64,000 nt of DNA from contig CAYPRX010000106.1 in assembly GCA_964413265.1 (NCBI GenBank), positions 2,048 to 66,047 on the forward strand, in the 5' to 3' direction. Under the pieces are notes generated by a model. The model saw only the letters and a list, made by a program, of their open reading frames with translations. It did not search any database and had not been told where the DNA came from. Positions 1 through 64,000 of the stretch are shown one piece after another. The DNA is from an uncultured Brevinematales bacterium. GTDB lineage: Bacteria; Spirochaetota; Brevinematia; Brevinematales; JAOACQ01. Within the stretch, counting starts at the first letter, position 1; every line of letters starts with the position of its first letter. The translations under genes were made by a program, and so were the position numbers.

Positions 1-2487
1 GCAGGTGCCGAATTTTATGCATGCAGGCATGAAAGAGTGCTTATTAAAAAAATTTGCGAACGCTATATCGATGTATTCGGCGAGAATTTTTTTCTGGAGA
101 TCAATTACACAGGTATTGAGAAAATAGTCATTTTACGTGAAATGGTTAAAATCGCAGAGGAGAATTCGCTCCGGCCAATTGCTACCTGTGAGGCCAGATA
201 TTTAAGCAGGGACAGAGATGTTTTTAACCGGCTTTTTACAGGAACGGGTCCATATGATCCATCAAGGGAATGCGATTATTCTCTGAAAGGTGCTGTGGAA
301 ATAAAAAATCATTTCAAAAATCATCAGGATTACCTGGAAAATGTATCAATGCTATTTGATATGATCGGGAATAATCTTATTGCCAGAAGCTTTCCAATGC
401 CGGAATACAAAAACTGTTTTACTAGATTAAAAAAAATATGTGAAAAAAAACTGTCAAAATATCCTGGTGATATACAATATTCTGAGAGACTTGCAGCAGA
501 GCTTAATTTGATCGAAGCCGGGGGGCTTTCCTCATATTTTCTTTTTGCTTATGAATTGGCATGCCTCATGAGAATCAAGGGGATCATTCAAGGACCGGGT
601 AATGGAGTTCTGCCGTCCTCACTTGTCATGAACCTGATTGGATTTACCAAAATTGATCCTGTAAAATATGGCCTTGTAGCCGAGTTGTTGGTTACCCCCG
701 GGACTGATTTCCTTCTTACCCTTGAACTGGAAATATCCAGAAAAAGACAATCGCTGATATATTCTTACATAACTTCTAAATTTGGGCCCGGGCATTCTGC
801 TTATATGACAGCAGTTATCCGGCGTCCAAGGTCTGCCGGCCTTATTGAGAGCTTGGCCAGGGGTTTTAAATATGAAACAGAGAGTATCGTTCTTGTAAGG
901 GATAATATTTCAGAACTTGCGCCATTGTATACTGACGGCGGAAGATTCAGGTATTCCGGCCTTACAAGTGAAGACAGCATTTACTGCCCCTTTTTCAGGG
1001 TGATTATGAAATCAGGCAGTCAGATATCAATTATTGAAGAGGGATGCAGATCTGCCGGAATAAAAACTATTGATTATGAAGATAGGGAAACATACCTGAT
1101 GATAAGGGAAGGAAGGACTAATGGTATTTTCATTCTTGAGAATTTCTCTATCAGGGAATATTTAAGATCGTCGGCAGCCGATTCTATAAAAGTACTCGGT
1201 GATGTTATTGCTATTTACAGAAAGGATTCAATAAAAAATGGCACAGCATCTAATTATATCACAAGGCGAGAGAATAACAGGAATTACGGCAGGGTTTCAC
1301 CGAGGGCTCATGAAACAAATCCAATTACTTGGGATACTTACGGGTTAATTCTTTATGAGGAACAGGTCCTCCTGATAATGCATGAGGCTGCTGGGATGGA
1401 TTGGGAAGGATCGATAAATTTTCTTCATGCGATCACAAATAAAAACAATAAGGCCATACTTTCATTTAAGAATGAGTTTATAAGGGGATGCATTTCTAAA
1501 GGAAGCGGGGAAGAATCGGCTTTAAGACTTTTTGGTATTCTTGTTGAAAAGGGTGGCCAGGTGGTAAAAAAATCACAAATGCTGGGTCATGCATACCTGG
1601 CTTTTTCCCTAGCTTATATCAAGGCCCATAGCCCCATCGATTTTTACCTTGCAAACCTGAATGGCAATATGTTCTCAATAGATAAACTCAACAGGATACT
1701 CATTGATCTAATGATAGAAGGACCTCCCGGGTCCGTTCTTCCAGTTGATATTAACAGAAGCTTGAGGCGTTTCTCTAAAGAGAACGGGAAAGTTCGGGCA
1801 GGTTTGGCCGTGGTAAAGAATTTAAGCCGGGAAGTGGCGAGTGAAATTGTATCTGAGAGAAAAAGGAATGGTTTTTTCAAAGATATGCTTGATTTCTCAG
1901 TCAGGATGGTCCCTCTCGGTTTACATGAAAAAGCGCTTGAAAATCTTGTAAAATCAGGCGCTTTCAGGGATAGTAGTTTTAAAATGGAAGAATTGCTTGC
2001 ATGTGTTCAGGCTATATTCAAATTCTCCTGCCGGGAAGGCCGGGACGGGTCCCGGAGTCTTTTCAAAAGAGAGGAATTCAGTCCGGATCTCGGCTATTTC
2101 ATTAAAAATTCAGGGATGATTAAAAAAAAGTTTTCTTCCATGTCAGAATTTGAGGCAACAGATGCATATATTTCGAACCATCCTTTAGACAGGATTATCG
2201 GGAGGATTGAAAATTACAGTGTTGATTATCTTGATTCCCTTCATGAACTTGCCCATGGGACATTCATTGTTTACATGTTTCAATATAAGGTAAAAGGGAA
2301 GAATTCGGCCCGCGGATTGATCTGCGACAAAAGCGGTATGACTCAGGTCGTTTTTACGCCGCCTGTTTACAGGCATTATGCCTCAATTTTAAAAAATCAT
2401 ACAATCTATATTTTAAAGGGAAACATTAAAAGCGGGCAGGTATTTGCAGGGGAAGTCTATCTTTTTGATGAGATAGCTGGAGGTTAG
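1..2487 (+). CDS. DNA polymerase III alpha (DnaE)-like protein, divergent and probably catalytically inactive; 5' end runs off the window
   Basis: The frame is open from base 1. DnaE-like segments include YSERLAAELNLIEAGGLSSYFL, GFTKIDPVKYGL, DTYGLILYEEQV, AYIKAHSPIDFY, LPVDINRS, ERKRNGFFKD, LENLVKSGAF, YISNHPL and a C-terminal OB-like region. The catalytic motifs are degenerate. Confidence 0.85.
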   Translation, partial: AGAEFYACRHERVLIKKICERYIDVFGENFFLEINYTGIEKIVILREMVKIAEENSLRPIATCEARYLSRDRDVFNRLFTGTGPYDPSRECDYSLKGAVEIKNHFKNHQDYLENVSMLFDMIGNNLIARSFPMPEYKNCFTRLKKICEKKLSKYPGDIQYSERLAAELNLIEAGGLSSYFLFAYELACLMRIKGIIQGPGNGVLPSSLVMNLIGFTKIDPVKYGLVAELLVTPGTDFLLTLELEISRKRQSLIYSYITSKFGPGHSAYMTAVIRRPRSAGLIESLARGFKYETESIVLVRDNISELAPLYTDGGRFRYSGLTSEDSIYCPFFRVIMKSGSQISIIEEGCRSAGIKTIDYEDRETYLMIREGRTNGIFILENFSIREYLRSSAADSIKVLGDVIAIYRKDSIKNGTASNYITRRENNRNYGRVSPRAHETNPITWDTYGLILYEEQVLLIMHEAAGMDWEGSINFLHAITNKNNKAILSFKNEFIRGCISKGSGEESALRLFGILVEKGGQVVKKSQMLGHAYLAFSLAYIKAHSPIDFYLANLNGNMFSIDKLNRILIDLMIEGPPGSVLPVDINRSLRRFSKENGKVRAGLAVVKNLSREVASEIVSERKRNGFFKDMLDFSVRMVPLGLHEKALENLVKSGAFRDSSFKMEELLACVQAIFKFSCREGRDGSRSLFKREEFSPDLGYFIKNSGMIKKKFSSMSEFEATDAYISNHPLDRIIGRIENYSVDYLDSLHELAHGTFIVYMFQYKVKGKNSARGLICDKSGMTQVVFTPPVYRHYASILKNHTIYILKGNIKSGQVFAGEVYLFDEIAGG

Positions 2488-2527
2488 ACAGGGAGTTAGT
2501 GAACCTCTTTTATTCATAAGCAAAATA

Positions 2528-2556
2528 TTGACATAATTTCCGGTGTCGTTTAAAAT
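2528..2556 (+). promoter_or_regulatory. sigma70 promoter of the rimP-nusA-infB operon
   Basis: TTGACA-17bp-TAAAAT. Confidence 0.75.
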
Positions 2557-2585
2557 TATACTGTGATTGGATGAGGATGATAATG

Positions 2586-2614
2586 AGGAGTCGGATAATC
2601 CGGCTCCTTTTTTT
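2586..2614 (+). terminator. Intrinsic terminator-like hairpin in the rimP 5' leader (rimP-leader-type attenuator)
   Basis: AGGAGTCGGAT-A-ATCCGGCTCCT followed by a T run, between the promoter and the rimP ATG. Confidence 0.6.
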
Positions 2615-2629
2615 AATTCGGATAAATAT

Positions 2630-3103
2630 ATGAAGGATAAAATATTAGATCTTACAGAAGATACAATCACAACTTTCGGGTTTATATTAGTGGATGCGAA
2701 GATTCTTCCATCAAAGAACGGAATGACCCTCAAAGCTGTCATATACAGGAAAGGAGAAGATGTATCGATGGATGACTGTGCCAGGTTGTCCAATGTACTG
2801 CTGCGAAGACTTGATGTTGAGGTAGCGCATTTTTCTGAAAACTATGACCTGATTGTTGAATCGCCGGGAGCTGATAGAAGGATAACTTCACTTCGAGAAT
2901 TAGGAATTTTTCAGGATAGAGAGATGATATTTACACTTAAAAATCCTTCTTTTTTCGGCCTTAAGGAAAATGTAATACAAGGCCGGGTTACCAGGCTTTC
3001 AGGAGAAACAATAGAATTTTCATCTGAAAGGGGCACTTATAATATGGAGTGGAGTGACGTAGCAGGAGCTAAATTGTATTTTAATATTAAGAATTATCTA
3101 TAG
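2630..3103 (+). CDS. rimP: Ribosome maturation factor RimP
   Basis: VSMDDCARLS and LIVESPGADR motifs, upstream of nusA. ATG 2630 is preferred over the track start at 2567. Confidence 0.9.
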   Translation: MKDKILDLTEDTITTFGFILVDAKILPSKNGMTLKAVIYRKGEDVSMDDCARLSNVLLRRLDVEVAHFSENYDLIVESPGADRRITSLRELGIFQDREMIFTLKNPSFFGLKENVIQGRVTRLSGETIEFSSERGTYNMEWSDVAGAKLYFNIKNYL

Positions 3104-3117
3104 GTGGAGGAAGTTCA

Positions 3118-4479
3118 ATGGCAATAGTGGATTATATAACAGAATTCGCCAGAGAGAATAAAATATCCAAGGACCTGGCGACGCAGATTTTACGAGAAGC
3201 AATGATAAGCGTTTATAAAAGAAAATTCGGGAAGGAATATGAAAATGTTGAAATTGAGATGGATAAAAAGCTTTCCATCAACCAGATAAAAGAAATTTCA
3301 GACAATGTGGAGAACGAAATAACCCAGATAAGTGCGGAAAATGCTAAAAACTACACGAAAAAGAAGGCTCTAGAACCAGGCGATAAGGTAAAGATACCCC
3401 TGCCAATTGAAACCTTCGGGCGACAGATAGCACAAATTGTTAAACAGATATTAAAGCAGAAGGTTAACGAAATACAGAAAGATATAATATACAACGAATT
3501 CAAGGGAAAAGTCGGCGAAATCGTTGTAGGTAAGGTCAAATCGAGAATGGAAGGCAGAAACAGCGGGTATTTTGTAGCCATTGAACCGAAGGAAGCTGAA
3601 GCCTTTCTTCCAGCCGAAGAAACTATTCCGGATGAGATTTTCGAAAGAGGTGATTTTCTTAAGGCTCTTCTTCTTCAGGTTAACGAGGTTTCAAGCAGGG
3701 AAGAATCCCAGCTTATCCTTTCGAGGGCCAGCGAAGATTTTGCCAGGCAGCTTCTGAGGGCAAACATTCCGGAGATTTCAGATGGTACTTTTGTAATTCG
3801 TGCAATAGCAAGAAAAGCAGGAGAAGTTACAAAAGTGGTCCTCTATTCAAATGTTGATTCGATTGACCCTGTCAGCGTAACAATTGGCAAGCAGGGTTCC
3901 AGGATAAAACCGATAAGAGCAGAACTGGGATCTGAAAGGATCGAGATCATAAGGGCTAATGATGATCCCAAGATTCTTATCAAAAATGTAATCATGGCTT
4001 CCAGGGTCTTAAAAAACAGGATCGCTGAGGTCTATCATATTGATCTGAATAGTGAAACTAAAGAATCGTTAGTTGTTGTACCAAACGAATTTGTTGCGCC
4101 GCTTATAGGCAAAAAGGGGGTTCATCAGCGTATGCTGGAAAAGATAACTGGCTGGCGTATACGTTTTGTTCCTTTTTCAGATTATGAGATTAAGATCGCT
4201 GAGAAGCAGAAAGAAGTCGATCAGATACTGGGTATTACAGGGAACGAGGAAGTAGAGTTCATTGAAGAAGAGCAGATCCCGATTTCAATGCTTCCATTTG
4301 AACCAAGACAGGTTGAAATATTGAAAAACGCCGGCTTTGAGGATGTGGCTGAGATAATCGAGTATTCTATTGAGGACCTTGCCCGTAAATGCGAAATAAG
4401 CCTTGACGAAGCGATGGTTATCTGGAAAGTTATAGAGGATAATGTCGATATAGAAGAGGAGATGGGCGGTAATGAATAA
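3118..4479 (+). CDS. nusA: Transcription termination/antitermination factor NusA
   Basis: S1 and KH domains (LILSRAS, NIPEISDG, IGKQGSRIK, LIGKKG); operon context. Confidence 0.95.
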   Translation: MAIVDYITEFARENKISKDLATQILREAMISVYKRKFGKEYENVEIEMDKKLSINQIKEISDNVENEITQISAENAKNYTKKKALEPGDKVKIPLPIETFGRQIAQIVKQILKQKVNEIQKDIIYNEFKGKVGEIVVGKVKSRMEGRNSGYFVAIEPKEAEAFLPAEETIPDEIFERGDFLKALLLQVNEVSSREESQLILSRASEDFARQLLRANIPEISDGTFVIRAIARKAGEVTKVVLYSNVDSIDPVSVTIGKQGSRIKPIRAELGSERIEIIRANDDPKILIKNVIMASRVLKNRIAEVYHIDLNSETKESLVVVPNEFVAPLIGKKGVHQRMLEKITGWRIRFVPFSDYEIKIAEKQKEVDQILGITGNEEVEFIEEEQIPISMLPFEPRQVEILKNAGFEDVAEIIEYSIEDLARKCEISLDEAMVIWKVIEDNVDIEEEMGGNE

Positions 4480-4511
4480 AAAGACTGCATTTTTACATAG
4501 GAGGGCTTTTT

Positions 4512-6845
4512 ATGTCTGAAGAACAAAAAAAGAAAATTATTAAAAAAATTATCAAGTTGAAAGCCCCCATTGCTGCTGATAAAAAAACCGAAGATGAAAA
4601 AACCTCACTAAAAGCGCCAGAAGTTAAATCCGCACGTGAAAAAACCCTTAAAAAGGCAAAACATGAAGACGAAACAGCGTCACAGACGCAGCAAAAGGAA
4701 TCCAAAACGAGAGAAGGAGCGAAGTCGCCAGGGGCCGGCCAATCCCCGAGAAAGTTCGAATACCAGCGCTATAACAAGGACAACCGTGAGGGTGGAGGGT
4801 TCGGGCCACCTAGGCAGGGTCAACAATTCCTGAGAGAGAGGGGATCTCAGACCGCCGGGGGTGGATCTTTCAGGGAAAAGTCACCGTTCCGACAAGGTCT
4901 TCTTACGACTCCTGTCATAGAGAAAGAGCAGGCTGGAAAGGGGAAGCACAGAAGCATGTTTTTCGGAAGAGTAAGAAGCGCTGCTGAAATAAAGGAAAAG
5001 ACAAAGAATAGGGAAGAGGCTATAATCCTTTCGAAGATGGAAGATTCTATCAGGAAAAAATCCAGAAAAGGTGAAGCTTCGATACCGGAATCTATAGAAA
5101 TAGGTGAGGCTGTCAAAATATCAGACCTGGCCAAGAAAATGAACCTTAAAGCAAGTGAAATAATACAAAAGCTCTTAGACCTCGGATTGCAGGTCACAAT
5201 CAATGATATGATCGACTCTGATACGGCTTCAATTGTGGCTTCCGAATTCAACTGCAAAGTCAATGTAAAAAGTCTTAAAGAGGAAGTACAGATAAAAGAG
5301 GAAGATGATAATGTCAAAGACCTTGAACCAAGGTCACCTGTAGTCACGATAATGGGACATGTAGATCATGGTAAAACGAAACTACTTGACGCAATCAGGG
5401 ATTCTTCCATAGCAGAGCATGAAAGCGGGGGTATTACACAGCATATAGGGGCGTACCGAGTTCATACGCCAAAGGGTGATATCACATTTATAGATACACC
5501 GGGTCATGAAGCTTTTACCGCGATGCGGGCCAGGGGTGCTAATGTAACAGATATTGTTATTCTTGTCGTTTCAGCTGTCGATGGTGTAAAGCCGCAGACT
5601 GTAGAAGCCATTAATCATGCTAAAGCTGCCGGGGTGCCGATCATTGTAGCTGTAAACAAGATAGACCTTCCAGACGCCAGCGTCGACATGGTAAAACAGC
5701 AGTTGTCCGAATACGGCCTGATCTGGGAGGAATGGGGAGGAGAAACGATTTATGTAAATATATCGGCTTTAAAGAAGATAGGTATCCAGGATCTGCTTGA
5801 CGCTTTGTTATTACAGGCTGAGATGATGGAACTTAAAGCTGACCCTAATAAAAAGGGAGTGGGATTTATAATCGAGTCGAAAATGGATATAGGACGGGGA
5901 GCCGTAGCTACAGTCATAGTCAAAAAAGGAAGCGTCAAGATTGGAGATAATTTCGTAGTAGGTACTACTATGGGTAAAGTCCGCGGTATGTTTGATGAGA
6001 ACGGCAATAAAATGAATATTGCCCTGCCTTCATACCCTGTCGAGATAATGGGCTTTGACGAAGTCCCGACAGCAGGCGATAAATTTTATGTTGTTGAAAC
6101 CGAGGAAATCGCCAAATCAATCTCATCCAAAAGGCTTGATTTAAAGAGGATTGAAGAAACAGCCAGCATAAAGAGGGTCCAGATTCCGGACACGATGGAA
6201 GCTATAACCTCCAAGGAAATAAAGGAATTGAAAGTCATCATAAAGGGAGACGTTCAGGGTTCGGTCGAGGCTATCAACAACATGCTTACTAAGATTGAAA
6301 ATCCTGATGTTAAAGTTACTATCATCCATTCGGGGGTTGGAACTGTACTTGAAAGTGATGTTATGCTTGCAACAGCAACTGCAAACACAGCTGAAACCGG
6401 TGTTATTATACTTGCATTCAGGGTTCGTGTAGATTTAATTGCGAAGGAAAAGGCCGAATCTGAAGGGATAAGCATTAAGAGATTTACGATAATATATGAA
6501 TTACTTGATTTTATCGAAGGAGTTATGAAGGGCATGCACAAACCTGAAATAATTCAAAAAACCATCGGGACAGCCGAAATCAAGGAAATTTTCAAGATAA
6601 AAGATGTGGGTAAGATAGCAGGTGGTATAGTCAAAGAGGGATTTATCAGGAAAAGTGAGAAGGTGCGCCTATTCCGCGATGGTATCCAGTACTGGGAAGG
6701 GAGGCTTAAAGACCTCAAGAGATTCAAGGATGATGTCGCAGAAGTGCAGGAAGGGTTTGAATTCGGTATTTCATTTGTTAATTATGAAAATTTCAAAAAA
6801 GGTGATATAATCGAATGTTTCACAGAAGAGGTTAAAGGAAAATAA
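4512..6845 (+). CDS. infB: Translation initiation factor IF-2
   Basis: [16 protein letters not shown] and NKID GTPase motifs; LKRFKDDV. Confidence 0.98.
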
Positions 6846-7219
6846 TGGCGAGTGGCAGGAGAATACAGAGGATCAATAAAACGCTCATGAAGGAGATCAG
6901 CGAAGTTATCATGCGGGATGTAAAAGACCCGAGGATCATTTCGCTTGTTTCAGTTATAAACGCGGATATGTCCAGTGATATGAAATCCGCAAAAATCATT
7001 GTCAGTATTTATTCAGGGAACGAAATGAACAATCTTAAAACCCTTGAGGCCCTGAACAGTGCTTCCGGTTTTATTTCTTCGATCGTGAGTAAAGCCATGC
7101 GACTGCCTTTTGCTCCACATCTGACCTTTGAAAGGACACATTCAATAGAATTAGGCGTATCCATGAATGTCAAATTAAAGGAATTGCTCAATGAGGGAGA
7201 AAAAACCGAGCTTTCCTGA
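6845..7219 (+). CDS. rbfA: Ribosome-binding factor A
   Basis: VKDPRI and ALNSASGFI motifs, PHLTF; follows infB. Confidence 0.93.
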   Translation: MASGRRIQRINKTLMKEISEVIMRDVKDPRIISLVSVINADMSSDMKSAKIIVSIYSGNEMNNLKTLEALNSASGFISSIVSKAMRLPFAPHLTFERTHSIELGVSMNVKLKELLNEGEKTELS

Positions 7220-8234
7220 TCAATCCTTAAGAAAATTATTAAAAAGATTGCATCGGGTTATAATTAATTCCAGAGCTGTTATCATCACGGGGCATATTTC
7301 ACCTGACGGAGATGATATTTCAAGCCAGCTGGCAATCGGCGAATACATGAAGTTAATCGGGAAAAGATATGTAATAGCATGGTGCGAAGATGTACCTGGA
7401 ACATTAAAGTTTCTTCCCAACGTACAATCCATCGTAAACATAAATAAAAATCCTGTCTATCCCGAACAATTCGATCTATTTATTATTGTTGATTCTGGTG
7501 ATCTTGACAGAATAGGAGATATAAGGACCCTTATAAGGCCATATCATAAAATAGTTAACATAGATCATCACCGGAGCAATACCGACTTCGGTAGCCTGAA
7601 TATTGTTACTGAAAAAGCCTGCAGTATAGGTGAAATACTGTATTATTACTTTATTTTATACAATGTTCCGATTACAAGGGAAATCGCATTATATCTCTAC
7701 GTATCTATTGTGACTGACACAGGTTCTTTTAACTATGACTGCATGCATGCTGAAGTCCACCTCATAGCGGCAGACCTTCTGAGGCATGGTGTTATACCGG
7801 CTGATTTCAATATATTCCTTTATCAGAACAAAAGCGAAACATATTTGAAATTATTAACCAGAACTCTTGTAAACGTTGAACTTTTAGAAGATTCAAGAAT
7901 CGCATTTTCTCATCTTTCCTATAGTGATTTTATTCAGGGTGATGAGGATGATACGGAAGGGATCATCGAATACCTCGGTATGCTCGACAAGGTTTCAGTT
8001 TATATTCTTATCAAAGAAAAATCACCTGGTGTTTTCTCGGCAAGTCTGAGAAGCAAGTATGATGTAAATGTAGCGAGAATTGCTTCTCATTTTAATGGGG
8101 GAGGTCATATGAGGGCCGCAGGCTGCAGAACTGAAACATTGACATTTGAGGAATTCAAGGCCGGTATTATAGGGGAAGTAAGAGAACAACTGCCGAAATT
8201 GGAGATTGACATGCCTACCGGTAAAATTGAATAA
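7191..8234 (+). CDS. DHH/DHHA1 family phosphoesterase (NrnA-like)
   Basis: HISPDGD, NIDHH, TDTGSF and GGGHMRAAG motifs. Confidence 0.92.
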   Translation: MREKKPSFPDQSLRKLLKRLHRVIINSRAVIITGHISPDGDDISSQLAIGEYMKLIGKRYVIAWCEDVPGTLKFLPNVQSIVNINKNPVYPEQFDLFIIVDSGDLDRIGDIRTLIRPYHKIVNIDHHRSNTDFGSLNIVTEKACSIGEILYYYFILYNVPITREIALYLYVSIVTDTGSFNYDCMHAEVHLIAADLLRHGVIPADFNIFLYQNKSETYLKLLTRTLVNVELLEDSRIAFSHLSYSDFIQGDEDDTEGIIEYLGMLDKVSVYILIKEKSPGVFSASLRSKYDVNVARIASHFNGGGHMRAAGCRTETLTFEEFKAGIIGEVREQLPKLEIDMPTGKIE

Positions 8235-9158
8235 ATGGACGGTAGCAGAAAATTCATTATTAATGCCGGACTTGCTGGACAGAGGCTCGACCGGGCGATA
8301 ACTTCTTATTGCCTTTCCATATCACTGGATATCAGCAGGAGTTCTCTTAAAGCCAGAAAGATGCCCGTTCTTGTCAACGGCTTCGAAGAGAAGTTGAGTT
8401 ATAAAGTCAGGGAAGGCGACCTGGTCGAGTTTGTCATAATACCTCCTGCAGAATTAAAAGCATTCCCTCAAAAAGTGGATTTTGATATCGTTTACAGGGA
8501 TGCAGATATTGCAGTTATTAACAAGCCTTCCGGCCTGACTGTACATCCTGCAAGGGGACATGAGGAAGGGACTCTTGTAAATGGTCTGGTCTATTACTTT
8601 GGTTCTGATCTGCCAGATAGCGGTGAGAGGCAAAGACCGGGAATTGTCCATCGCCTCGACAAGGACACGGCTGGTCTTATGATTGTGGCCCTGAATGAAT
8701 ACGCTCACAGAAAACTGACGGAAGACTTTAAAAAGAGGAATGTTAAAAAGGTTTACCATGCAATTGTCAGGGGTAATCTCCAGGGCACCGGAAGGTTAGA
8801 TACCCCGATAGGACGCTCCAGGAAAAACAGAAAGCTCATGGCGGCTGTGAAGGATGGAAAACCGTCAATTACAGAGTATGCTGTCCTTGAAAACTTTTCC
8901 GATCACTGCTATGTCGAAATTAAACTTCTTACTGGCAGAACACATCAGATCAGAGTCCATTTTGCAAGCATAGGACACCCGATTGCAGGAGACAGGCTTT
9001 ATTCTTCGACTCCTGGCAGGTATGGGCTTACAGGGCTTGCACTCTGTTCAAAAAAAATAACATTCAACCATCCAGTAGATGGCAGGGAGATGAATTTCGA
9101 GATCGAACTTCCTGACGAGATGACTGATTTAATTGAAAAATTAAGGAAAAAGGGATAA
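8235..9158 (+). CDS. rluD: RluA/RluD family pseudouridine synthase
   Basis: S4 domain, NKPSGLTVHP, HRLDKDTAG, TGRTHQIRVH. Confidence 0.9.
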   Translation: MDGSRKFIINAGLAGQRLDRAITSYCLSISLDISRSSLKARKMPVLVNGFEEKLSYKVREGDLVEFVIIPPAELKAFPQKVDFDIVYRDADIAVINKPSGLTVHPARGHEEGTLVNGLVYYFGSDLPDSGERQRPGIVHRLDKDTAGLMIVALNEYAHRKLTEDFKKRNVKKVYHAIVRGNLQGTGRLDTPIGRSRKNRKLMAAVKDGKPSITEYAVLENFSDHCYVEIKLLTGRTHQIRVHFASIGHPIAGDRLYSSTPGRYGLTGLALCSKKITFNHPVDGREMNFEIELPDEMTDLIEKLRKKG

Positions 9159-9172
9159 AAGGTACAGTCTGT

Positions 9173-10339
9173 TTATAATAAGAGCCTTTTAAAAGCGTCA
9201 CTGAAAATCTTTTTCCAGTCATATAGTCTGCCTAAGTCTAATGCATTTTTCTCGAATTCATCATAATTATTCATTATTTCAATAATCTTTTCTCCAAAAC
9301 TTGACGGCGTATAATCGGCAATAAGACCGGCCCCTTTTTCTTTTATTACCTCCGCTATAGGCGGTACAGAGGTTAAAACTACAGGGAGGCCAGCTCCAAG
9401 GTATGATTTTATTTTTCCAGGATCTGCATAGTATGTGTAATTATTCTTATCAAAGGGATAGTAAGGTGCTACAGCTATTCCTCCGGTTTGAAGAATTTTC
9501 ATTATATCTTCGAACTTTTCTATAAATCCGGTAAAAAAGATAGAATCGCTCAGCCCCCTAATCTTTATTTCTTCTGTGAAATCCCTGAAATATGGTCCGT
9601 CACCGACTACTGTGATTTTGATCACATCTGTTTTCTTCCTTAGAAATTCAGCTATGGGAACCAGGAGTTCAACACCTTTTAATCTGTCGATCCTGCCCAT
9701 ATAAATTATATTATTTTTATTATGCTTGAATCCGCCGGAATATTCACTGAAATGGTTTCCATAGGGTACGGAGTACCATCTGACCCTTTCACTATCGAGC
9801 TTTCCATCTTCAAACCTTCCCTCGATGGTCCTTTCGCTGAGAGGCCATACAACATCTGAACCGTATGAGGCCTTCCTGTCAAGATAGTAATAAAAGCCAT
9901 TGATGATGGGATTTTTATATCTTACAGGAGTGTAATCTATCATATAGTAAACTGTTTTTTTAATGATCCTGAAAAATTTTAATATGTTTCCGGCTGAAGA
10001 CAGTAGATTGTCACCACAGAATAATATATCCGTTTTTAAGCAGTGTAAAACGCCATAGTAAAGTGCATAAATAAAATCTTTTGTGTAGGATATTATTTCT
10101 GGTTTTTTAAAGCGGACCATTGAGCCTCTTGTCCTGACAAGCTTACCTTTTCTGTAAACTGAGGCCCTGACTTCTCTGTCTGCTGAACTTTTCGACCTCC
10201 CGCCGAATGGAAATGAAATATATACAAGTTCTTTTATTTTCAGGGAAAGTAGCCAGTCCCTCAGTTCCTCGGCTGCACCGGTATCGCTGAAATGAGAAAA
10301 AATCGCCAGTTTTAATACCGATATATAGTCGTTGTTCAT
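9173..10339 (-). CDS. GT-B glycosyltransferase (family 4-like)
   Basis: YMGRIDRLKG, VVGDGPY, KIKSYLGAGLPVV. Confidence 0.85.
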   Translation of the reverse strand: MNNDYISVLKLAIFSHFSDTGAAEELRDWLLSLKIKELVYISFPFGGRSKSSADREVRASVYRKGKLVRTRGSMVRFKKPEIISYTKDFIYALYYGVLHCLKTDILFCGDNLLSSAGNILKFFRIIKKTVYYMIDYTPVRYKNPIINGFYYYLDRKASYGSDVVWPLSERTIEGRFEDGKLDSERVRWYSVPYGNHFSEYSGGFKHNKNNIIYMGRIDRLKGVELLVPIAEFLRKKTDVIKITVVGDGPYFRDFTEEIKIRGLSDSIFFTGFIEKFEDIMKILQTGGIAVAPYYPFDKNNYTYYADPGKIKSYLGAGLPVVLTSVPPIAEVIKEKGAGLIADYTPSSFGEKIIEIMNNYDEFEKNALDLGRLYDWKKIFSDAFKRLLL

Positions 10340-10350
10340 GAATTGAAGAA

Positions 10351-11436
10351 CTACCTCCCTTCCAGGTAACCTTCTTCTTTAAGCAGTTCAGCAATAAGGA
10401 CGGCACCTCCCGCGGCACCACGGATGGTATTATGGGAAAGACATACAAATTTATAATCGAAGATAGAATCTTCACGTAATCTTCCTATTGAAATTCCCAT
10501 ACCATTGTGTAAATCCCTATCCAGGGCTGTCTGCGGTCTGTTGTCTTCTTCAAAGTACGTTAAAAAGGGTACAGGAGCGCTGGGAAGTCCAAGTTTCTGA
10601 GGTTTACCAACGAAATCTTTCCATTTTGCGAGAATTTCATTCCTTGTCGGCCTTTTCTCAAAGGAAACGAAGACTGCTGCCATATGACCGTCGGAAACGG
10701 GAACCCTGATGCATTGAGATGTGATAAGAGGTTTAATGGCATTGATTATTGAGCCATTCCTTATCACCCCCCATATCTTCATCGGTTCTTTTTCGCTTTT
10801 CATTTCCTCACCGCTGATGAAGGGTATAACATTATCTGCGATCTCAGGGCAATTATTAAAAGTTTTACCTGAACCTGAAATGGCCTGATAGGTGCAGGCG
10901 ATTACTCTGCTTGGTTTATATTCAAGTAAGGGGTGTAAGGCAGGGACATAGCTCTGTATAGAGCAATTGGGTTTTACGGCTATAAAGCCCTTCTTAGTAT
11001 TAAGGCGTCTTCTCTGGGATTCTATTAAAACCAGGTGCTCATGATTTATTTCCGGTATTATCATGGGCACGTCTGGAAGACTCCTTGAAGCCGAATTATT
11101 TGAGATAACAGGGATCTCGAGTCTTGCATATCTTTCTTCAAGTTTCAGCGCCTCATCCTTTGGCATATCGACGGCACAGAAAACGAAATCAACCTCTACT
11201 GCAATTTTTTCACAGTCTGAGGCATTATTGATTTTCATCTGGGATAAATTCTCCGGGATCGGGCTTTTCATATACCAGCGGTCTTTTACAGCTTCCGCAT
11301 ATGACTTGCCGGCTGAATTAGGGCTCGCCGCCAGTAGGACTGTATCAAACCATGGATGATTATTCAGGATCGTCACGAAACGCTGACCGACCATTCCGGT
11401 AGCGCCGATAATTCCTGCTCTTAGTTTTTTCATCAT
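10351..11436 (-). CDS. asd: Aspartate-semialdehyde dehydrogenase
   Basis: GATGMVGQRF, KPNCS (catalytic Cys), RVPVSDGH, HNTIRGAAGG. Confidence 0.96.
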   Translation of the reverse strand: MMKKLRAGIIGATGMVGQRFVTILNNHPWFDTVLLAASPNSAGKSYAEAVKDRWYMKSPIPENLSQMKINNASDCEKIAVEVDFVFCAVDMPKDEALKLEERYARLEIPVISNNSASRSLPDVPMIIPEINHEHLVLIESQRRRLNTKKGFIAVKPNCSIQSYVPALHPLLEYKPSRVIACTYQAISGSGKTFNNCPEIADNVIPFISGEEMKSEKEPMKIWGVIRNGSIINAIKPLITSQCIRVPVSDGHMAAVFVSFEKRPTRNEILAKWKDFVGKPQKLGLPSAPVPFLTYFEEDNRPQTALDRDLHNGMGISIGRLREDSIFDYKFVCLSHNTIRGAAGGAVLIAELLKEEGYLEGR

Positions 11437-11462
11437 ACCTCTCTCTTAAAATAATAAGTAAT

Positions 11463-11491
11463 ATTATATCAGCTCCTATTTCATAATTCAA
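11463..11491 (-). promoter_or_regulatory. sigma70 promoter of asd
   Basis: Minus strand TTGAAT-17bp-TATAAT. Confidence 0.6.
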
Positions 11492-11584
11492 ATCTTTGGG
11501 GTTTCTTTTGGAATTTCTTTTCTTTGATACCTATAAAGGTCGCCGGTATGCAGAGGACCGTCAGTACACCCTGAGGCGAATTAA

Positions 11585-12772
11585 TCAGGGTTCCTCTTTT
11601 GTGATTAGTTTGATTTCTACACGCCTGTTAAGGGCACGCCCTGCCTCACTATCGTTATCCGAGACGGGGTTTTCGCTGCCGTAACCCGAGTATGAGAGCC
11701 TCGAAGGGCTTATACCAAGACTGATCAGGAATTCTGCCACTGTTTTGGCCCTCTTTTCCGACAGGACTTTGTTATAATCCTCATCCCCGATATTATCTGT
11801 AAAGCCGGACACTGTGATATCAATTGACGGATATTTCTTCAGGATTTCCGCGAATTTTTCAATTTTTTTTTCAAACCCGCTTTTCAGCGTGGATTTATCG
11901 AAATCGAATAATATATTACCGAGGCTTAGGATAATTCCATCGGCAACCTCCCTGACCGACATCTCGTTATTTTTCGGAATGCTTTTTTTCATATCGGAGG
12001 CTATCTGATTTTTTTGTTTCTCTGATGCTTCCATTGTAAGCTCTCCACGGCCTTCCGAGGTACTTTTGAACATTAAAGTTTCACCTGTTTTGAAGGTATA
12101 AAGCAGCGAAAATTTATCATTATAAAAGCCAGGACAGTTGTTTGAACTGTTCCAGTAATAGATCAGGTGTGTGAAACCTGTTAGGCTGGCAATATTTGGA
12201 TCGTTTTCAGGGTAATCCGCTATTTCATAGTCTATGGAAAACATTGAATAGTTTTTTCCATCGATCATTTTATCGCCCAGATAGACATAGTTAACATCGA
12301 AACGGGAAATTATGATGTCATTGGAAGTATAGACGCCTTCATGGATCTCTTCACCCGGAGCTGTCCATGAATCGCCAGGTTTTAAATCGTTAGTCGGGAA
12401 AGTCGGTATATTTCTCGCTTCCGGCATCATAACATCCGGTGTAATTATCATATGTCCCTGGCTGTCCTGGAAAAAACTGCTGTCGCTAAGGCTTATCAAT
12501 TTATAAGAATCATCGGTATCGAGGTCTTTTTCATAATAATAAAATTTTCCCCTGTACAGGGTAAATATGTTCGATGTCTGTACAGCTTCGAGCAGGGCTT
12601 TATTCATTGCTTCCACTCTTTTATTAAATTCACCGTTTATAAAAATATCCTGCCTGATGATATTTTTTATCCTGATCTGTCTTCCGATTGAATTATCATA
12701 ATGAAAAACGGTTCCCCATAGGAGTTGCGGGATAAATATAGAGGCTGTCAGAACGAAAAAGCCCTTTTTCAT
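11585..12772 (-). CDS. OmpA-family (C-terminal peptidoglycan-binding) exported protein
   Basis: Signal peptide MKKGFFVL; NILFDFDKSTLK, GFTDNIG, LSEKRAKTV, NRRVEI. Start moved to 12772 (GGGAGA RBS). Confidence 0.88.
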   Translation of the reverse strand: MKKGFFVLTASIFIPQLLWGTVFHYDNSIGRQIRIKNIIRQDIFINGEFNKRVEAMNKALLEAVQTSNIFTLYRGKFYYYEKDLDTDDSYKLISLSDSSFFQDSQGHMIITPDVMMPEARNIPTFPTNDLKPGDSWTAPGEEIHEGVYTSNDIIISRFDVNYVYLGDKMIDGKNYSMFSIDYEIADYPENDPNIASLTGFTHLIYYWNSSNNCPGFYNDKFSLLYTFKTGETLMFKSTSEGRGELTMEASEKQKNQIASDMKKSIPKNNEMSVREVADGIILSLGNILFDFDKSTLKSGFEKKIEKFAEILKKYPSIDITVSGFTDNIGDEDYNKVLSEKRAKTVAEFLISLGISPSRLSYSGYGSENPVSDNDSEAGRALNRRVEIKLITKEEP

Positions 12773-12787
12773 TTTTTCTCCCATGAA

Positions 12788-12816
12788 ATAAAAAAACGGG
12801 GCACAAGTCCCCGTTT
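12788..12816 (-). terminator. Intrinsic terminator after acpP
   Basis: Minus strand AAACGGGG-ACTTGTG-CCCCGTTT followed by a T run. Confidence 0.75.
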
Positions 12817-12827
12817 ATTTAACTTAT

Positions 12828-13061
12828 TTACTGATGACTTTTAATATAATTTACAGCATCACCCACATTTTTGATATTTTGGGCTTCTTCATCAGGAATG
12901 TCAACACCAAACTCTTCTTCTAATGCCATTATTAAATCAACAATATCCAGGGAATCGGCACCTAAATCCTCAATAAATGAAGCTTCAAGTTTGACAGCGC
13001 TTTCATCCACACCGAGCTTGTCAACAATAATTTCCTTCACCTTGTCAAAAACATCTGCCAT
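12828..13061 (-). CDS. acpP: Acyl carrier protein
   Basis: DLGADSLD motif, 77 aa, acidic. Confidence 0.97.
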
Positions 13062-13249
13062 AGAAAACCTCCTTTATAATAACATATTACCCATTGGTGC
13101 AAAGTATATAAAAAAATCGATTCATAATTCTAGGGGTCTGAAATGATTCTGTCAAGATATAGATGATTGTTTTTAGATAAGTTTTTTTGTGATATAATAA
13201 ATAGATATTGTCGATATTAAATAACAGGTTATTTTTTATGGCGGATTTT

Positions 13250-13882
13250 ATGAAAAAATTATTAATATTATTTGTTCTTACTGTTATTTCCTGTTCATGT
13301 TTCGCTTCAGATCCCAGGGTTGATGCTTTCTATGACCGTGTTATTAAAATAGCAAGGGAATCGATAGGACTTAAAATTGTTCCTGCCGTGAACGGCAAAC
13401 ATTTTACAAGCGACTGTATAGGTTTTGTTAACTATGTTTATTACAAAGCAGGTTTTGACCTCTATAAGGCATATGGAAAAGGCAGGGGGGGAGTCGATAC
13501 TCTCTATGACGGCCTGGTTAAATACGGGTTTGTATATAAGGAAAAGCAGGCTAACCCAGGGGATATTGTTTTTTTTGACAATACCTATGATATTAAAGGT
13601 GGGAGAAGGTGGGACAACCCCTTAAGCCATATCGGCATCATTGTCGGCAACGGCAGATTCGATACACTTGTTTTTATACATTTTGGGAATCATGGAGTTG
13701 AAGAAGGCCGTTTAAATCTCTTCTATCCCTATACTTATGCAGTTAAGCTGTCCGATGGCGATTTATACCCTATTAATTCTTATCTACGTAATGACAGGGG
13801 TGAAGGATTTTCAAAAAAAGAATATGTAGCTGCCAATTTTTACAAGGCTTTTGCACATATCAGGTTAAAGGCCGTGAACTGA
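13250..13882 (+). CDS. Exported NlpC/P60 (C40) cell-wall peptidase
   Basis: Signal peptide MKKLLILF; SDCIGFV, PGDIVFFD, HIGI motifs. Start moved to 13250. Confidence 0.8.
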   Translation: MKKLLILFVLTVISCSCFASDPRVDAFYDRVIKIARESIGLKIVPAVNGKHFTSDCIGFVNYVYYKAGFDLYKAYGKGRGGVDTLYDGLVKYGFVYKEKQANPGDIVFFDNTYDIKGGRRWDNPLSHIGIIVGNGRFDTLVFIHFGNHGVEEGRLNLFYPYTYAVKLSDGDLYPINSYLRNDRGEGFSKKEYVAANFYKAFAHIRLKAVN

Positions 13883-13902
13883 ACCGGAAGAGGAATCCTT
13901 TA

Positions 13903-14484
13903 TTACTCAAGCATTTTTCTCTGGATCCTGGCTGATTGGTCGGGGTCCATCAGGGAAAGAAGGTGAGAAACTGGTGAAGCCTTACCAGCTTCCTGTGCAC
14001 GGGCATCCATTCTTTTCAAAATATCAAGAATCATCATATCGTCCTGCTTGCCCAGTATTTTCACGGCATCTTCAGGCGGCATATTTTCGAGCTGAATGGC
14101 AACCTGGTCCACTCTCTTATCATACGATACTTTATCCGCTTTTTCTTTTTCAAAATTATCAATCATATTCTTGATGTTCTCTTTTTCTTTGGCAACATTC
14201 TCCTTATCAATCTCAATTCCTCTTGATTCTTCTTCGAGTTTTTTCTTTTCTTCCTCGAAATTCCTAATCCTTTCGTCAAGAGTTTGCCACTTTTTATCCA
14301 GTTCGACCTTCTCAAGCAGGAAAGGGTCCTCGATTTTAGCTGAGGGAGATTCCCTCAAGAAAGGAACCTGTTCTATGATCTGCCTGTAATCTATTATCTG
14401 AAGCATGTCCAGTATATAAACAGACAGGAAAGCCAGACCAAGGTTTATGAAAAGAAGAAAGATTATGCGCCTGTTTCTATTCAT
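13903..14484 (-). CDS. flbB: Periplasmic flagellar collar protein, FlbB-like
   Basis: N-terminal TM helix, coiled coil, LENMPPEDAVKIL, LSLMDPDQSARIQRKM; near fliJ as in spirochaetes. Confidence 0.75.
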   Translation of the reverse strand: MNRNRRIIFLLFINLGLAFLSVYILDMLQIIDYRQIIEQVPFLRESPSAKIEDPFLLEKVELDKKWQTLDERIRNFEEEKKKLEEESRGIEIDKENVAKEKENIKNMIDNFEKEKADKVSYDKRVDQVAIQLENMPPEDAVKILGKQDDMMILDILKRMDARAQEAGKASPVSHLLSLMDPDQSARIQRKMLE

Positions 14485-14496
14485 CTGGTAAGCCCG

Positions 14497-15201
14497 TTAT
14501 TCAAAATTTTTATAATCATTGTAATACCGCAGCACATTTTTTACATACTCCTGCGTTTCCTCATACGGAGGAATCCCCCCGAATCTGTCGACCGCTTCCG
14601 GTCCGGCATTATATGCAGCAAGAGAGAGGTTAAGGTCGCCATTGTATTTTGATAGCAGTGCCTTGAGATACCGGGTTCCGCCAAGAACATTTTCCTTTAT
14701 ATCAAAGGGGTTGCTGATACCAAGCAGTTCGGCTGTTCGAGGCATTAACTGCATCAGCCCCATTGCCCCCTTTTGGGATACGGCTTCGGGGTTGAAACCC
14801 GATTCCTGCTGGATTACAGCCTTGATCAAAGGCTTGTCAACATGAAATAATTCCGAGGCCTCATCTATAAGTCCATCCACGTTACTGTTTCCGTTGTTCT
14901 GCAAGCCCTTTTTATACAGCATACTGAGGAGTTCTTTGGAATCGTTCTTTGATCCGACAATCTCGTTAACTTTGTCATAATCAAGCAGTCTGTCAGAACC
15001 TGGCAGAGTATTATTTTCAGCCATTACCTCATTGAGTATATCACTGAATTTTCGGTTGTACTGGGAATTTTCATCCTTAGCGGCATTAGTATTAAGATCG
15101 GCCGGCCTTGTCTCAGGGCGCTTTCCGATCGCCTTAATTTCCTCAATTCTTGACTTTATTTCGTTGATCCTGTCTAAAACACCACTTAGACTTTCAAGCA
15201 T
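14497..15201 (-). CDS. Lytic transglycosylase (SLT domain)
   Basis: QQESGFNP, GAMGLMQLMP, AAYNAGP, ETQEYV. Confidence 0.92.
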   Translation of the reverse strand: MLESLSGVLDRINEIKSRIEEIKAIGKRPETRPADLNTNAAKDENSQYNRKFSDILNEVMAENNTLPGSDRLLDYDKVNEIVGSKNDSKELLSMLYKKGLQNNGNSNVDGLIDEASELFHVDKPLIKAVIQQESGFNPEAVSQKGAMGLMQLMPRTAELLGISNPFDIKENVLGGTRYLKALLSKYNGDLNLSLAAYNAGPEAVDRFGGIPPYEETQEYVKNVLRYYNDYKNFE

Positions 15202-15234
15202 TTTCCCCTCCTCGGTAATTAACTCTTAACTTAA

Positions 15235-15261
15235 TTGTCGGAAATAATTTAATTCTCTTTA
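15235..15261 (-). promoter_or_regulatory. sigma28 (FliA) promoter upstream of slt-flbB
   Basis: Minus strand TAAA-N15-TCCGACAA, overlapping the fliJ stop codon. Confidence 0.65.
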
Positions 15262-15695
15262 TTTCTTAGGAACAGATCCTGCCCTATCTCATCCGTCTCT
15301 TTTTGTTCTTCCCTGTTGGATTCAAATTCATATTTTTTTAAGGCCTTGTCCCTCAGGGTCTCTACAACCCTTCTTTCTCTTTTCAAAGCCGCATATTTGT
15401 CAATATGTTCCTGCATGACCCTTCGTTTTGCTTCGATTTCAACATCGATAACTCTGATTGAATTTTCAGAGTTCCTCACGAGCCTGTCATAATCCTGCAG
15501 TTCCTTTAGGGAGAGATTATTCTTATTTTTCTTAAGATTATCAAGGGTTATCCGGACATTTGAAAGGATCTTTTCTTTTTTATTTAGAACGAATTGATAG
15601 GCTCCGCTTGCTTTTGCAAGCTCGACTCTCTCCTGATCCTCTTTTTTCTGCCTGATTTCAAGAAGCTTTTGGAGTTTAAAATCAAATTTCTTCAT
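15249..15695 (-). CDS. fliJ: Flagellar export protein FliJ
   Basis: MKKFDFKLQKLLEIR N-terminus, coiled coil, EEQKETDE C-terminus. Confidence 0.85.
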   Translation of the reverse strand: MKKFDFKLQKLLEIRQKKEDQERVELAKASGAYQFVLNKKEKILSNVRITLDNLKKNKNNLSLKELQDYDRLVRNSENSIRVIDVEIEAKRRVMQEHIDKYAALKRERRVVETLRDKALKKYEFESNREEQKETDEIGQDLFLRNKEN

Positions 15696-15885
15696 TATCC
15701 CTCCCTATTTAATTTTACATTATTATTTTTTTAATTACTATTTTTTTTGCATTTGCCCCCCTTACCGGATCTTGAGTGACGTCAACACGTAATGTTGCAA
15801 ATTGATGTATTTGATTATAAAATAGTGTAGTAATGGCGGCATATCTCTTTCAAGTAATCAAATTCATCCTGAAGGTTTTCATTTT

Positions 15886-16488
15886 ATGTCAATTGATGTA
15901 GAGATATTTATTGATATACTCAGGAAGATCTTGAACGAATTCCACATACTTAACGAATATTTCTCTTCCCGATATAAATCATCAACATCGGATTACGATG
16001 TTGTCTTTTCAAACTGGACGAGGGATATGTATAAGCGGTACAAATCTTTTCCCTTATCTATGCACTGGGCGACGAGTTCCAGCCTGATCGCAAAAAACCA
16101 GATACTCTTTGATATCCGCCACATAGACAATTTTTTCTGCGAGGTTAAGTATAAATTTGACGAGAAATTCATAGCTTCTTTTCCGAATAATATAAAAAAA
16201 TATCTGGACAGTTTTTTTGAAATAAATAACATGTTTAGTTCTGCTTTTATTGCTTACGACAAAGTTGAATTCCCGAAAAATACTGATTTTGAAAAATATT
16301 TCCAAACATGGAAGAAAGGAATCAATCTGACTATACCAGGTACAGTTATTGATATCCGCTGGGCGAATAAGCTGGAGCCGGTTGTACTGAATCCTGTATA
16401 TTTTGAGATTATGATGCAGGATGATTGTATTTTTGAAGCCAGGTATTTATTTACCGAAGAGAGTTCATTGGAGGAGGGAAAGGAATGA
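15886..16488 (+). CDS. Hypothetical protein
   Basis: 200-aa ORF with ATGA overlap to the next gene; no motif recognised. Confidence 0.6.
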   Translation: MSIDVEIFIDILRKILNEFHILNEYFSSRYKSSTSDYDVVFSNWTRDMYKRYKSFPLSMHWATSSSLIAKNQILFDIRHIDNFFCEVKYKFDEKFIASFPNNIKKYLDSFFEINNMFSSAFIAYDKVEFPKNTDFEKYFQTWKKGINLTIPGTVIDIRWANKLEPVVLNPVYFEIMMQDDCIFEARYLFTEESSLEEGKE

Positions 16489-17030
16489 AATCAAGAGGCC
16501 TTCTTATGATCGAGCACAGGCTTATTGAAAAGATGATTCTTATAATTGACAAGGAGTGCGGGGAAATCCGAAAAAGCAATATCGTAGATCCTTTTTTTAT
16601 CGATACTGCCGTCGATTTCATAAGGACTTATGCCGACAGGACTCATCATGGCAAAGAGGAGGGTATTCTCTTTAAGGAGCTTGAGGCAAAAAAACTAAAA
16701 GGAGATGATGAGAAGTTAATGAAAGAGCTTATTGATGACCACAAAAGGGCTCGGAAAACAGTAGGTGAACTTGTTGAAGCTAAAACAAGATATGAGAAAG
16801 GCGACGGCAGGGCTCTTGATGAAATCCTCAGGCTTTTGACCTGGCTTGTAGAATTTTATCCTCACCATATACGTAAAGAGGATGCAGTATTTTTCCCTGA
16901 AGCAGAAAAATACTTTTCTGACAGCGAGCTGGAACTCCAGCTCAGGGAATACTACGAATTTGATATGAAAATGATACATGAAAAATACGGCAAAGTCGTA
17001 TCTGATTTACGGGCTAAATATAGTTTTTAG
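16485..17030 (+). CDS. Hemerythrin/HHE cation-binding domain protein
   Basis: EHRLI, HHGKEEGILF, DHKRAR, HHIRKEDAVFFP. Confidence 0.88.
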   Translation: MKSRGLLMIEHRLIEKMILIIDKECGEIRKSNIVDPFFIDTAVDFIRTYADRTHHGKEEGILFKELEAKKLKGDDEKLMKELIDDHKRARKTVGELVEAKTRYEKGDGRALDEILRLLTWLVEFYPHHIRKEDAVFFPEAEKYFSDSELELQLREYYEFDMKMIHEKYGKVVSDLRAKYSF

Positions 17031-17034
17031 AATT

Positions 17035-17297
17035 TAATTCCTCAGGCAGAGCGTAGTCCTGTCCTTGTCGAAATAAAAATTATAATAAAAATTAATTCCG
17101 AGATAAAGAGGAACGTGAAAATAAGGACCGCCTTCGGCGGAAATGAATTGATTAGCCGGATTGATCCATGCATCGTATACAAATGAACTGGCATGTTATG
17201 AGTGTTGTCAATGCTCCACAGTAATTTTTGTCTCCCCGAAATTCAGCGTGGTTGAAACAAAGGGGTAACAGTTATCTATTTTTGATTCCTGGTTAAA
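17035..17297 (-). pseudogene. 3' remnant of a decayed paralogue of the OMP at 17409-18524
   Basis: Minus-strand fragments FNQESKIDNCYPFV..KITV / SIDNTHNMP / FVYDAWINPANQFISAEGGPYFHVPLYLGINF align with FDYTEKISAYYPY..FIVG / SLDDEHNMAP / FFSDAWINPNNAYISVEGDPFYKCPFYAGFNV. There is a frameshift and a large internal deletion. Confidence 0.8.
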
Positions 17298-17371
17298 GCG
17301 AATATTCTCAAATTACGGGTGTAGCATACTAATTACAAGATCGTTTTGAATGTGCGATGAAAAAGAAGGGA

Positions 17372-17395
17372 AATTCCTTGCCCGAACAAGGAATT
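17372..17395 (-). terminator. Terminator-like hairpin after the OMP gene
   Basis: AATTCCTTG-loop-CAAGGAATT, followed on the minus strand by a pyrimidine/T-rich tract. Confidence 0.55.
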
Positions 17396-17408
17396 AAATT
17401 CTGTAATC

Positions 17409-18524
17409 TTAACTTTGCGTTACTAAATCAAATGAAAACTTCATCTGCGCATCGATCTCCTGGTCATAACGTATCATAAGATATGACCATGTTGCGGTCG
17501 TATAGGGAAGGTAAGTTCCGTTTACCAATCCCAGGATCAATGAAACGTCTTTCATTACCTCGATAGTGTAATGAACGTTAAATCCTGCATAGAAAGGACA
17601 CTTGTAAAACGGGTCCCCCTCGACTGAAATATAGGCGTTATTCGGGTTTATCCAGGCATCGGAGAAGAATAACTGGGGTGTAAAAGTGATTCCCCAAAGA
17701 GTGAAATTATATTCTCCGTAAATTCCTTGACCGAAAACATCTAAAGAGGCGACGTCCCTGTTAGGCGACCAATCGGAAGCCGTATAAAGGAGGCTGAATG
17801 TTTTGTTCCGCAGTCCGAAAGCGACGTTATCGTTCTCGGTGACATCGATAGCATAAATGAACTGATGCCCCCCGTTATGCCAATAATGGGCCGCGGCATA
17901 CAACAGTTCATAGTTATACGAGATACCTATGTCAAAGCGCTCCCTGTAATCGGCAGTACACTGGTACTGCCAGTTCCAATAAATATCCAGTTTTTGGTGA
18001 TCATCATTATACTGGAGTTGAGCGCCGTATTGATAAAAACCCATGGAGTTGACGGGGTAGATATTCGGAATAGGTCCGTTCCCGTTATGAAAATAGTATT
18101 CCTGGGTGTTGGTAAGCCAAACCCTGTTGCTGACAATCAGCTGATCGAGCGGATCTAGCATAAACGGGGCCATGTTGTGTTCGTCGTCAAGGCTTCCAAC
18201 GATAAAGCGCCAGCCGTTTAAGCTGAATTTCATCTGTATATAGGGATAATAAGCCGAGATTTTTTCAGTATAATCAAACGGAATCAGGAAACCGCATCCG
18301 GCTGAGAATTCGAAATTATCCGAAAATGTGAAACGAAAAGAAGGCTGAAAGAGGTCCTCGACATAGCGCAATGTTTCCATTGTGTATGCCTGATCCTGGT
18401 AATCGCCGTCTTCGTCATTGTAAGCATATCCCTGGTTGTAAATATCCAGCGATACCGCGGGGCTGGAAAAGGCTACTGATGCCAGGAATAATAGAGCTAA
18501 AACAAGCAGAAAAAATCTTCGCAT
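17409..18524 (-). CDS. Putative outer-membrane beta-barrel protein of unknown family
   Basis: GGAGG RBS, signal peptide MRRFFLLVLALLFLASVAFS, aromatic alternating strands. The track start at 18614 lies inside the IS inverted repeat, so 18524 is preferred. Confidence 0.75.
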   Translation of the reverse strand: MRRFFLLVLALLFLASVAFSSPAVSLDIYNQGYAYNDEDGDYQDQAYTMETLRYVEDLFQPSFRFTFSDNFEFSAGCGFLIPFDYTEKISAYYPYIQMKFSLNGWRFIVGSLDDEHNMAPFMLDPLDQLIVSNRVWLTNTQEYYFHNGNGPIPNIYPVNSMGFYQYGAQLQYNDDHQKLDIYWNWQYQCTADYRERFDIGISYNYELLYAAAHYWHNGGHQFIYAIDVTENDNVAFGLRNKTFSLLYTASDWSPNRDVASLDVFGQGIYGEYNFTLWGITFTPQLFFSDAWINPNNAYISVEGDPFYKCPFYAGFNVHYTIEVMKDVSLILGLVNGTYLPYTTATWSYLMIRYDQEIDAQMKFSFDLVTQS

Positions 18525-18663
18525 AAACCCTCCGATAAAAATATGTAATCTTTCAATTACGATTATTTTATTAAGACTTTTCTTTGACTTTATTATTAAA
18601 CATGGATTTCCCATTTAGCATTCAAGAACACTAAAAATATGGTTTACGACACTATGAAACAAC

Positions 18664-18692
18664 ATTTTATAGAACCCATTTTGCAATGTCAA
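18664..18692 (-). promoter_or_regulatory. Outward-facing sigma70 promoter inside the IS right end, pointing at the OMP gene
   Basis: Minus strand TTGACA-ttgcaaaatgggttcta(17)-TAAAAT, about 50 bp inside the IR. Confidence 0.7.
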
Positions 18693-18804
18693 AATAAACC
18701 CCTCTTTCTGAAACCTTAGATATGCTCATAAAAAGAAAATTCATTCATTTCTTTAAATTTTACAGCAGTTATCCCTATCTTCTTTATATCATTAAGGAGA
18801 ATCC

Positions 18805-19361
18805 TTATATCGAGCACAATATCCGCCTGAACCTTTCTATCCTTTCGAGTATTGCTTCAAAAATCTCTTTTGGAATAGCTACTTCAGCCATTTGAAATAT
18901 CGCGTACCGTGCAAGGCTGATAACCTTGATGCCACTCTATCTTCGCGGTCACTCGTCGTCCCCCGTTCAAGCCCGCTGCCTTATAGATGAGATCATGATA
19001 CATAATAAGAGGGGCGAATGACGTCCTTCCTACAGGGCGTTTTAATAGATGTGTGACGTTCAGCTCGAGAATGTCATTGGCCTTAATCCGGATGGCATAA
19101 AGAATATTCTCACGCGGAGTATCGCAGATTCGAGGTCCCCGTCCTGATTAAAATAGAATAATGGATTATAACATGTGCAGCCGAAATGTCCGTTGAGCCC
19201 CAAGCGAATGGCGTGTGTTTGCACCCTTACGGTTATCTGAAAGGCTTTGTTCTGCTATTTTACTCCAGCCCCAAAACATGATCAAGTTCGCGATAAGCAA
19301 GCAAGCCTGCGTCTGAAGTTATCGCCGATCAATGGAATTCAAGGCGGATGGAATTATCAAA
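18805..19361 (-). pseudogene. IS1380-family transposase, fragmented
   Basis: Minus-strand fragments FDNSIRLEFH*SAITSDAGLLAYRELD; NGHFGCTCYNPLFYFNQDGDLE; YAIRIKANDILE..LLKRPVGR..RRVTAKIEWHQG; KVISLARYAIFQMAEVAIP. Confidence 0.88.
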
Positions 19362-19374
19362 TGGGAAATCCGGG

Positions 19375-19499
19375 TTAAAATCAATTAAAAAACCGGAGCC
19401 TGCTTTAAAATTGTAAATATCGAAAGTCACTGGGGGAGATGTGAAGGATGCCGAAGCAGCGAAAAACAAAAACAGAAGCGGCAGGACGATCCTGTGCAT
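19375..19499 (-). pseudogene. 5' remnant of the decayed OMP paralogue
   Basis: GGAGGT RBS plus MHRIVLPLLFLFFAASASFTSPPVTFDIYN/FKAGSGFLIDF, matching MRRFFLL..FSSPAVSLDIYN/FSAGCGFLIPF. Confidence 0.8.
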
Positions 19500-19542
19500 A
19501 ATACCTCCGTAAATGTTTCACCCCTGGCCGTCCGGGACAATT

Positions 19543-20508
19543 TTAAAAAATAATCCCGATATCCAGTCCCACAGTGAACAAAGAGCTCTCCTGCGTATAA
19601 TTTATAGTGCCGGCATATCCCACAGGGGAGTAATTGTTGCCGCTGTTCGATGCATAATAGGTCTGGCTCTGGTTTCCAGTTGTTGATACATTTATATATT
19701 CGCCATCGAGATCTATAAAGATATTTTGAGTGATATTCTTCGAGATATCAAGACGTAATATAATTCCGATGCCTGAGCTTGAAGCTGTCAGCATTAAGCT
19801 TCTCAGAATGTGATTATCAGCATCCGAACAGAAGGATGGGGAAAGTCCGAACAGCGCTTCTATGCTAATAAAATCAGATGTATATTTTAATTTCATTGCA
19901 CCGTAAGGCATGTACTCGTTAAGTTGATAAGTAGAAACCTGACCCGGTACTACGGCGTTATAGCCCTGATAGCCTGAAGGTGAATACTGATCAAGGTTGC
20001 TTATATTGTAATAAAAATACCGGTATAAAAACCCTGGACCCAGAGAAAGAGAGAAACCATGGCTGGAATATAATTTATAGAAAAAAACAGTATCAATGGA
20101 AAATAATTCTAAAGTAGCATCTGATGTCGAGAAAATGTCAAGAGTATTGGGATTACCAGATAAGACCCACCAGTCGGAATCGTCAACTTTACCTGAATTA
20201 GGGGTAATGCTCTGCTTTGCGTTCAGCACAAGGTCGAAATTGTCCAGAAAGCGCCAATCGGTTTTAACCGTTAAGAGGAATAAATTGACTGGATAGTTCA
20301 GTTCACTGGTCGGAAAAGGCTGATTCCAGGTATTTCCGTTCGCATCTTTAACCAGGCCGCCTATCTCGTAGAGGGTGTAGCCGTACATCCATTCCCCGCC
20401 GGCTTCAATTTTAAATGAATCTGATACATCGCCGGACGATCCGTAGCCGGCTGCCAATGAAACGATTGAAAGCATAATTACTATAAACGGATAAAAAATC
20501 CATTTCAT
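19543..20508 (-). CDS. Omptin-family outer-membrane protease
   Basis: Signal peptide, SELNY, GKVDDSDW (cf. OmpT Asp pair), DADNHILR (cf. OmpT Asp/His dyad), C-terminal Phe. Confidence 0.75.
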   Translation of the reverse strand: MKWIFYPFIVIMLSIVSLAAGYGSSGDVSDSFKIEAGGEWMYGYTLYEIGGLVKDANGNTWNQPFPTSELNYPVNLFLLTVKTDWRFLDNFDLVLNAKQSITPNSGKVDDSDWWVLSGNPNTLDIFSTSDATLELFSIDTVFFYKLYSSHGFSLSLGPGFLYRYFYYNISNLDQYSPSGYQGYNAVVPGQVSTYQLNEYMPYGAMKLKYTSDFISIEALFGLSPSFCSDADNHILRSLMLTASSSGIGIILRLDISKNITQNIFIDLDGEYINVSTTGNQSQTYYASNSGNNYSPVGYAGTINYTQESSLFTVGLDIGIIF

Positions 20509-20525
20509 CGACGCCTCCGTAAGGC

Positions 20526-21113
20526 TTAATCTGAATAATTCTCTGGAAAGAGAATCCTTTCCGTACTTTCAATTATTACATGGAGAATCACCATATGTAT
20601 CTCCTGCGACCTGTCCGATGTAGTCCCGGATGCCATAAACTCATAGAGGCATGTACCCTTCATTTTGCCGCCCCCTTTTCCAAGCAGAGCGATCGTGAAA
20701 ATTCCCATTTCGCGGCACTTTTCAAAGGCTTTTATAATATTGGATGAATTACCGCTTGTCGATATGCCTATAAAAACATCCCCTTTTTTGCCATAGGCCT
20801 CAACACCCCGGGAAAAAGCATACTCAAACCCGAAATCATTGCTTACAGCCGTTATATGGGCCGGGTCGGTGAGGGCAATAACCGGCAGGCTCATCCTATC
20901 CTTTCTGAACCTGCCTGTGAATTCCTCAGCAAAATGCATGGCATCGCAGGCGCTTCCACCGTTGCCTGCAATAATGACTTTATTTCCCTTTATGAAGGTA
21001 CTGGCGATAAGCTCTGAAACCTCGGCAGTTTTTCTGATGTTGTCTTCGTCGCTGACGAAAGACTTTAAAACCTGAAGAGATTCAAGATAAGAGGCATTTA
21101 TGTGCTCGATCAT
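20526..21113 (-). CDS. gmhA: Phosphoheptose isomerase
   Basis: GNGGSACDAMHFAEE, GISTSGNSSN, SQEIH. Confidence 0.93.
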   Translation of the reverse strand: MIEHINASYLESLQVLKSFVSDEDNIRKTAEVSELIASTFIKGNKVIIAGNGGSACDAMHFAEEFTGRFRKDRMSLPVIALTDPAHITAVSNDFGFEYAFSRGVEAYGKKGDVFIGISTSGNSSNIIKAFEKCREMGIFTIALLGKGGGKMKGTCLYEFMASGTTSDRSQEIHMVILHVIIESTERILFPENYSD

Positions 21114-21259
21114 AAATTTTCTCCTTAATTGCGGAATATTTTAAAATAATCCTGTTAAATACTCAAATCAAAATGTAAATTTATATAATGCCTGTTGAAA
21201 ATTGCAGAATTTTCTTCTCCAAATTATGATTTTTTGATCAAAAAGTTAAGGAGTCATAT

Positions 21260-22456
21260 ATGACTTTCTTGAAAATAAAATATCTTGCAGTAATATATTT
21301 TTTTCTCTTTTCCTTCTGCCTGGCCGGAGCGAAAGAAGTTCTGTCAGTCCTGTATTTCGACAACACAGCTAAAAATTTTGATTTGGACTGGGTAGGCAAA
21401 GGCCTGGCTGATCTTCTAACGACTGACATTGATCAATCTGGAGATATAATTATAGTCGAAAGGCAGCAGTTAAGCAAGGTACTGGACGAGCAGAAGCTTG
21501 CCCTCTCAGGCCTGGCTGATGACCGGAGCGCCATAGAAGTAGGGAAACTGCTTAATGCAACTAAACTGATAACCGGAAGCTATATCGTACAGGCAGACCA
21601 GATCCGCATCGATGCCAAAATAATCGATACAACATCCGGGAAATTAGAGCCGGTAAAGGTTACCGGCAATATCAGCAATCTCTTTGAAGTCGAAGAAAGG
21701 CTTTCAGACCTGATTTATGATAAATTGGTTTTAAAACGCCCTGAAAACTTTGAAAAAGAGACGCAATCCCCAGACGCTTTCAGATCTTATTACCAGGGTG
21801 TTTCCTACCTTGAGAGCGGGCAGACCGATAGAGCATTGGAAAGTTTCCGGCTTTCCTCCGAGAAGGACCCGTTCTATGTCAAGCCTCAAAAGGGGCTTGA
21901 AGAGGCATATAAATTTTTAAAAGATTTCAAAAAACTCCGTTACCAGAGGGAAATCAGCGCTCTATATGATAAGCTGAGCAGGTTTAAAGCCAGACTTGAG
22001 GAGAAACCATTTCTTACATATGCAGATTTATTGAAGAAGGCCGAGGTACAGAATATGACGGCAAGCCAGATGGCAGAGTTTAACAAGTCCCATGAAACTT
22101 ACATTCTCGCCAATACTCCCGCTCAATGCGTCTGGAATATGCAGGCGACCCTTCTTGATATAAAAACCAGACAGGATAATTATCAGAGAGAAGAAAAGAT
22201 AACCAATAAACAAAACGATGAACTTCTGCAGGAAATCATAAGGCTTGCTGAAAAATCACGGCTTATATACAAATCTGATCCCAATCTGCCGGATATTCTT
22301 TTTGTTGAACTTATTGCTCTCAGGCAGCAGGGGGATTATGCACGTCTAAAAGAATACAGCGAGATATTTTTAACGGAATATCCAAACTACCGTATGATAG
22401 AAGGGGTTGAAGATTATTATAAAGAGTCTCTGGATAAATTGAACGTTACGAATTAG
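21260..22456 (+). CDS. Exported CsgG/TolB-N-like domain plus TPR protein
   Basis: VERQQLSKVLDEQKLALSGL..AIEVGKLLNA..GSY..IRIDAKIIDTTSG; helical TPR-like C-terminus. Confidence 0.7.
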   Translation: MTFLKIKYLAVIYFFLFSFCLAGAKEVLSVLYFDNTAKNFDLDWVGKGLADLLTTDIDQSGDIIIVERQQLSKVLDEQKLALSGLADDRSAIEVGKLLNATKLITGSYIVQADQIRIDAKIIDTTSGKLEPVKVTGNISNLFEVEERLSDLIYDKLVLKRPENFEKETQSPDAFRSYYQGVSYLESGQTDRALESFRLSSEKDPFYVKPQKGLEEAYKFLKDFKKLRYQREISALYDKLSRFKARLEEKPFLTYADLLKKAEVQNMTASQMAEFNKSHETYILANTPAQCVWNMQATLLDIKTRQDNYQREEKITNKQNDELLQEIIRLAEKSRLIYKSDPNLPDILFVELIALRQQGDYARLKEYSEIFLTEYPNYRMIEGVEDYYKESLDKLNVTN

Positions 22457-22470
22457 CAGTTTGACCGGAT

Positions 22471-24009
22471 TTATGATCTGTGGATCATCCGATTGATTTC
22501 GGAGAATACCGCCGGTATAAGTTTCAATATATCCCTGGCGGATGCCGATTCAGATCCCCATTTTTCCTCGTATATTTCTCCTGCCCGGCCCAGAAGATAA
22601 GCTCCAAGCTGACAGGATGCTAAGGAGGAGTATCCCGATGCCCACAGACCGGCAATAAGGCCGGCAAGGATGTCCCCGCTGCCTCCCTTGGCAAGGCTTG
22701 CGCTGCCCCTGTCGCTTGCATAAATTTCTCCGTCGGGCGAAGCTATTAAACTGATGGAATCTTTTAGGACGAGATGGATTTTATTATCTGTTGCAAACTG
22801 CCTTGCGCAATCGAACTTATTGTGTTTGACCCATGAATTATCCCTGTGGACAAGCCTGGCCATTTCACCGATATGGGGCGTAAGAATTTTATCTGACGGG
22901 GAATTTTTCAGCATGAGCTCCAGTTCAGTACTGTCTGCAATATTGTTAAGTCCGTCCGCGTCTATTACCAGTCTTTCTATATGACTGCCTGAAAGAATAA
23001 ATTCCATCAATGATTTCTGGAACATCCCGGTGGAGAAGCCATTTCCTGCCAGGACAGTTCGAATCCTTCTCTGTCTGATAAAACCTTCAATATCACCTCC
23101 AATGGGAAATGTTAAAGCCTCCGGAAAGTTTCTCCGGACCGGACCGAGGGCTGTTTCAGGTGCGGCAATAGATAGTAAACCGACGCCGGCTTTTAATGCG
23201 GCTTTACCAGCCAGGATAACGGCGCCGCTCATACCTGGCGCCCCGCCAGCGATAAGGAGATGTCCGAAGGATCCCTTGTTCGTGTCACGTTTCCTGGGGA
23301 TATAAATCCGGAGAATATCTTCGGCTGTAATCAGATTGTTTTTTATTGAGGGATCTTTTAATAAATCTGGAGGAATGGATATTGGATCGGTGAGGATCCT
23401 TCCCGCCAGTTGCCTGCCTGGAAAGTCTGTCATTCCAAGTTTGGAAAGTCCGAAGGTAACTGTGAAATCCGCTTTAACGGAATGTTCCGAAGAATGCCCG
23501 TCAGACTGGAGTCCCGATGGTATGTCGATTGAAACAACCGTTTTACCCGATTTATTAATAGAATCGATGATACCTGAAGTGAAATCGTCTGCTTCACCAT
23601 GAAAACCGATACCGAAAATTGCATCCACAACAACATCGGCTTCTCTTAAGGCTTCTTCAAGGATGGATAATTTATAGGGAAATTCGGTGATTTTAATACC
23701 GATTTTTCCTATTATTGAAAAATTAATTCTGGCATCCGGCCCGGTTTTCCCCATAGGACCGGTATAAAAGACATGAACACAAACCCCTGAAGTAAATAAT
23801 AGCCGTGCCAGTACTGCTCCATCGCCACCGTTATTGCCTGGTCCGCAAATGAGAAGAAATTTCTTGCTTTTATATTCAGGTATTATATCTTTAATAGCCC
23901 CAAATGCTGCTCTCCCGGCATTTTCCATCATGATCAGGACAGGAATCCCGAACTTTTCAACACACTCCTTATCGATCCGGTAAATATCCTCTTTTAAAGC
24001 GAGCTTCAT
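22471..24009 (-). CDS. nnr: Bifunctional NAD(P)H-hydrate epimerase/dehydratase
   Basis: MENAG, GPGNNGGDG, DIPSG, DADGLN, TPHIGEM, AKGGSGD. Confidence 0.93.
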   Translation of the reverse strand: MKLALKEDIYRIDKECVEKFGIPVLIMMENAGRAAFGAIKDIIPEYKSKKFLLICGPGNNGGDGAVLARLLFTSGVCVHVFYTGPMGKTGPDARINFSIIGKIGIKITEFPYKLSILEEALREADVVVDAIFGIGFHGEADDFTSGIIDSINKSGKTVVSIDIPSGLQSDGHSSEHSVKADFTVTFGLSKLGMTDFPGRQLAGRILTDPISIPPDLLKDPSIKNNLITAEDILRIYIPRKRDTNKGSFGHLLIAGGAPGMSGAVILAGKAALKAGVGLLSIAAPETALGPVRRNFPEALTFPIGGDIEGFIRQRRIRTVLAGNGFSTGMFQKSLMEFILSGSHIERLVIDADGLNNIADSTELELMLKNSPSDKILTPHIGEMARLVHRDNSWVKHNKFDCARQFATDNKIHLVLKDSISLIASPDGEIYASDRGSASLAKGGSGDILAGLIAGLWASGYSSLASCQLGAYLLGRAGEIYEEKWGSESASARDILKLIPAVFSEINRMIHRS

Positions 24010-24043
24010 GATTATATCCTCATAAATACTTAAATTCCGTATA

Positions 24044-25372
24044 CTAAATATCGTCGAAATTCTCTGTAAGGAGTATTCCTATCCCTCCAGAGAGTGTCCC
24101 AAACCATATCCTGTCTCTCTCGAAGTTGATATCAACCACGTCGTCCGAGGGTAAACCGTCCAGGATGCTAATAGATGACCAGCGGTGTGAAATACAGTTG
24201 TAAGACATTGCCCCACCTCCAAGAGTCCCTATAAACATGCTATTTTTTATATTGCGGACTGATTCGATGTAGTCCGACGTCAAACCATTTGACCTTCTCA
24301 GGTGATTTATAATTTTATTCTTAGAATCAAGCAGGAAGATACCGTCTCCATGGGTCCCTACCCAGAGCAGCCCCCGATGCATACAGATCGATTTTGGGGA
24401 ACAGTCGCTGAGTATGTTCAGTTTGTTTCCATTCTTCAGGATGTACAATCCTTTGTCAAGGGTTGCAATATAGAGACTATTCCCTGAAAGTAAAATATCG
24501 CTTACCTGTGTTCCCAGGTTAAAGACCATCTTCCATCGTGAAGTAATGCCGTCACGGACAAAAAGGCCATTGCCAAGAGTTGCTGCATAAAGTTCTCCGC
24601 CTAAAACTTTTAATTGCTTGATAGGCACATTTCCGAGTTCACCCTTTTCCCTGGTCCAGTCTTCCCTTTTTTTATCTAAGCTGAAGAGGCCCTCATAAGT
24701 GCCCACCCATATTTTTTCACCTGTAGCTGCTATGCATCTGATATTGCCTGATACTAGACTGCCCGAATGAACTTCATAAATTGTCAATATGCCGGAACTT
24801 CTTGTAAAGCGGCAAATCCCCCCTGTCCACAAACCGATCCATAGGTCGTCACCATCGAATTCTATTGCGCTTATGCTGTTGTCAGGAAGGCCGACTGAGC
24901 TGTCTATATATTCCCAGCGGATCATTCGCTTAAGCCTTTTTGCATCTTCAAGAAACTGGATGTCTGTACCTCCCTTTTCAAGGGCCCTGTTGACATAAAA
25001 AAGTGCGCTTTCTCTTTTATTCTCCTGATAGTAGATCCTTGCTGAATAAAGCATGCATTGTTCTTTATAAGGGCTTTCCTGAAAAGCCAGTGAACCCTTT
25101 AAAAAGACCTTAAGGGCAAGCATTCTTTTTCTCCCGTTATAAAAAGAGATGCCGGCGTCATAGAAACCCCTGCAAAGGTCCAGATTTGTAAATTTTTCTG
25201 GATAAATTCTGCGAAGCCTGTCAACATCGTCCAGGCGGTTCATTATTACCAGATCCTTTATCCAGCCAGAAAGGGTCGCCTGGTTGTCGGGAAGCAGTGG
25301 TTCTGATTTCATTGAAGTAAGTAAGAAAATTAATGCTCCCAGGAAGGCAAGCCTGATTAAGGACTTTATCAT
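24044..25372 (-). CDS. Exported TPR plus beta-propeller (ligand-binding sensor-like) protein
   Basis: Repeated GLPxxxI..WxGTxxGG propeller blades after a TPR-like region. Confidence 0.7.
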   Translation of the reverse strand: MIKSLIRLAFLGALIFLLTSMKSEPLLPDNQATLSGWIKDLVIMNRLDDVDRLRRIYPEKFTNLDLCRGFYDAGISFYNGRKRMLALKVFLKGSLAFQESPYKEQCMLYSARIYYQENKRESALFYVNRALEKGGTDIQFLEDAKRLKRMIRWEYIDSSVGLPDNSISAIEFDGDDLWIGLWTGGICRFTRSSGILTIYEVHSGSLVSGNIRCIAATGEKIWVGTYEGLFSLDKKREDWTREKGELGNVPIKQLKVLGGELYAATLGNGLFVRDGITSRWKMVFNLGTQVSDILLSGNSLYIATLDKGLYILKNGNKLNILSDCSPKSICMHRGLLWVGTHGDGIFLLDSKNKIINHLRRSNGLTSDYIESVRNIKNSMFIGTLGGGAMSYNCISHRWSSISILDGLPSDDVVDINFERDRIWFGTLSGGIGILLTENFDDI

Positions 25373-25416
25373 AATTTCACCTTATTATAATAATGATCGG
25401 CAGCAGAAACTCTTAA

Positions 25417-26274
25417 TTATAATCGGTCCATGGCTCTAAGCCATGAAATGGTCAACATGGCTACCGATAGTATTGCAAAAGTAAAACGTACGGCCGGCGG
25501 AGGCAGTTTTTCAACTGATGAAAGAACTGCAGCTGCTGACCCTATCAGAAACCCGGCCAGAAGCGAGAAAAAATGTCCGAAAAAGTCGGAGCCTCCGGCT
25601 GTGCCGAAGAGGCCTAGAAATGTCAGAGCAGCTGCGGCAGGTCTCCAGTCAGTTTTTTTTGCCTTTGCAGTGATTCTAATGATTCTGTACGCGGCCAGGA
25701 CGCCGAAAGCTCCGAATATTGAGCCCGAGGATCCTATGCTGTGGTATTCAAGTGGAATAATAAAGGCAGTGGCAAGATTTCCAGCCGCTCCTGCAAGAAT
25801 TGCAAGGAAAAGGCCAGTACCAGAACCTGTCATTGAAAAAAGGCTGTAAAAAATTACACTCCCCATGAAAGCATTTGAGAGAAAATGTTCGAGGCCAGTA
25901 TGAAGTGTCAGGGCAGTAAATATTCTCCATATCTCTCCGGACCTTATATCAATGTTTGAAGAATTGCCTGCTTTAAGCCAAATATCATAAGATCCTGACT
26001 GGTATAGAAAACTCTGAAAAATGAAAAGGGTGAAGAATACTGCCAGGACCGATGCAAGAGGTGAGGCATATGAGAAATTCAATAATTTTTCACTGCTGTT
26101 TTCCTGCTCATAGAAATCTATCTGCCTGCAAGCTTCTTCAAGAAATTCTTCAGATACTTCAATAGCACTTTCGTTCCCATGAGTTTCCCGTTTATGCGGG
26201 ATACTCATAGCTGAAAGAACAAGAGACCATTCCCAGGCCTTTTTGTTAGGGATTGAAGTAAGATCTCTTTTCAT
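25417..26274 (-). CDS. Rhomboid family intramembrane serine protease
   Basis: WRIFTALTLH, HFLSN, GSSG, GHFFSLLAG. Confidence 0.88.
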   Translation of the reverse strand: MKRDLTSIPNKKAWEWSLVLSAMSIPHKRETHGNESAIEVSEEFLEEACRQIDFYEQENSSEKLLNFSYASPLASVLAVFFTLFIFQSFLYQSGSYDIWLKAGNSSNIDIRSGEIWRIFTALTLHTGLEHFLSNAFMGSVIFYSLFSMTGSGTGLFLAILAGAAGNLATAFIIPLEYHSIGSSGSIFGAFGVLAAYRIIRITAKAKKTDWRPAAAALTFLGLFGTAGGSDFFGHFFSLLAGFLIGSAAAVLSSVEKLPPPAVRFTFAILSVAMLTISWLRAMDRL

Positions 26275-26430
26275 CTTTTTAAACTCCCTCAGATCATTTT
26301 ATAATATAACAAGAAAGGCTGCTACTAACAAGCAGGTTAATCTGAAGTATTTTGTAATGCCGTGAACTGAGCTTAAGGCTGGAATTGTCTGTCAAAACAT
26401 GTTAAAATTACTGAAAAGGAAAAATTATTA

Positions 26431-28314
26431 ATGAAGAATTTAAGAGAATTTTTTAAGCCTCCTTCCGGGGAGAGGGTAAAACCTAAAATCAGGAAAGTTT
26501 ATTTCGGTATAAGGATCAGATTATTAGGGCTCTTGATTTTAGTTATGTCCTTTATTATAACCGCCCTTACCTTGATAATGTATTTCAATCAAATCAGACT
26601 TCTTAATGACGAGAAGAGGGATAAAGCGGAAGTACTGGCGCAGATATTAGGAGGTCCTGCCGAATTCTATTTAGATAAAAACATTAAAACAACTAAACAG
26701 GAACTGGATCTAAAATATAAGACAATAGCAGATGAAACCGCTAATTTTAAAAAATATAATGATGATATTGTAAAAATTTTCCTTACCGATGAAAATGGAA
26801 GGATACTGTACAGTACACAGACGGAGGAAATCGGCAAATCACCGAAACTGAACTATCTTTCCAACGTCCTTATACAAAGAACAGAAAAGCCTGATTTTTT
26901 GATAATAAATTCAAAATCGAAGGATAAAAAAGAAAGAAAATTCCAGGCTATCACTTATCCGATTTTTCTTCATAATGGAAATGTGATCGATATTTTAAAG
27001 GATTTCAATAAATATTATCTTGATTGTCACAGGGTAAATAGAAACATTAAAAATATTATTTATTTGACATTATGGCAGAAATATCAGGCTATTCTCGGAA
27101 AAGAATTTGATCCCAAAAAGAATAAGGATTTCAATACCGTAGCAATTCCATCCAAAGTGATCAAAAGCGGAGATATCGACTTCCTGTTTCTAAGACTGTT
27201 TGCAACTATTATGGAATTCCGCGAAAGGAGGATTAAAAGCGGTGAAACCTGGCTCTGGAGAGAAGGATGGCTGGCTGATCTGAAGAATAAAAAAAACAAA
27301 GCATATGAAAACGATAATTCAGCTGAAGCGAAAAAAGCCGACGATTTGATAATGGAAAGGATGAATAACCTGTATTCAAAGGTTGATGAGGTTCGGAGGC
27401 TTGGCGCATTGGCCATTATCTTCGATGTCGATAAAATTAATCGTGAATTTTCACATAATATCAATACTGCCTGGCAGGTTGCTCTAGTAATATTGATCAT
27501 AAGTGCTCTCATATTTCTCATTGTAATACAATTTATGATCCGTAACCTCAAAATACTGGAAAAATGGGCTTTGACTGTAAGCGGCGGTAATATAGATACC
27601 CAGGCGAGTATCCGTTCAAATGATGAAATTGGAAGGATTTCCGATATTTTTAATCAAATGCTTAATGAACTTAAGGTTAAATTCCACCTGGAAAAGTTTG
27701 TATCTATTTCAACCAGATCCATGATAGAAAAAGCAAAAGAAACCGATGCAACACCGAAGCCGGGTAAAACGGAACGCAGGAGCTTATCGTTTATTTTCTC
27801 CGATGTCCGCGGGTTTACTTCATTTTCTGAGAAAAATGATCCGGGACTTGTTATGGAGGTCTTAAATCACTACATGGAACTGCAGGCAAAAATTATCCAT
27901 TCCAATAAGGGAGACATTGATGATTATGTAGGAGACCAGATAATGTCTCATTTTGCAGGGAAGAATAGAGCGGATAAAGCGCTGGAGACTGCTCTCGAAA
28001 TGATGAAAGCCGTGAATCGTTTTAATGAGAGCAGGAAAAAAGAAGGACTGCCTTATTTTGAAGTAGGAATAGGAGTCCATGGAGGAGATGTGGTTGCCGG
28101 TACCATCGGTACAGGCTTCAGGATGGATTTTACATGCGTGGGAGATGCTGTTAACCTGACTTCAAGGCTTTGTTCTCTGGCTAAAGCCGGAGAAATACTT
28201 GTTTCGGAAGAATTGCTTTCTCAGTGCAGGAAGAATTTTAAAATCATAAAGCTCGATCCTGTATCTGTCAAGGGGAGAGAGGAAGCTGTACCCATAGCGA
28301 AAGTCCTTTTTTAA
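26431..28314 (+). CDS. Membrane class III nucleotidyl cyclase with periplasmic sensor and HAMP domain
   Basis: Two TM helices, SNDEIGRISDIFNQM HAMP, FSDVRGFT, VGD, GDAVNLTSRL. Confidence 0.9.
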   Translation: MKNLREFFKPPSGERVKPKIRKVYFGIRIRLLGLLILVMSFIITALTLIMYFNQIRLLNDEKRDKAEVLAQILGGPAEFYLDKNIKTTKQELDLKYKTIADETANFKKYNDDIVKIFLTDENGRILYSTQTEEIGKSPKLNYLSNVLIQRTEKPDFLIINSKSKDKKERKFQAITYPIFLHNGNVIDILKDFNKYYLDCHRVNRNIKNIIYLTLWQKYQAILGKEFDPKKNKDFNTVAIPSKVIKSGDIDFLFLRLFATIMEFRERRIKSGETWLWREGWLADLKNKKNKAYENDNSAEAKKADDLIMERMNNLYSKVDEVRRLGALAIIFDVDKINREFSHNINTAWQVALVILIISALIFLIVIQFMIRNLKILEKWALTVSGGNIDTQASIRSNDEIGRISDIFNQMLNELKVKFHLEKFVSISTRSMIEKAKETDATPKPGKTERRSLSFIFSDVRGFTSFSEKNDPGLVMEVLNHYMELQAKIIHSNKGDIDDYVGDQIMSHFAGKNRADKALETALEMMKAVNRFNESRKKEGLPYFEVGIGVHGGDVVAGTIGTGFRMDFTCVGDAVNLTSRLCSLAKAGEILVSEELLSQCRKNFKIIKLDPVSVKGREEAVPIAKVLF

Positions 28315-28344
28315 GCATTGCAAAGAGACAGGCATTCTCAACTC

Positions 28345-28371
28345 TCAATATTTATTATATTAGTCCGATAT
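28345..28371 (+). promoter_or_regulatory. sigma28 (FliA) promoter of the rod gene
   Basis: TCAA-N15-TCCGATAT. Confidence 0.65.
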
Positions 28372-28410
28372 TTTGAATAAGAATTATCTTTCACATTTAT
28401 GGAGGGATTT

Positions 28411-29259
28411 ATGGTTAGAAGCATTTTTACAGGTGCGAGCGGAATGATGGTTACGATGGAGGAATTGAACACCGTCGCCAATAATCTTGCAAATGTCAAT
28501 ACTGACGGATATAAAAAAGAGACTACGGTCACCAAGGCATTTCCTGAAATGCTGATACGGAGACAGAATGACGATGGCCAGGTAAGGTTTCCTCTCGGTA
28601 GTTATGACCTGGCGCCGGTAGTGGGTAAGCTGGGAACAGGTGTCGAATTTAATGAATCATATATAAGGTTTGAACAGGGAAGCCTTATGGAAACATCGAA
28701 TGATTTTGATTTAGCCCTTGACGGGAATGGATTTTTCACGGTAATGACTGATGAGGGTGAAAGATATACCAGAAACGGAAATTTTAAAATTGATAATGCG
28801 GGTTATCTTACAGATATGCATGGGAATAAACTAGTAGGAGAAAACGGGTATATTTTACTTGAAAGAAACAACTTTCAAATAGATAAAGACGGGAATGTTT
28901 ATGAAAACCTTGATTATAAACCCGGCGATTTTGTCGATAAAACCGGCAACGAATGGAAGAACATGGCGAAGATCGACAGACTGAAAATCGTAGATTTTCC
29001 TGAAAGGCGTTACCTTCAAAAGGAGGGTTATACTATGTACAGGGAAAGCGATTTTTCAGGTCATGCGGTGGTGATTGAGGGTAATTCAAGGGCCCAGGTT
29101 CACCAGGGGTTTTTAGAAAAATCAAATGTAGACCCCGTTATTGAGATGACTAGAATGATAGAAATTAACCGCCTTTATGAAGCAAATCAGAGGGTGATTC
29201 AGACAGCTGATGATACCCTATCAAGAGCCGTCAATCAGGTCGGCAGGGGATTGGCTTAG
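28411..29259 (+). CDS. Flagellar basal-body rod protein (FlgF/FlhO type)
   Basis: ANNLANVNTDGYK, YTRNGNF, LEKSNVDPVIEM; start 28411 with GGAGG RBS. Confidence 0.88.
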   Translation: MVRSIFTGASGMMVTMEELNTVANNLANVNTDGYKKETTVTKAFPEMLIRRQNDDGQVRFPLGSYDLAPVVGKLGTGVEFNESYIRFEQGSLMETSNDFDLALDGNGFFTVMTDEGERYTRNGNFKIDNAGYLTDMHGNKLVGENGYILLERNNFQIDKDGNVYENLDYKPGDFVDKTGNEWKNMAKIDRLKIVDFPERRYLQKEGYTMYRESDFSGHAVVIEGNSRAQVHQGFLEKSNVDPVIEMTRMIEINRLYEANQRVIQTADDTLSRAVNQVGRGLA

Positions 29260-29274
29260 GCTTGCATACTTCCC

Positions 29275-29303
29275 TTGAGAAAAATAACGCTGAATGCTAA
29301 AAT
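29275..29303 (+). promoter_or_regulatory. sigma70 promoter of the gcv operon
   Basis: TTGAGA-17bp-TAAAAT. Confidence 0.55.
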
Positions 29304-29375
29304 ATTCCAGTAAAAGTTTGTTTGAAAAAGTATTGGGGAAAATATCGGCACGGGCAGTTTTCATAAGGGATAAAA

Positions 29376-30467
29376 ATGCATGGCCTTTTAAGGACGCCTC
29401 TCTACAATGAACATTTAAGCCTCAAAGCCGCTATGGCTGAATTCGGAGGATGGGAAATGCCCATCCAGTATTCGGGCATTCTTTCGGAGCATGAGGCATG
29501 CCGCAAATCAGCCGCTCTTTTCGATATCTGCCATATGGGTGAATTTTACTTTCAGGACGACATAGAGAAAAGCGGAATCGAAAATGCTGTAAGTGTCAGG
29601 ATCTCCAGTATTCCTGTGGGTCGATGCAGGTATATGATGATGCTTTCTGATAATGGAGGCATCCTTGACGATCTGATAATTTACAGGCTTTCCACTGATA
29701 AGCTGATGATCGTTGTTAATGCAGTGACCAGGGATAATGATTTCCGCCATATTAAAACTTTTCTGAAATCACCGTCAGCATTAAGTGATATTTCTGAGGA
29801 AACATCAAAGCTGGATCTACAGGGTCCGTTATCCAGAGATGTGCTTAGCCATGCAGTTGGAGGTAGCATTGAAAATTTAAAATACTACTCTTTTGCAAAA
29901 TTCGTTTTCACAGGGGATGAGGTCCTGATCAGCAGGACGGGTTATACTGGAGAACTCGGCTATGAGATTTACATAAACAGTGGTAAGGTTTCTGATTTGT
30001 GGAAAAATCTGCTGAAAGATTCGAGAGTAAAACCTGCCGGGCTCGGTGCTCGCGATATTCTAAGACTTGAAGTCGGTTACAGCCTTTACGGGCATGAGTT
30101 AGGGGAATGGACTAATCCAATTGAAGCAGGCCTGGAATCCTATATTGATTATTCTAAGGATTTTATGGGTAAAAATGCACTTCTGAAGCTCAGGAAGGAG
30201 GAGTTGAAGAAGCGGAAGATCGCCTTTGCGGCAAAAAGCCGCCGTACCCCCAGGGAGGGTTATAGTATATTTTCCGGACAAGATATGATAGGCAATGTTA
30301 CGAGCGGAGTTTTTTCACCGGAACTAACAGTCGGGATCGGGCTGGGTTATGTCAGGCCTGAATTCTCGAAACCGGGAGAAAAGCTTTTAATAAAGCATGA
30401 ACATATAGAGATTGAGGCTGAAACAGTAGAATTGCCTTTTTATAAAAACGGCTCTTTGAGAATATAG
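29376..30467 (+). CDS. gcvT: Glycine cleavage T protein
   Basis: FGGWEMPIQY, FDICHMG, SRTGYTGELGYE, GLGARDILRLE. Confidence 0.96.
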   Translation: MHGLLRTPLYNEHLSLKAAMAEFGGWEMPIQYSGILSEHEACRKSAALFDICHMGEFYFQDDIEKSGIENAVSVRISSIPVGRCRYMMMLSDNGGILDDLIIYRLSTDKLMIVVNAVTRDNDFRHIKTFLKSPSALSDISEETSKLDLQGPLSRDVLSHAVGGSIENLKYYSFAKFVFTGDEVLISRTGYTGELGYEIYINSGKVSDLWKNLLKDSRVKPAGLGARDILRLEVGYSLYGHELGEWTNPIEAGLESYIDYSKDFMGKNALLKLRKEELKKRKIAFAAKSRRTPREGYSIFSGQDMIGNVTSGVFSPELTVGIGLGYVRPEFSKPGEKLLIKHEHIEIEAETVELPFYKNGSLRI

Positions 30468-30475
30468 GGGAGGGT

Positions 30476-30853
30476 TTGATGAATGTTTATTTCACCAAAG
30501 ATCATGAATGGATCAGGATTGAGGGCGGTACAGGTATAATCGGCATTACGGAATATGCTGCAAATCAGTTAGGTGATATTACTTTTGTAGAACTTCCAAA
30601 AACAGGCAAAGCCGTAAAAGCTGGTGACATACTTTGCTCTATCGAATCGGTTAAGGCCGCGAGTGATGTTTTTTCCCCGCTTTCCGGTGTTGTCGATAGG
30701 GTTAACAACAGCCTTGAGAAAGACCCAGGCCTTGTTAACCGGGATCCGGAACATGAGGGCTGGATAGCAAGTTTGAAGCTTGCAGATCCTGCGGAAAAAT
30801 CTGTTCTAATGGACAGACAGTATTACGATTCATTTATCAAAGGGCTCATATGA
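30476..30853 (+). CDS. gcvH: Glycine cleavage H protein
   Basis: HEW, ESVKAASD lipoyl-lysine motif. Confidence 0.96.
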   Translation: MMNVYFTKDHEWIRIEGGTGIIGITEYAANQLGDITFVELPKTGKAVKAGDILCSIESVKAASDVFSPLSGVVDRVNNSLEKDPGLVNRDPEHEGWIASLKLADPAEKSVLMDRQYYDSFIKGLI

Positions 30854-32166
30854 ATTATTTCCAGAATTCCAGCCTTGAAACATGCAGTATGCTCAAAGAG
30901 ATTGGCTTAAATTCGATTGAAGAGCTTTTTTCATCGATTCCCGATGATCTCAGAACGAAAAAATTCGATATCCCTAACGGCAGAGCCGAGTCCGAAGTAG
31001 TCAATTTACTTGAGAAATATTCAAATGAAAATATTTCCAATTACTGTTCTTTTTTGGGCGGAGGGGTTTATGAACATTATATTCCAGCAGCTGTAAGCTT
31101 TCTTGCGGGGAGGTCCGAGTTTTATACCGCTTATACACCCTATCAGCCGGAATGTTCCCAGGGCACGCTCCAGGCTCTTTTTGAATACCAGACAGTTATG
31201 TGTGAGCTAACCGGCATGGATGTCTCAAATGCCTCCCTTTATGACGGGGCAAGCGCCCTTGCTGAAGCTGCACTTATGGCCGTTAGGGCGACAGGCAGAT
31301 CACTCATCCTTACAGATGCAGGTGTTAACCCGTTTTACATGCGGGTTTTAAAGACCTATCTTTCAAACCGATCAATTCGCTTGAACGGGCTAAAGTCTAG
31401 AATCCAGCCGGACGGGGTCGTTCCTGACAGTGATACGGCTGCAGTAATCGTCCAAAACCCGGATTTTTTTGGAAGCGTCATGGATTTTACGGAATTGGCT
31501 GGCATAACACATAAACAGGGATCACTTTTAATAATGTCAGTTTACCCGCTGTCTCTCGGGATTTTAAAAAAACCGTCGGAAATGGATGCGGATATAGCTG
31601 TAGGGGACGGGCAGAGCCTCGGTATACCTCTCAGCTTTGGCGGACCGTCATTCGGGTTTATAACATCGAAAAAAGAGCTGCTCAGGAACCTTCCTGGCAG
31701 GATTGTAGGTGAAACAACTGACAGGCAAGGAAGAAGGGGTTTTGTTTTGACCCTCCAGGCAAGGGAACAACATATAAGGAGGCAAAAGGCAACTTCGAAT
31801 ATATGCTCAAACCAGAGCCTCTGCGCTATACGCGCCGTTATATACCTTTCCCTGCTTGGGAAGGAAGGGTTCAGGGAACTCTCAGAACTGAATTACAGGA
31901 AATCGGAATTCCTGAAAGGACTCATTAAAGGTATTAAAAATGTTAATATCTATAATAATTCCCCCACATTTAACGAGTTTACAATTGAACTACCGGTTAA
32001 GGCGGATGAAGTGGAGAAGAAGATGAGAGCCAAGGGCTTTTTAGCCGGTTTTCCTCTCGGAAGGCTATATCCAGGTATGGAAAATTTAATGCTCTCTGCG
32101 GTTACTGAAATGAGGACCAGGTCAGATATGGAGGCCTACTCTTCATTTCTAGAGGATTCTTTATGA
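30850..32166 (+). CDS. gcvPA: Glycine dehydrogenase subunit 1
   Basis: EFYTAYTPYQPECSQG, REQHIRRQKATSNICSNQ. Confidence 0.96.
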   Translation: MNYFQNSSLETCSMLKEIGLNSIEELFSSIPDDLRTKKFDIPNGRAESEVVNLLEKYSNENISNYCSFLGGGVYEHYIPAAVSFLAGRSEFYTAYTPYQPECSQGTLQALFEYQTVMCELTGMDVSNASLYDGASALAEAALMAVRATGRSLILTDAGVNPFYMRVLKTYLSNRSIRLNGLKSRIQPDGVVPDSDTAAVIVQNPDFFGSVMDFTELAGITHKQGSLLIMSVYPLSLGILKKPSEMDADIAVGDGQSLGIPLSFGGPSFGFITSKKELLRNLPGRIVGETTDRQGRRGFVLTLQAREQHIRRQKATSNICSNQSLCAIRAVIYLSLLGKEGFRELSELNYRKSEFLKGLIKGIKNVNIYNNSPTFNEFTIELPVKADEVEKKMRAKGFLAGFPLGRLYPGMENLMLSAVTEMRTRSDMEAYSSFLEDSL

Positions 32167-33620
32167 ATAAGATGGAAAAGCTTATTTTCGAAAAATCTGT
32201 CCCGGGCAGAAAAGGCCTGAGAATTCCCTCTGCTGATGTACCCCGGACAAAAGGTCTTCCCGCTGAACTTTTATCATCTATAGATTCAAAGCTTCCTGAG
32301 GTAAGTGAACAGGATGTTGTGCGCCATTATACCAGGCTTTCGCGTCTGAATTTTTCCGTTGACACTGAATTTTATCCGCTCGGTTCATGTACCATGAAAT
32401 ATAACCCGAAAGTTCTTGAAAAAGTAGCTGAACTACCCGGCTTTCAGTTTATCCATCCTCTTCTGTGCTACCTTGAAGGGGGTGAAGGGCTTGTGCAGGG
32501 ATGCCTTGCCGTAATCCATGAGCTCGAAGTTCTCATAGCGGAGATTACTGGAATGGACAGCGTCACAACGTCCCCTATGGCGGGGGCTCAGGGAGAAATG
32601 ACCGGCATACTCATTATATCTGCTTATCATAAGAAGAGGGGAAATAATAAGAAATATGTGATTGTACCCGATTCATCACATGGGACAAACCCTGCAAGCG
32701 CTGTGATGGCAGGTTATGAGATTATTACTGTACCGAGCCTTAAAAACGGCGAGATGGATATAGAAGAATTTAAAAAGGTATTGAATGGTGAAACAGCTGC
32801 AGTTATGATGACATGTCCGAACACACTAGGTATTTTTGAAACCAGGATAGGCGAGATCGCAAGGCTTGCACACAATGCTGGGGCGCTTATGTATTACGAT
32901 GGTGCTAATTTAAACGCTATAATGGGAAAGGTTAAACCCGGGGAAGCTGGATTTGATGTAGTTCATGTCAACCTGCATAAAACTTTCGGAACTCCTCATG
33001 GCGGGGGAGGACCCGGTTCCGGTCCTGTAGGGGTAAAAAAGGAGCTTGCCGAATTTCTTCCCGCTCCTGTAATAAAAAAAAACCGGTCAGGAAACTATTC
33101 GCTATTACCTGAAAACGATAATTGCATTGGAAGGGTGGCTGGATTTTTCGGGAATTTCGGGGTTCTGGTTAAAGCCTATGCTTATATTCTCCTCCTCGGA
33201 AGGGAGGGGCTGATAAACGTTTCAGAGCAGGCTGTGCTCAATGCAAATTATATCAGGGAAAAATTAAAAGGGTATTATTACCTGCCATATGACAGGATTT
33301 GTATGCATGAATGTGTTTTTTCAGCTGAAAAGCAGTTACCCAATGGAGTGCATGCAATTGACATAGCCAAGGGGCTTATCGAAAAAGGCATACATCCTCC
33401 TACGGTTTATTTTCCGCTTATTGTAAAAGAATCTATGATGATAGAACCTACGGAGACTGAGAACAGGGAAACCCTGGATAATTTTATAAGTGCAATGAAG
33501 GATATAGCAGAAACAGCGATCCGGGCACCGGAAAAGCTTCTTTCTGCGCCAGTCAATACCCCTGTAACAAGGCTGGATGAAACGAAGGCGGCACGCGAGA
33601 CAAGATTATGTTTCGGGTAG
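32163..33620 (+). CDS. gcvPB: Glycine dehydrogenase subunit 2
   Basis: PLGSCTMKYNP, HGTNPASA, NLHKTFGTPHGGGGPG. Confidence 0.96.
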   Translation: MNKMEKLIFEKSVPGRKGLRIPSADVPRTKGLPAELLSSIDSKLPEVSEQDVVRHYTRLSRLNFSVDTEFYPLGSCTMKYNPKVLEKVAELPGFQFIHPLLCYLEGGEGLVQGCLAVIHELEVLIAEITGMDSVTTSPMAGAQGEMTGILIISAYHKKRGNNKKYVIVPDSSHGTNPASAVMAGYEIITVPSLKNGEMDIEEFKKVLNGETAAVMMTCPNTLGIFETRIGEIARLAHNAGALMYYDGANLNAIMGKVKPGEAGFDVVHVNLHKTFGTPHGGGGPGSGPVGVKKELAEFLPAPVIKKNRSGNYSLLPENDNCIGRVAGFFGNFGVLVKAYAYILLLGREGLINVSEQAVLNANYIREKLKGYYYLPYDRICMHECVFSAEKQLPNGVHAIDIAKGLIEKGIHPPTVYFPLIVKESMMIEPTETENRETLDNFISAMKDIAETAIRAPEKLLSAPVNTPVTRLDETKAARETRLCFG

Positions 33621-33695
33621 ATTTGTATTAATTTTACTTTTGTATTAGAATCTTCCGGTGTCAAGTGTTAACAAAACAAGGGGAGGAACCTGCTG

Positions 33696-34454
33696 ATGCT
33701 GCCTCAAACGGTTAACTTACTCGGTATAAAAATAAGTCTCACAAACAGGGAGGAGTTAAAAGAATGCCTTATCCAGACCATCTATGACAAGGAAAGGTTC
33801 CGGATATTGATGCTTGATGAAAAAATTATGTTTTTCTCTTTATTCAATCATGAGCTTCAACAGATAATTAATAGAACTGAAATCATAATCTGCTCTTCAC
33901 AAACCGTTTCCTGGATTGTCAGAATGCTGACAGGCAAAATAGTACAGGTGATTATGCCTGTTACCATATTCCTTGACCTCATGCGTGTAGCAGACGAGAT
34001 GAATTATACTGTCTTCCTGTTCGGGGGGACAAAAAACGTAGCGCTTGAAACAATTAAGAGAATACGGAAATCTTTTGTCCAGGCAAGAATCGTCGGAAGT
34101 TACAGGTCCAATATCAGAAGACAGGAGCTTCAGGATGTCCTGGTTACTATAAGGAAGAGCTCGCCGCAGATCTTTATTGCAGGTTACAGTTCTGGTCCCA
34201 CACAGGAAAAATGGATCTCAAAAAATTTCGGCTACTACCAGGGAGCGGTGACTGTAGGGGTTGGAAATTCATTTAAAGTTATAGCCGGCAGGAAAAAAAT
34301 GCCGCCGATCTGGTTCCAGAAAAAGGGATGGAACGGATTATATACCACCCTCCTTCATCCTTATAACATCTTTAGATTTTTCAGGATCATCATTCTGGTT
34401 TTGATCACCCTTTTTCTTAAATTAAAAAGTAAAATAGTAAGAAAACCCTTATGA
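33696..34454 (+). CDS. WecB/TagA/CpsF family glycosyltransferase, divergent
   Basis: VFLFGG, IVGSY, PTQEKWI, GVGNSFKVIAG..PIWFQKKG. Confidence 0.75.
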   Translation: MLPQTVNLLGIKISLTNREELKECLIQTIYDKERFRILMLDEKIMFFSLFNHELQQIINRTEIIICSSQTVSWIVRMLTGKIVQVIMPVTIFLDLMRVADEMNYTVFLFGGTKNVALETIKRIRKSFVQARIVGSYRSNIRRQELQDVLVTIRKSSPQIFIAGYSSGPTQEKWISKNFGYYQGAVTVGVGNSFKVIAGRKKMPPIWFQKKGWNGLYTTLLHPYNIFRFFRIIILVLITLFLKLKSKIVRKPL

Positions 34455-35497
34455 AACAGGTGATTAAAACAGTTTTTCTTGAAAAAGACAGATTATTTAT
34501 CATCGATCAAAGGTTCCTTCCTCAGTCTGAAAAAATCATCGAGCTGAAAAATGAATCAGAGGTTTATGAAGCGATCCGGAATCTTTCAGTCAGGGGAGCA
34601 CCAGCAATAGGGATCACGGCGGCTTATGGAGCCTATGTCTCTCTTGCCTCTTATTCCTCCATAAAAGATATTGAGGAATACAAGGAGAAAGGGAGGGAAA
34701 TACTGGAATTTATAGGAAGGAGCAGACCGACGGCATATAATCTTTTTTATGTCATAAAGAAATTCAAGGCTATTCTGGATAAGAGTCATGGCACGGATGA
34801 AATTCTAACCGAGTGGAAAAGGGAGGCTTTTGAAATTCACCGGGAAGATTTGTTTAAATCTGATGAGATAGCGAAATACGGCTCTCCCGTAATTGGTGAA
34901 AATGCAAAGATAATTACTCACTGCAATGCTGGCGGACTTGCGACGGGGGGTAACGGGACTGCACTCTCTGTGATATTTAAAGCCCATGAAGAGGGGAAGC
35001 GGGTCTTCGTTTATGCCTGCGAAACGAGGCCTATGCTCCAGGGTTCGCGTCTGACTGCATGGGAGCTTGAAAAAACCGGAGTGCCTTATAAACTCATTTG
35101 CGATAATATGGCCGCCTCTATCATGGCAAAAGAGGAAATAGACCTTGTTATTGTAGGAGCCGACAGAATCGCGCTCAATGGTGATTTTGCTAACAAAATC
35201 GGCACTTATTCTCTTGCCGTGCTGGCCAAATATCATGGGGTTCCTTTTTATACAGCCGCTCCTCTAACGACGTTTGACCCTGACATTGAAAATGGAGATC
35301 TTATTCCAATTGAAGAACGGGATATCGAAGAGGTTACGAAATTCAGGGGAATTTATACTGCCCCTGAAAACGCGAATGCTTATAACCCCGCTTTTGATGT
35401 CACCCCTAACAGACTGCTTACCGGGATAATCACTGAATGCGGGATTATTTATCCGCCATTTGATGAAAAAATACGAGAAGCAGTTAAAGGTAACTGA
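34451..35497 (+). CDS. mtnA: S-methyl-5-thioribose-1-phosphate isomerase
   Basis: VRGAPAIG, THCNAGGLAT, ETRPMLQGSRLT, NKIGTY, NPAFDVTP. Confidence 0.95.
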   Translation: MKQVIKTVFLEKDRLFIIDQRFLPQSEKIIELKNESEVYEAIRNLSVRGAPAIGITAAYGAYVSLASYSSIKDIEEYKEKGREILEFIGRSRPTAYNLFYVIKKFKAILDKSHGTDEILTEWKREAFEIHREDLFKSDEIAKYGSPVIGENAKIITHCNAGGLATGGNGTALSVIFKAHEEGKRVFVYACETRPMLQGSRLTAWELEKTGVPYKLICDNMAASIMAKEEIDLVIVGADRIALNGDFANKIGTYSLAVLAKYHGVPFYTAAPLTTFDPDIENGDLIPIEERDIEEVTKFRGIYTAPENANAYNPAFDVTPNRLLTGIITECGIIYPPFDEKIREAVKGN

Positions 35498-35498
35498 T

Positions 35499-36647
35499 AT
35501 GACTTTAAAAAAAACTATGGATCTGGGTATTATAATAGGAGAGAACAGCTATAATTTTTTGTCTTTCGATGAGTATGTGGAGCATTTCCTGCTTCCTTTT
35601 TCTCCCCGCTTCTGTAATATTGATTTTGCCATCAGCTCGCTTTCGTCAATACAGGTCAAAAATATCGTTGTGTTCGTTAAAAGAGATAAGGACATAGTTC
35701 AAAATTATCTTGTTAGGGGGTGGCCTCAGATAAAATTTTATGTTTTCGATTACCTGGATATAGTGGAGAAATTCTCATCATTTTTGTCAGATTTTTCCAG
35801 GGAACATTCTCTTGAGGGTATAATCATCCTTAAAGGGAACTATCCTATCTGGTTTGATATAAAGACCCTGAGAGATGAGCTGGAAAAAAATATCAATCTT
35901 GCCATCAAATACAGTTATAATTTAAAAAATTATTATTCCGGACTTGTCGTGGATAAGAATATATTTATCAAGAAATATGAAAGCTTCCTTCTAGATGAAA
36001 ACAGCCTTGATATCGATGTTATGGGAAAAATCATCAAGGAATTCGATATCAGATCGGTCGATGCCAAGGGTTATATAATGCCCTTCAGCAGTCTTATGGA
36101 ATATTATAATACGCATATCGGCATGATCGACGATTATCTGGTGCTGGACCTGTATAATGCTTATGTTCCGGTCAACAGGAGTTTATCTGTTATCAGTTCT
36201 TCCATGTTCGGCCGCGGATCATATGTTATAAATTCTATAGTGGGAGAAAACGTGGATCTGTACGGCAGGGTCGAGAATTCAATAATTTTCTCCAATGTCA
36301 GGGTGGACAGGCATGCTTTTATTAAGAATTCACTGATTCTGCCCGGCAATCATATTGGTCACAATGCATTTATTATTAATTCCATCATTGACGAGTATTC
36401 CGGAGACAGCTCCATTCCGACAATCGAACCCTATGCTTCCATAGGGTCAGAAAAAGCCACGAAGGTCAGCAAGGAATTCCCCGAGATCCTCAATTTTGGA
36501 GTGACGCTGATTGGAAAGGATGTGAGGGTCCCATCTAATATGAAGATCGGCGGGAACTGTTTTGTTGACAGTTTTATCCCTCTCCAGCTTTTAAGACAGA
36601 AAAAAGTCTTGAAGGACGGGGAAACCCTTCATGCTAAAGAAAAATAG
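35499..36647 (+). CDS. GlgC/GlgD-like protein with degenerate nucleotidyltransferase domain and beta-helix
   Basis: LLPFSPRFCNIDFAISSL, GRVENSIIFSNVRV, GVTLIGK; no glycine-rich loop. Confidence 0.7.
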   Translation: MTLKKTMDLGIIIGENSYNFLSFDEYVEHFLLPFSPRFCNIDFAISSLSSIQVKNIVVFVKRDKDIVQNYLVRGWPQIKFYVFDYLDIVEKFSSFLSDFSREHSLEGIIILKGNYPIWFDIKTLRDELEKNINLAIKYSYNLKNYYSGLVVDKNIFIKKYESFLLDENSLDIDVMGKIIKEFDIRSVDAKGYIMPFSSLMEYYNTHIGMIDDYLVLDLYNAYVPVNRSLSVISSSMFGRGSYVINSIVGENVDLYGRVENSIIFSNVRVDRHAFIKNSLILPGNHIGHNAFIINSIIDEYSGDSSIPTIEPYASIGSEKATKVSKEFPEILNFGVTLIGKDVRVPSNMKIGGNCFVDSFIPLQLLRQKKVLKDGETLHAKEK

Positions 36648-36683
36648 ATGATTTTCAAGAGTCATACCATGTGAATTCTATCA

Positions 36684-37967
36684 TTATTTATTAAAAGGAT
36701 ATGCTATTTTTCCGCCCGCTATAGTGTATTCTACCTTTCCGTAAAAACTCATACCCATAAAGGCACTGTTTTTCGATTTTGATACTATATTTTCTCTTTC
36801 AACTTTGATTGTCCTGCGGGGATGGAACACTGTTATATCCGCCCTGCTGCCCGCCTTCATCGATAAGCTTTCTATTCCGAGAATCCTGGAAGGACCAGCA
36901 GAGACCATCTGTAGCCAATCGAGGATTTTAAGGCCTTTATTCCTCACTAGTTGGGTGTATGTCGATGCCAGGAACGTTTCCAGGCCGATGGTTCCGAAAG
37001 CGGCCGATTCGAAAGATCCATTTTTATCTTCATCTGTATGAGGGGCATGGTCTGTCGCAATTGCATCAATTATGCCTCCTCGCAGTGCGTCCTCTATTGC
37101 CTGTCTGTCATCTTCGGGACGGAGCGGGGGATTCATCTTCTTGTTTGTATCAAGATTTTTAATCAGGTCCTCTTCAGAAAGCAGGAGATGGTGGGGGGTC
37201 GTGTCGCAGGTTATGCTTCCCGGATAGTATTTTTTAAGCATACCAACCGCTTCAGCGGATTTTCTCGTTGAAATATGAGTAAAATGGACCCGAGCACCGG
37301 ACAAGCCGGCAATGGAACCAAGGGTCCATATGGCCAGGCTTTCGGCTTCGGCAGGCTGACCCGGCATACCATATTTTCCGGGGAGTTCACCATAACTGAC
37401 GGAGCTTTTTTTCGACAGAGCTCTTATCTCAGGATGTTCAATCAGAAGGACTTTTTCCGCTGCCGATAAGCGGCATAGTTCAGCCATGACTGCAATTTCC
37501 TGAATGCTCGAACCGTCATCTGTAAAAGCAGCGCACCCAGCCTCTCTATTCTTTGCGATATCTACTGGAATAAGTCCTTCCCTTTTTATTGTCATACATG
37601 AAGCAAATAATATTGAAACCGGTGAAATAAGAGCAGCCTTTTTAACCAATGATCTTATTATATCAGGGTTATCAAGGGGGGGAATCGTATTAGGCATAAC
37701 AAGGATTGTTGTTATTCCTCCCCTGGCTGCAGCCCTAGACCCCGATTCAAGGTTTTCCTTTTGAGTTTCACCTGGTTCTCTGAGGTGTGCGTGCATATCG
37801 ACAAGTCCAGGTATAACGAACATTGATCCAGCGTCAATCGATTTTTCACCTGAGACATTTATACAGGGAGATATTTTTATTATCCTTCCATCTTTAATCA
37901 GGATATCAAGTTTCTTTCCGTCTATCTTTTCTTTACAGTCGAATATAACTCCGTTTTTAATTACCAT
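36684..37967 (-). CDS. pyrC: Dihydroorotase
   Basis: DMHAHLREPG, MPNTIP, TPHHL, KMNPPLR, ATDHAPH. Confidence 0.94.
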   Translation of the reverse strand: MVIKNGVIFDCKEKIDGKKLDILIKDGRIIKISPCINVSGEKSIDAGSMFVIPGLVDMHAHLREPGETQKENLESGSRAAARGGITTILVMPNTIPPLDNPDIIRSLVKKAALISPVSILFASCMTIKREGLIPVDIAKNREAGCAAFTDDGSSIQEIAVMAELCRLSAAEKVLLIEHPEIRALSKKSSVSYGELPGKYGMPGQPAEAESLAIWTLGSIAGLSGARVHFTHISTRKSAEAVGMLKKYYPGSITCDTTPHHLLLSEEDLIKNLDTNKKMNPPLRPEDDRQAIEDALRGGIIDAIATDHAPHTDEDKNGSFESAAFGTIGLETFLASTYTQLVRNKGLKILDWLQMVSAGPSRILGIESLSMKAGSRADITVFHPRRTIKVERENIVSKSKNSAFMGMSFYGKVEYTIAGGKIAYPFNK

Positions 37968-37970
37968 AGA

Positions 37971-39044
37971 TCAGACCCTCAAGGGAGAGACCAGGTTTTT
38001 CGATTCATCGAAAAATCTGGCCCTGCTGAAAGGAATGTAAATTTTGATTTTATCATCTTCGCTGACAGGACAGTCAATATCAACTTCCACTCCGAAAAGT
38101 TCTCCCTCCTTATTTATAAAAATAATTTTTTTGCCTTCCTGTATAAAATTTTCTATAAAGGAAACGTTTCCTGAGACGGTAATTGATGGCTCTTTTTGCG
38201 TGAGCATACATTCGTCAGGCCTGATCGTAAGCGTATAATTGATCATTCCGTCTGTTAGAGTAGAGACCTCTCCGGAAGTAAGAAGATTGGCCGGTTTTTC
38301 TCCGATCGAAATCGCTACAAAAAGAGTCTGAGGATTTCTGTAAAGATCGAAATACGATCCGGATTGTTCGATTTTTCCCATTCTCATTACAGCTATATTG
38401 TCCGATATCTCGCCTATTTCAGTCTGGTTGTGGGAGACGTATAAGGTGGATATGCTGTTTTCCCTGATAAAGGTTTTAAGGCTATGCCTGATCTCAGTTC
38501 GGAGACTGTCTTCAACATTTGAAAGGGGTTCATCAAGCAGGAGAATCTCTGCGCTTGACATAAGAGCTTTTCCGATTGAAACCCTCTGCTTCTCGCCGAG
38601 AGATGTATAGCGCGGGAACCTTGATAATAGCTTCTTTTCTTCTATATGCAGCAGCCTGGATACAGCTTCAGTATTGATTGGTTTTTTCCTGCCTGATTTG
38701 TTTATCAGGGGGAAGAGAAGATTGTTCAGATTAGTCATATGGGAGTAAAGAGTGAAATCCTGGAATACCATTGACACGCTTCTTGCAGCGGGCAAATTTT
38801 TTGTAACCGGCACCCCGCCGATAAATATCTCACCCTCCGCTGGCACAAAAAGACCAGCTATGGTTTTAAGGAGCACGGTTTTACCACAGCCGCTGGGCCC
38901 CATAATTCCGAAAATCTCCCCCTTTTCGATTTTCAGGTTTATATCATCAAGTACAGGGAAATGGTCTTTGCCGGTAAAACTCCTGCTCTTAAGATTAGAA
39001 CGGTAGAGCTTGATATGCTGAATATCCAGATAAGCCATGCGCAC
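37971..39044 (-). CDS. MalK/MsmX-like ABC transporter ATP-binding protein
   Basis: GPSGCGKT, SMVFQ, LLLDEPLSN, YVSH, C-terminal TOBE-like region. Confidence 0.85.
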   Translation of the reverse strand: MRMAYLDIQHIKLYRSNLKSRSFTGKDHFPVLDDINLKIEKGEIFGIMGPSGCGKTVLLKTIAGLFVPAEGEIFIGGVPVTKNLPAARSVSMVFQDFTLYSHMTNLNNLLFPLINKSGRKKPINTEAVSRLLHIEEKKLLSRFPRYTSLGEKQRVSIGKALMSSAEILLLDEPLSNVEDSLRTEIRHSLKTFIRENSISTLYVSHNQTEIGEISDNIAVMRMGKIEQSGSYFDLYRNPQTLFVAISIGEKPANLLTSGEVSTLTDGMINYTLTIRPDECMLTQKEPSITVSGNVSFIENFIQEGKKIIFINKEGELFGVEVDIDCPVSEDDKIKIYIPFSRARFFDESKNLVSPLRV

Positions 39045-39173
39045 CTCTTTCCGAAATTATTATATATTTAATGCAAATTCTTATCAATATAAAGCAGGTA
39101 CCTGAAGATTTTTTTCAGGTTGAATTTTTTATAAGTTGGGGGTAAAATTATAAAATATCCCTTAGGAAAAATA

Positions 39174-40328
39174 ATGAAATTAAATTTACTTGCTTCTATT
39201 ATCATTTTGTTAATAATTACCGCCTACTTAATACCCGCATTCTCGTACTGCGAAGGCACTGTCCCCGCAAAGATATTTTTAACCAGTTTTACAGCGGAGG
39301 GAGCCCCTGCATCCATAGCTTTTATTTTCGAAGAAAATGCCAGATCTATTCTTGATTCCTCTACAAATCTTTATCTTCTCCAGGATTATGATATAACAAA
39401 TTATCTGGATGTATCGAATCCGGTGAGATTCATCAATCTGAATAATATTCATGGCCTGATCAATGGAAAGCTGTCAAAAGAAAAGGAAAAGTATGTTCTG
39501 CAAATAACGGCAATTAATAAGAACAATGAGACAAACTTATATCAGATTGATTTTCTTGATATTGATGAGGGGTTGGCTGCCCTTGCTGGCGATTTTAAAG
39601 CCTGGGTGGAAAAAACCTTTCCTAGAGTTGTGAAAAAAATGATTCTTGAGGAGGAAATAGAGACTGTAACGGCTGGAAAGTACGAGTATGTCAGGCCTAC
39701 TCTCATTTTCGAGGTTGGGGGGAGCTATTCCCCTCTCGGTTTTCTTGCCGCATCAACCCTCATACAGGCAGTTCAATACGGTGCAGATGCAGATATATCG
39801 TTCCGTTATGACTGGTGGGGGTTTAATCTTGGCGGAAGCTACTATACAGGGAGTTATTCTGTTTACGCCGGCCCTGAACTCAATTTTCTGAAGGGTCTTA
39901 TAACTCTGACGGCAGGTGCCGGATATATGGAAATATCTGTTTCAAATTCGGATTCGAGCAATGATCAGATGTACAATTTAAACACAGATCTTGGATTCAT
40001 CTACTTATCTTTTTATATCCATTTCAGTGATTTTTACAGTGTCAGTATTGGAGGTATGGCTGCCCCCTTCGTGCAACAGGGCATTATTGCCTGGAGTTAC
40101 TATATCAGCGATAATAGACTCTCTGACTTTCAGTTTTCATCTTATCCGTTTGGAATATACGGCGGTTACCTGAAATGTTCGTTCAATCTCACACCGGATT
40201 TCAGCGTAAACCTCAGATATACAGCTACTTTTTATTCGTTACTACCGGATAAAGGAAGCGGAATCCTGGAAAGCGGGATAGAATTGAGCTTTACTTACAA
40301 GCTTGCGCTGGGAGGAGAAAATGAGTAA
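39174..40328 (+). CDS. Hypothetical exported protein with probable C-terminal beta-barrel
   Basis: Signal-like N-terminus; alternating aromatic/Gly strands. Confidence 0.6.
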   Translation: MKLNLLASIIILLIITAYLIPAFSYCEGTVPAKIFLTSFTAEGAPASIAFIFEENARSILDSSTNLYLLQDYDITNYLDVSNPVRFINLNNIHGLINGKLSKEKEKYVLQITAINKNNETNLYQIDFLDIDEGLAALAGDFKAWVEKTFPRVVKKMILEEEIETVTAGKYEYVRPTLIFEVGGSYSPLGFLAASTLIQAVQYGADADISFRYDWWGFNLGGSYYTGSYSVYAGPELNFLKGLITLTAGAGYMEISVSNSDSSNDQMYNLNTDLGFIYLSFYIHFSDFYSVSIGGMAAPFVQQGIIAWSYYISDNRLSDFQFSSYPFGIYGGYLKCSFNLTPDFSVNLRYTATFYSLLPDKGSGILESGIELSFTYKLALGGENE

Positions 40329-41418
40329 ATTTCTCTCCCGGCTTTTTATACTGCTCATTCTGATAAATGCAGTATCCGGCCTTTCCTTCAGCGAAACAGC
40401 AATTAAGGGTACATGGAATATTCTTATCAGCAGGTTCGTGAACAGGACGGAGGACGGAAGGGATGAAAGCCTGGGACTGGTTATTCAAAGATCCCTGGTC
40501 ACTTTTCTCGGTCAGGTGGAATATTTTAGGGTAACTGAGTCCGGTAATGGGATTATAAGTCTCGAGAAAGAAATTGCTGAAGGTTTTCGGAATGGTGAGG
40601 ATATCCTGATTACCGGCAGTTATGCTGTTGTTGGAAATAAAATTTATATTTCAGTAAGTGTTCATGACATCATACAGAAACAGCTGAAATTCGAATCGAG
40701 TTATTCAGGCAGCGCAGGGGTGGAGATTTTTGAAACGATCGACAGGATAATTATGAAGTTAAAGCAGGACCTTCTCAAAGTCGTTAAGCCTATGGAAGAG
40801 GAGACATATATAACATCCAAAAAAAGGGTAAATATAATAAGGGAGGAAATAAGGCTTGACAGGAGCCTGGTCACCACAGCAGGCTGGAGTTCGGCGCTGA
40901 ACAATAGACCATACACTGGACTTCCCTTCATCGAATTTGATGCAAGGTTAGACTGGCTGAACGGAGGCGGAGAAATTTTTATACCTATACTATTTACCGC
41001 CCTGGAAAGCGAGGGTTATTGGCGCAACGACCTGCTCGACTTATATGCCGGATACTGTTTTAAGAATATGACGGCCGGATTAGGCTATCTTCTTATGATA
41101 AGATATGCAGGAACATATGGCGCAAACGGTACAGGACCTTTGGTTTATTTCAGATACGATCTTGGCAATGAACTTGATGTTAAGGCTTATTTTGCCGTAA
41201 CATCGGTTACTTCTGATAACGGTGACCTGATTGAAAGTTTTCCGACCGGAGAGCCGCTCGGATTTGTATTTGGTATTGAGGGGGATTATTATTTTCTTAA
41301 TAATCTTGGAGTAAAACTGGAATATTATTACGGCTTCTATATAGATTCCTCAAACGGCCATTCTGCGCAAAACAATCTCGTACTGGTCGGGGTGGACTAC
41401 AGGCTTGACTTTAAATAG
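40321..41418 (+). CDS. Hypothetical exported protein, TolB-N/CsgG-like domain plus beta-barrel
   Basis: GGAGGA RBS before ATG 40321, signal peptide, ILITGSY..IYISVSVHD, ends VGVDYRLDFK. Confidence 0.65.
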   Translation: MSKFLSRLFILLILINAVSGLSFSETAIKGTWNILISRFVNRTEDGRDESLGLVIQRSLVTFLGQVEYFRVTESGNGIISLEKEIAEGFRNGEDILITGSYAVVGNKIYISVSVHDIIQKQLKFESSYSGSAGVEIFETIDRIIMKLKQDLLKVVKPMEEETYITSKKRVNIIREEIRLDRSLVTTAGWSSALNNRPYTGLPFIEFDARLDWLNGGGEIFIPILFTALESEGYWRNDLLDLYAGYCFKNMTAGLGYLLMIRYAGTYGANGTGPLVYFRYDLGNELDVKAYFAVTSVTSDNGDLIESFPTGEPLGFVFGIEGDYYFLNNLGVKLEYYYGFYIDSSNGHSAQNNLVLVGVDYRLDFK

Positions 41419-42917
41419 GGTTTAAAGGCTACAAATTTCCTGTGATCCTTTTTACAGATCATCTGAACTGCCTCACGACCACTTTTTACCCCTGATGGAA
41501 GGCCTCCTGGAGCCGTTACCCACATACCGGCCAAGTAAAAATTCTTTAAACCCTTTATCTGTCTGGGTATATTCTGGAGTTTTCTGGCATTGCGGGGAGT
41601 CATTATCCATGTCATAAATCTGCCCTTCCAGTTGCCTGTATAGCGGTAATAAGTCATTGGTGTTGCAACATCTATCACCTCGACATGATCACGGATATCC
41701 GGGATTTTTTTCTCGATTTCTTTCAAAATTACCTGAGCGATTTTGTCCTTTTCTTTTTTATAGGATTCTTTCTTAGAAAACAGCTTTTCCCAGTAATCAT
41801 AATCAGTGTTGATCAAAGATATCATAAAAGTTTTTCCGGGAGGGGCCATTGTTTTATCAAAATTATAATTTTTTATATGGAGGGTTCTCCTCATTTTTCC
41901 TGCAATCTCAATGGGTGAATCAAGGCTGTAAATAACGCCTACGGCGTCCGAACCTTCAGTTATATCTTTATTTATTCCAAAAGAAACCTGCAAAGCCGTA
42001 GGATATGTTTCTGTTTTATCAAATAAAGAGTATAAAAAAGTCTCGTTGTATTTTCTGTCTAGCATTTCTTCGAGCAGTGTTTTTAGATCGGATCCGGAAA
42101 TAATAATATCTCCCGTTATTTCCGAACCGTCTGCAAGAAGGAGACCGCAGGCCTTGCCCTTTCTTACAGAAATTCTTTTGACTTTTTTGCCGTAAAATAT
42201 TTTCCCGCCAAGTTCCAGATATCTTTTTTCTATTGTTTTAGCGAACTCAAGGGAGCCACCCTCGGGAAATCCGTTTGATGCTGTATTGAACCCGGACATG
42301 GTCGCTATAAGAGCTATCAGTGATCCTTCCGGCGAAATGGCGTTCATAATGCCTTCGTATAAAAGCCTGTCTTTAAACTGCCTGGCGAATTCCCTCGTGC
42401 TTGTTTTAATGCAATATGCAAATTCTTTCATCACCGGCATTAGATTTTTCATCATTTTGATCTTATCAAAAATATTCATTAATTCGCGGGCCTTGATGCC
42501 ATCCATTTTCATTGATGAAAAAACACGTATAAGAGCGCAGAATTTCTTAGAAACTGCTGCATCCGGCGGGGAAAGTTCGATCATATGTTTTTCCAGCCGG
42601 TTGACATCGGAGTAAAGGTTAAATATCCTGTTGTCATTATCCACATACCTGAAATATACCTGAGGATTATACATCTTTCTGTTCTGGACAGCGCCAAGCT
42701 CTTCCCAGAATTTATAGAACATTCCTCCGGGAGCTGAACCTGTAAGCCAGTGTATGCAACCGTCGATTGTATAGCCTTTTCTTTTCCAGGCTGTACAAAG
42801 ACCTCCTGGAAGGGATTGCGATTCATAGATCTCAGTATCATAATTGTTCATCCTGGCGTAGCAGCCTGCTGAAAGACCTGCAATACCGGCACCAATGATT
42901 AATATCTTTTTACTCAT
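41397..42917 (-). CDS. Phytoene-desaturase-like FAD-dependent oxidoreductase
   Basis: IIGAGIAGL, PGGLCTAW, DVATPMTYYRYTGN, NFYLAGMW..GGLP. Confidence 0.85.
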   Translation of the reverse strand: MSKKILIIGAGIAGLSAGCYARMNNYDTEIYESQSLPGGLCTAWKRKGYTIDGCIHWLTGSAPGGMFYKFWEELGAVQNRKMYNPQVYFRYVDNDNRIFNLYSDVNRLEKHMIELSPPDAAVSKKFCALIRVFSSMKMDGIKARELMNIFDKIKMMKNLMPVMKEFAYCIKTSTREFARQFKDRLLYEGIMNAISPEGSLIALIATMSGFNTASNGFPEGGSLEFAKTIEKRYLELGGKIFYGKKVKRISVRKGKACGLLLADGSEITGDIIISGSDLKTLLEEMLDRKYNETFLYSLFDKTETYPTALQVSFGINKDITEGSDAVGVIYSLDSPIEIAGKMRRTLHIKNYNFDKTMAPPGKTFMISLINTDYDYWEKLFSKKESYKKEKDKIAQVILKEIEKKIPDIRDHVEVIDVATPMTYYRYTGNWKGRFMTWIMTPRNARKLQNIPRQIKGLKNFYLAGMWVTAPGGLPSGVKSGREAVQMICKKDHRKFVAFKPYLKSSL

Positions 42918-42928
42918 AAGACCTCCTC

Positions 42929-43741
42929 TTAGTTATTTATTTTTATATAATATCGAATGATCTTATCCCGGTTCTGCGTTGAAAATAATTTTATTAGCCC
43001 TTCAATTTTATTCAGCGGATAATCCTCAGGTAAAAATCTGGCCGGAAAGGGCGGTTCATCTACAAAACATTTCAGATAATGTACAGGGCCGGCATATAAA
43101 TACCTTCTCGCGCATTCATCTTCTGAAATATTTTCTTCCGAGAAGAAATAATACAGGTCGTTGTTGAATTGATTCAGAAAAAGAACCCTTCTTTTCAAAT
43201 CAAATATTTCCAGGATCTTATCCTTCAAAGCCCCCTCTTCAATATCGGGACATTTAAAAATGTAAAGATTTTTATCAAGGCCGTATTTTCTTATGGCGGA
43301 AGTCAGTTCTTTGGTGTCGATCAGCCCGTTTATATATGTATTTTGTGCAAGCCTTTTGAAACCATAATACCGCAGGGTCTCCCTTGCCACATAACGTTCT
43401 TTTTCATCGTCTTTTCGGAAAGAAAATACGGCCAGGATAAAGCCCTCAGGGCGGTCTTTTTGATTTGATACTACCCTGCTCACAGATTTCTGAATTTCTG
43501 TAAGGCTGTATCGTATCTTCCCCTTTTCATCCTTGAACATATCAATTTCACCTTTAGCCCTGACTCTAGAAAGTGCTGTTCTTACAGCGCTGTAGGAAAA
43601 CCCTGCATACTCAGCCAGATCGCGAATACCGTTCAGGGTAGGATACGGTAATTCCCTGAAAAGTAATACGTTTTCCCTGAAAATCATCGGTGTTATCAAA
43701 ATATGCTGCAGTTGCAGAGGGTATTTCCTTTTAAAATCCAT
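42929..43741 (-). CDS. PaaX-like transcriptional regulator
   Basis: wHTH SAVRTALSR..G, Cas2-like middle region (ETLRYYGFKRL), C-terminal DEPPFPARFLPEDYP. Confidence 0.75.
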   Translation of the reverse strand: MDFKRKYPLQLQHILITPMIFRENVLLFRELPYPTLNGIRDLAEYAGFSYSAVRTALSRVRAKGEIDMFKDEKGKIRYSLTEIQKSVSRVVSNQKDRPEGFILAVFSFRKDDEKERYVARETLRYYGFKRLAQNTYINGLIDTKELTSAIRKYGLDKNLYIFKCPDIEEGALKDKILEIFDLKRRVLFLNQFNNDLYYFFSEENISEDECARRYLYAGPVHYLKCFVDEPPFPARFLPEDYPLNKIEGLIKLFSTQNRDKIIRYYIKINN

Positions 43742-43749
43742 GATGATTA

Positions 43750-43792
43750 TATGTTACAAATATTTAATATGTATTATTTATAATGTAACATA
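43750..43792. promoter_or_regulatory. Putative PaaX-type operator (inverted repeat)
   Basis: TATGTTACA (43750-43758) and TGTAACATA (43784-43792); hexamer cores TGTTAC-N27-GTAACA. Confidence 0.6.
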
Positions 43793-43872
43793 AAAACAAA
43801 CCTTTGTCAACATTACAAATTGAAAAATAGTAAAAGCATGTTATAATTATTTTATAAGACGAGGAGGCATCT

Positions 43873-44499
43873 ATGATAAAAAATTTTATTGCTTTATTCA
43901 CACTATTTGTTTTTTCAAGCATATCAGGGTTTGCAGCGAATTACAGAGTCATTACCGAATTGAACGATTTCGGAGGAATTACTTCTGAATACAGCTACCG
44001 GAATGGTGACGAATTCTATAATAAATACGGGGTTGAGCGTTCCATCTCATTCTATGATTATGCTAAGAGCCTGAAGAAGGTTGAATTTTATTACATCCCT
44101 GCCGCCTCTAAGGAAAATGGCTATAATAAACGTATAGAGTATTATAATGATAAAGAGAAAATCGTTTCAAATGAAGTTTTCCATACTGAAGAATTTGCCC
44201 GCAGAGAGAACTATATCCGGCACACTGAATATTATAATCCCAGGGGAGAGAAGGAGAGGATGGATTATTTTTATACACGTGATTTTGCTGATAAGAAAGG
44301 TTATGAAAGGGCCACTCTCATAGTAGCCGGCGGATTTACAAAGGAATGGGACTATTATTTCACTGAAAGCTATATTGAACAAAGTGGAATAGCAGTTCGT
44401 AAGGATTATTATGTGACCGATCCCTATGGCAAGGAAAAAATCAAAGAAACGGTGCTTTTTGATAAGGATAATAATGAAATTAAAAAAAAGGGGGAATAA
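43873..44499 (+). CDS. Exported protein with ~30-aa internal repeats
   Basis: GAGGAGG RBS, signal peptide, repeated GY...EYYN...(F/Y)T..FA units. Confidence 0.7.
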   Translation: MIKNFIALFTLFVFSSISGFAANYRVITELNDFGGITSEYSYRNGDEFYNKYGVERSISFYDYAKSLKKVEFYYIPAASKENGYNKRIEYYNDKEKIVSNEVFHTEEFARRENYIRHTEYYNPRGEKERMDYFYTRDFADKKGYERATLIVAGGFTKEWDYYFTESYIEQSGIAVRKDYYVTDPYGKEKIKETVLFDKDNNEIKKKGE

Positions 44500-44506
44500 C
44501 CCCTGA

Positions 44507-47500
44507 TCAATTTGAGAAAAGCTTATCGGAGCGGGGGCAAGCCGATGTATAGGGGCAGAATTCACACTTCAGATCAGATTCAGTATCAACACTCCCCTCA
44601 TGACCTGAAAAATTTTTGTAAAATGTAAGGATATCTTCGTTATAATCTGTTTCCAGCGTGACCGGCTTGAAATCTCCTTTCATAATAAGGCTGAAAGCCG
44701 CCATTATCTCAGAAATTTTTTCTTTCCATATCTCCTTGAAATCTGTAATTGAATGATCTCCTTTGCTGAAGGGAAGCACATCCATTTTCCTTTCTTTGCC
44801 TTTTTTTTCAATCGAAACAAAAGATATTTCACTTACCGGCTTATCTAGGGACCAGGCATAGATAAAACCCTGGAAGATTTTCAAGGGAATAAAATAGTCC
44901 TTCTTGAAGTGGCTGACGCTTCCTGTTTTATAATCTATTATTCTCAAAGAGCTTCTTTCCCCACCATCGGATGAATCGATTCTATCGATGCTTCCGGTTA
45001 TGGGCAAGAGGTAACCTTCACCTATTTCGAGGACTGAATTTACTGGATGCTCTGTCAGGATCGGCTTGTAGTCTCTTAGTTTCTCAGCATCAAATTCGAT
45101 AAATTCCCTTAAAAACGAGCGGTAGTTTTCCATTTCCATTTCAAATAACTCTTTTTCACCCTCTAAATTTGCGAATTCGCTGAAATTGCGTTCGATGCAA
45201 GAGTCCAGCACGTCGAACATCTTTTTCTTATTACCAAGAAGGAAATCAGAGGACTTTTCAGAAGTTTCCAGTATATAATCTTTAAGGACGGCATGATAAA
45301 AACTTCCCTTGAGAGTGGATTCGATCTTCTGGGAAGGGTATTGATCACTTCGGATTTTCAATAAATAGCGCAGCAGGAAATGGTATCGGCAGTTGCCGAA
45401 AGATTCAAGCAGTGAACTGCTGAAAGTCAATTTCTTGATTTTATCGGCGATCCAATCAGAATTTTCTCTACAGTCTCCAAAATAGGAAAGACCAGTTTTT
45501 ACAGGAGAAATATCCAATCTGTATGCCATATTTATTCCGCTTATCAGATCAAAATAATTCCTCATCTGCATAGCTCTTTCCATACCCTGGTTTTCCCTCA
45601 ATATTTCCTTCTTTATGGTTACATCTAAGAGATCGAAATCATGCGATATAAGCGTCTGAAAATCGAAAATTTCCATCCAGCGGGAAGAGGGGACGATTTC
45701 GAAAATAAAGGGTTCAGCCTCATCAGCATTTTTTTCAGGGAAAATCATTTTTTCTATATCCTGAAGGTAGAGGGAGGATATTATTTCACGTCCGGATTCA
45801 TCATATGGCGTTGCGGAAAGATATAAAAATTCGGTGCAGCGTGAAACGGCTAAGGCGAACTCAAGCCTTGCCGATATAGCAGTATGCTCCTCATCCTGGA
45901 AAATAATCTTTGAGGCGAGACCGTTTATCCTCCTTTTTTCCTGTCCATTGATCAGTGACAGCGGAACACCCGGAGGGAATTCTCCCTCATTTAAACCTGC
46001 AATAAATACAGCTCTTCGGGAAGATTCCCTCATATCAAAGGGTACGCCAATTTTCACGGCATCATAAGGATAATACTGGTAACGATAACTTGTATTCTGG
46101 ATAAGATTTTCTATCAGAGAAAAAAGTTCGATATTCGAGAAGAGGTTGATTTCTAACAATTTCAGTGATTTCCTGATCGAAGAAAGGGTATCTTTCAGTT
46201 TGCGAAATGCTGTGAAATCACGGGCTGCAAAACCACTACCTTCTTCCCCGTCTCCGCCCAGAGTTTCTTCCATGCCAAGGCCACCTGTAAGCCTGGAAAA
46301 CCAAATTATGAAGTCGTCAATGCTGATGGGTCCCTTTTGAGGCAGGATCAGGGCTAAAAATTCATCCAGTGTATCCCTTATCCGTGATATGGAGTTTATT
46401 TTACGCCCCAGTTCCTCGATAGAAATTTCATTTCCCTCATTGTTTATAAAAATTTTATTCCTTTTCTCCCTGTAATACCTTTCTCTCGATTCGCAGGTCT
46501 TAAGCCAACCTTCCCTGTCGGCCTTAATAAAAGAGGGTATTACTTCAGTCAGACTGCTTAATATTTTAAAAGAAGGATTGGCAGTATAATTTGAGTTAAC
46601 TATCGAGAGTATTCTTATACTGTCGATCGCTCCGTCTTTAAATGCACTCTCGCAAATATAAAAAAGAAAGATGATTGCAGGGTTGTCTTTGAGAGGTTCG
46701 TCCATGGTATTGTAATAGGGTATATCGAAACGTGAAAAAACGCTTTTAATTATATTACTGTACTGGCCCATGTTCCTAATTATTAATCCCATTTCACCGT
46801 AATTGACTTTGTGAGCGATCTTCAGGCGCTTTATCTCGTTAGCTATCTTTTCAATTTCCCTGTATTTTCCAAAAGCCCTTATCACAGAAATGTTGAGTTC
46901 TGGCATTTTACCCTCCAGCTTTCCTTCGAGGATTGCACCTGAGAGGATTGAAAAGGGATTATTTGGTGATGGCATCCTGGTAATATCCAGCTTAAATTTG
47001 ATTTTCAGGTCATCGAAGGTCTTCCTGATAAGGGGTGAGTTTAAAGAAGGGAGAGTCAGGAAAGCTCTCTTATTTTCCCTTTCAAAGGCTGTGGTCAGGT
47101 TTTTAATAAATTCGAATTCAGTTGCCGTAAAATCGAAAAAACCGTCGATGACAAGAAGAGACCATGGGATTGGACTAAGTCTCAGGATTTCGCCCGATGC
47201 TTCCATGAAAAGCGAGTAATTATCATTGAGTCCTGTTTTTATAAGCATGTTTTCATATTCATCATAAATGAGAAAAATATCGTTCCATTTAATCCTGTTA
47301 TTTTTTCCATTATCAGGCAGGCATTTCTTAATGTCACTGCACCCCCGTATTGTCGAACCGGCCCTGAGTTCCATAATCAGGGAATAGATCAATTTTATGA
47401 CCCCGCCGTAGCTGTCGATATCCCTGAAATAACCGAATTTTTTTTTATTTTTCTCGATGATCATTCTAACGATTATATATGATTCAAAATCGCTTATCTG

Positions 47501-47737
47501 CCCGGGATAATTCTTAGCCAGTAAAAGCACAGTCTGCATAAATTCACCGAGAGTATAAACAATTTTCCCGGCAAATCCCCCTGTTTCTTCCGCAAGTAAA
47601 GACATGAACTCGTCTCGTAATATCCTTGTGGGAACAATAACAAGGGGATTAGATTTAGAAGCGATGTCATGTTTGATGATATTTAATACATAAGCTGTTT
47701 TGCCTGATTTAAAAGGACCTTGTATAAGATTGAGCAT
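44507..47737 (-). CDS. AddB/RexB-like helicase-nuclease subunit (PD-(D/E)XK with Fe-S staple)
   Basis: GPFKSGKT, IDGFFDFT, GLNEGEFP, SSSLLESFGNC, GSIDRID, IIDYKTG, CEFCPYTSAC. Confidence 0.85.
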   Translation of the reverse strand: MLNLIQGPFKSGKTAYVLNIIKHDIASKSNPLVIVPTRILRDEFMSLLAEETGGFAGKIVYTLGEFMQTVLLLAKNYPGQISDFESYIIVRMIIEKNKKKFGYFRDIDSYGGVIKLIYSLIMELRAGSTIRGCSDIKKCLPDNGKNNRIKWNDIFLIYDEYENMLIKTGLNDNYSLFMEASGEILRLSPIPWSLLVIDGFFDFTATEFEFIKNLTTAFERENKRAFLTLPSLNSPLIRKTFDDLKIKFKLDITRMPSPNNPFSILSGAILEGKLEGKMPELNISVIRAFGKYREIEKIANEIKRLKIAHKVNYGEMGLIIRNMGQYSNIIKSVFSRFDIPYYNTMDEPLKDNPAIIFLFYICESAFKDGAIDSIRILSIVNSNYTANPSFKILSSLTEVIPSFIKADREGWLKTCESRERYYREKRNKIFINNEGNEISIEELGRKINSISRIRDTLDEFLALILPQKGPISIDDFIIWFSRLTGGLGMEETLGGDGEEGSGFAARDFTAFRKLKDTLSSIRKSLKLLEINLFSNIELFSLIENLIQNTSYRYQYYPYDAVKIGVPFDMRESSRRAVFIAGLNEGEFPPGVPLSLINGQEKRRINGLASKIIFQDEEHTAISARLEFALAVSRCTEFLYLSATPYDESGREIISSLYLQDIEKMIFPEKNADEAEPFIFEIVPSSRWMEIFDFQTLISHDFDLLDVTIKKEILRENQGMERAMQMRNYFDLISGINMAYRLDISPVKTGLSYFGDCRENSDWIADKIKKLTFSSSLLESFGNCRYHFLLRYLLKIRSDQYPSQKIESTLKGSFYHAVLKDYILETSEKSSDFLLGNKKKMFDVLDSCIERNFSEFANLEGEKELFEMEMENYRSFLREFIEFDAEKLRDYKPILTEHPVNSVLEIGEGYLLPITGSIDRIDSSDGGERSSLRIIDYKTGSVSHFKKDYFIPLKIFQGFIYAWSLDKPVSEISFVSIEKKGKERKMDVLPFSKGDHSITDFKEIWKEKISEIMAAFSLIMKGDFKPVTLETDYNEDILTFYKNFSGHEGSVDTESDLKCEFCPYTSACPRSDKLFSN

Positions 47738-47894
47738 TAAAAATCTCCCTTTTTATTATGGAATAAAAGACCGATATAATCCAGTCTTTGAGTTTTACTG
47801 AAGGGGGTTGAATCAGATTATGATTTTGTATTTATAGCTGGAATAATGCTATAATTACTTATATGTATCTGATTTGATCTGTGATTGGTAGGGT

Positions 47895-48617
47895 ATGCGG
47901 ATAATGATAGATGATAAAATAATGATTCCCGAGGAAAGCATACATATCTGGCTTGCCGATATCGAAAAAGAAGGTCCCAATCATGAATGTCTCTCATGTA
48001 TTTTGTCGCCTGGAGAAAAGGAGAGGATAAAAAGGTTTGTTTTTGATAAGGACAAAAAACGGTTTTTAATCACTCATGGCCTATTAAGATTAATACTGGG
48101 ACGCTACACTGGCATTGCTCCAGACGCTTTACGGTTTTCAGTCATGGAGAAGGGGAAACCAGTCCTGGAAAATTCCGGCGGGAGGGATATAAGATTTAAT
48201 TTATCCCATTCGGGAAAGTATGTAATTTACGCTATTACTGAAAGAAGAGAAATAGGCATAGATATTGAATATATGAGGGAATTTTCCGATGCCGACAGGA
48301 TTGTCAATAGATTTTTCTCAAAAAGAGAAATTGAAGAGTACTTTAGGCTGGACCCAGGAATGAGAAAAAGGGCTTTTTTTAAATGCTGGACCCGTAAAGA
48401 GGCTTTTATCAAGGCCATTGGAAGGGGTTTTTATATGCCTCTGCGCAATTTTTCAGTCTCTCCAGACCCTGATGCTAAGTCCGGAATTGAAATACATCAG
48501 GAAAGCATACCGGACCGTAAATGGTCTATATATGATGTTGAACTTGAAGATGCCGATTATACCGCTTCTATTGCATATGAGGGTCAGCGGGCTGAAATCG
48601 CATACCTGAAATGGTAA
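47895..48617 (+). CDS. Sfp-type 4'-phosphopantetheinyl transferase
   Basis: GKP, FNLSHS, GIDIE, WTRKEAFIKAIG. Confidence 0.92.
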   Translation: MRIMIDDKIMIPEESIHIWLADIEKEGPNHECLSCILSPGEKERIKRFVFDKDKKRFLITHGLLRLILGRYTGIAPDALRFSVMEKGKPVLENSGGRDIRFNLSHSGKYVIYAITERREIGIDIEYMREFSDADRIVNRFFSKREIEEYFRLDPGMRKRAFFKCWTRKEAFIKAIGRGFYMPLRNFSVSPDPDAKSGIEIHQESIPDRKWSIYDVELEDADYTASIAYEGQRAEIAYLKW

Positions 48618-48660
48618 TCAGGTTATGGCCTGGCCTCTTCATATCCCCTACAATTTATAT

Positions 48661-48689
48661 TTGACTTACAATGCACAACACTTTATAGT
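48661..48689 (+). promoter_or_regulatory. sigma70 promoter of the dGTPase gene
   Basis: TTGACT-17bp-TATAGT. Confidence 0.55.
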
Positions 48690-48751
48690 ATAAAGGATTG
48701 CGTTCATTACTGCTATTTTTTTTCTTTATTTGAGGATGATTTGAAGGGCAT

Positions 48752-49981
48752 ATGAAAAAATTCCAGGAATTTTCTATTGAGAATCTCAAGGACAAATACG
48801 AAAACTCCATCCGAAGGGAATCACATATTTATGAAAGGGAAAATGAACTTAGAAGCCATTTTCAGAGGGATTACAACAGGATTCTGCATTCAAAATCATA
48901 CCGCAGATTGAAGCATAAGACCCAGGTATTTTTTGCAACAAAAAACGACCATGTGTGCACGAGAATAGAGCATGTGAACCATGTGTCGGCGATCAGCTAC
49001 ACCCTTGCATCTTTTCTTGGGCTTAATACCGAATTGACGAGTGCGATTGCCATAGGGCATGATATAGGGCACACACCTTTCGGACATACTGGAGAGGAGA
49101 TTTTGAATACGATCACCCAGAGAGAGCTTGGATTACATTTCTGGCATGAGATGAACAGCCTTTACTTCGTTGATAACATTGAATTGCTGCAGAATCCTCA
49201 AGGAAAGTACAATAATCTGAACTTAACCTATGGTGTCAGGGATGGGATATTATGCCACTGCGGAGAAAAGGATGATATGAATTTAATACCCAGGAATGAA
49301 GTGATAAAATTTGAATCCGTTACTAAAGAAGATCAGCCGTCTCCTTATACCTGGGAGGGTTGCATAGTCAGGATCGCTGATAAAATTGCCTTCCTCGGGA
49401 GAGATATCGAGGACGCTGTTTCGCTGAAAATAATAACAGGAAGCGAATTGAATAAACTGGCAAAAGAGGTCACCAGCGTAATAAGAGGCATAAATTTGGA
49501 GGAGATCAACAATACGAATATCATACATTATTTTATGGTCGACCTTTGCAAGAACAGCAGCCCCTTGAACGGGTTAAGATTCAGCGAATCGTTTGCGAAG
49601 CTACTGGTGTTCATCAAAGATTTCAGTCAGAATAATATTTATAAGTGCCGCAGACTTGAATATTTTAAAAATTATGCAGTTCTTGTTATTGAAACGATAT
49701 ATAGATCTCTGACAGATATGGATTTTGATTATGATATGGATAAAATGAGGCTTTTTTTAAGCCATCTTGGCAAGAATTTTGAACAGTTGATCAAGTACTT
49801 CAAAAAATGGCTTATAAAGTATTCGAATATATATAAAACTAGAGAGAATAAATATGAAGAGGTTAAAAAGCTTTATAACCTGGAAGACAAACTGCATTAT
49901 AAAAGGGCTGTAATTGATTTTATAGCGAGTATGACTGATACATTCGCCATCAAGCTATTTGAAGAGATAATCAGTTTTTAA
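48752..49981 (+). CDS. dgt: HD-domain dNTP triphosphohydrolase (dGTPase)
   Basis: RRLKHKTQV, TRIEH, GHDIGHTPFGH, ADKIA, DFIASMTD. Confidence 0.9.
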   Translation: MKKFQEFSIENLKDKYENSIRRESHIYERENELRSHFQRDYNRILHSKSYRRLKHKTQVFFATKNDHVCTRIEHVNHVSAISYTLASFLGLNTELTSAIAIGHDIGHTPFGHTGEEILNTITQRELGLHFWHEMNSLYFVDNIELLQNPQGKYNNLNLTYGVRDGILCHCGEKDDMNLIPRNEVIKFESVTKEDQPSPYTWEGCIVRIADKIAFLGRDIEDAVSLKIITGSELNKLAKEVTSVIRGINLEEINNTNIIHYFMVDLCKNSSPLNGLRFSESFAKLLVFIKDFSQNNIYKCRRLEYFKNYAVLVIETIYRSLTDMDFDYDMDKMRLFLSHLGKNFEQLIKYFKKWLIKYSNIYKTRENKYEEVKKLYNLEDKLHYKRAVIDFIASMTDTFAIKLFEEIISF

Positions 49982-50111
49982 AATATCCTTTTCCTGAAAA
50001 TCCTGCCTGGAAACTGCCGAAAGGCTTGTGAAAAATTGATTTTTATATTATACAATAATATAATTATCACCGGTGTTAAAAACCGGATGATTGATTAAAA
50101 AGGAGGCTTCT

Positions 50112-51212
50112 ATGGCCAAGATCAATTTCGGCGGAACACTTGAAGAAGTTGTAACTCGTGATGAATTCCCCCTTTCTAAAGCAAGGGATATATTAAAGGA
50201 CGAAGTAATAGCAATTTTAGGATACGGTGTTCAGGGCCCTGCCCAGGGACTGAACATGAAAGACAACGGTTTTAAGGTCCTTATTGGCCAATCAAAACAG
50301 TTTCCGAGGGACTGGGAGAGGGCTGTAAAAGATGGCTGGGTTCCCGGGAAGGACCTTTTCGAGCTGGATGAAGCGGCTGAAAAGGGTACTGTCATAATGA
50401 TGCTAGTAAGCGATGCGGCACAGAGACAGATATGGCCTATGGTTAAAAAGCATTTGAAAGAAGGCAATGCTTTATATTTTTCACATGGTTTCTCAATTGT
50501 ATATAAAAAGCAGACAGATGTCATTCCACCTTCCGATGTCGATGTCATAATGGTGGCTCCCAAGGGTTCCGGTACTTCAGTACGGAGGAATTTCCTTTCC
50601 GGGGCGGGTATAAATTCAAGTTTTGCCATTGCACAGGATTATACTAAAAAAGCCTATGAGAGGTGTATAGCGATAGGTATCGGAATAGGCTCCGGATATC
50701 TATTTCCTACTACTTTTGAAAAAGAGGTTTTCAGTGATCTAACAGGTGAAAGAGGAGTCTTAATGGGAGCTCTTGCAGGTATAATGGAAGCTCAGTACCA
50801 GACTTTAAGGGAAAACGGACATACACCCAGCGAGGCATTTAATGAGACTGTCGAAGAGTTGACTCAGAGCCTGATACGCCTGGTTGATGAAAATGGTATG
50901 GATTGGATGTATTCAAACTGTTCAGCCACCGCTCAGAGGGGAGCTTTGGATTGGAAACCCCGTTTCAAGGAAGCAGTACTTCCTACATTCAAGAAACTCT
51001 ATCAGAACGTAAAAGCCGGCGTAGAGACTGCGAGGGTTATTAAAGAGGGCAGCAGGCCGGATTACCAGGTGAGGCTTAATCAAGAACTTTTAACTATCAA
51101 AAACTCTGAAATGTGGCAGGCCGGTGCAGCTGTAAGGAGCCTTAGGCCGAAGGAACCTGTCAAAAAAATAGACTCGAATACGAAAGGAATATCCGGCAGG
51201 GATGAAGATTAG
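50112..51212 (+). CDS. ilvC: Ketol-acid reductoisomerase
   Basis: GYGVQG, FSHGF, VAPKGSG, DLTGERGVLMG; ATG 50112 with AGGAGG RBS. Confidence 0.96.
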   Translation: MAKINFGGTLEEVVTRDEFPLSKARDILKDEVIAILGYGVQGPAQGLNMKDNGFKVLIGQSKQFPRDWERAVKDGWVPGKDLFELDEAAEKGTVIMMLVSDAAQRQIWPMVKKHLKEGNALYFSHGFSIVYKKQTDVIPPSDVDVIMVAPKGSGTSVRRNFLSGAGINSSFAIAQDYTKKAYERCIAIGIGIGSGYLFPTTFEKEVFSDLTGERGVLMGALAGIMEAQYQTLRENGHTPSEAFNETVEELTQSLIRLVDENGMDWMYSNCSATAQRGALDWKPRFKEAVLPTFKKLYQNVKAGVETARVIKEGSRPDYQVRLNQELLTIKNSEMWQAGAAVRSLRPKEPVKKIDSNTKGISGRDED

Positions 51213-51228
51213 ATATTACCGCATACAA

Positions 51229-51258
51229 AGAATCGCCAGGCTCTTGCAAGGCGATTCT
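51229..51258 (+). terminator. Hairpin between ilvC and purC (no T tract)
   Basis: AGAATCGCC...GGCGATTCT inverted repeat. Confidence 0.4.
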
Positions 51259-51275
51259 CCTCATAAAGGAGACCT

Positions 51276-52169
51276 TTGATTCTTATGGAAAAAGCTGTAA
51301 CCCGAACCGGCATAAAGGAACTTAAAAAGCTTTTCAGCGGTAAGGTTCGCGATATTTACGAGGTGAAAGAAAGTACATGGCTTATTATTACTACTGACAG
51401 GATCTCAGCCTTCGACGTAGTGTTCGATGAAGGTATTCCTCAAAAGGGAATCATTCTGAATGCGATATCCAATAAATGGTTCAGCAGGATGAAATTCATT
51501 CCTAATCACATCATATCAGACGAACCGGGAACAGAATTGAAATTTCTCAATGGATACGAGGGTTTGTCCGAACGTTCGGTCTTAGTGAAAAAGGTGGACA
51601 GGTTTCCCGTCGAATGTGTTGTGCGGGGTTATCTTTTCGGCAGTGTTTATAATGAATATAAAAATAATGGAACTGCAGGTGGAAATAAATTGAAACCGGG
51701 TCTTGAGCTTGCCGAAAAACTGCCCGAGCCTATCTTTACACCCTCAACTAAAGAATCCGAAGGGCATGACAGGAATATAAGCTATACAGAGATGTGCGGG
51801 ATTATCAATAAAAAAAACGCCGACCGGATCATAGAATGCTCCATGAGAATATATAAGGAAGCCCTTTCAATTATGGAGAAAAATGGAATAATTCTCGCTG
51901 ATACGAAATTTGAATTCGGGCTTGATGAAAGCGGTGCTCTTATACTGATTGACGAAGTGCTCACGCCTGACTCTTCGCGTTACTGGGACAAAACGAGTTA
52001 TAAAACGGGGACAAGTCCTCAAAGTTATGATAAGCAGTTTGTAAGGGACTATCTTGATTCTATCGGGTGGGACAGGAATCCACCGGCTCCGCACCTGCCG
52101 CTGGAAATTATTATGAAAACGCGTGAAAAATATGGCGGACTTTTCAGCGTGATAGAAGAAATAGTGTGA
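51276..52169 (+). CDS. purC: SAICAR synthetase
   Basis: GKVRDIY, DRISAFD, DTKFEFG, DEVLTPDSSR. Confidence 0.96.
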   Translation: MILMEKAVTRTGIKELKKLFSGKVRDIYEVKESTWLIITTDRISAFDVVFDEGIPQKGIILNAISNKWFSRMKFIPNHIISDEPGTELKFLNGYEGLSERSVLVKKVDRFPVECVVRGYLFGSVYNEYKNNGTAGGNKLKPGLELAEKLPEPIFTPSTKESEGHDRNISYTEMCGIINKKNADRIIECSMRIYKEALSIMEKNGIILADTKFEFGLDESGALILIDEVLTPDSSRYWDKTSYKTGTSPQSYDKQFVRDYLDSIGWDRNPPAPHLPLEIIMKTREKYGGLFSVIEEIV

Positions 52170-52173
52170 TTTT

Positions 52174-52785
52174 ATGAAGATTGATGAAAATGAAGGAACA
52201 ACATCCGCAGCCGAAAACACACCACCAATAGCGCTCAGGTTCGCACCGGCTTGGAAAAGAGTATTATCTTATATAATCGACAGCATAATTTTGTTTTTGA
52301 TTCTAGCAATTTTTATTTTGACTGTCTATCACAAAGAATTGTTTCAGCTCATGAACGCTACAGTAGGGAGCGATTTTAAAAAATTCTCTGACAGTACTAT
52401 GGATTCCATTACACAGTCTGTTAATTCTTTTATCAATTCGCATATTTTACAGATCATAATAGCCAGGCTGGTTATTGAAGCCTCATACTTTTCGCTCAGC
52501 TGGAGCGGGGGCGGACAGACAATTGGCGGGAGGATCATGAAGATATTCGTAATGACTCTGGAAAGAAAAAGGCTGTCTATACTCCAGGGGATCGTACGTT
52601 ATATCATCATCTATCTGACCGGTTTGGCTTTCTATATCCTTCAGATCGTGCTATTTAACCGGGTCTATCAGCAGAGGATACATGATTTTTTTACCGGTTC
52701 TGTTGTTGTCGAAGTTCCGGTAATTAAACCCTCTGAAGGGGGTAAACAGGACGGCCGACTAGAAAGCTCCGACAGAACGGACTGA
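52174..52785 (+). CDS. RDD family membrane protein
   Basis: APAWKRVLSYIID, GQTIGGRIM, QRIHDFFTGS. Confidence 0.85.
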   Translation: MKIDENEGTTSAAENTPPIALRFAPAWKRVLSYIIDSIILFLILAIFILTVYHKELFQLMNATVGSDFKKFSDSTMDSITQSVNSFINSHILQIIIARLVIEASYFSLSWSGGGQTIGGRIMKIFVMTLERKRLSILQGIVRYIIIYLTGLAFYILQIVLFNRVYQQRIHDFFTGSVVVEVPVIKPSEGGKQDGRLESSDRTD

Positions 52786-53583
52786 TCATTTCAGGTTTAA
52801 TCTTACACCAATACAATTGATCAAGGTACGGTTTTTAAGATAATTCACTTTTGAAAGAACTGTCACTCTGAAGTTTTTAAATTCAAAATTGCTGCTTCCC
52901 TCAAGTAGTTTGAAGGCATCGTCTGAGGATTCAAAGGCTTCAAGGATTTCAGGGTTGGCAGATAAAACGAGACATTTCGATGAACCGGCAATAACAACTG
53001 AAAAAGGATAGACTTCGAATCCGGTTTTTTTCAATTCCTCGACCGAAAAGGTCATGGCTGCTCCTGCGCTTTTTTCCTCGAGCTTGATCATACGTGCTTT
53101 AGCGTCCGGAACAGCTTTGTCTATAGCCAGTTCAACCCAGTCCAGGAGCATATTTCTTATATCGGATATGTCGGTCATCGTGGCGAACATGTCTATCGCC
53201 GGACTTGAACCCACAGCCTTGGCAAGCCCCGACACTTCCTTGAGGTATTCATTCTTTTCAGAATCGGGTATATAATACATTATTACCAGATGGACTTTTT
53301 TACCGTCTGATGAACCGTAGTCTATGCCATGAGGTGACCATCCTACGGCGCATAAAAGCTCGCCCTTTTGCACCGTCCTCACATGAGGACAGGCTATTCC
53401 CATGCCTATTCCTGAGTTAAACTCATTTTCTCTTTTTTTTACTTCTCCTACAAGGTCCTGGCCGCTACCTATATCGGGTATAGCCTCAATGAGGAGTGCC
53501 AGGTATTCCAGAGCCTTATCTTTATCGTTTACAGGAAGTTCTACAAGCCTCCCTTCCTGCAAAGAGTTCAGCAAACTTTTCAT
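52786..53583 (-). CDS. PTS EIIA (fructose/Ntr-type) domain protein with C-terminal extension
   Basis: RE..FNSGIGMGIACPHVR phospho-His motif, GIDYGSSDGKKVHL. Confidence 0.8.
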   Translation of the reverse strand: MKSLLNSLQEGRLVELPVNDKDKALEYLALLIEAIPDIGSGQDLVGEVKKRENEFNSGIGMGIACPHVRTVQKGELLCAVGWSPHGIDYGSSDGKKVHLVIMYYIPDSEKNEYLKEVSGLAKAVGSSPAIDMFATMTDISDIRNMLLDWVELAIDKAVPDAKARMIKLEEKSAGAAMTFSVEELKKTGFEVYPFSVVIAGSSKCLVLSANPEILEAFESSDDAFKLLEGSSNFEFKNFRVTVLSKVNYLKNRTLINCIGVRLNLK

Positions 53584-56210
53584 ATTTTCACTCCGAATCT
53601 TTTATTAAACCAGGTTTTAACCGCCTGTACGAGTACTGAATAAAGGAGCATGAAACCTAAAATCCACACCCAGAAAATAAGCGGCAGCGGAGTAAGCTTG
53701 AACACCGGGGCAAATGGGGAATAGGGCAAATAAATACCTATAGCTACAATCGTGAGGGTTGTAATTGTAAGAGTAGCGCTTGCCCGGCTCTGAATAAATG
53801 GTATTCTGTTCGTCCGGAGGAAATGAACAACCATGGTCTGAGTGATGATGGATTCCACAAACCAGCCGGTATGGAAAAGAGTTTCATAATATGTTTTCAT
53901 GGCAGGGCTGGCCGAGGGACTTGTAAATAGTGCACAATTGAAGAAATACAGCATCAGGAAGAATGTCGCGTAATCGAATATGGAGCTTGTAGGGCCCAGA
54001 AATATCATGAATTTGCTTATAAAAGAAATTTCCCATTTCTGGGGTTTTTTAATGAAATCATCATCCACACTGTCAAGCGGAATACCTGTCTGAGAAATAT
54101 CATACATGAAATTATTTGTAAGTACCTGGATAGGCGCCATCGGAATAAAGGGGAGAAAATAGCTCGAACCAACCATGCTGAACATATTGCCGAAATTCGA
54201 ACTGGCCCCCATTTTTATATATTTGATAATATTTGCGAAAACCTTGCGGCCTTCTATTATTCCCTCTTTGAGAACCATCAGGCTTTTCTCCAGAAGGATA
54301 ATATCCGCCGATTCCTTGGCTATGTCGACAGCGGTATCCACAGATATGCCGACATCAGCCGCCTTCATTGCCGGCGCATCATTTATCCCGTCTCCCATGA
54401 AGCCTACAATGTGGTTCATACCTCTCAGTACTTTTATGATCATTTCCTTCTGTGCAGGGGAAAGTCTTGCGAAAACATTTGCCTCGGTAATGGCATTCCC
54501 AAGAGTTTTTTCATCCATTCCTGAAAGTTCATGGCCGGTTATGATCTTTTTTATATTAAGGCCGACATCACTGCATACCTTCTGAGTAACCAGTTCATTG
54601 TCACCGGTAAGTATCTTGACGTCTACACCGGAGTCTGAAAGCGCCTCGAGTGCCTTCGCGGCTGAATCTTTCGGCGGATCGAAAAACGCAACATATCCAA
54701 GCAGAATCATTTCTTTTTCATCCTCTGCAGAGAAATTATCACGGCCCTTCGGGAATTCCTTGTAGGCTATGGCAAGCAGCCTGTAGCCCTCAAGAGACAG
54801 CTGCCTGTATTCATCTAAAAGGTCGTTCCTGATCATATCTATTAGAGGGTATATATCATCGTCAACCTGGTAGCTGGAGCATACATTGTATACATCCTCC
54901 ACCGCTCCCTTGCAGATGAGGACAGGGGTGTCCTCCCATTCAATAACAACGGACATCCTCTTCCTGATAAAATCGAAAGGTATCTCGTCTAATTTCCTAG
55001 CAGTCTTCTCGACTGCAAGGTTTTCATGAGACAGGATAGCCCTGTCCATTAGATTTCGAAGGCCTGTCTGGTAATAGCTGTTCATATAAGCGTATAACAA
55101 AACATCGCTGCTTTTCCTGTTTGTTATATCGACATATCTTTCCAGAATAATATTGTCCTGAGTCAGAGTTCCTGTCTTGTCTGTGCAGAGAATGTTCATC
55201 GCTCCGAAATTCTGAATGGCTTTGAGCTTTTTTATGATTACCTTCTTGCGTGACATGGAAATAGCACCCTTGGATAAACAGACTGTCACTATCATGGGCA
55301 GCATTTCAGGGGTAAGGCCAACGGCTATAGATAAACCAAAGATAAAGGCTTCCGCCCAGTCATGTTTTGTAAGGCCTACGATCAGGAACACCATGCTTAC
55401 CATTACGATCATGAAGCGGATCATCAGCCATACGAAGGAACTAATGCCCTTATCAAAACCGGTAACTCCCTTTTCGCCGGCAAGAGCGCCTGAAACAGCA
55501 CCGAGCATCGTTCCGGTTCCTGTGATTACTACAACAGCCTTTGCAGTTCCGCTTACGACATTGCTGCCCTCAAAACAGGCATTGGAGAGTTCGATGGCTT
55601 CACTGACCTCCTGAGATTTTTCTGAAAATTTCTCAACAGGCATGGATTCACCGGTCAGTACTGACTGGCTTAAGAAGAAATCCTTTGCTGTGATGACCCT
55701 TACATCGGCTGGAATGATTGAACCGGCATTGAGAACTACTATATCGCCCGGAACTATGTCAGTTATGGGAATCTCAACCTCTTTTCCGCTTCTTAATGTC
55801 CGAACGCTGGTTTTTATAAGGCTTTTAAGGGCCTCGACTGCTCTGCCGGAGCGGGTTTCCTGAATAAAGGCTATAAAGACGCTGATCACTATCATTCCTG
55901 CAACTATGAACGGACTGGGATCTCCCGGGTCGCTTGTAAAGTAAAGGGCGACACAAATAACTACCAGCTGTATGACAAGGGGATCTTTGAATCTTAAGAG
56001 CAGATCCAGGAAATAATTCTTTTTCCGTTCTTTTTGCAGTATATTTCTGCCATAAGTTCTGAGGCGTTCTTCGGCTTCCCCGGCGTTTAGACCCTGAGCA
56101 CTTGTTTCCATCTTTTCCAGGGCTTTTTCCTCGCTTAACTTGCAGATGTCAATGAGTTTCATTGATTCGTCAGTATTCTTAGTCAGCTTGTTCATTCGAT
56201 CGCCATTCAT
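53580..56210 (-). CDS. mgtA: Magnesium-translocating P-type ATPase
   Basis: TGES, AVGLTPEMLP, DKTGTLT, GDGINDAP, ASSNFGNMFS, FHTGWFVES. Confidence 0.93.
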   Translation of the reverse strand: MNGDRMNKLTKNTDESMKLIDICKLSEEKALEKMETSAQGLNAGEAEERLRTYGRNILQKERKKNYFLDLLLRFKDPLVIQLVVICVALYFTSDPGDPSPFIVAGMIVISVFIAFIQETRSGRAVEALKSLIKTSVRTLRSGKEVEIPITDIVPGDIVVLNAGSIIPADVRVITAKDFFLSQSVLTGESMPVEKFSEKSQEVSEAIELSNACFEGSNVVSGTAKAVVVITGTGTMLGAVSGALAGEKGVTGFDKGISSFVWLMIRFMIVMVSMVFLIVGLTKHDWAEAFIFGLSIAVGLTPEMLPMIVTVCLSKGAISMSRKKVIIKKLKAIQNFGAMNILCTDKTGTLTQDNIILERYVDITNRKSSDVLLYAYMNSYYQTGLRNLMDRAILSHENLAVEKTARKLDEIPFDFIRKRMSVVIEWEDTPVLICKGAVEDVYNVCSSYQVDDDIYPLIDMIRNDLLDEYRQLSLEGYRLLAIAYKEFPKGRDNFSAEDEKEMILLGYVAFFDPPKDSAAKALEALSDSGVDVKILTGDNELVTQKVCSDVGLNIKKIITGHELSGMDEKTLGNAITEANVFARLSPAQKEMIIKVLRGMNHIVGFMGDGINDAPAMKAADVGISVDTAVDIAKESADIILLEKSLMVLKEGIIEGRKVFANIIKYIKMGASSNFGNMFSMVGSSYFLPFIPMAPIQVLTNNFMYDISQTGIPLDSVDDDFIKKPQKWEISFISKFMIFLGPTSSIFDYATFFLMLYFFNCALFTSPSASPAMKTYYETLFHTGWFVESIITQTMVVHFLRTNRIPFIQSRASATLTITTLTIVAIGIYLPYSPFAPVFKLTPLPLIFWVWILGFMLLYSVLVQAVKTWFNKRFGVKI

Positions 56211-56252
56211 TTACAGTCTCCCCGTACAAATATCAGTCCAGAAAAGTCTGAA

Positions 56253-56281
56253 ATTATAATTATGAAAATCTTTATTGTCAA
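56253..56281 (-). promoter_or_regulatory. Perfect-consensus sigma70 promoter of mgtA
   Basis: Minus strand TTGACA-17bp-TATAAT. Confidence 0.75.
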
Positions 56282-56358
56282 AAAAGGATTTATTCGGAGC
56301 TAATTATATAAATCGTAACTTACAAAGCTGAAATTTCAACTTGATTTAAGGCTGATAT

Positions 56359-57333
56359 TCAAACCGACGGTCGGAAATTGAGGAGAGAAAGAACCTCTTC
56401 CCGTTTTGGAAGAGACGGTATTGCACCCTTTCGTGAAACGCAGACGGTGGCAGCGGCACTGGCAAAGCGCATGCAGAAATCCATTCCGGTTTGTGTCAGA
56501 TGCCGAACATCCATGCAGGCTTCATGCAGGAGGGAATACAGGAAAGACCCAAAAAATGCGTCACCGGCCCCAGTAGTATCTATCACTTTTAAATCTGTAA
56601 ATGCACTCTGCCTGATAACCTTTCCGCAAAAATATGAATTCGACCCGTCAGCTCCCCTTGTCACAAGGAGAATAGGTGTATTAAATCTTTTTATTATAAT
56701 TTCAGCTCCCCTGTCTATTTCTTTTTCTCCGGTTATGAAAAATAATTCATCGTCCGAAACTTTTAATACCGAGGCATAGTGCATGACCGAAAGGATAGCC
56801 CTTTTTGCTTCATCAGAATTTTTCCAGAGAGGTTTACGAAGATTAGGATCATAGGATATATTAACTCCCGATTTTAATGCCGTCCGTAATGCGGCCATTG
56901 TTGCTTTTCTTGCACTTTTGTGAGTAAGTGATAGGGATCCGAAATGAAAAAAACGGGAATTTTTGATATGGTCAATACAGACTTCTGAGGGTTTTAAAAG
57001 AGTGTCTGCACTATTATTCCTGTAAAAACTGAAGTCCCTTTCCCCGTTTTCCTTGAGTTCAACAAAGGCAAGAGTGGTTAGAGCTTCTTTTGTAAGAACG
57101 AGTCCTGAATCATCTACATTTTCTTTTTTGAGAGTGTTTTTAAGGAAACGACCGAAAATGTCGTCACCAGCTTTTCCGATAAAGGCAGAGGACCCGCCGA
57201 GCCTTGCCACGCTGACAGCCAGATTAGCCGGAGCTCCTCCCGGGTTCCTCTCAAAGAGGAGGTTACAGTTATTCGAATTTCCCGCTGGAGTAAAATCAAT
57301 CAATATCTCTCCAAGAGAAGTTACATCGAACAT
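56359..57333 (-). CDS. PfkB family carbohydrate kinase (fructokinase-like)
   Basis: GEILIDF, PGGAPANLA, YDPNLR, DTTGAGDAF. Confidence 0.92.
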   Translation of the reverse strand: MFDVTSLGEILIDFTPAGNSNNCNLLFERNPGGAPANLAVSVARLGGSSAFIGKAGDDIFGRFLKNTLKKENVDDSGLVLTKEALTTLAFVELKENGERDFSFYRNNSADTLLKPSEVCIDHIKNSRFFHFGSLSLTHKSARKATMAALRTALKSGVNISYDPNLRKPLWKNSDEAKRAILSVMHYASVLKVSDDELFFITGEKEIDRGAEIIIKRFNTPILLVTRGADGSNSYFCGKVIRQSAFTDLKVIDTTGAGDAFFGSFLYSLLHEACMDVRHLTQTGMDFCMRFASAAATVCVSRKGAIPSLPKREEVLSLLNFRPSV

Positions 57334-57343
57334 TAAAATTCAC

Positions 57344-57889
57344 CTAAATTTGGCGCGGCTCTGCCGCGTTAATCGCGGGGTCAGTATAGATATCTGCATA
57401 ATCCCTGCTTTTTGTTGAAAATTCGGAGATAATTGCCCCTTTTGGACCTGCTTGAAACCAGTGAAGTGTGTCCGGGGGTAAAGTATACTGCCTGCCGGGT
57501 TTAAGAATGATCTCATGTCTTGCAGTAAAAAAAATTTCTTTACCCGCAGGAAGGATTGCTTTTATCTTAGCTGATGGTTCTCCGCTTGTGTAAAGGTAAA
57601 CTTCTCCCCACCTGCAACGAAAAGTCTCTTCTTTGCCGGGGCCATTTTCCACAGGGGGGTGGCGATGTTCCGGGCAGGTTTGCCGGGGAAATAATATCAA
57701 TTCCTTCGCACAGCAGCGTTCCGTATTGACGTATACAATAAGTTCGAGTCCTATGGATTCGGGCATTCCAAGATTGTATTCAGCTACTTCCATAGTGCCA
57801 GCCTCCTCGGGAGTTACGGCTATTGAGGCTTTTTTAAGGATTTGCAGGGCTCTGGACTTAAATTTAAGATAAATTTCTCTGGTCAGCAT
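57344..57889 (-). CDS. D-lyxose/D-mannose ketol-isomerase family cupin
   Basis: CAKEL..QTCPEHRHP, KEETFRCRWG, HWFQAG, SEFST. Confidence 0.88.
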   Translation of the reverse strand: MLTREIYLKFKSRALQILKKASIAVTPEEAGTMEVAEYNLGMPESIGLELIVYVNTERCCAKELILFPRQTCPEHRHPPVENGPGKEETFRCRWGEVYLYTSGEPSAKIKAILPAGKEIFFTARHEIILKPGRQYTLPPDTLHWFQAGPKGAIISEFSTKSRDYADIYTDPAINAAEPRQI

Positions 57890-57898
57890 AAAAGTCTC

Positions 57899-59272
57899 CT
57901 ATTCGGTGACTTTGCTGGCCAGTTCTGAGACTTTCTGTTTTATGAGTTTCAGCATGTCTTCTTTTGTCTCCGCTTCAATCGATTGGGCTGATACATATTT
58001 ACCAGTCTCAAGATCGATTAGCTTGATATTGATTATGTAATTCTTCCCGAATTTACCGATAGTTCCAAGTACAGTTTTCTTTACGTTCAGAATCTTGCCA
58101 ACTTTTATGGCGTTTGATTCCTCAGTCAATCCTGACATCTGAAGTTTGGACTCTTCAATTGTTTTACCTATCTCTTCTCTTGACACGACTGTGAAAATGC
58201 CTGTATTTATAAAAGCCGATCTTATATAATCGGATAGTGTTGAAACCTCATCTTTAGATAGTTCTTTTGACTTCGATTCCATGTCGAAAACGGCGATCCT
58301 TACAGTATTCTGTTCGGTCTGGACCGAGATCTGCTCCGAGAGAATCTTTACAATATCAAGATATTTTTTAGATTTGGCATAATCAAGAGCAGTATGGGTT
58401 TTTTTATTTCTGATGCCGGGATCAGCACCTTTCTCTATGAGAAGTTTCACAGTTTCAGTCTCTCCGCTGGAAGCTGCAAACATAAGGGGAGTGTTGCCCT
58501 CGTCATCCCTGACATTTATTTCTGATCCGTATTTCAGAAGAATTTTTATTACTTCATTCTGACCATTGATTGCTGCGAACATCATGGCTGTGCTTCCATG
58601 CAAATTGACTGCTTTCACATCAGCCCCGTTAGAGCATAGTATTTCAATGATATTCGTATAACCTGTCATGGAGGTAAGCATCAATGCCGTCCTTCCGTCA
58701 ATGTCCCTGGCATTTAGATCCGCATTTTTGGCGATCAGGAGTTTTAGGGAACCATCCTTTCCATTGGTGGATGCCAGCATCAGAGCAGTAAAACCATCGT
58801 TTTCATGAACATTCACATCCGCCCCTTTATCAATTAGAGCACCGGCTATGTCGGGATGCCCCCAGAGTGAAGCTATCATAAGAGAATTTCTGCCACCCTT
58901 GTTCTGCGGTTTCACATCAACGCCCTTATCAAGGAGGTATTTAACTATCTCCGCATCGGCGCCTCTCACAGCCCATATAAGGACGGTATCATCGTTATTG
59001 TCTTTTGCGTTAATATTCGCTCCCCTATTTACCAGAAGGTTGAAAATCTCGGTCTTGCGCCTTGCTGCTGCGAACATCACAGGCGTCATTCCCTTGCTGT
59101 CCCGGCCATTAACATCCCTCCAGCTGTTAAGGAGCTGTTTAACCTTGTTGGTATCTCCGTTTGTGATAGCTGTAATGAATTCCTGATCCAGTTCGGCTGC
59201 ATGGTTCAATGCGATGGAGGAAAATAATAATAATAAAGCCGTTAATACGGTGCGAAAAATAACGACAGGCAT
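57899..59272 (-). CDS. Exported ankyrin-repeat protein with C-terminal CsgG/TolB-N-like domain
   Basis: Signal peptide, about 8 GxTxLxxA..GADVN repeats, then VVSREEI..MSGL..KVGKILNV..LIDLETG. Confidence 0.88.
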   Translation of the reverse strand: MPVVIFRTVLTALLLLFSSIALNHAAELDQEFITAITNGDTNKVKQLLNSWRDVNGRDSKGMTPVMFAAARRKTEIFNLLVNRGANINAKDNNDDTVLIWAVRGADAEIVKYLLDKGVDVKPQNKGGRNSLMIASLWGHPDIAGALIDKGADVNVHENDGFTALMLASTNGKDGSLKLLIAKNADLNARDIDGRTALMLTSMTGYTNIIEILCSNGADVKAVNLHGSTAMMFAAINGQNEVIKILLKYGSEINVRDDEGNTPLMFAASSGETETVKLLIEKGADPGIRNKKTHTALDYAKSKKYLDIVKILSEQISVQTEQNTVRIAVFDMESKSKELSKDEVSTLSDYIRSAFINTGIFTVVSREEIGKTIEESKLQMSGLTEESNAIKVGKILNVKKTVLGTIGKFGKNYIINIKLIDLETGKYVSAQSIEAETKEDMLKLIKQKVSELASKVTE

Positions 59273-59343
59273 GATTACTCTCCTTTGTTAGATATAAGTT
59301 ATTGTACACCAGTAATATTGAAATTGCAATTTGCAGGAAATGT

Positions 59344-60705
59344 TTATTTATTTTTATATTCAATATATGCAGACTGTATCTCAAGTTCAGTCGAATCACC
59401 GGAGGTAAAGCGCTTTGCATACCAGTAATGCAAATCATCTTCGTATATAATTTCGGTCACATTTCTTGCTTCCATATTTCTTCGGTTGTTGGTAACCTGA
59501 AGCTCATTTTCACTCAAGGTCTTGCCGTTTAAAGATACAAGCCAGCTATATGTAAAGATGATGAGTTCATTATGGCTGGGGTTTACAAGGCCTTTGATAG
59601 AAATATCAATACTCGCCTTATTTTCAATGCGATTGTTTTTTTTGTCATAGAGCAGATATGTAAAGTCCTGCTGGTCCTGAATATATGTGCTATCCTTAGA
59701 ATAATCAAGTCTCCTTGACATCCCCGGCAGATAATTTGCAGTGAAGGAGGGGGTTATATAATTCTTTCCCCTTTTTATATCCGTTTCCATATAATTTTTC
59801 ACTATGTAGTTGATATTCTGATGAAAGAGGTGTTTTCCTATCGATATATTATTGAGTACTCTCCGGTTTTCCTGGTCCTTATTCCCTGAAAGGATAATTT
59901 GCTCTTTCTGATCGATGATTGTGTCTTCAGAATTCCAGTTAACAAGGTATACCTCAGTGCTTTTTAACTGGAGAAAACCGGCAGTGAGCAGAATGCCAAG
60001 AAGTACAAGCGCAGCACATGCCCAGACTGGAATAAAAGAACGTTTTTTCCGTGCATTAACCGGAGCCTTAGGCGAACTGTAGCGGCCATCGGTAACTTCG
60101 TAAATTTCCACGGGAGAGTCTATTCCTTTAAGATAATATCTGCCATGAAGCCTCCATAAAAGATGTGAATCCTTGATGGATAAGAGCCAGCCTTTTGCAC
60201 TGTCAAAAACAGGATAAGTCATGTATATCTGGTCGCCGTCGGCAAGGCCTTCTACTCGTGAGGCCCGGTTTACATGACTGCCGAAAAGATCCAGCTTTGT
60301 TTCATTTTCAACAGTGACCTGCCCCATGTGTATACCGATCCTTACCCGGATCTTTTCAAGTTCCGGGTGAGTTTCATTAAATTCTCTGATACGTTCCTGG
60401 ATCTTAAGAGCTCTTTCAACTGCACTGGAGGGTTCTGAGAAAACTGCCATCACAGAATCGCCGATATGTTTTATAACCAGGCCTACGCCGTTCTCTTCGA
60501 TTGTGCTGATCAGGATATCATCATGATACTTCCGTATCATACTGGAATATTGTTCACCTTTTTCTTCAGTGAGTCTTGTAAATTCCTTTATGTCGGTAAA
60601 AAGGATAACGAGAACAGAAGTTTCTTTTAAACGGCGGTACTGTTCGATCCTGTTAAATTCCTGCCGGCTTAATTCAAAGGAATTAGTATCACCTGTCTTA
60701 TTCAT
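59344..60705 (-). CDS. Class III adenylate cyclase with TM helix and extracytoplasmic C-terminal domain
   Basis: FTDIKEFT, KHIGDSV, RIGIHMG, DLFGSHVNRASRVE. Confidence 0.9.
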   Translation of the reverse strand: MNKTGDTNSFELSRQEFNRIEQYRRLKETSVLVILFTDIKEFTRLTEEKGEQYSSMIRKYHDDILISTIEENGVGLVIKHIGDSVMAVFSEPSSAVERALKIQERIREFNETHPELEKIRVRIGIHMGQVTVENETKLDLFGSHVNRASRVEGLADGDQIYMTYPVFDSAKGWLLSIKDSHLLWRLHGRYYLKGIDSPVEIYEVTDGRYSSPKAPVNARKKRSFIPVWACAALVLLGILLTAGFLQLKSTEVYLVNWNSEDTIIDQKEQIILSGNKDQENRRVLNNISIGKHLFHQNINYIVKNYMETDIKRGKNYITPSFTANYLPGMSRRLDYSKDSTYIQDQQDFTYLLYDKKNNRIENKASIDISIKGLVNPSHNELIIFTYSWLVSLNGKTLSENELQVTNNRRNMEARNVTEIIYEDDLHYWYAKRFTSGDSTELEIQSAYIEYKNK

Positions 60706-60806
60706 AAATGACCTCCAGCCGTTTAATTTTTAAAATCCTATCATTATATATAAAAAAATTATTATATTCAAAATTCACTGCTTTAAAAAAGTGTTGAAAA
60801 TAATGT

Positions 60807-60835
60807 TTGACAAAAAAAAATATTCGAGTTATCAT
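60807..60835 (+). promoter_or_regulatory. sigma70 promoter of the trp operon
   Basis: TTGACA-17bp-TATCAT. Confidence 0.7.
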
Positions 60836-60862
60836 TAGTTAAATAATTTTGGAGATTCACCT

Positions 60863-60949
60863 ATGAAACTCCAGTTCGTATTTGCTAATAGCTGGTGGTG
60901 GTACACAATTATGTCGATTTCAGGTGAAAGTTCTTGCCGGGACGTTTAG
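60863..60949 (+). CDS. trpL: trp leader peptide MKLQFVFANSWWWYTIMSISGESSCRDV
   Basis: GGAG RBS, three consecutive TGG codons, followed by a terminator and trpE. Confidence 0.85.
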   Translation: MKLQFVFANSWWWYTIMSISGESSCRDV

Positions 60950-60970
60950 TGGTGATAATAGAATAGTTTT

Positions 60971-61004
60971 AAAACCCGCAGGTATAACACCTGCGGGTTT
61001 TTTT
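60971..61004 (+). terminator. trp attenuator terminator
   Basis: AAAACCCGCAGGT-ATAAC-ACCTGCGGGTTTT plus T run. Confidence 0.88.
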
Positions 61005-61039
61005 ATTGTTTTCTCCCGAAAGTTTTTAAGGAGGATTGA

Positions 61040-62461
61040 ATGTCTGGTAAAATTAAGATTTACCCAGTTTACAGGGAGATCACAGCTGATGTAGAGACCC
61101 CTGTTTCCGCCTTTCTTGCACTGAAAAAGCCCGGTGCTAAGGGATTTCTTCTGGAGAGCGTGGAGATGGGTGAGAAATTAGGGCGTTATTCTTTCCTCGG
61201 TTTCGAACCTGAACTGGAGTTTACAGCAAAAAAGAACAGGGTTAGAATAGTATTCAGGGGCAATGTAGAAGAATTCACCAGTGAAAACCCCGCACTTGAA
61301 TTAAAAAAGATTGTGGACCGTTTTGAAGAGGACACCCATGATGAATTACCGCCTTTTAACGCCGGACTTGTCGGGTATTTCAGTTATGATTCCATAAGAT
61401 TCTATGAAAAGATACCCGATACCAAACCGGACAGGCTGAATCTTCCGGATATCTATATGTTATTCCCGAAGATCCTTATAGCCTTCGATCATATTAAACA
61501 GAAGATGATACTGATGGCGCCGGCATTTTCTGACGAAAACCATGACAGGGCCTCTAAACTGATATCGGAGTATGAAGGTATTCTCAGTACGGCGAAAACG
61601 CCTAACCGCATCATGTTCTCTAATGAAGGCAAGATAAATCTCTCAAGCAATTTTAAAAAAGAGAATTATTTAAAAGCTGTGGAGAAGGCAAAGGATTATA
61701 TAATTGCTGGTGATATATTCCAGGTCGTGCTTTCGCAGAGGCTATCGATGAAAACTGATGTGCCACCCTTCGATATATACCGCAAGCTCAGGATGATAAA
61801 TCCTTCCCCTTATATGATCTATATTGACCTTGATCAATTCCAGATAGTCGGGTCTTCGCCAGAGGTCATGGTCAAGAGGATAAAGACTGTCGATAAGGAT
61901 GAGGTTCTTGAACGCCCGATCGCCGGAACAAGGCCGAGGGGTAAAAATGTAATTGAAGATAATGAGATAGAAAAGGAGCTCCTGGCTGACGGGAAAGAGC
62001 TTGCAGAACATACAATGCTGCTGGACCTTTCGCGCAACGATATAGGGAGAATTGCAGAATACGGCTCGGTTAAAGTTTCCAATATGTTTCATATTGAGAG
62101 ATATTCCCATGTCATGCATATTGTTTCAGATGTAACCGGTAAACCAGCAGAAAATACACATGTTCTGGATATAATCTCTGCAACATTTCCAGCTGGCACT
62201 GTTTCGGGTTCACCCAAGGTCAGGGCTATGGAAATCATAGATGAGCTCGAGCCGGAAAGAAGGGGGATCTACGCTGGAGCCATTGGATACATTGATTTCA
62301 GGGGAAATCTTGACACCTGCATAGCCATAAGGACACTTATCTGCAAGGATAAGACAGTTTATCTCCAGGCAGGAGCCGGAATCGTATATGATTCAGTGCC
62401 GGAAAGGGAATATGAGGAAACAATCAATAAGGCCAGGGCGCTTATGAAAGCGCTCTTATAG
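61040..62461 (+). CDS. trpE: Anthranilate synthase component I
   Basis: FLLESVE, GDIFQVVLSQR, NPSPYM, PIAGTRPRG, PAGTVSGSPK. Confidence 0.96.
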   Translation: MSGKIKIYPVYREITADVETPVSAFLALKKPGAKGFLLESVEMGEKLGRYSFLGFEPELEFTAKKNRVRIVFRGNVEEFTSENPALELKKIVDRFEEDTHDELPPFNAGLVGYFSYDSIRFYEKIPDTKPDRLNLPDIYMLFPKILIAFDHIKQKMILMAPAFSDENHDRASKLISEYEGILSTAKTPNRIMFSNEGKINLSSNFKKENYLKAVEKAKDYIIAGDIFQVVLSQRLSMKTDVPPFDIYRKLRMINPSPYMIYIDLDQFQIVGSSPEVMVKRIKTVDKDEVLERPIAGTRPRGKNVIEDNEIEKELLADGKELAEHTMLLDLSRNDIGRIAEYGSVKVSNMFHIERYSHVMHIVSDVTGKPAENTHVLDIISATFPAGTVSGSPKVRAMEIIDELEPERRGIYAGAIGYIDFRGNLDTCIAIRTLICKDKTVYLQAGAGIVYDSVPEREYEETINKARALMKALL

Positions 62462-62481
62462 ACAGGTTAAGGGAGGCAATA

Positions 62482-63183
62482 ATGGCAATACGATATGAAA
62501 ATATTGTCCCGTGGGGCAGGTCTTATGGGGAATATTTACGTATGTTCAGGCTCAATGAAAACGATCTTTGCGGAAGGATACTGGGCTGTGGCGACGGTCC
62601 TGCCAGCTTCAACTGTGAAATGGCCCGGAGAGGAATGAAAATGATCTCAGCCGATCCTCTTTATAAATTTACAATGAGAGAGATAAAAGAGCGGATCAGA
62701 AGTACCTTTGAGGAAATCATAAACCAGACATACAGGAATAGGGGAAAATTTATCTGGAAGGATATACCTTCAATAAAAGAACTCGGGGAGATGAGGATGA
62801 AGGCTATGAAAAAATTCCTCGAGGATTATGAAAAGGGCAAGATTGAAAGTAGATACGTGGATGCTGAACTGCCGGAGCTTCCATTTAAGGACCTGGAATT
62901 CGACCTTGCCCTATGCTCCCATTTTTTGTTCCTGTACTCTTACAATCTGACCCTTGAGTTTCATATCGCCTCGATCAGGGAAATGTGCAGGGTTGCAAAA
63001 GAAGTGCGCGTTTTTCCCCTGCTTGATGTTGAGGGGCTGATATCGCCTTATCTAGACAGAGTTATTGAAACCTTTAAAGGTGATGGAAAGTCCGTGTCGG
63101 TGGAAACTGTCGACTATGAGTTCCAGAAACATGGTAACCGTATGCTGATAATAGGAGGAAAATATGATACTGGTAATCGATAA
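62482..63183 (+). CDS. Class I SAM-dependent methyltransferase
   Basis: ILGCGDGPASF, LPFKDLEFDLALCSHFLFLY. Confidence 0.8.
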   Translation: MAIRYENIVPWGRSYGEYLRMFRLNENDLCGRILGCGDGPASFNCEMARRGMKMISADPLYKFTMREIKERIRSTFEEIINQTYRNRGKFIWKDIPSIKELGEMRMKAMKKFLEDYEKGKIESRYVDAELPELPFKDLEFDLALCSHFLFLYSYNLTLEFHIASIREMCRVAKEVRVFPLLDVEGLISPYLDRVIETFKGDGKSVSVETVDYEFQKHGNRMLIIGGKYDTGNR

Positions 63184-64000
63184 TTATGATTCTTTTATTT
63201 ACAATGTTGTGCAGTACGTAGGTGAATATTACAGTGATATCAAGGTCTACCGGAATGACAAGATCACCCTGGATGAGGCGCTAGCATTAAGCCCGGATGG
63301 GATTATTATTTCACCTGGTCCGGGGAGACCCGAGGATTCACATGTGTCGCTTGAGCTCATAAAAAACGCGAATGATATTCCCTTGCTTGGCGTCTGCCTT
63401 GGTCACCAGGGAATAGCCTTCGCCTATGGAGGAGAGATCATAGGGGCTAAGAATATCCTACATGGCAAGGCGTCAGTGGTCCATCACAACGGAAAAGATA
63501 TTTTTGAGGGAGTGAGCACGCCATTGTCGGCAATACGCTACCACTCTCTTGTAGCAAAGAGGGAATCGCTGCCGGATAACCTTGAGGTTACAGCGGAAAG
63601 CGATGACGGAGAGGTAATGGGGCTCAAGGTTAAGGGCAGGGATATATACGGGATCCAGTTTCACCCCGAATCAGTATTAACTGAACAGGGCAAGGCCATA
63701 ATCAAAAATTTCGTTAACCTCGTAGTCAAGAAAAGTGAGGTAAGTCAAAACGATAGGATAACCTCTCGAGTAAGGTCGGCGATCAGAAAGGCAAGCGAGA
63801 AAGATGGTCTTACGAAGGAAGAAGCGAAAGAAATGATGGATTATATAATGAAAGGGCATGCTACCCATTCGCAGATTGGAGCGTACCTTATGGGGCTTAT
63901 GATGAAGGGAGAAAGTTCCGATGAAATCACAGGAAGCGCAGAGTCGATGTTCGGAGTCTGCGTAAGGGTATATACTGATAAATCTCCATTGGTGGATACA
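63164..64000 (+). CDS. trpGD: Bifunctional TrpG-TrpD (glutamine amidotransferase fused to anthranilate phosphoribosyltransferase); 3' end runs off the window
   Basis: Translated by hand (not in the ORF track): MILVIDNYDSF, SPGPG, GVCLGHQ, RYHSL, QFHPES, then no stop into LTKEEAKEMM..QIGAYL..KGESSDEITG..LVDT. Confidence 0.9.
   Translation, partial: MILVIDNYDSFIYNVVQYVGEYYSDIKVYRNDKITLDEALALSPDGIIISPGPGRPEDSHVSLELIKNANDIPLLGVCLGHQGIAFAYGGEIIGAKNILHGKASVVHHNGKDIFEGVSTPLSAIRYHSLVAKRESLPDNLEVTAESDDGEVMGLKVKGRDIYGIQFHPESVLTEQGKAIIKNFVNLVVKKSEVSQNDRITSRVRSAIRKASEKDGLTKEEAKEMMDYIMKGHATHSQIGAYLMGLMMKGESSDEITGSAESMFGVCVRVYTDKSPLVDT

Follow-up and report, generated by a model that had tools for sequence, protein, structure and literature searches.

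The window, a 64,000-nt stretch of the genome of an uncultured Brevinematales bacterium (GCA_964413265.1), contains an intact gene for a porin-like protein that is flanked by the two halves of a second, broken porin-like gene and adjoins the remains of an insertion sequence (IS). This raises the question of how the intact gene came to lie inside the broken one. A first-pass annotation, made from the sequence alone, had proposed that an ISEcp1-like element carried a divergent homologue into the resident gene, which was thereby both inactivated and replaced, possibly by a local hop within a tandem array or by IS-driven swapping of surface proteins.

Insertion of the unit and its 5-bp duplication

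The insert occupies positions 17298–19374 (minus strand) and is 2,077 bp long, consisting of a 774-bp IS remnant and 1,303 bp past its right inverted repeat (IRR). It is bounded by TTAAA, found at 17293–17297 on its distal side and at 19375–19379 on the side of the left inverted repeat (IRL). The 5′ remnant of the resident gene (19375–19499, minus strand) retains the signal peptide and the first strand, has an internal in-frame deletion of ~130 nt, and translates from 19499 to 19375 as MHRIVLPLLFLFFAASASFTSPPVTFDIYNFKAGSGFLIDF before halting at the IS end. The reading resumes from 17297 as FNQESKIDNCYPF... in the 3′ remnant (17032–17297, minus strand), a pseudogene with two in-frame stops that has lost ~544 nt internally and ~125 nt from its 3′ end, which brings the decay of the resident gene to three deletions and two stops. 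This remnant shares 76%–77% nucleotide identity with the gene of a genome from the same genus, G001, in two blocks (17297→17190 and 17183→17042).

Removing the unit together with one TTAAA copy restores colinearity with the orthologues. The joined remnants then read GFLIDFNQESKIDN, which is identical to the single-copy G001 orthologue at the syntenic site, and the joined remnant FKAGSGFLIDFNQESKIDN (assembled by coordinates, with stops written as X) aligns colinearly with that orthologue (FKAGAGFLIDFNQESKIDN). In tblastn searches, the match of residues 27–41 of the 5′ remnant ends at L011:1755 and that of residues 1–27 of the 3′ remnant begins at L011:1753, and this one-codon overlap corresponds to the duplicated target. 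The orthologues in G002 (GATTTTAACCAG) and G003 (CCTTTTAACCAG) each have a single TTTAA at this site, located at the codon pair F–N. Since a single insertion accounts for the reading frame, for the register of the residues, and for the 5-nt duplication, the agreement is more than chance. The main elements of the first-pass annotation were found as it had described them: the 5′ part stopping at the IS end, the resumption from 17297, the shared TTTAA as a 5-bp duplication, and an insert of an IS1380 remnant plus 1,303 bp with an intact outer-membrane protein gene and terminator. Its colinear frame after deletion holds against the orthologues and not just against the intact gene, while a third TTAAA, the three deletions of the remnant, and an outward promoter-like site had been overlooked.

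Both neighbours of the locus serve as synteny anchors. The convergent hemerythrin-domain gene (16485–17030, plus strand; PF01814, 71.9 bits) is 76% identical to the gene next to the porin-like orthologue of G001, and the upstream omptin-like β-barrel gene (19543–20508, minus strand; PF01278, 29.1 bits with a cut-off of 22.6) is 54% identical to the gene immediately upstream of that orthologue; in G001, one gene lies between the two. The GC profile gives the insert no distinctive composition and therefore argues neither way. Near the 3′ end of the locus, the nearly palindromic word AGAATTTAATTCCT occurs as a 14-nt exact inverted match at 17029–17042 and 17389–17402, which is probably a terminator-like sequence or a chance occurrence.

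The IS remnant (18601–19374, minus strand) belongs to the IS1380 family. Its IRR (CATGGATTTCCCATTT, 18601–18616) and IRL (CCCGGATTTCCCATTT, reverse-complemented at 19359–19374) are identical at 14 of 16 positions, and inverted repeats (IRs) in this family commonly start with CC (ISfinder). Transposase fragments match positions 5–38, 160–188, 237–301, and 400–434 of profile PF13701, all under the 34.7-bit cut-off, and tblastn with a 455-aa transposase from G003 recovers aa 22–77, 181–207, 255–317, and 413–450 in five pieces at 54%–85% identity. These fragments are colinear on the minus strand, with the N-terminus toward 19374 and the C-terminus toward 18601, so that the IRL forms the outer edge of the unit and the passenger gene follows past the IRR in the same orientation. 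The transposase match, the terminal inverted repeats, and the 5-bp duplication (4–5 bp in the family) are those of an IS1380 element, and only the length of ~1.65 kb with one ORF is missing; as the window copy has 774 bp and no ORF, it is a decayed derivative. Among the 125 contigs of the assembly, none yielded a copy of this element whose transposase is intact. A scan of genome contigs for the 20-nt IR pattern yielded two stretches, neither of them a donor: one, in a Spirochaetota MAG, is what is left of a decayed IRR end, and the other, at the end of a Chryseobacterium contig, is a bare match of 21 nt without a transposase.

Foreign origin of the intact gene

The intact passenger gene (17409–18524, minus strand) is an ORF for a secreted protein of 371 aa. 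GGAGGG precedes the ATG in its upstream region (18525–18595, minus strand), and a terminator-like hairpin with a 10-bp stem and a T-rich tail follows the gene (17372–17395, minus strand). The protein is conserved at each of the 44 columns that are invariant when 35 family sequences are aligned, and bears the family label PF28590 in the precomputed annotation; against the local Pfam and NCBIfam collections, it had no family match above the cut-off. Its AF2 model (pLDDT 81, pTM 0.80) has 16 strands and a low-confidence loop at residues 131–160, and the best PDB matches of this model in Foldseek are 16-strand general porins (E 1.7e-10, TM 0.4–0.5, 8%–13% identity). The passenger is predicted on this basis to be a general porin-like outer-membrane β-barrel with a signal peptide, 16 strands, and a long internal loop. 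An RNA library contained one 152-nt contig from the gene (17449–17600), which is too little to claim transcription.

In a tree of 19 rows comprising the nearest clades and an outgroup, the remnant falls inside the clade of same-genus orthologues (support 100/100), whereas the closest branch to the intact gene is its sister in G006, a genome of another genus (support 100/99). A quick 54-row tree, from which three duplicates were left out along with L007 and L009, whose extracted sequences were truncated, agrees with this result. Forcing the intact gene and the remnant into one clade, which was named after seeing a first tree, is rejected by the AU test (ΔlnL 69.8, p-AU 0.0027). The nearest homologue found is 50%–53% identical to the passenger, and a search of 5.8 billion proteins returned nothing nearer than 50% outside the window's own cluster of four near-identical members. 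With its sister in another genus and no more than 53% identity to any sequence found, the intact gene is a foreign homologue and not a tandem paralogue, and "xenologue" is thus preferable to the first-pass term "paralogue". No donor of the passenger was found, the metagenome scan having given the same strain only.

Every related genome with a match (n = 16) has one copy of the porin-like gene, and 10 of 11 same-family genomes have one. Combined with the synteny in G001 and the phylogeny, this leaves the local hop within a tandem array that had been considered at first without support. Among the loci of the 16 relatives (±1.5 kb), none contains a transposase match.

One-ended units and the proposed event

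The closest full-length relatives of the IS are seven copies in G003, also of the same genus, with a length of ~1,648 bp, 75% nucleotide identity to the remnant pieces, and the inverted repeats CCGGGATTTCCCA and TCGGGATTTCCCA. Their 455-aa transposase (NF033539, 380 bits with a cut-off of 180; PF13701, 441 bits) is ~58% identical to the transposases of ISKpn23 and IS1247. These relatives make one-ended units. At locus L060, a 5,130-bp block with CTTAA/CTTAA flanks has one end exactly at the IRL and extends 3.48 kb beyond the IRR to the IR-like end CCGGAATTATCTA (9/13), and its source locus L059 holds the captured gene whole (1,111 aa vs. 985 aa) as well as a 2,006-bp unit with TTTAA/TTTAA flanks. 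In all five G003 insertion events that we read, the flanking pentamers contain TTAA; the duplication is exact in four (TTAAA, TTAAG, TTTAA, CTTAA), and the fifth has TTAAT/TTAAA. Such targets make three TTAAA copies in the window unsurprising, and they suggest that the internal copy adjoining the IRR (18596–18600) is half of an earlier target duplication of the element, carried along from the donor site.

The putative surrogate right end of the unit (17298–17316) reads GCGAATATTCTCAAATTAC. It matches either true end at 7 of 16 positions, in line with the weak similarity noted in the first pass, the element's own IRR at 7 of 19, and related IRRs at no more than 10 of 19. With a matrix built from nine ends, it ranks in a single test among the top 1.3%–2.3% of 4.8 million genome positions, a suggestive percentile that falls between the values for the surrogate ends of the two units in G003 (0.16%–3.4%), and we infer that the transposase used this end. 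A promoter-like site (18664–18692, minus strand; TTGACA-17-TAAAAT) lies in the IRR end and faces the passenger. It agrees with the consensus at 11 of 12 positions and is also present in the full-length G003 element, with both hexamers invariant in all five aligned IRR ends. This putative outward promoter in the right end of the IS probably drives transcription of the passenger.

We consider it likely that an IS1380/ISEcp1-type unit brought the divergent homologue into the resident gene, disrupting it and replacing it at the same locus, as the first-pass annotation had proposed; the duplication, the alignment to orthologues, the synteny, the phylogeny, and the G003 units all support this reading. 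An IS1380-family element would have been located 76 bp upstream of a porin-like gene in another Brevinematales lineage, where its transposase would have paired the true IRL with a sequence that weakly resembles the right end and lies 111 bp past the stop codon of the passenger. Use of these two ends would render the IS, gene, ribosome-binding site, and terminator mobile as one 2,077-bp unit, by the route known as the ISEcp1 "transposition unit" or the ISPme1 "transposable module" (TMo). The unit would then have entered a TTAAA in the single-copy orthologue of the recipient, between the F and N codons, with duplication of 5 bp. The split resident gene would have decayed by its three deletions and two stops and the IS to 774 bp, with the incoming gene remaining intact, and the net result would be that, through a single event, a foreign homologue took the place of a chromosomal surface-protein gene at its locus.

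As the IS itself is flanked directly by TTAAA on both sides (18596–18600 and 19375–19379), an arrangement that a simple IS insertion would leave as well, the unit reading depends on the third copy and on the colinearity. An unlikely alternative is that the IS inserted alone at TTAAA and that foreign DNA with the same IS ahead of the passenger gene later recombined within it, the other side being closed by an illegitimate join at TTAAA microhomology. Such a two-step route would account for the TTAAA on either side of the IS and for a distal end that is weakly IR-like, and selection could favour the repair of a conserved gene that exists as one copy and had been knocked out. However, it requires two independent IS insertions beside homologous genes and a join that happens to recreate an exact 5-bp duplication; moreover, the distal end has an IR-like score that falls between those of the surrogate ends in the G003 units of the same clade, and this IS clade produces one-ended units. 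The gene might also once have lain between two IS copies, of which the distal one was deleted to its outer tip; composite transposons are common, and the surviving IS has large internal deletions. Yet just 74 bp separate the terminator from the unit end, without IS similarity beyond the weak 13–19-nt end match, and the surviving IS keeps both ends well (14/16), which makes this history very improbable.

Less credible again is a simple IS insertion between two old tandem paralogues, with the remnants as separate truncated genes and the TTAAA match arising by chance. The several deletions of the remnant show that truncation does happen at this locus, and TTAAA is common, with 13,588 occurrences over the two strands of 2.4 Mb, but the joined remnants keep frame and register exactly and match the orthologue at every residue across the junction, orthologues occur as one gene at the syntenic site and one copy per matched genome, and both remnants are of the same-genus type (60%–76% identity vs. 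~38% for the intact gene). Finally, the source is a 125-contig metagenome-type assembly, in which two strains with different alleles could have been joined, but we give a chimera next to no credence. Two independent metagenome contigs match the locus at 99.88% and 99.80% identity, each junction is spanned by contigs of three DNA runs on peat from three separate studies (e.g. 16784–17747, 18386–18983, and 19188–19951), with no alternative joint among them, and four further assemblies with at least 99% identity each contain at least one junction. The contigs of four runs yielded no joint across the insert that would represent an empty-site allele; as contigs drop rare variants, this does not show its absence. 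The locus is no assembly artefact.

The landing site counts against the preferred reading, delivery as one unit. The prior for landing in the passenger's own homologue is ~5e-4 (gene length/genome length), which is unexplained unless selection is invoked; with a single case, the landing may be due to chance. The setting of the unit at its donor site is likewise inferred, as is any advantage that would have selected for a homologue as the target. A tentative and rather doubtful idea is that promoter-equipped IS1380-type units with foreign porins act as one-step "swap cassettes" whose insertion in the resident porin gene is selected, for which phages or others using the porin as receptor may be the agents. 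If true, one event would delete the old surface protein and provide a working substitute, and the locus would exemplify a recurrent, mechanistically visible in situ xenologous displacement of surface proteins and not a one-in-2,000 accident. This raises the question of whether units of this type hit homologues of the genes they carry above chance, although a single case proves no rule.

Comparison with known systems

IS1380-family elements mobilise variable-length DNA on their 3′ side via a misrecognised downstream IR-like sequence and bear strong outward promoters (PMC9330008, PMC3281130), and a 5-bp direct repeat is listed for IS1247 (PMC3281130, Table 2). The window unit resembles ISEcp1 units as they are described there, which have an IS1380-family transposase, start at the IRL and include the IRR with DNA beyond it, and show a 5-bp AT-rich duplication around the whole unit (PMC9330008). 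Two further features of those units, a weak surrogate right end and an outward promoter near the IRR with a co-directional passenger downstream (PMC9330008), have putative counterparts in the window. In contrast to ISEcp1, which is known for mobilising blaCTX-M and blaCMY-2, the passenger here encodes a porin-like protein instead of resistance, the element sits, long dead, in an uncultured Brevinematales bacterium of peat, its full-length relatives have transposases ~58% identical to those of ISKpn23 and IS1247, and the target is the passenger's own homologue. Similarly, in the ISPme1 and IS1247a TMos of Paracoccus, a single IS1380-family copy moves variable-length 3′ segments, chromosomal or plasmid, driven by a strong outward promoter (PMC3281130, PMC9330008). 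Those TMos were reportedly trapped experimentally on plasmids, whereas the window event is read from its scars and replaced a homologous chromosomal gene. The nested units of G003 (2,006 bp, then 5,130 bp) resemble successive TMo growth.

One-ended capture by this family is best known for clinical antibiotic-resistance genes, and here it involves an uncultured peat spirochaete and a surface-protein passenger. Because the foreign gene landed inside the host orthologue, a single event yields replacement at the same locus. Among the titles found in the literature on in situ displacement, none concerned IS-mediated same-locus replacement, which is not proof that there is none. Xenologous gene displacement in situ, a concept reportedly due to Omelchenko, Koonin and colleagues in 2003, has a foreign homologue taking the locus of the resident gene with the neighbours staying in place, as in the window, where the intact gene is foreign by the tree and the AU test, the locus is the same by synteny, and the resident is pseudogenised. 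Classical cases have long been deduced from trees with the mechanism invisible, whereas the window keeps both gene halves, the vector IS, and the duplication, and offers one concrete way in which such a replacement can come about. The mechanism is already known; what is unusual here is that a single step would have exchanged a gene in place, leaving scars that can still be read.

A single insertion into a resident gene

On the minus strand, the locus runs from an omptin-like gene (20508 to 19543; PF01278, 29.1 bits, cut-off 22.6) through a 125-nt 5' remnant of a secreted-protein gene (19499 to 19375), a 774-bp element with inverted ends (19374 to 18601), a 76-bp leader between the right inverted repeat (IRR) and the passenger start, the intact passenger gene of 371 codons (18524 to 17409), and its terminator-like hairpin (17395 to 17372) to a 3' remnant of the same family as the 5' one, which begins at 17297 and contains two in-frame stops. 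A convergent hemerythrin gene on the plus strand has its stop codon at 17030. The coordinates and translations of the first-pass annotation all proved correct on re-reading the sequence, and the two outer TTAAA copies it had noted (17293-17297 and 19375-19379) are joined by a middle one (18596-18600) that it had omitted.

The gene is present in 17 of the 41 related genomes searched, the window's own genome included, with one match per genome except in the latter, where the intact gene and the 3' remnant give two. In G001, a genome of the same genus, the order of hemerythrin, one family gene, omptin-like gene, and gmhA is that of the window. Identity to the G001 protein is 60-76% for the remnants and about 38% for the intact gene. 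Colinearity was checked against true orthologues besides the intact passenger gene, with the remnants joined by coordinates in a script (one TTAAA deleted, X for stops). The joined remnant aligns colinearly with the G001 orthologue (junction FKAGSGFLIDFNQESKIDN vs. FKAGAGFLIDFNQESKIDN in G001), bearing out the proposal that removal of the insert and one TTAAA restores the frame. The claimed target duplication also holds, since the DNA of two further orthologues reads GATTTTAACCAG (G002) and CCTTTTAACCAG (G003) at the insertion site, with TTTAA once, compared with two copies separated by 2,077 bp in the window. Judged from these alignments, frame, register, and duplication all fit one insertion of 17298-19374. 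This insertion is old, as the remnant has since undergone deletions of about 130, 544, and 125 nt compared with the G001 gene and acquired two stops.

Several further features were observed around the locus. Contigs from two of three DNA runs contain a 2-nt CC insertion polymorphism at 17215 within the 3' remnant, consistent with a freely drifting pseudogene. An exact 14-nt inverted match (AGAATTTAATTCCT) lies just past the hemerythrin stop (17029-17042) and just past the passenger stop (17389-17402); this nearly palindromic word overlaps the terminator stem and has three matches at ≤1 mismatch, a number reached in 0 of 100 shuffles. The porin-like gene directly follows the omptin-like gene (19543-20508; L015 2683-4127) in G001 and G003, and G003 has a second partial tblastn match to the omptin-like gene just upstream.

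Two metagenome contigs match the window at 99.88% (2,528 nt, 16529-19056) and 99.80% (10,749 nt) identity. In three peat DNA runs from three studies, contigs span the junctions at the distal end (16784-17747 and 17246-17728), at IRR (18386-18983), and at the left inverted repeat (IRL; 19188-19951), and no alternative joint was seen among the contigs of these runs.

The passenger and its origin

The 371-aa passenger protein has a signal peptide and conserves all 44 columns that are invariant in an alignment of 35 family sequences, among them HYWHNGGH and EGDP. Structure prediction (pLDDT 81, pTM 0.80) gives a 16-strand barrel in which one long loop is of low confidence. The best structural match is the Rhodopseudomonas blastica porin, a 16-strand general porin (E 1.7e-10), followed by OmpM1, PorB, and OmpC/OmpF (overall TM 0.4-0.5, 8-13% identity). 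The local Pfam and NCBIfam copies assign the protein to no family; a large protein search labels its family PF28590, with some members named Brevinematales hypothetical proteins. The 35 aligned sequences, 28-51% identical to the window protein, share the invariant polar motifs RERFD, HYWHNGGH, TEN, and EGDP, a degree of invariance that would exceed the needs of a plain diffusion pore. Two assemblies annotate the passenger as 401 aa from an ATG that lies within the right end of the IS (18614) and a third as 371 aa; the 30-aa N-terminal extension (18525-18614) is probably an annotation artefact, as the signal peptide and a GGAGGG suit the start at 18524.

A careful 19-row tree places the remnant inside a 100/100 clade of same-genus orthologues and the intact gene as sister to that of G006, a genome of a different genus (100/99, long branch of 1.13), in agreement with the earlier claim that a divergent homologue was brought into the resident gene. 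Forcing the intact gene and the remnant together worsened the likelihood by 69.8 log units (p-AU 0.0027, with the group named only after viewing a first quick tree). As the related genomes and the large protein search yielded no homologue of the passenger closer than 50-53% identity, the donor is unsampled. The insert has no distinctive GC content.

An IS1380-family vector that captures adjacent DNA

The element ends CATGGATTTCCCATTT and CCCGGATTTCCCATTT are identical at 14 of 16 positions, and its interior contains PF13701 (IS1380-type DDE transposase) fragments, colinear on the minus strand and each below the family cut-off. Of 35 genomes searched across the order, five, the window's own included, have DNA relatives. 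G003 has seven nearly identical full-length copies of about 1,648 bp with ends TCGGGATTTCCCATTT and CCGGGATTTCCCAGAT; their 455-aa transposase scores 380 bits on the NCBIfam IS1380 equivalog (cut-off 180) and is about 58% identical to the plasmid-borne ISKpn23 and IS1247 transposases. The window remnant retains residues 22-77, 181-207, 255-317, and 413-450 of this transposase at 54-85% identity, which together with the PF13701 fragments confirms its assignment to IS1380. The transposase N-terminus is on the 19374 side; the 2,077-bp block is therefore bounded on this side by IRL, with the passenger outside IRR and oriented the same way.

Comparison of the G003 copies indicates that this IS clade can move adjacent DNA. 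Two of them (L059 and L060) have 5,135 bp in common, from IRL to an IR-like end 3.48 kb past IRR (CCGGAATTATCTA, 9/13 matches). In L060, CTTAA lies on either side of the block and the regulator gene it captured is truncated to 985 aa; L059 has this gene at its full 1,111 aa, which makes L059 the source locus. L059 also holds a 2,006-bp unit (IS plus 358 bp) with distal end AGGGTATTTATCA and TTTAA on both sides, and simple copies are flanked by TTAAA/TTAAA, TTAAG/TTAAG, and TTAAT/TTAAA. All five insertion events read in G003 used a TTAA-containing pentamer, and three TTAAA copies in the window are therefore unsurprising: the outer pair forms the new duplication, and the middle copy is plausibly one half of an earlier duplication of the element, brought from the donor site. 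An element of another kind, 1,628 bp long with perfect 14-bp ends (CCTGAATCCGTTAA) and flanked on each side by TAATAA (L062, 14592-16219), sits in DNA carried past the IRR of one G003 copy and was copied with that DNA in L061.

The putative surrogate end at 17298, GCGAATATTCTCAAATTAC, shares 7 of 16 positions with either true end, as weak as first described. Scored on a matrix derived from nine ends of this IS group, it ranks within the top 1.3-2.3% of 4.8 million positions in the genome, a percentile unchanged among positions following a TTAAA; two verified G003 surrogate ends reach 0.16-3.4%. The score lends slight weight to surrogate-end use, of the expected size.

The IRR end contains a promoter-like site facing the passenger (TTGACA-17-TAAAAT, 11/12; 18692 to 18664), found in the G003 element at the corresponding position, and both hexamers are invariant in an alignment of five IRR ends with about 60% identity over the rest of their sequence. 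Related IS1380 elements have left solo IRR-end remnants of about 100-165 bp on G000 contigs (L002 1496-1603, L003 1501-1608, L004 1501-1597, C105:2885, C21:54, C112:4004, and C112:2851), with 70-73% identity to the window IRR end. These remnants keep the promoter-like hexamers, and an AT-rich, TTAA-like pentamer precedes each one. In two of three examined, an outward gene starts 27-36 nt outside the tip (L002 1469 to 1056, L004 1633 to 3090); at the third, the neighbouring gene is convergent.

Alternative routes and known systems

Tandem paralogues are directly contradicted by the one match per related genome, the G001 synteny, and the colinear joined remnant, as is an assembly chimera by the contigs bridging the junctions. 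An identical map would result if the IS had inserted first, followed by recombination within the IS and an illegitimate join at TTAAA, but we regard this as improbable, as it requires two independent IS insertions beside homologous genes. Even less credible is a composite element that lost its second IS, because the 74 bp remaining past the terminator do not resemble the IS.

The most probable mechanism here is the one-ended capture already known from IS1380-family elements. What distinguishes this unit is its target, the conserved single-copy orthologue of its own cargo; the landing there replaced the resident gene in place with a foreign homologue, and all scars of the event are preserved. 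The neutral prior for such a landing is about gene length/genome length, roughly 5e-4, and selection for surface-protein swapping would be an attractive, if hypothetical, explanation. The layout, with IRL at the border and the passenger past IRR, is that of ISEcp1 transposition units, as far as PMC9330008 describes them, and of ISPme1 transposable modules in the descriptions of PMC9330008 and PMC3281130. Likewise, the outward promoters of ISEcp1 and ISPme1, in the account of PMC9330008, are paralleled by the promoter-like site of the window, here a consensus match.
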